The notes under the pieces: model-generated | Databases searched by the model: none | The model's input: the letters and a program-made list of their open reading frames with translations, nothing else | Told to the model about the DNA's origin: nothing | Assembly: GCA_043827025.1 (NCBI GenBank) | Contig: JBDRPL010000014.1 | Span: forward strand, 1-18,731 | DNA: 18,731 nt | Direction of reading: 5' to 3' | DNA from: Candidatus Micrarchaeota archaeon | GTDB lineage: Archaea; Micrarchaeota; Micrarchaeia; Anstonellales; Bilamarchaeaceae | Translations under genes and position numbers: made by a program | Shown: piece by piece, positions 1 to 18,731 of the stretch | Layout: each line of letters starts with the position of its first letter | Position numbering within the stretch: the first letter of the stretch is position 1

Positions 1-33
1 TAAATAAGTACCTCAAATGGCCAGTTAATCATA

Positions 34-41
34 TTTATAAA
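34..41 (+). promoter_or_regulatory. Archaeal TATA box for the kinase gene (probably leaderless)
   Basis: TTTATAAA at -30..-23 relative to the ATG at 64, with no SD between them. Confidence 0.55.
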
Positions 42-63
42 CATAATTCAACACATTGCACTT

Positions 64-729
64 ATGGTTCGAGTTACGCTTGAGCAACAAATTAGAATAC
101 AATGCAGGCGAGGGACTGCTCTCCCTCAAGCACAATCACTAGTTCTTTTAGGAAGATATGAGATAAAAGAAACATTTGACAGAGGCCAGAACGGAACTGT
201 TTACAAAGCATTTGACACTCGAACAGGCCAGTTTGTAGGGATAAAAGAGGTGAAAGATGATGGATCTCCGCAGGCAAAACATACAAAGCGCGAGTTTCAA
301 ATCGGGCAAAGGCTGAACCATCCAGGTATCTCAAAGTATTACGAGTCGCAAATTGCTGATGGAAACATCTATGTAGTGCGAGAATGGGGAGAAGGGCAAA
401 CATTAAGCGAGATTGGCACAATCAACCCTGACCAAAAAAAGGAAATCATGCGGCAAGTGCTGGACATTGTTGAATATGCTCACGGCCAGAGAATCGTTTT
501 AAGGGATTTGAAAGCAAGCAATATTTCTATTGATGAACATGGGGATGTCAAGTTGTTCGAGATTGGCGGTGCGATTCCTGCTGGAGAAAGAGAAGAGCGA
601 GACCAACTATCCACATTAGGTGTTGCAGGAACATTCGGCCCAACTTCACCTGAAACATTCTATGGTTCAACTAATAGCAAGGGAGATATCTGGTCATTGG
701 GCTACCTATTGGCTGAACTTTGCATATGA
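64..729 (+). CDS. Hanks-type Ser/Thr protein kinase, N-terminal part (subdomains I-IX), ended by an in-frame TGA
   Basis: RYEIKETFDRGQNGTVYKA (G-loop), VGIKE (beta3 Lys), REFQIGQRLNHPGI, LRDLKASNI (catalytic loop), KLFEIG (DFG position), SPE, DIWSLG. Subdomain XI lies in the next ORF, in the same frame. Confidence 0.85.
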   Translation: MVRVTLEQQIRIQCRRGTALPQAQSLVLLGRYEIKETFDRGQNGTVYKAFDTRTGQFVGIKEVKDDGSPQAKHTKREFQIGQRLNHPGISKYYESQIADGNIYVVREWGEGQTLSEIGTINPDQKKEIMRQVLDIVEYAHGQRIVLRDLKASNISIDEHGDVKLFEIGGAIPAGEREERDQLSTLGVAGTFGPTSPETFYGSTNSKGDIWSLGYLLAELCI

Positions 730-735
730 CATGAA

Positions 736-1812
736 ATGCAATATACTAGTGAAAAAGAAGCATTCGAATTTGAACAGATTATGGATCAAACAGAAAGAGA
801 AGTGGTTATAAGGGCTATGAGACTTGAGCCTTCCGAAAGATTCGCTTCAGTTGAAGAGATGAGAAATAAAATGCATGGACATGAAGAGATATTCCCTATA
901 ACTCAAATGATCGATCTTGAACGAATACAAACAAAAATTTCATGGTTGGACAGGATTGGAAAGGCAGCAAGAATCTTGGCACTGGGCGAGTTTATAGTAA
1001 TACCTTTAGCATATAAGGACATATTCAGCACACTATTTGGAACTGGACCTGATGTTAACAGAATTATAATGATTGCAGGCGCAGCAATTTTGGCCCTGAG
1101 CATTCCAATCATAAGATTGAGTGACCGCAAAACCGACAGACTCAAATCATCGGAAAAAAAATTAGAAGAAGAAATTAGTAGAAGATCAGCAGAAGTCAGA
1201 AGAGATGGCGAGGCAAAAAGAATGATTGCAAGGGAGAACTTGAAACTGAAGAAAAAAATAAAAGGATACTTGACAGATATTTTATATGCGAGTCATAGCT
1301 CTTGGAGTGAAACCGAATTTGCAAGATATACTTCAGAGAGGGGGCGCATGGAAATACCTTATAGCCATCTATCTATTTTTGGATTATCGCATGAAGCAAT
1401 AGGTTCAATAGTCGACAGGACTAAATCAGAACTGCAAATGACAAGGGATTTTGGTGGCACAGGAGATTATTCTGCGCTGATGGCATGGATAGCAACTTGC
1501 CAAATACCAAAGGAATTCAGGCAATGCTTGGCCCAAACCATCCAGAGTATTGAAATATTCAATAGGCAAACTGCACGTTTTTTGGAACAAAACGATTTCC
1601 AGGGTTTGTTCAACCACATTACATCTAGTGTATTTGTTTCAGATATCGGATCAAATAGATATTTTCTTGGAGAAGCGTTGGCCCCACTTTCAGGACCACA
1701 TTCTGAACAAATAAAAACTAACGTACTTAGTCAACTTGAATCTGAGTCATCAAGAATCCATTCGTCAGTATCGCAAAGAGTCATGGCAGGAATCAGGTTG
1801 ATGGATAGCTGA
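736..1812 (+). CDS. C-terminal part of the interrupted kinase: subdomain XI, two hydrophobic segments, coiled coil, unknown helical domain
   Basis: Same frame as 64..729, separated by TGA CAT GAA. RAMRLEPSERFASVEEM matches kinase subdomain XI. ILALGEFIVIPLAY and IIMIAGAAILALSIPII are hydrophobic. The fused ORF 64..1812 would be 582 aa. Confidence 0.75.
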   Translation: MQYTSEKEAFEFEQIMDQTEREVVIRAMRLEPSERFASVEEMRNKMHGHEEIFPITQMIDLERIQTKISWLDRIGKAARILALGEFIVIPLAYKDIFSTLFGTGPDVNRIIMIAGAAILALSIPIIRLSDRKTDRLKSSEKKLEEEISRRSAEVRRDGEAKRMIARENLKLKKKIKGYLTDILYASHSSWSETEFARYTSERGRMEIPYSHLSIFGLSHEAIGSIVDRTKSELQMTRDFGGTGDYSALMAWIATCQIPKEFRQCLAQTIQSIEIFNRQTARFLEQNDFQGLFNHITSSVFVSDIGSNRYFLGEALAPLSGPHSEQIKTNVLSQLESESSRIHSSVSQRVMAGIRLMDS

Positions 1813-1818
1813 CATCAT

Positions 1819-1859
1819 TCGCTTGACAAGCGACAACATAAATCGAATCGTCGATTTAT
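1819..1859. repeat. Two adjacent inverted repeats in a convergent intergenic region
   Basis: TCGCTTG-A-CAAGCGA (1819-1833) and ATAAATCGA-ATCG-TCGATTTAT (1838-1859). Confidence 0.75.
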
Positions 1860-1893
1860 CAGACTCTGGACTCTAGACCCGAAACCGAAAACA

Positions 1894-2598
1894 TTAAACA
1901 AATGTAATCTGTGGCACATACGCAGCCAATTCAGTATGGGTGCCAAGTTCCATTACTGAAAAACGTTTGCAGTTAGCCAACAATGTAACAAACCCATGGC
2001 CTTCTCCCTTATTTATGAAATGGAACATCCGGAAATCATTATTCGTTTCCAGATTAGTTCCGAAACTCCTGACGAATCCTGTTTCATCGCATATAGGAAG
2101 ACGCATTAATTGCAAAAGAGGGGAGTGGCTGGTAATCCTAAGGCTATGCAAATCAGAATCAAACAAGACCGAGGTTTTAACTATCCGCTTTTCGGAGTTA
2201 AAAACAAGGATTGAGGAATCAAAAAGTACGACTCCCTGTTGTTTTTTAATGTTTGGTGGCAATTCAAAAAAACATTCAGTGCCTTTCATACATATTTGTG
2301 AAACAGTATTCTCTGTTTTTTCTGTTTTTTTCTGTTTTTTAATATTGTTGAAGACATATACTGCATAGACTCCTGACCTGAACCTTGCAGGTATATCATT
2401 CCCTGGACCTGGCAATGAACAGAGATTGTGTGCAATCGAGTCAAGTTCTATAATATTTAACATGCCGGCACGCTGCTCTGGATGAAGCTTCAGAAGGCTG
2501 AACGAACTGTTTGTAAATATACCATCCTGCATAAACCCAACTTTCGATTCAGGAGAAAACCGGCCAGATAAACGATTTCTTGTCAAGAATTTGGACAT
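1894..2598 (-). CDS. Hypothetical protein (234 aa)
   Basis: Long ORF filling the gap, with AT-rich TATA-like sequence upstream (2619-2640). No recognisable motif. Confidence 0.6.
   Translation of the reverse strand: MSKFLTRNRLSGRFSPESKVGFMQDGIFTNSSFSLLKLHPEQRAGMLNIIELDSIAHNLCSLPGPGNDIPARFRSGVYAVYVFNNIKKQKKTEKTENTVSQICMKGTECFFELPPNIKKQQGVVLFDSSILVFNSEKRIVKTSVLFDSDLHSLRITSHSPLLQLMRLPICDETGFVRSFGTNLETNNDFRMFHFINKGEGHGFVTLLANCKRFSVMELGTHTELAAYVPQITFV
2313..2340. repeat. Short tandem repeat CTG(T)6-7 x3 inside the hypothetical gene
   Basis: CTGTTTTTT CTGTTTTTTT CTGTTTTTT, encoding KKQKKTEKT on the minus strand. Confidence 0.7.
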
Positions 2599-2652
2599 AT
2601 TTATTCTACTCTACCATTTATTATAACAGAAATATTTAAAAATATGTGTCAC

Positions 2653-2684
2653 AAAATGGAAAAGAAAATAGAAAAAGAAGAATA
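2653..2684 (-). terminator. T-rich archaeal-type terminator after the repeat surface protein
   Basis: Minus strand TATTCTTCTTTTTCTATTTTCTTTTCCATTTT, starting 5 nt after the TAA at 2690-2692. Confidence 0.5.
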
Positions 2685-2689
2685 GGTGA

Positions 2690-4456
2690 TTACTTGGCAG
2701 GAACTGTCAAATCTTCCAAAGCCACTGTATACCTTCCGCCATTGGCAAGCCTGACATCAACTCGTTCTCCGACATTCACCACTCCTTCTCTACCATTGAC
2801 CAATAGCCTTGCCCATTTGGCACCATCGGCATAACCCAGAGCAACTTCTTTAACTTGGACATTAAATCCTAAGCCAGTATCCTCAGAAGCCCCTTCTCCA
2901 ATCGAACCGAAATAGAGTGCATTGCCATTTGCGTCGTTCACTCTTATGGAGGCTCTCGAAGTCTCTGGATAATAGGTGCTCAGGTCCATAAGCTTAATCG
3001 AGTAATCTCCTGCGTTAAGCTGGTCACCTACGCCAATAACTCCTCTTGTTGCATCCAAGCTTATATCTGCCCACTTTGCACCATATGTATAACCAGGAGC
3101 AACTGCATTAACTGTAACTGTTTTGCCATCGTCTAGCCTAAAATTCGAACCTTCACGAACACCAACTTCCTTCACAAGGTTTCCGTTTCTTGAGATTTGC
3201 AATAATGCCCTGCTGGTTTCTGAATTCTGAATAGATATATCGTCAAGCCTGACGCCGAATTCACCATTGTTTAAGCGCAATGTATCGCCAAATCCGATCA
3301 CACCTTCCAAAACCCCGACTTTTATTCTTGCCCATTTAGAAGCAAAGGTATATCCAGGATTGACCTTCTTTATCTCGATATCCATGCCTAATACGGATTT
3401 CGTAGCGCCTTCAACAATTGCCTGTTGGGAAAGTACATTTCTATTGTTGTCCAAAACACTTACAATTGCTCTTGCACTGCCTTTTGGAACTCCGGTTAAA
3501 TCAGTTAATATGAAGTTACCGCCATTTCCTAAAGGAATTGTTTGGCCTATGAAAGCAACTCCGTCAAAAACAACCCCTGCATCTGAATTGATTGAAACCC
3601 TTGCCCATTTCGCAGCATATGTATAGCCAGGAGCGATTTCTGAAACCGAAATTGTGTATTGGTTTTGGAGTCTGACTATTGTTTGTCCACCTTTTTCCAA
3701 AGAATCTTCAATCAGTACATTTCCATTGGCATCCTTTACCTGGAATGACGCCCTTCCTGAATTTGGATTTGCTATGCTGATATCTTCAAGAGTAACTCTT
3801 TGTCCGCCGATAGTTACAGAATCCCCGGTATTAAGGACTCGTGATACTGGAGAACTGTCATATTTTACCTGAGCCCACTTTGCACCATAAGAATAACCAG
3901 GGCTTATCTTTTCCAAAACTACAGTTTCCCCGCCAATACGTATTGGAGAGCCTATGCAAAGGAGATTTCCTGACATTATCGCACATGATCTTTTCGGGTT
4001 AACTGCCAGGTCCTTCAAGGTAACCTTGAAAGTGCCTGCACTCAAAGACTCTCCGGTATTGACTACTCCTGATGCCTGCGCGACCCCATTAAGAACAATA
4101 GATATTTTGGCCCATTTTGCGCCGTAGGTGTAGCCTGGATTGACCCTCTCCACAAAAACATTATACTCCGAACCTGCAACCCTAGTATATTTTGATGAAT
4201 AACTCTCTTGAACTATATCTATTTGTGAAAGTTTTCCTTGATCATATATTTCGATCGAAGCCCAATAAGGCGATGTAGCTTTCTGGGGCAAAGCCTTGTA
4301 TTGAACAGGTGCCTTGGCAACAGTGTCAGTTACAACGGGTTTGACAACTGGCTTGGCAAAGCTTGTTTTAGCAGCAGCATCTCCACTTGAAGTACAGCCT
4401 ACAAACAAAAACACCAATAATAATCCGACAATCAAGAAATTATTGTTGAATTTCAT
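2690..4456 (-). CDS. Secreted or lipid-anchored surface protein with six ~79-91 aa beta-rich repeats (PGYTYGAKWA motif), S-layer-like
   Basis: Start moved to MKFNNNFLIVGLLLVFLFVGC (signal ending in a lipobox-like GC), 588 aa. Motif copies: PGYTYGAKWA, PGYSYGAKWA, PGYTYAAKWA, PGYTFASKWA, PGYTYGAKWA, LGYADGAKWA. Confidence 0.8.
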   Translation of the reverse strand: MKFNNNFLIVGLLLVFLFVGCTSSGDAAAKTSFAKPVVKPVVTDTVAKAPVQYKALPQKATSPYWASIEIYDQGKLSQIDIVQESYSSKYTRVAGSEYNVFVERVNPGYTYGAKWAKISIVLNGVAQASGVVNTGESLSAGTFKVTLKDLAVNPKRSCAIMSGNLLCIGSPIRIGGETVVLEKISPGYSYGAKWAQVKYDSSPVSRVLNTGDSVTIGGQRVTLEDISIANPNSGRASFQVKDANGNVLIEDSLEKGGQTIVRLQNQYTISVSEIAPGYTYAAKWARVSINSDAGVVFDGVAFIGQTIPLGNGGNFILTDLTGVPKGSARAIVSVLDNNRNVLSQQAIVEGATKSVLGMDIEIKKVNPGYTFASKWARIKVGVLEGVIGFGDTLRLNNGEFGVRLDDISIQNSETSRALLQISRNGNLVKEVGVREGSNFRLDDGKTVTVNAVAPGYTYGAKWADISLDATRGVIGVGDQLNAGDYSIKLMDLSTYYPETSRASIRVNDANGNALYFGSIGEGASEDTGLGFNVQVKEVALGYADGAKWARLLVNGREGVVNVGERVDVRLANGGRYTVALEDLTVPAK

Positions 4457-4479
4457 GAATAAAATAAAGGAAGAAAAGA

Positions 4480-4497
4480 ATATATATATATATATAT
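4480..4497. repeat. (AT)9 microsatellite at the TATA position of the surface-protein promoter
   Basis: ATATATATATATATATAT, 24-41 nt upstream of the minus-strand ATG at 4456. Confidence 0.85.
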
Positions 4498-4506
4498 CGA
4501 TTTTTT

Positions 4507-6738
4507 CTACGACAGCCTTCCAACAGTCTCTCTCCACTTTGCTATAGAATCCTTGAACTTTGCCTTCTCCACAATCACCATGCTCTCATACTCATCCTGC
4601 TTCATTGCAACCATGACAAGGCGGTTGCCAACTGATGCAACTGAATTATAGCTGGAAAACCTAAGGGTCTTCAGCAAGCCTGAAAGATACCCAAACATCT
4701 TCAGGCTGAGCATGCTTACAACAGTATCGCTGCCATCCTTAACCTTGGAAGAAATCACTTTTCCATTTTTAGTAAGGACAACTGCCTTGAAAAGATCCTT
4801 CCTCACAAAATCATCTGCAACGTCTGCCATATTTATAGTTTTCTTCTTTACAGCCTCGTTCTCAAGCGACAGGCCAAGGGACTTGTTCTCTTTTATGAAA
4901 CGTGTGAGGGCCCAGGACCTAAGCGAGGACGGAATAAAGGAAAGGCTTGAAAGATAAATTTCTCCATTATCCTGCACTATCTTCTTCATGTCCTCTGACC
5001 ATTTGGGCCAATTCTCATCTGCAGTCTTTTTCCTTTCTATAAGTGCTTCAACTGCATCTTCTACACGCGCAAGATCAGATTCAACAGCTCTCTTATAATC
5101 AGATGTCGGATTCTTAGAAGCTTCATTTATTTTGCTCAATGAGATCGAAGCAAGCACATCATACTCCCTGCCAACATCAAAACCATCTTCCTTGGAAAGA
5201 GAATCTATCAAGGATTTTAGTTCATTTAACTTATCTTTGAGCCTTGAAACTCTTGTGGAGAAAAGTTCTGTTGCACCGCTTATCTCTTTGCCATAGAACT
5301 GCTCTAGGAAATGCACTTTCACCTTATTCTCAGCTGCAAGATATACGAAAACTCCTCCCAAAAAGAATGCAACGACTGAGACAAAGGACCAGATGTCGGA
5401 TTTGACCCAGAGATCTATGGACTGGTATATGTCAAGCTGGGAATTCACAGATTTAGCGAACATGAAGCTCGTCACGAATGCAATAATTAAACAAACCACG
5501 CCAACTACTATGTCGCTCCTCCAGGTGATGCCAGTTCTTGAAACCACCCTCTTGAAACCGTATTGAACAGGCTCCTTTGCAAGATATGCGCGTGCAACAC
5601 TTATGATTATCCTCAAAAGAAGATAAAGCAAAAGTATGATTATCACTGCAAATGCAAATGCAAAACCTAAGGAAAGATGATAGTTATTGGTTATCCCATA
5701 AAAGAAACCATATATTCCGAAAACAGGATTCAGGAAACCGAATGAAAACTCTTTTGCAACCACATTCGGCGATTGGAAATTATTCTGCATCTCCTCTGGA
5801 GAAAGAGTAGATGAAAATGCATAGATGAAAATATGCTTGGGCTTGTCGCTCGATATCTTGACGCTTTCCCATACCACTTGCTTGTTTATGGTAGAAGGCT
5901 GTGGGGAATAGACATCTTCAGCCCCATTTGGAATAATGTCAGTCATTGAAACATCGACAAAGGAAAGTCCGCTGTTTGTTGTTTCTGTATTTATCATTAC
6001 CCTGTAATCATAGTAAGAAACGCTCCTGTCCACATTACCCAGAATTGACAGAATCATATCAAGGCTGGTCGCATCTAGGCCGTTGGTGTCGCAGAGTTTC
6101 AGGTTCTGGTAAACAAAGACAGGATTTGCAAGAAGATCAGAATAATAATTGACAAGGCTGCTAAGGTCATTGACAAAGGCGATTCTTTTCTCCGGGTTTG
6201 AGCCAGGAAGCTTCTTGGCAGAATCCATTAGCGAAGATAGTGTGCCTTCGACATTCCTTCTTTGCTTCACGAAATCAAGAAGCGAGATTCCGAGCTCTGA
6301 ATTATATATTTTTACAACCTTTGCACAGTCTGCAGACATGCCCGCGCAGAGCCTTGCACACTGATCGCCCTCCAGGCAATCAACCTGAAGCCCTATGTTA
6401 TTAGAGCATTTTCCTACAAACGCATCTGATACGCCAAGAAAATCATTCAAATGGCTTGAAATCATCAGCTGGTTCGCATCAGTGATGTCATTGAAGGAGG
6501 ATAATTTATAGTCAACATTCGCTTTTGCAATCACCTGCCTTGAAACAGTCATGCCATTCTTCAGTTTAACTGGTGCAAAATTCATCAAGCTGACTTCGTT
6601 TATGCCATCGTCATTGAAATCAAATGGGCTAATGGATTGAAGTGAATCTTTAGAATTGGTTGAAACGTCTGTTTCACTTATGCAGCCAAACAAGGCAAAC
6701 AACAGAAACAAAGACAATAATATTGATGGAAATCTCAT
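4507..6738 (-). CDS. Membrane protein: lipoprotein-like signal, Cys-rich extracellular region, 3-4 TM helices, coiled coil, C-terminal Roadblock/LC7-like domain
   Basis: Start moved to MRFPSILLSLFLLFALFGC (743 aa). DFNDDGINE motif, Cys cluster CSNNIGLQVDCLEGDQCARLCAGMSADC, hydrophobic helices, heptad region RLKDKLNELKSLIDSL. The Roadblock call rests on pattern only. Confidence 0.75.
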   Translation of the reverse strand: MRFPSILLSLFLLFALFGCISETDVSTNSKDSLQSISPFDFNDDGINEVSLMNFAPVKLKNGMTVSRQVIAKANVDYKLSSFNDITDANQLMISSHLNDFLGVSDAFVGKCSNNIGLQVDCLEGDQCARLCAGMSADCAKVVKIYNSELGISLLDFVKQRRNVEGTLSSLMDSAKKLPGSNPEKRIAFVNDLSSLVNYYSDLLANPVFVYQNLKLCDTNGLDATSLDMILSILGNVDRSVSYYDYRVMINTETTNSGLSFVDVSMTDIIPNGAEDVYSPQPSTINKQVVWESVKISSDKPKHIFIYAFSSTLSPEEMQNNFQSPNVVAKEFSFGFLNPVFGIYGFFYGITNNYHLSLGFAFAFAVIIILLLYLLLRIIISVARAYLAKEPVQYGFKRVVSRTGITWRSDIVVGVVCLIIAFVTSFMFAKSVNSQLDIYQSIDLWVKSDIWSFVSVVAFFLGGVFVYLAAENKVKVHFLEQFYGKEISGATELFSTRVSRLKDKLNELKSLIDSLSKEDGFDVGREYDVLASISLSKINEASKNPTSDYKRAVESDLARVEDAVEALIERKKTADENWPKWSEDMKKIVQDNGEIYLSSLSFIPSSLRSWALTRFIKENKSLGLSLENEAVKKKTINMADVADDFVRKDLFKAVVLTKNGKVISSKVKDGSDTVVSMLSLKMFGYLSGLLKTLRFSSYNSVASVGNRLVMVAMKQDEYESMVIVEKAKFKDSIAKWRETVGRLS

Positions 6739-6775
6739 GAAAAGATTTAAGAGTTTTAATTTTAAAGCTTTATGT
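6739..6775. promoter_or_regulatory. 37-bp divergent promoter region with two interleaved TATA-like elements
   Basis: Plus strand: GAAAAG then TTTAAG at 6746-6751 (-30..-25 of the cca ATG). Minus strand: TTTAAAA at 6760-6766 (about -22..-28 of the ATG at 6738). Confidence 0.55.
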
Positions 6776-8017
6776 ATGGGCAAAGAGATATTCAAGAATA
6801 TATTAGAACAAATAAAGCCAAGCGCAAAGGAAGCGAAAGAGGAAATGAAATTCGCAAAGGAGATGGTAAGGGTCATCCAAAAGAGATCCCCAAAAGATGC
6901 TCGCGTGGAACTGATGGGCTCCATTGCAAAAGGCACCTTCCTTAAGGATTCCAAGGATATTGACATTTTCATACTAATGAAAAAAGAGAGAGAAAAAGAA
7001 CAGTTAGAACAAATAGTAAGAAAGGCAATCTCAGGCTATGAACATGAAGTTGCCTATGCTGAACACCCTTATGCGCGGGTTTTCATTGGTGAAAGAAAGA
7101 TAGATGTTGTTCCAGCATATCAGATAAAACACATAAACGAGAAGATAAGCTCTGTTGACAGGACGGTGCTGCATACTAAATATATATTAAAAAATCTGAA
7201 GAAGAAAAATGGTGTTCTTCTGTTGAAAAAAATTCTGAAGGCAAATGGACTGTATGGTGCTGAGATAAAAACACAGGGATTCTCAGGATATCTCTGCGAA
7301 CTGCTTGTCATTAGATATAACGGGTTCATGAACCTAATGAAGAATGCGTCCAAATGGAAGAAAAATGTGTTCATTGACTTGAAGAAGAAATATACGAAAA
7401 AAGAAATTGAGTCTGTGCATACTAGGTTCGATTCTGTTTTCATAGTCATTGACCCGACTGATCCAGATAGAAATGTTGCTGCTCCTGTTTCATCAGGCAA
7501 CTTCAAACTGTTTGTTTCGCTTTGCAAAAGGGTTGCCAAAAAACCAACTGAAGCAATGTTTTTCAGGAAACCGCAAAGCTTTAATGATAAATTGAAAGGG
7601 ATGAAAAACTGCTACATCGTTAGCATAAAGAAACCTGATGTTGTTGCAGATATACTCTGGGGCCAGCTTAAGAAAATGGAAATGCATCTCCTTCAATTTT
7701 TGAAAAAGAAGGAATTCAAGGTAAATAAAGTGATTGCAGACGATTCGCACGGGATAAGGATTGCAATATCTTTTGAAAAGAAAATTCTTCCTCCAACGCA
7801 GGTCATTGTTGGTCCGCCAGTCAAATTCGATAAGAATGTCTTTGCATTCAAACAGGCGCATCCTGAGGGGAATGTGCAGATCAAAAAGAGTAGGGCAATT
7901 GCAACAGTTCCAAGAGAATTACGCACTGCAGAAGATGCGATACTTAAATTTTTCAAAAGCGAGAGGCTGCCATCTTACTTTGACAACAAGGGAATCAGGA
8001 TCGAGGCTTTGGCTTGA
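6776..8017 (+). CDS. cca: Archaeal (class I) CCA-adding tRNA nucleotidyltransferase
   Basis: GSIAKGTFLKDSKDIDIF (GS...DxD), YAEHPY, IDVVP, SSVDRT, GAEIKTQGFSGYLCELL, DPTDPDRNVAA. Start moved to MGKEIFKNILEQIKPS, 413 aa. Confidence 0.95.
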   Translation: MGKEIFKNILEQIKPSAKEAKEEMKFAKEMVRVIQKRSPKDARVELMGSIAKGTFLKDSKDIDIFILMKKEREKEQLEQIVRKAISGYEHEVAYAEHPYARVFIGERKIDVVPAYQIKHINEKISSVDRTVLHTKYILKNLKKKNGVLLLKKILKANGLYGAEIKTQGFSGYLCELLVIRYNGFMNLMKNASKWKKNVFIDLKKKYTKKEIESVHTRFDSVFIVIDPTDPDRNVAAPVSSGNFKLFVSLCKRVAKKPTEAMFFRKPQSFNDKLKGMKNCYIVSIKKPDVVADILWGQLKKMEMHLLQFLKKKEFKVNKVIADDSHGIRIAISFEKKILPPTQVIVGPPVKFDKNVFAFKQAHPEGNVQIKKSRAIATVPRELRTAEDAILKFFKSERLPSYFDNKGIRIEALA

Positions 8018-8063
8018 AGGTCTTGGGTTTTGAAGAGTGCATTATTATCCACAATAGTTAACT

Positions 8064-8071
8064 TTTTAAAA
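8064..8071 (+). promoter_or_regulatory. TATA box for the HExxH gene
   Basis: TTTTAAAA at -31..-24 of the ATG at 8095. Confidence 0.45.
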
Positions 8072-8094
8072 CATTATGCGCTATATAAATACGT

Positions 8095-8748
8095 ATGCAC
8101 CTGCAAATCAGAAAAATGAGGGTTTCCCAAGATCTTGTAGAAGCAAGAAAGCAAAGGCCAAGACTAGAAAAAGCAGCTCAGTTTGTTGAAGGAATATATG
8201 GTAGGCCATTGCAGAGTAACCCGCAGGTCGTAAATGTTCCGTTAATGCCATTTGTAAGCGCTGGCGGTAAAGTTCTAAGTACTGGATTTATGGAGAATAT
8301 AATGCCACGTGCTGTAGTTCATGAATTAACTCATTCTGAAGACATTAAAGGAATGGCAGCAAAAGGCTGGAAAGAAAGACTTAAATTGCGTTTTGACTTC
8401 AAGCGCAGAATTTATTTAGAAGGAAGGGCAGTATTTGCTGAACACTTGTATATCGGAAAACCAAAGCGTTTTGATATGCATTTTACGGGAATGGTTGTTG
8501 GCGCAGTTGGGGCAGTGGCACTAGGAATAGCTGGCACTTCTATATCAATACCGATAGCACTAATGACAATAGGGGCGGCTTACTGGCTATTTAACAATGC
8601 CCTGTGCACCATTGCAAACAAGATCGGAGATCCGATAAAAGCATTTAGAATTACTTCTGAAAGAATTCCATCCTGGAAGGGACTTATATTTCCATTGCAA
8701 TATTATAGAGAAGAGATAGCAAAGGTTGAAGCTGAAAAAATAGCTTAA
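8095..8748 (+). CDS. Putative membrane-associated zinc metallopeptidase-like protein (HExxH...E)
   Basis: AVVHELTH (H76-H80) with downstream LEGRA (E109), a gluzincin-like spacing. Hydrophobic hairpin GMVVGAVGAVALGIAG / IPIALMTIGAAYWLF. Confidence 0.6.
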   Translation: MHLQIRKMRVSQDLVEARKQRPRLEKAAQFVEGIYGRPLQSNPQVVNVPLMPFVSAGGKVLSTGFMENIMPRAVVHELTHSEDIKGMAAKGWKERLKLRFDFKRRIYLEGRAVFAEHLYIGKPKRFDMHFTGMVVGAVGAVALGIAGTSISIPIALMTIGAAYWLFNNALCTIANKIGDPIKAFRITSERIPSWKGLIFPLQYYREEIAKVEAEKIA

Positions 8749-9377
8749 TTAGTTCTCCGCTTGAATTTCTTCCTTTGTGCATTCTTTACAGGTTGCTGAA
8801 TCTGTTTTTTCTTTCCGATGTTGTTAGCAATAGGAAGCAGGAAATAAGTTGTCGCACCACCTGCAATCAAGCCAGTTATCAAGCGAACCATGTTGGTGCT
8901 TTCATAGGATAAGAAGCCAAGCGAGGACAATACTTGAATTCCGCCATCCAAACCAATAGGTATCAATGCAATAATATACAATAATGGGGATGGCAGTCTT
9001 GGATCATCCAGCTTCTTGAAGAATGGATAGGCTAATAAGACAATGAACATTCCAAGATAAATACCAACATCTCTTGCACACACTAAAAACTTAAAGCCCG
9101 TATCTACTGCTTCATTCACTGTTTCAACAATGTGGTTGTCGCCTTGTATATTCTTTCCAAGTTGCGAGGTGCAATCTGCAATGTAAAATGAAGATGTCGA
9201 ATGATTCTGAAAAAGGCATTCTGACCGTGAGATTTTCTGGTGGCAGGCCCATTCAAAAGAAGTATAGATTGTATTCGCGCCTTCTGGATTGGTGAATGCA
9301 AGATAAGGCGTATAGATTGTAAGTGCCAATATCACGAAAAGAACGATGAATAATGCGATGTATGCGCGCTTGCCCAT
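8745..9377 (-). CDS. DUF2085-family membrane protein
   Basis: CHQKISRS, VCARDVGIYLG, LIPIGLDGGIQ, ESTNMVRLITGLIAG. Start moved to MGKRAYIAL. 4-nt convergent overlap with the HExxH gene. Confidence 0.85.
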   Translation of the reverse strand: MGKRAYIALFIVLFVILALTIYTPYLAFTNPEGANTIYTSFEWACHQKISRSECLFQNHSTSSFYIADCTSQLGKNIQGDNHIVETVNEAVDTGFKFLVCARDVGIYLGMFIVLLAYPFFKKLDDPRLPSPLLYIIALIPIGLDGGIQVLSSLGFLSYESTNMVRLITGLIAGGATTYFLLPIANNIGKKKQIQQPVKNAQRKKFKRRTN

Positions 9378-9460
9378 GTATATTATAGCAGACGCTAAAT
9401 TTATTAACAATGGCGAATAAATCCCATCAGATGAATAGATAGGAAGTAAAAGTGATTCAC

Positions 9461-10543
9461 ATGAAAAACTCCATTTCAACAATAGGCTCGCATTCAGCTC
9501 TTGAAGTGAGCGAAGGTGCAAGATCCGAAGGATTCAGGACAATAGTTGCATGCCAGCAGGGCAGGGAAAATGTTTATCTAGGATATTACAAGACGAGAAA
9601 AAGGGGCAAAGAAGAAGTTGGAGTAATTGATGAAGTGCTTCTGATGCCTAAATTCGCCAACATTGTCGAAGACAAATATCAAAAATATCTGCTTGATCGG
9701 AATGCAATTTTTATCCCAAATCGAAGTTTTTCAGTTTATGTCGGATACGATAACATCGAGAAAAAATTCCATGTTCCGATATTCGGCAACAAGTATCTTT
9801 TGCGGGCCGAAGAGAGAGACCAGCCAAACAACCAATATGACCTAATGAAAAAGGCAGGTATGAATTATCCAAGAGAAATTTCATCTCCGGAAAAAATAAA
9901 TGCGCCTTGTATTGTCAAGGTGAATGAAAAACAGAGAAAATACGAGCGGGCATTCTTTGTGGCCACAAGCCCTGACGAGTATGAAAAGAAGAGCCAGCAC
10001 CTTCTAAAAGACGATAAGATAACAGAGGAAGACCTCAAAAAAGCAAAAATCGAAGAATTTATCATAGGCGCTCCATTCAACTTCAACTTCTTCTATTCTA
10101 AGGTGCATGAAGAACTGGAATTGATGGGTGTGGATATGAGAAGGCAAACCAATCTAGATGGCTACCTTCACCTTCCTGCAGACATCCAGCTTGAACTTCT
10201 CAAAACAAGAGAGCCTAGAAATATAGAAGCAGGCCATATAGCATGCACAGTTCGCGAATCATTACTTCAAAACGTGTTTGAACAGGCTGAGAAACTGGTA
10301 AAGAGTGCTGAAAAACAATACAAACCAGGAATAATCGGGCCTTTTGCACTCCAAGGCGCAATAGAAGAAAGGGATGGCAAGGAAAGATTCGTCACATTCG
10401 ACATTTCGTTTAGAATACCTGGCTCCCCTGGAACAAGATTCACACCATACTCTGGATATATTTTCGGAGAGACGATGTCATTCGGAAGAAGAATTGCAAA
10501 AGAAATAAAAGAAGCTAAAAAAATAGATCAGATTACAAGCTAA
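9461..10543 (+). CDS. purP: PurP-like ATP-grasp protein (FAICAR synthetase family, divergent paralogue without the Gly-rich loop)
   Basis: TIGSHSAL, IPNRSF, PIFGN, RKYERAFF in place of GAxGGRGYF, RRQTNLDG, VRESLL, PGIIGPFALQ, RIPGSPG, MSFGRRIA. ATG at 9461 follows SD-like AGTGAT. Confidence 0.88.
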   Translation: MKNSISTIGSHSALEVSEGARSEGFRTIVACQQGRENVYLGYYKTRKRGKEEVGVIDEVLLMPKFANIVEDKYQKYLLDRNAIFIPNRSFSVYVGYDNIEKKFHVPIFGNKYLLRAEERDQPNNQYDLMKKAGMNYPREISSPEKINAPCIVKVNEKQRKYERAFFVATSPDEYEKKSQHLLKDDKITEEDLKKAKIEEFIIGAPFNFNFFYSKVHEELELMGVDMRRQTNLDGYLHLPADIQLELLKTREPRNIEAGHIACTVRESLLQNVFEQAEKLVKSAEKQYKPGIIGPFALQGAIEERDGKERFVTFDISFRIPGSPGTRFTPYSGYIFGETMSFGRRIAKEIKEAKKIDQITS

Positions 10544-10967
10544 TTGCTTGCGAATCATCTTCATCAGGCAATGAAGAAGACAGGAGAATATCCGCCAGCA
10601 CTTTCTTTGCTTTCCTGTGCTTGTCAACCTTCAGCACAAAAACACCTTCAGCAGGGCTGGAGGAAAGCACTGAAAGACTCTCTATATTTATATCTTCCTT
10701 TGCCAGCCTATCTGAAATAGAATGCACTGCACCTGGATTGTTAGGCACCTTGACCAATATGGAGTCTTCAGTAGTTGTCATGAACCCGTTATTATTAAGA
10801 ACATCCATTGTCTTCTTCGGATCCTTCACCAGCAAAGTAACCAATGCCTTACCGCCTACAACTTCAACGTCCAATGATTCGATATTAACCTTGGACTTTC
10901 CAAGCACGTACGATATATCGCATAGTAATCCAACCCGATCTTCGTTTATCAATGTAACTTGTTTCAT
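10533..10967 (-). CDS. Tandem ACT-domain protein
   Basis: EDRVGLLCDISYVLGKSKVNIESL and PNNPGAVHSISDRLAKEDINIESL. SD GGTGAT precedes MKQVTL. Confidence 0.88.
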   Translation of the reverse strand: MKQVTLINEDRVGLLCDISYVLGKSKVNIESLDVEVVGGKALVTLLVKDPKKTMDVLNNNGFMTTTEDSILVKVPNNPGAVHSISDRLAKEDINIESLSVLSSSPAEGVFVLKVDKHRKAKKVLADILLSSSLPDEDDSQAISL

Positions 10968-11003
10968 TCTAATCACCAGCAAACACCTTTAATATAAAAA
11001 AAA

Positions 11004-11306
11004 TTACAGCCTGAAAAGGTCACCACTTATGGAATCCAGTGCTGCAAAAACCCTGTAACTATCCGTAGTACCATGAGACAGTGCCCTGACCTTGGCTCTA
11101 TTCAACAGAGACAGTACTCTTATCTTGTCATTAGTCTCAATCTTGCTATTGAACATCAAGGTCCTAATTCTTGTTGCAAGAGACACTACCTGGTCACCTG
11201 ATCGCGGATCTGACAAATTAGCTTCCATTGATCTTTCTAGGTCGAAAGTCAATTTTGGCAGATCGTCATTACTTCCTCCAAACATAGATTTTATCGCGCC
11301 AAACAT
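11004..11306 (-). CDS. Small helical hypothetical protein (100 aa)
   Basis: Start moved to MFGAIKS after a GGGGGG SD-like run. Divergent from the Lrp gene. Confidence 0.6.
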   Translation of the reverse strand: MFGAIKSMFGGSNDDLPKLTFDLERSMEANLSDPRSGDQVVSLATRIRTLMFNSKIETNDKIRVLSLLNRAKVRALSHGTTDSYRVFAALDSISGDLFRL

Positions 11307-11436
11307 ATTCAACCCCCCGTAATTAATATGAATTAGGTAGGATATATATGTTTCGCGAGTTTTAGTGTGCAAATCCACAGTAGATTTAAATATTTATTGT
11401 ATGAAATAACATAAAACACAAGACAATGGCGATATT

Positions 11437-11913
11437 ATGGTTGAAAAACTTGATAAACTGGATGTTGAAATACTAAGCGCATTGAAGGAGGATTCAAAGA
11501 TGTCCTATAGAAAGCTTTCGGAAAGATTAGGTGTACATCCAAACACCCTGCTTCAGAGGATAAAAAAGCTTGAAGCCAGCGAAGTAATACGGAAATACAC
11601 CATAGACATAGATTTCGAGAAATTAGGCTACGAAATGCATGTTGCAGTCCTAATGAAGGTAAAGGGAGGCCACATAGGAGATTACGACCAGCTGAAAGAC
11701 GTCGCAAAAGTACCTCAAGTAGAGCTATTATGCGGAATCACAGGAACATATGACGTAGTTTGTTTCATAAGGGTAAAGGATAGGATAGAACTTGTTGAAG
11801 TCTTGAAAAAACTGCAGATGCACCCGATCATTGCAAGGACAAACAGCCATACTATATTGTACTCATATAAGAGATATAATGAATTCAACCCATTGAGTGT
11901 GCCATTGCCCTAA
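11437..11913 (+). CDS. Lrp/AsnC family transcriptional regulator
   Basis: LDKLDVEILSALKEDSKMSYRKLSERLGVHPNTLLQRIKKLEASEVI (HTH), IDFEKLG, ITGTYD (RAM domain). Confidence 0.95.
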   Translation: MVEKLDKLDVEILSALKEDSKMSYRKLSERLGVHPNTLLQRIKKLEASEVIRKYTIDIDFEKLGYEMHVAVLMKVKGGHIGDYDQLKDVAKVPQVELLCGITGTYDVVCFIRVKDRIELVEVLKKLQMHPIIARTNSHTILYSYKRYNEFNPLSVPLP

Positions 11914-12891
11914 TCACAGCACTACAGACAAGTCTGAAAATTTTCTTTTTTCTTTAAGCCTGAAGACTGCACCTGTCATGTCATGCTGAGAATCAATTGC
12001 TTTTGAGTTTGGACTTTCGTTTAGATCAAAGCCTGCCTGTGCAAAAAGATCATAAAGTTTGCTTTTATTTATGGGGCTTGTGTTCTTATGCACCAACTCA
12101 TTTAATCCAGGAATCGATCTTTCTGTTGCAGGACTTACAACTAACTTGAATTCCTCTGCACTGAATAACTGCCCTCCTTCTGCACATATCATCGATGCTA
12201 TCTGGGCAGCCCTGAATTTCGCCTGAAGAGTCCTGCTGCGGAACTCCGAGATAGACTCATCCTCTACTCTTCCACCCCCTATCCAATGATTAACATAAGT
12301 CATAAAAAGAAACTGTGCAGGCGTATTCAAAAGCCAGTCCATACGGTTAAGATACACATCTTCTATCGATGAACTTACTAATACTACTTTGTGCACATCG
12401 GGATTTTCACCAATCCAAGATGCAGGATAACCTGCACATTCAAGTGAAGTAGTCAAATTTGTCCCAGATTGGCGCAACATTGTTGTTGCATCAACATCAA
12501 GAGCCACAATTGCAGGAGTATGAGGATGAGCTGCAACAAAGCCCATAAGTTTTCTCTTCACTTCCCCATTTCCCGATCGAATCAAATAAGCAAGCAAATG
12601 TGCAGTGCCACAGCCAAGATCTACAATTGGAAAATCCAATGTGCTAAGGATGAAATGGCGGGCTAAATATTCCAATGCATCATAATGCCCAGTCACTCGC
12701 ATAACGTGGTCGTATACAGGACCATTAAAAGGCCCTTCATAAATCCCACGGACACCTAACAGAGCTCGAATATCTTGTGAAGAAAAGGGTTTTATAATTG
12801 ATTCATTAAGCGGAGATCGCGTTGCATGCTCCCCCGTTCTAGACCTAGCAGAACCTGCAGATGTTAAAGAGTGAGCAACAGCACTAGCCAT
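11914..12891 (-). CDS. Class I SAM-dependent methyltransferase-fold protein
   Basis: Motif I IVDLGCGTAHLL, beta2 IVALDVD, FMTYVNHW, ICAEGGQLFSAE. Start moved to MASAVAHS, with TTTTAAT about 25-31 nt upstream. Confidence 0.75.
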   Translation of the reverse strand: MASAVAHSLTSAGSARSRTGEHATRSPLNESIIKPFSSQDIRALLGVRGIYEGPFNGPVYDHVMRVTGHYDALEYLARHFILSTLDFPIVDLGCGTAHLLAYLIRSGNGEVKRKLMGFVAAHPHTPAIVALDVDATTMLRQSGTNLTTSLECAGYPASWIGENPDVHKVVLVSSSIEDVYLNRMDWLLNTPAQFLFMTYVNHWIGGGRVEDESISEFRSRTLQAKFRAAQIASMICAEGGQLFSAEEFKLVVSPATERSIPGLNELVHKNTSPINKSKLYDLFAQAGFDLNESPNSKAIDSQHDMTGAVFRLKEKRKFSDLSVVL

Positions 12892-12951
12892 AAAAAAAGA
12901 TATGATGGGAAACATATTAAAATCCATCAGCTGATTCAAAAAACAACATTA

Positions 12952-13722
12952 TTATTTATAAAAAGTAGCAGAATGTATGGTAATTTCATCACTAACCCTG
13001 AACCTGGAGCCATGTCCAAGCAGATTGAGACCTGCATCGGTGAGAATTTCATGATGCAACTCTACAACACTCATTGGAAAGCATACATTCTGAAAAGCAT
13101 TGGAAATATTTAGGTTGCCTGCTAAATATTCAGTCATTTGCAAAGGCCGAGATACGAATCTGGCTGCATTCACCCCGCTTGGAAATGCTTCAAGACTTAT
13201 CAACAACCCTCCATCTGCAAGATAATGCGTGAACTTTGATGCAATTTTAATTCTGTCATCTGGAGGGAAATGAAAAAATAAATTTGCCACAATGATCGTG
13301 TCGAATCCACCATAAAAACCATCCCTGATTACAGACTGATCAAGATTTTTATGAAGAAAAAATTCCAGATTAAAATCCTTGGCACCAGGAGCAGATTTTA
13401 TCCTCCTGGAGATTTCTGAAACGACCTGCTCCGAAATCCCTATAGACGTGATCCTGGATTTACCTGCTTGAGATTGCCAGGCATCATGAGCCGCCTTTAA
13501 TTGAAGCAAATGACAAACAAGAAATCCATTAAGAAAACTGAAATCAAGGATTCTTGGGCCGACATTGTTGAGGATACTGCTGAATGCTTTCCTAAAGCCC
13601 CTTGATTCCCCAGTAGCTTCCATATTTTCAAAAAGTATGCGTCCTGAGCGCCTGCTAAAAAAAGTGGCAAGATTTTGATTGTGTGGTGTTGAATAACCTT
13701 GTCTTAACCTACGGCCTGCCAT
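12952..13722 (-). CDS. Degenerate methyltransferase-fold protein (motif I glycines mostly lost)
   Basis: RILDFSFLNGFL, ITSIGIS, FDTIIVANLFFHF, YLADGGLLISLE. Start moved to MAGRRLRQG. Confidence 0.6.
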   Translation of the reverse strand: MAGRRLRQGYSTPHNQNLATFFSRRSGRILFENMEATGESRGFRKAFSSILNNVGPRILDFSFLNGFLVCHLLQLKAAHDAWQSQAGKSRITSIGISEQVVSEISRRIKSAPGAKDFNLEFFLHKNLDQSVIRDGFYGGFDTIIVANLFFHFPPDDRIKIASKFTHYLADGGLLISLEAFPSGVNAARFVSRPLQMTEYLAGNLNISNAFQNVCFPMSVVELHHEILTDAGLNLLGHGSRFRVSDEITIHSATFYK

Positions 13723-13753
13723 GGAAGAAAAGTATATACAACTTATTTTAAAC

Positions 13754-13780
13754 CTTCTTATTTTTATAAAAAAGACCACA
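13754..13780 (-). promoter_or_regulatory. 27-bp duplicated upstream element, copy 1
   Basis: CTTCTTATTTTTATAAAAAAGACCACA, 26/27 identical to 14706-14732, at -32..-58 of the ATG at 13722. Confidence 0.75.
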
Positions 13781-14674
13781 TTAGAGATTTTTTTGATAAA
13801 ATGTGCAAAAGACATTACCTGATGGAATATAAGAATCATGATACGCAAGAAGATCGAAGCCATTGTTGACTAATTTCGAAAACAGATCGTCAGGAATAGG
13901 TTTTGACAACAGCCCATATAGCAAACGAGTAGTTTCATCTATTTCAATGTTCGAATAAGGAATAAGCTGGTTTTGTTGTTCTAATGGCTTAAATGTCAAG
14001 AGCAAAAGATATTTCCCTGGTTGGATAAGCTCTTTGGCACCCATCAAAAAAGAGAGGGCATCCCCTCTGATCAAACTAAGATTCGATACTACGACCACAT
14101 CGAATTTTCCATGCAGATCTACAGGCATTTCTACAGGATCATAGGCAGTGAACCGAATTGTCTGAAAAACATTTTCCGGAATGTCGCGATGTAATCTTTG
14201 CTGTGCAAGACAACTCATGTTGTCAGATAGGGAATTTATCCAGAATAATAGGGGATTTTCTGAAAAAAAAGGATGGTGGCGATTGAATGCGGCATATAAC
14301 TGAGAAAGGAAAACACATGTAGTGGTATTCAAATTCAAGACACTTCCTTTGAAAAAGGCGGGGGCAGAAGTTGCAAGCTGGTATGCAAACCCGTCCATTG
14401 CATTGTGGAGCCCTGAAACCAACCCATGGGCATCCCAAACATCTGCATCACAACCAATTAGATGAGACGGCGCAGCAGGATTTCTAGCACTGAGACGGTC
14501 GAATAAATGAACCAGCAATTCTCTGGAACTCAGAATACTTTCTGGAACAGGTTGTCTAAGAATGGATGGATTTGAATTAAGTGTATCGATAAATTCTTTT
14601 GGAGTAGGCCCATACCCAGATGTGTGTGAACCAGAATTATGGCCTACTGAACACCTAATTTTGCCTCTCCCCAT
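13781..14674 (-). CDS. Highly degenerate methyltransferase-fold protein
   Basis: GSVLNLNTTTCVFL (motif I position), KFDVVVVSNL, AKELIQPGKYLLLL, LVNNGFDLL. Same motif order as its two neighbours. Confidence 0.55.
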   Translation of the reverse strand: MGRGKIRCSVGHNSGSHTSGYGPTPKEFIDTLNSNPSILRQPVPESILSSRELLVHLFDRLSARNPAAPSHLIGCDADVWDAHGLVSGLHNAMDGFAYQLATSAPAFFKGSVLNLNTTTCVFLSQLYAAFNRHHPFFSENPLLFWINSLSDNMSCLAQQRLHRDIPENVFQTIRFTAYDPVEMPVDLHGKFDVVVVSNLSLIRGDALSFLMGAKELIQPGKYLLLLTFKPLEQQNQLIPYSNIEIDETTRLLYGLLSKPIPDDLFSKLVNNGFDLLAYHDSYIPSGNVFCTFYQKNL

Positions 14675-14705
14675 GACAGTTGTTTATTCGGAAAAATATT
14701 TAATA

Positions 14706-14732
14706 CTTCTCATTTTTATAAAAAAGACCACA
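14706..14732 (-). promoter_or_regulatory. 27-bp duplicated upstream element, copy 2
   Basis: CTTCTCATTTTTATAAAAAAGACCACA, at -32..-58 of the ATG at 14674. Confidence 0.75.
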
Positions 14733-14755
14733 ACTTGCCGATAAACACCTTGAGA

Positions 14756-14770
14756 AGAAAGTTTTAAATA
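14756..14770 (+). promoter_or_regulatory. BRE + TATA for purP-uppS (probably leaderless)
   Basis: AGAAAG-TTTTAAATA ending 22 nt before the ATG at 14792. Confidence 0.6.
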
Positions 14771-14791
14771 AACCTATTGCTGATATAACAC

Positions 14792-15832
14792 ATGGTCCAA
14801 AAGAAAATAATAGACGAAATCATAGATAGTTACCCAGAAATATCCATAGCAACCATCTGTTCCCATTCTTCTCTTCAAATCTTCAAAGGAGCACGTGAGG
14901 AAGGAATCAAAACAATCGGCATAGTAAAAAAGGAAAACAAGAAACTTTACGAGTCGTTTCCCTTCGGAAAGCCGGATGAGTTTATAATTGTGGATGATTA
15001 CAAAAACATCCCTGTCAGTGAGCTTGTGGCAAAGAATGCAATAGTCATCCCACATGGCTCGTTTGTAGAGTATGTGGGAGAAAAATTCGATTCAATGGAA
15101 CTGCCTGTTTACGGCAACAGAAAAAGCCTTGTTTGGGAAAGAAGCAGGGAAAAGATGATAGAATGGCTGAGAAAGGCAGGCATCAAAACACCTAAAACTC
15201 TCAAGCCTAACGATATTGATGGCCCATGCCTTGTGAAATTTCCAGGTGCAAAAGGCGGCAGGGGATATTTCATAGTCAAAACAAGGGAAGAATTCGATGA
15301 GATAGTTGGAAAGCAGGAATGTATGATCCAGGAATTCATCATCGGGGTAAGGGCCTACCCACATTATTTCTTCTCACCTATTTCAGAAATCGGCTATCCT
15401 GCAAAACACGGAAGGATCGAATTGTTGGGAGTTGACACGAGGATAGAAAGTTCAGCGAATGAAATTGCACGAGCTGTGTCAGCAGGCATTAAGAAGAAGA
15501 TGGCATTCACAGTCATCGGCAACCAATCCATGGTATTAAGAGAGTCATTGCTTGGCGAATATTTCGAGATGGGCAGGAAAGTCAGGGATGCATCAATAGA
15601 TCTGTTCGGAGGGATATTCGGGCCGTATTGCATTGAAACGATAATCACAGAAGACCTTGAAATATATGCATTTGAAATTTCTGCAAGGATAGTCGCAGGC
15701 ACGAATGTTTATCCTAACGGCTCACCTTATTCAACATATTATTATAATGAGCCAATGAGCACAGGAAAAAGAATCGCACGCGAACTGAAGGAAGCTTTCA
15801 AAAGGAAGAGATTAAAAGAAATCATTTATTAG
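14792..15832 (+). CDS. purP: PurP, formate-dependent FAICAR synthetase family (ATP-grasp)
   Basis: IATICSHSSLQIFKGAREEG, IPHGSFVEY, KFPGAKGGRGYF, VLRESLL, FEISARIVAGTN, EPMSTGKRIARE. Confidence 0.92.
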   Translation: MVQKKIIDEIIDSYPEISIATICSHSSLQIFKGAREEGIKTIGIVKKENKKLYESFPFGKPDEFIIVDDYKNIPVSELVAKNAIVIPHGSFVEYVGEKFDSMELPVYGNRKSLVWERSREKMIEWLRKAGIKTPKTLKPNDIDGPCLVKFPGAKGGRGYFIVKTREEFDEIVGKQECMIQEFIIGVRAYPHYFFSPISEIGYPAKHGRIELLGVDTRIESSANEIARAVSAGIKKKMAFTVIGNQSMVLRESLLGEYFEMGRKVRDASIDLFGGIFGPYCIETIITEDLEIYAFEISARIVAGTNVYPNGSPYSTYYYNEPMSTGKRIARELKEAFKRKRLKEIIY

Positions 15833-15840
15833 ATATAATT

Positions 15841-16530
15841 ATGGAAGAGAATTATCCAAAACATGTAGCCATAATTCCAGATGGAAATCGCAGATGGGGA
15901 AAGCTGCATGGAATTTCAAATAACAAAGCCTATGCCATGGGCATTGACAAGATACAGGACGTACTGAAATGGTGCAGGGAATTTGATATCCATATGGTCA
16001 GCTTCTGGGGATTCTCAATGGATAATTTCAAGAGGGATGAAAGCGAAATAAAAAAGCTGTTCGAACTCTTCAAATCAAACTTAAGGAAGATACTCAACTC
16101 AGAAGAACGAGAGAAGTATGATGTCAAAGTGAAGTTCATAGGAAGAACGCACCTTTTCCCAAGAGAAATACAGGAAATGATAAAAAAAGGGGAGGAGATG
16201 TCTGCAAAGAACAAGACATACCAGCTCAATCTTTTCCTTGCATATGGTGGAAGGGATGAAATTATAGACGCAGTTAATAAGATAATACGATCGGGTGTGA
16301 AAGAGGTTGATGAAAAAACAATCAGCGAACACATGTATACAAAAGACATGCCCGACCCTGATCTTGTAATAAGAACATCTGGAGAAAAAAGGCTAAGCGG
16401 ACTTATGCCCTGGCAGACATGCTATTCGGAATTCTATTTCTCAGACAAGCTATGGCCCGACTTCTCAAAAGAAGATTTCAAAGATGCTTTGGAAGATTAC
16501 GCGAAAAGGAAGAGAAGATATGGCAAGTAA
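15841..16530 (+). CDS. uppS: cis-prenyltransferase (polyprenyl/undecaprenyl diphosphate synthase)
   Basis: PKHVAIIPDGNRRW, FSMDNFKR, YGGRDEI, PDPDLVIRTSGEKRLSGLMPWQ, LWPDF, C-terminal RRYG. Confidence 0.95.
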   Translation: MEENYPKHVAIIPDGNRRWGKLHGISNNKAYAMGIDKIQDVLKWCREFDIHMVSFWGFSMDNFKRDESEIKKLFELFKSNLRKILNSEEREKYDVKVKFIGRTHLFPREIQEMIKKGEEMSAKNKTYQLNLFLAYGGRDEIIDAVNKIIRSGVKEVDEKTISEHMYTKDMPDPDLVIRTSGEKRLSGLMPWQTCYSEFYFSDKLWPDFSKEDFKDALEDYAKRKRRYGK

Positions 16531-16550
16531 TTTACTCGCATTTTTGGCAA

Positions 16551-16595
16551 CGAAAGCTATTTAAGTACAAACATGGCGATATATAACAAGGTGAT
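16551..16595 (+). promoter_or_regulatory. BRE/TATA and Shine-Dalgarno of the GS-like gene
   Basis: CGAAAGC-TATTTAAG (16551-16565), then GGTGAT (16590-16595) 3 nt before the TTG start. Confidence 0.6.
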
Positions 16596-16598
16596 TAC

Positions 16599-17969
16599 TT
16601 GTCAGGAGTAGATGAAGTATTGAAATATATTGCAACCAATGAAATAAAATGGATAGATTTGCAGTTCTTTGATATCAAAGGCTTCATGCACCGCACAACT
16701 ATTTCAAACAAGCAAATCGATGATAAACTGTTCGAGAAAGGCATTGATGCTGCAGACTTGACAAAGGTGTTCGGAAAAAGCGAACAGGGAGAATTAGTGC
16801 TTGTGCCTGACCCTGATACAATGGCAAGGATACCTTGGGAACCCTCAACAATACGATTCCTATGCGATGTTAGAGTGGCAGATAAGAATGAAAGATTCCT
16901 AAAGGATTCCAGATATGTTGCAGAGAGGACTGAATCAAATATAGAAGCAATCGGCGCAAAGAGCATGCTTGTTGGCGCAGATGTGGAATTCAATATATTC
17001 GACAGTGCAACAACAGATAGAACCACTCCTGGAAGAGGAGGAGGAACACTTATAGAATCACGGGAAGCTCCGTGGAGCCCTACCACATTGGCAGGATTTG
17101 AAAAAGGTTCGTTCATAGCAACTCCGTTTGATACTATGTATGGCGCAAGGGCGCAGATTGCAGAAACAATGGAAGAAAGTTTTGGAGTCACTATAGACGG
17201 CCACAGGCACGGAAGATCAAAAATGGGACAGCAAATGCTTGACATACAGGAGTATCCTGTAAAGATGGCTGCTGATGCACTCACAAGTGTAAAGTATGTT
17301 GCACGCAGCCTGGGGAATGCAGTAAATGCTTCTGTTACTTTCATGCCTTATCCTATAGACGGCGAAACAGGGAATTCATTGAACATCCATCAAAGCATAT
17401 GGAAAGCATCTGACAAAAATGTCTTCTACGATGGCGAGGACAATTATGCCCAGATAAGCCAAACTGCAAGATATTATATCGGCGGAATATTGGAGCATAC
17501 GCCTGCATTGACTTTCCTCACCAACCCAACAACCAACTCATACAGGAGATTGGCTGCTGACCCAAAAACAGTAGGGTGGAGCAAAGAGGACAGAAACGCA
17601 GTTGTAAGGGTTCCGACAGTGAAAAAGAATTACAAGGAAACAAAAAGAATCACATATACCCTTGCAGACCCTAGCGTGAATCCCCATCTTGCATACTCTG
17701 CAATAATAGCAGCAGGCCTTGATGGAGTAAAAAACAAAATAGAGCCAGGCTATCCGACTGAAAGCAGTAAGGAAAGCAAAAAGAAGAAAATTGAATTGCC
17801 GATGGGCCTTTACCAAAGTATTGAGGCATTCGGATCCGATTCGAAATTCCTAAAAGGGCTTGTGCCAAAAGAGATCGTCGAAGAACTTGTTGATCTGAAA
17901 TACGAAGAGATAAAGAACTCCAGCAAATCGATACCTGCATGGGAAATGGCAAAGTATTTCAATATCTAA
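16599..17969 (+). CDS. glnA: Glutamine synthetase type I-fold protein with a degenerate active site (probable pseudoenzyme)
   Basis: WIDLQFFDIKG, LVPDPDT, VTFMPYP, IHQSIW, YYIGGILEH, NPTTNSYRRL, DPSVNPHLA, GLDGVKNKIEPG. Family call is firm, but most metal ligands are substituted. TTG start. Confidence 0.9.
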   Translation: MSGVDEVLKYIATNEIKWIDLQFFDIKGFMHRTTISNKQIDDKLFEKGIDAADLTKVFGKSEQGELVLVPDPDTMARIPWEPSTIRFLCDVRVADKNERFLKDSRYVAERTESNIEAIGAKSMLVGADVEFNIFDSATTDRTTPGRGGGTLIESREAPWSPTTLAGFEKGSFIATPFDTMYGARAQIAETMEESFGVTIDGHRHGRSKMGQQMLDIQEYPVKMAADALTSVKYVARSLGNAVNASVTFMPYPIDGETGNSLNIHQSIWKASDKNVFYDGEDNYAQISQTARYYIGGILEHTPALTFLTNPTTNSYRRLAADPKTVGWSKEDRNAVVRVPTVKKNYKETKRITYTLADPSVNPHLAYSAIIAAGLDGVKNKIEPGYPTESSKESKKKKIELPMGLYQSIEAFGSDSKFLKGLVPKEIVEELVDLKYEEIKNSSKSIPAWEMAKYFNI

Positions 17970-17970
17970 A

Positions 17971-18026
17971 CTTTTTTTATTTTAATTTTATTGTTTTGTT
18001 TTTGCTCATTCTTGTTTCGTATTTTT
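17971..18026 (+). terminator. T-rich terminator region after the GS-like gene
   Basis: CTTTTTTTATTTTAATTTTATTGTTTTGTTTTTG directly after the TAA. Confidence 0.6.
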
Positions 18027-18707
18027 TTATTTTCCCATGCAGCATTTCTTGAATTTCCTACCGCTTCCGCAAAGGCAAGGATCATTCCTTCCAACATTCG
18101 AAGCAGTCAAACCATTGAATCTTGCATCAACGAGGACCAATGTTGAATCCACAACTTCAAACCTTTCCTGCAAACGTGGATCACTAAAACAACCAGTATC
18201 GCATTCAGGAAGAGGGGTTGATCTCGTTCTTAAGATGTCTAATGATCTTCCGAAATGGCTGCTAAAAGCTTCTGGGCTTTCTTCAGTTGCAAAAACATCT
18301 AAACTAGCATCATTTTCTGAACCTAATGCCTTGGCAACTTCCTTACGTTCAGCTAATTGCTTGGTTCTCAAAGCAAGCAAAACTCTTGCACCTGAATTAC
18401 ATAATTCAGGAAGATGGGGAATAAGCGCGCCTTTTGCAGAGACGATAGTTTGAAACGGATCAGGTGTCTTTCCTTCCATGCTTGAAAGGTCGGTGATGCC
18501 GCCTATACACATCATTACAACTGCATCCAATTTTACATTCAACAAACGAAGAAGATGTTTCGTGTGCTCGAATGTTCTTGTATCATCAGCAATCAATGTG
18601 ACCGAAGGGACCCCACAGCAAGCTGATAGGGTATGCCCCATTCGGTCACAGCTTGTCGTGACCTTGAGGTCACGAACATGATCGTGAATACAAAACATTC
18701 GCGACAT
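18027..18707 (-). CDS. Hypothetical protein with a C-terminal SEC-C metal-binding motif; may start beyond the window
   Basis: VGRNDPCLCGSGRKFKKCC at the C-terminus. The frame stays open for the 8 codons from 18707 to the window edge. Confidence 0.8.
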   Translation of the reverse strand: MSRMFCIHDHVRDLKVTTSCDRMGHTLSACCGVPSVTLIADDTRTFEHTKHLLRLLNVKLDAVVMMCIGGITDLSSMEGKTPDPFQTIVSAKGALIPHLPELCNSGARVLLALRTKQLAERKEVAKALGSENDASLDVFATEESPEAFSSHFGRSLDILRTRSTPLPECDTGCFSDPRLQERFEVVDSTLVLVDARFNGLTASNVGRNDPCLCGSGRKFKKCCMGK

Positions 18708-18731
18708 TGAAAAACTGGGTTTCGCTGCACA

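Follow-up and report, generated by a model that had tools for sequence, protein, structure and literature searches.

The window analysed here, an 18,731-nucleotide stretch of a contig from a Candidatus Micrarchaeota archaeon, carries a gene for a full-length glutamine synthetase (GS) homologue, hereafter pseudo-GS, whose active site has largely been replaced (Table 1). An intact reading frame had been claimed from the letters of the DNA, and this was borne out. The frame runs unbroken from a TTG at 16599 to a TAA ending at 17969 and encodes 456 residues, and a contig from a sequencing run (possibly or probably the source run) covers all of it with 0 differences. Two runs from a second study cover parts of the frame, with one synonymous difference. 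As these runs agree with the open reading frame, the lost residues are not an assembly error.

Table 1. Features of the pseudo-GS gene and its flanks, in window coordinates
Feature	Position	Strand	Basis
GS type I-beta-derived pseudoenzyme gene, 456 aa	16599..17969	+	Fold and profile matches
BRE/TATA-like archaeal promoter element, predicted: CGAAA-nn-TATTTAAG	16551..16565	+	Sequence
Shine-Dalgarno-like GGTGAT upstream of the TTG start, predicted	16590..16595	+	Sequence
T-rich tract 3' of the stop, predicted archaeal terminator	17972..18026	+	Sequence
Beta-grasp N-terminal domain, residues 16-91	16644..16871	+	PF03951, E 2.3e-13
GS catalytic-fold domain, residues 103-453	16905..17957	+	PF00120, E 2.2e-72
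Remodelled D50 loop, residues 50-65; FDGSS and ESD motifs gone	16746..16793	+	Alignment
GADVEF strand, residues 126-131: E129>D128, E131=E130	16974..16991	+	Alignment
HxHG...QQ hairpin, residues 202-213: E212>G205, E220>M213	17202..17237	+	Alignment
Residues 255-264: N264>T257, H269>N262	17361..17390	+	Alignment
Shortened E-flap, residues 315-327; catalytic Glu gone, R317 kept	17541..17579	+	Alignment
RITYT strand, residues 350-354: E357>T352, R359>T354	17646..17660	+	Alignment
C-terminal helical thong, residues 439-456, predicted swap between subunits	17913..17966	+	Dimer model

By eye, an element similar to the BRE/TATA-like one was found 5' of most homologues in the family of the source genome (f1), nearly all homologue starts were preceded by a GGTG-type motif, and many homologues were trailed by T-rich tracts. 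The BRE/TATA-like pattern occurs 20 times genome-wide. A scan for promoters and terminators returned nothing above chance, its models being bacterial and unsuited to archaea. In one RNA run, reads were recorded only on low-complexity sequence 3' of the pseudo-GS stop. Codon bias was considered as a sign of high expression and was dropped as uninformative, since two indices disagree (rank 51/1041 by a self-consistent index and 206/861 against a ribosomal-cluster reference).

Several other genes of the window were also noted. At 64-1812 (+), an ORF with a Ser/Thr kinase domain (64-729) ends 6 bases before a second ORF of 358 aa, which begins much like the C-terminal tail of a kinase; the two may be a single gene split by a stop. 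A 600-aa predicted lipoprotein at 2690-4537 (-) has many PGYTYGAKWA-like internal repeats and no Pfam match, and is possibly a surface protein. Two PurP-family (FAICAR synthetase-like) genes, at 9452-10543 and 14792-15832, lie 4 kb apart and score below the NCBIfam cut-offs. Three tandem ORFs of 300-340 aa at 11914-14674 (-), between an Lrp gene and purP, have little or no Pfam match apart from one weak methyltransferase match.

The pseudo-GS was found to have the Gln-synt_N plus Gln-synt_C architecture and the fold of GS, with type I-beta GS as its closest solved relatives (3ng0, E 1.6e-63). It resembles solved GSI-beta enzymes (3ng0, 2gls, 8v1y) over its full length and in both domains at 29-31% identity, and its AlphaFold model (pLDDT 89.2, pTM 0.90) matches their structures at TM 0.90-0.91; the C-terminal thong is also shared. 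The approximately 25-residue GSI-beta insertion is present, aligning without gaps to GSI-beta and facing gaps in the GSI-alpha of the same genome, and the subtype is also backed by the tree. Unlike these enzymes, the pseudo-GS lacks the metal ligands, the ammonium site and the E-flap, and it scores 322 bits against TIGR00653 (GlnA), under the curated cut-off of 429.15; the other GS of the genome scores 555. The adenylylation (Tyr) loop is shortened in the pseudo-GS and its best 120 matches and longer in deeper members. The GS fold likewise occurs without an ammonium site for glutamine formation in the gamma-glutamyl-amine ligases and in GSI-like proteins (NF045547, TIGR03105, FluG). However, these proteins keep the metal and ATP machinery, whereas the pseudo-GS has lost its metal ligands and falls far below their cut-offs (190 vs 650 bits for NF045547 and 191 vs 470 for TIGR03105). 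Nucleic-acid binding was also considered and found no support from charge, as the mean net charge is -7.

Residues were mapped by HMMER alignment to 2gls with enterobacterial GSI numbering, and 11 catalytic residues were scored per sequence. By the roles established for enterobacterial GS, the six metal ligands are E129, E131, E212, E220, H269 and E357, the substrate arginines are R321, R339, R344 and R359, and Y179 also belongs to the active site. The six metal positions read D, E, G, M, N and T in the pseudo-GS, with 1/6 unchanged, and 4/11 of the scored residues are carried overall, compared to 11/11 in 64/64 intact GS of the same phylum. The substitutions read by eye at E129, E212, E220, N264, H269, E357 and R359 were all reproduced by the alignment, and Y179 was found to be lost as well (S171). 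A reduced flap and an unrecognisable FDGSS motif had also been claimed, and both hold, the flap being 3 residues shorter than in 2gls and FDGSS replaced. The sequence-only reading further listed E131, R321, R339 and R344 as kept. This is correct for this copy, in which the three arginines are R317, R332 and R337, and it fails as a clade feature for R339 and R344, since Arg occupies the R321, R339, R344 and R359 equivalents in 43, 7, 14 and 12 of 61 degenerate sequences. The D50 loop and Glu-flap are described for GS in the accessible text of PMC10799026, and our literature search found no paper naming these catalytic residues.

We sought to characterize how far these losses are shared. Among 301 Micrarchaeota genomes searched, 145 had a match to the pseudo-GS and 156 had none. 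The best 120 matches, the query included, showed 52-100% identity and 0-5/11 catalytic residues, and the organism-named entries among them were all labelled Micrarchaeota, one of them Bilamarchaeum. An alignment of 131 sequences of at least 330 residues was built from the fetched loci, with three shorter pieces excluded. It comprised 61 degenerate sequences (50 from f1 and 11 from f6, a second family with genomes of 0.5-1.0 Mb), 3 from f15 with 7/11, 3 intermediates that retain 6-8, and 64 intact GS with 11/11. All 61 degenerate sequences have at most 2/6 metal ligands and Gly or Ser at the E212 equivalent, and none has more than 3 of its six metal positions filled by an acidic residue or His. 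The E-flap is 13 or 11 residues long in 60/60 (one truncated row dropped) versus 16 in 64/64 intact GS. Residues for metal binding, ammonium binding and phosphoryl transfer have all been lost clade-wide.

The degenerate genes were found to be under purifying selection. A dN/dS of 0.03-0.16 was obtained in 11/18 degenerate pairs with measurable dS, and of 0.02-0.08 in 6/7 intact GS pairs; as dS was saturated in pairs with the source genome's copy, these values come from other clade members. Within the clade, the 21 positions that we take to be the former active site are more variable than the other positions (2.58 bits of median entropy against 1.90; p = 0.014), and in intact GSI-beta the same positions have an entropy of 0.00 vs 1.59 bits elsewhere. 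Pooled pN/pS at these positions is 0.19 vs 0.16 elsewhere in the degenerate clade and 0.03 vs 0.15 in intact GS. Constraint has thus gone from the active-site funnel and been kept on the fold, which argues against decay and also against new chemistry in the funnel. Near-invariant positions lie in the fold core and the back of the sheet (W18, R86, E156, D178, R184, H202, H204 and Q212, with H202, H204 and Q212 in the HxHG...QQ hairpin). Newly fixed in the clade are G205, Q212 and a central-loop motif, W-x-P-S-P-L. As position sets, the central loop and the C-terminus are not conserved above background. Acid-acid-base character at 128/130/317 was recorded in 44/60 degenerate sequences, and 51/60 have Lys or Arg in at least one of the positions 213/257/262/354. 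A clade sharing the substitutions under purifying selection, proposed as a check on the claim of a selected non-enzymatic protein, was therefore found, and the claim is supported: as judged from sequence, the pseudo-GS is a full-length GS-fold protein that is almost certainly non-catalytic and kept by selection.

The origin of the clade was examined with a tree of 44 sequences under a mixture model. The 22 degenerate sequences form one clade (support 97/95), with f1 and f6 joined at 100/99, nested in intact Micrarchaeota GS; its successive sisters are the intact GS of f16, f29 and f23. Long branches could inflate the degenerate grouping. The intact GS of f16, f23, f29, f14 and f20 act as the sister group and have W18, R86, D140, H202 and K378 in common with the pseudo-GS, but unlike it they keep all 11 scored residues. 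The sequence comparison shows descent of the pseudo-GS from intact Micrarchaeota GSI-beta via partly degraded forms.

A second, intact glnA, which the sequence-only reading had suggested looking for, was found in the source genome. It encodes a GSI-alpha distant from the pseudo-GS (555 bits) and shares its locus (G000:C11:30528-32459 = L001:1483-3414) with an Lrp/AsnC regulator of divergent sequence. Across f1, the orthologue of this regulator adjoins either a GSI-alpha or an unrelated GSI-beta, depending on the genome, which suggests that the enzyme beside it was replaced in place. Intact GS in f1 is of two unrelated types. As the degenerate clade is nested in native GS and the intact f1 enzymes are unrelated to it, we infer that the dead gene is the native GS. 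The Lrp regulator was considered as a partner of the pseudo-GS and rejected, as it tracks the intact GS and not the pseudo-GS gene.

Two further homologues were noted. In G206 (L084:3962-6724), an intact GSI-alpha and a native GS that is half degraded (8/11) form a tandem pair, a possible snapshot of enzyme replacement. In f15 (L116, L124, L128, L152), a long-branch GS homologue with 7/11 is the sole match in all four genomes; it has lost the glutamate- and ammonium-side residues and the flap but retains R344, R359 and the majority of the metal ligands, and may be an ATP- and metal-dependent enzyme acting on a different substrate.

We then assessed the distribution of the gene by searching PF00120 in 80 genomes; the figures are plain counts over incomplete and related genomes. 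The pseudo-GS was present in 61/64 other f1 genomes and 14/14 f6 genomes, with residues checked in all 75. Of the remaining f1 genomes, one has a fragment at a contig end and two have no match, and one of the 61 f1 copies (G255) contains an in-frame stop. A high-scoring GS was found in 37 f1 genomes (21 residue-checked, 16 by score only), all of which also hold the pseudo-GS. In the other 24/61 f1 carriers only the pseudo-GS was found; 21 of these also lack the Lrp orthologue that flanks intact GS, and in the 3 that have it the intact GS may be unassembled. The 14/14 f6 genomes (0.5-1.0 Mb, 83-94% complete) have the pseudo-GS only. It is thus the only full GS-family match in 38/75 carrier genomes, which annotation would wrongly credit with ammonia assimilation through GS; misleading annotation had been anticipated from the sequence, and sources do label the pseudo-GS 'glutamine synthetase'. 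No neighbouring gene is conserved across genera. Those recurring only among related genomes are a divergent phosphomannomutase-family gene (15 loci), purF (4), pdxST (4) and pyrD/pyrK. Neither P-II nor Amt was found in any of the 80 genomes (0/80 each). Glutamate dehydrogenase was rejected as a partner because it is non-specific, exceeding its cut-off in 76/80 f1/f6/f15 genomes but also in 75/80 others (74/79 without the unpublished genome G029).

Among known proteins, the pseudo-GS is closest in kind to lengsin, which the accessible text of PMC2667176 describes as a dodecameric, catalytically inactive GSI derivative recruited elsewhere, in the vertebrate lens. Both have a GS fold under selection with catalytic residues lost. 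However, lengsin is animal and tissue-specific, whereas the pseudo-GS is archaeal, belongs to the family core and has extant half-degraded intermediates. We infer that the two arose independently, from a tree that contained no lengsin sequence. Our search of literature outside the subscription journals returned no description of this Micrarchaeota pseudo-GS. The word glutamine is absent from the main texts of two papers on Micrarchaeota genomes (PMC8561730, PMC12892359), whose supplements may list the gene as glnA, and PMC5864196 mentions GS once in its accessible part.

Type I GS forms a dodecamer in which helical thongs link two rings. A homodimer model of the pseudo-GS scored 0.43 versus 0.00 for the best of 3 controls, with one of the three runs at 0.00; a mark of 0.43 is reached by 20/30 proteins solved as pairs and by 1/23 solved as single chains. 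Contact agreement between runs is at least 0%, and the partner pLDDT is at least 82. In the modelled contact, the thong (439-456) sits in the partner's 245-255/311-320 pocket, which is the GS inter-ring contact, and the score may reflect likeness to already solved GS complexes. The interface residues T247, M249, P252, N313 and Y453 are kept in 55-60/60 members (Y453 in 59/60), and the chain ends 7 residues past E449 in 59/60. As a set of 41 positions, the predicted interface shows no higher conservation than the remaining positions (p = 0.72).

Taken by exclusion, the role to which we give about an even chance is that of a catalytically dead, predicted double-ring scaffold or docking platform with an older second job. 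Under this proposal, the native GS would have lost most of its catalytic residues while its fold stayed under purifying selection, and the second, non-enzymatic job would predate the loss of catalysis. The protein would have no GS activity and, going by the model, may still assemble into GS-type rings. Basic side chains may neutralise the emptied site in the metal's stead, and the job would be done by surfaces outside the funnel. Catalysis would be supplied by the accessory Lrp-GS cassette where present, and glutamine would come from that cassette or from outside the cell. Precedent for catalysis-independent GS interactions is found in the accessible parts of PMC11800386 and PMC9249791, the latter describing Bacillus-type GS as a chaperone of GlnR/TnrA whose ring serves as a docking platform. 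The acid-acid-base character at 128/130/317 in 44/60 also fits amino-acid binding and so counts against a pure scaffold. As 156/301 Micrarchaeota genomes have no match, other members of the phylum do without any such second job. A 456-residue GS fold kept in 0.5 Mb genomes without its chemistry points to a second function of an ancient enzyme; the living half-degraded intermediates make the path from enzyme to pseudoenzyme traceable, and the intact sister enzymes offer a control for finding the partner.

It is less probable that the pseudo-GS is instead an amino-acid (Gln/Glu) sensor. In such a sensor, ligand would still bind at the alpha-amino/alpha-carboxylate end of the glutamate site, and the ring would signal its binding to a partner, perhaps a RelA/SpoT-like protein. 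The E131 equivalent is acidic in 53/61 degenerate sequences, the R321 equivalent is basic in 58/61, and the G265 equivalent is mostly kept in f1, all three being residues that presumably take part in glutamate binding. However, constraint here is loose, as E and D, or R and K, replace one another at these positions and many f6 copies lack E131. GlnR/TnrA-type or 2-oxoglutarate sensing, as raised in the sequence-only reading, is left without its known determinants. According to the accessible text of PMC9249791, GlnR docking needs a glutamine-bound, catalytically intact GSI-alpha with its E-flap and D50 loop, and the GSI-beta pore is filled by the insertion; the pseudo-GS has both loops remodelled and carries that insertion. 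The inter-subunit pocket of the 2-oxoglutarate-activated methanogen GS, as given in the accessible part of PMC10799026, maps to the near-invariant W18, R86, R184 and H202. Its R20, R88, R174, R175 and S191 correspond to D20, R86, R184, A185 and H202 (2/5), and across the clade R20 is D or variable, R175 is variable and S191 is H. A first, partly post hoc set of pocket positions had given p = 0.0008 for constraint and was dropped, as the set fixed a priori from the paper shows no excess of conservation over the other positions (p = 0.18).

As a weak lead, 60/80 f1/f6/f15 genomes have a RelA/SpoT-domain gene versus 12/79 others. An alignment search added 3 f1 and 2 f15 genomes and detected the gene in 0/23 f2 genomes. 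This gene adjoins the intact Lrp-GS cassette in 14 genomes. Against the sensor, it was not found in 5/14 f6 and 4/5 g2 genomes, it evolves very fast, with its protein about 20% identical within f1, it was not seen beside the pseudo-GS, its steadier neighbour is an IDI-2 gene, and only two or three lineages underlie the contrast between families. That a dead GS ring should serve as an amino-acid or nitrogen sensor in these P-II-less archaea and control a RelA/SpoT-like alarmone enzyme is a speculative and improbable extension; if true, it would constitute a pseudoenzyme-driven stringent-type circuit in DPANN archaea. The divergent long RelA/SpoT-like protein was itself noted at L003:11952-13943 (-) = G000:C11:33951-35942 and in L092, L094, L100 and others. 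It has synthetase-region motifs, with PF04607 in 12/13 scanned, and its gene usually lies downstream of IDI-2 and beside the Lrp-GS cassette, with tandem copies in some genomes.

It is unlikely that the GS barrel of the pseudo-GS catalyses another, perhaps metal-independent, reaction. The newly fixed G205 and Q212 and the W-x-P-S-P-L motif would fit such an enzyme, GSI-gamma-type homologues have changed substrates (PMC11800386, accessible part), and the f15 protein, with 7/11 and most metal ligands, may still be an enzyme. These points are set against the loss of constraint in the funnel and scores far under the amine-ligase cut-offs. Less likely again is a hetero-oligomer in which the pseudo-GS regulates or structurally supports the true GS of the cell as a subunit; a regulatory-subunit role had been put forward from the sequence. 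The intact GSI-alpha of the source genome, the co-occurrence in 37/37 f1 genomes with a high-scoring GS and the half-degraded copy in tandem with GSI-alpha in G206 would all be consistent with it. Yet the intact f1 GS belongs to two unrelated types, and this cannot be the general role because no intact GS was found in 24/61 f1 carriers and 14/14 f6 genomes. That the gene is a relic in decay, or that its GS remains partly active via compensating residues, appears the least probable reading, as D128, E130, R317, R332 and R337 in this copy and the stop in one f1 copy are outweighed by the dN/dS of 0.03-0.16, near-universal retention down to 0.5 Mb genomes and the metal positions, of which no more than 3/6 are acidic or His in any of the 61 sequences, so that decay is largely refuted at the sequence level. 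It was also noted that one genome (G014) has near-identical pseudo-GS copies on different contigs (L048 and L049), which likely reflect a strain mixture or assembly duplication.
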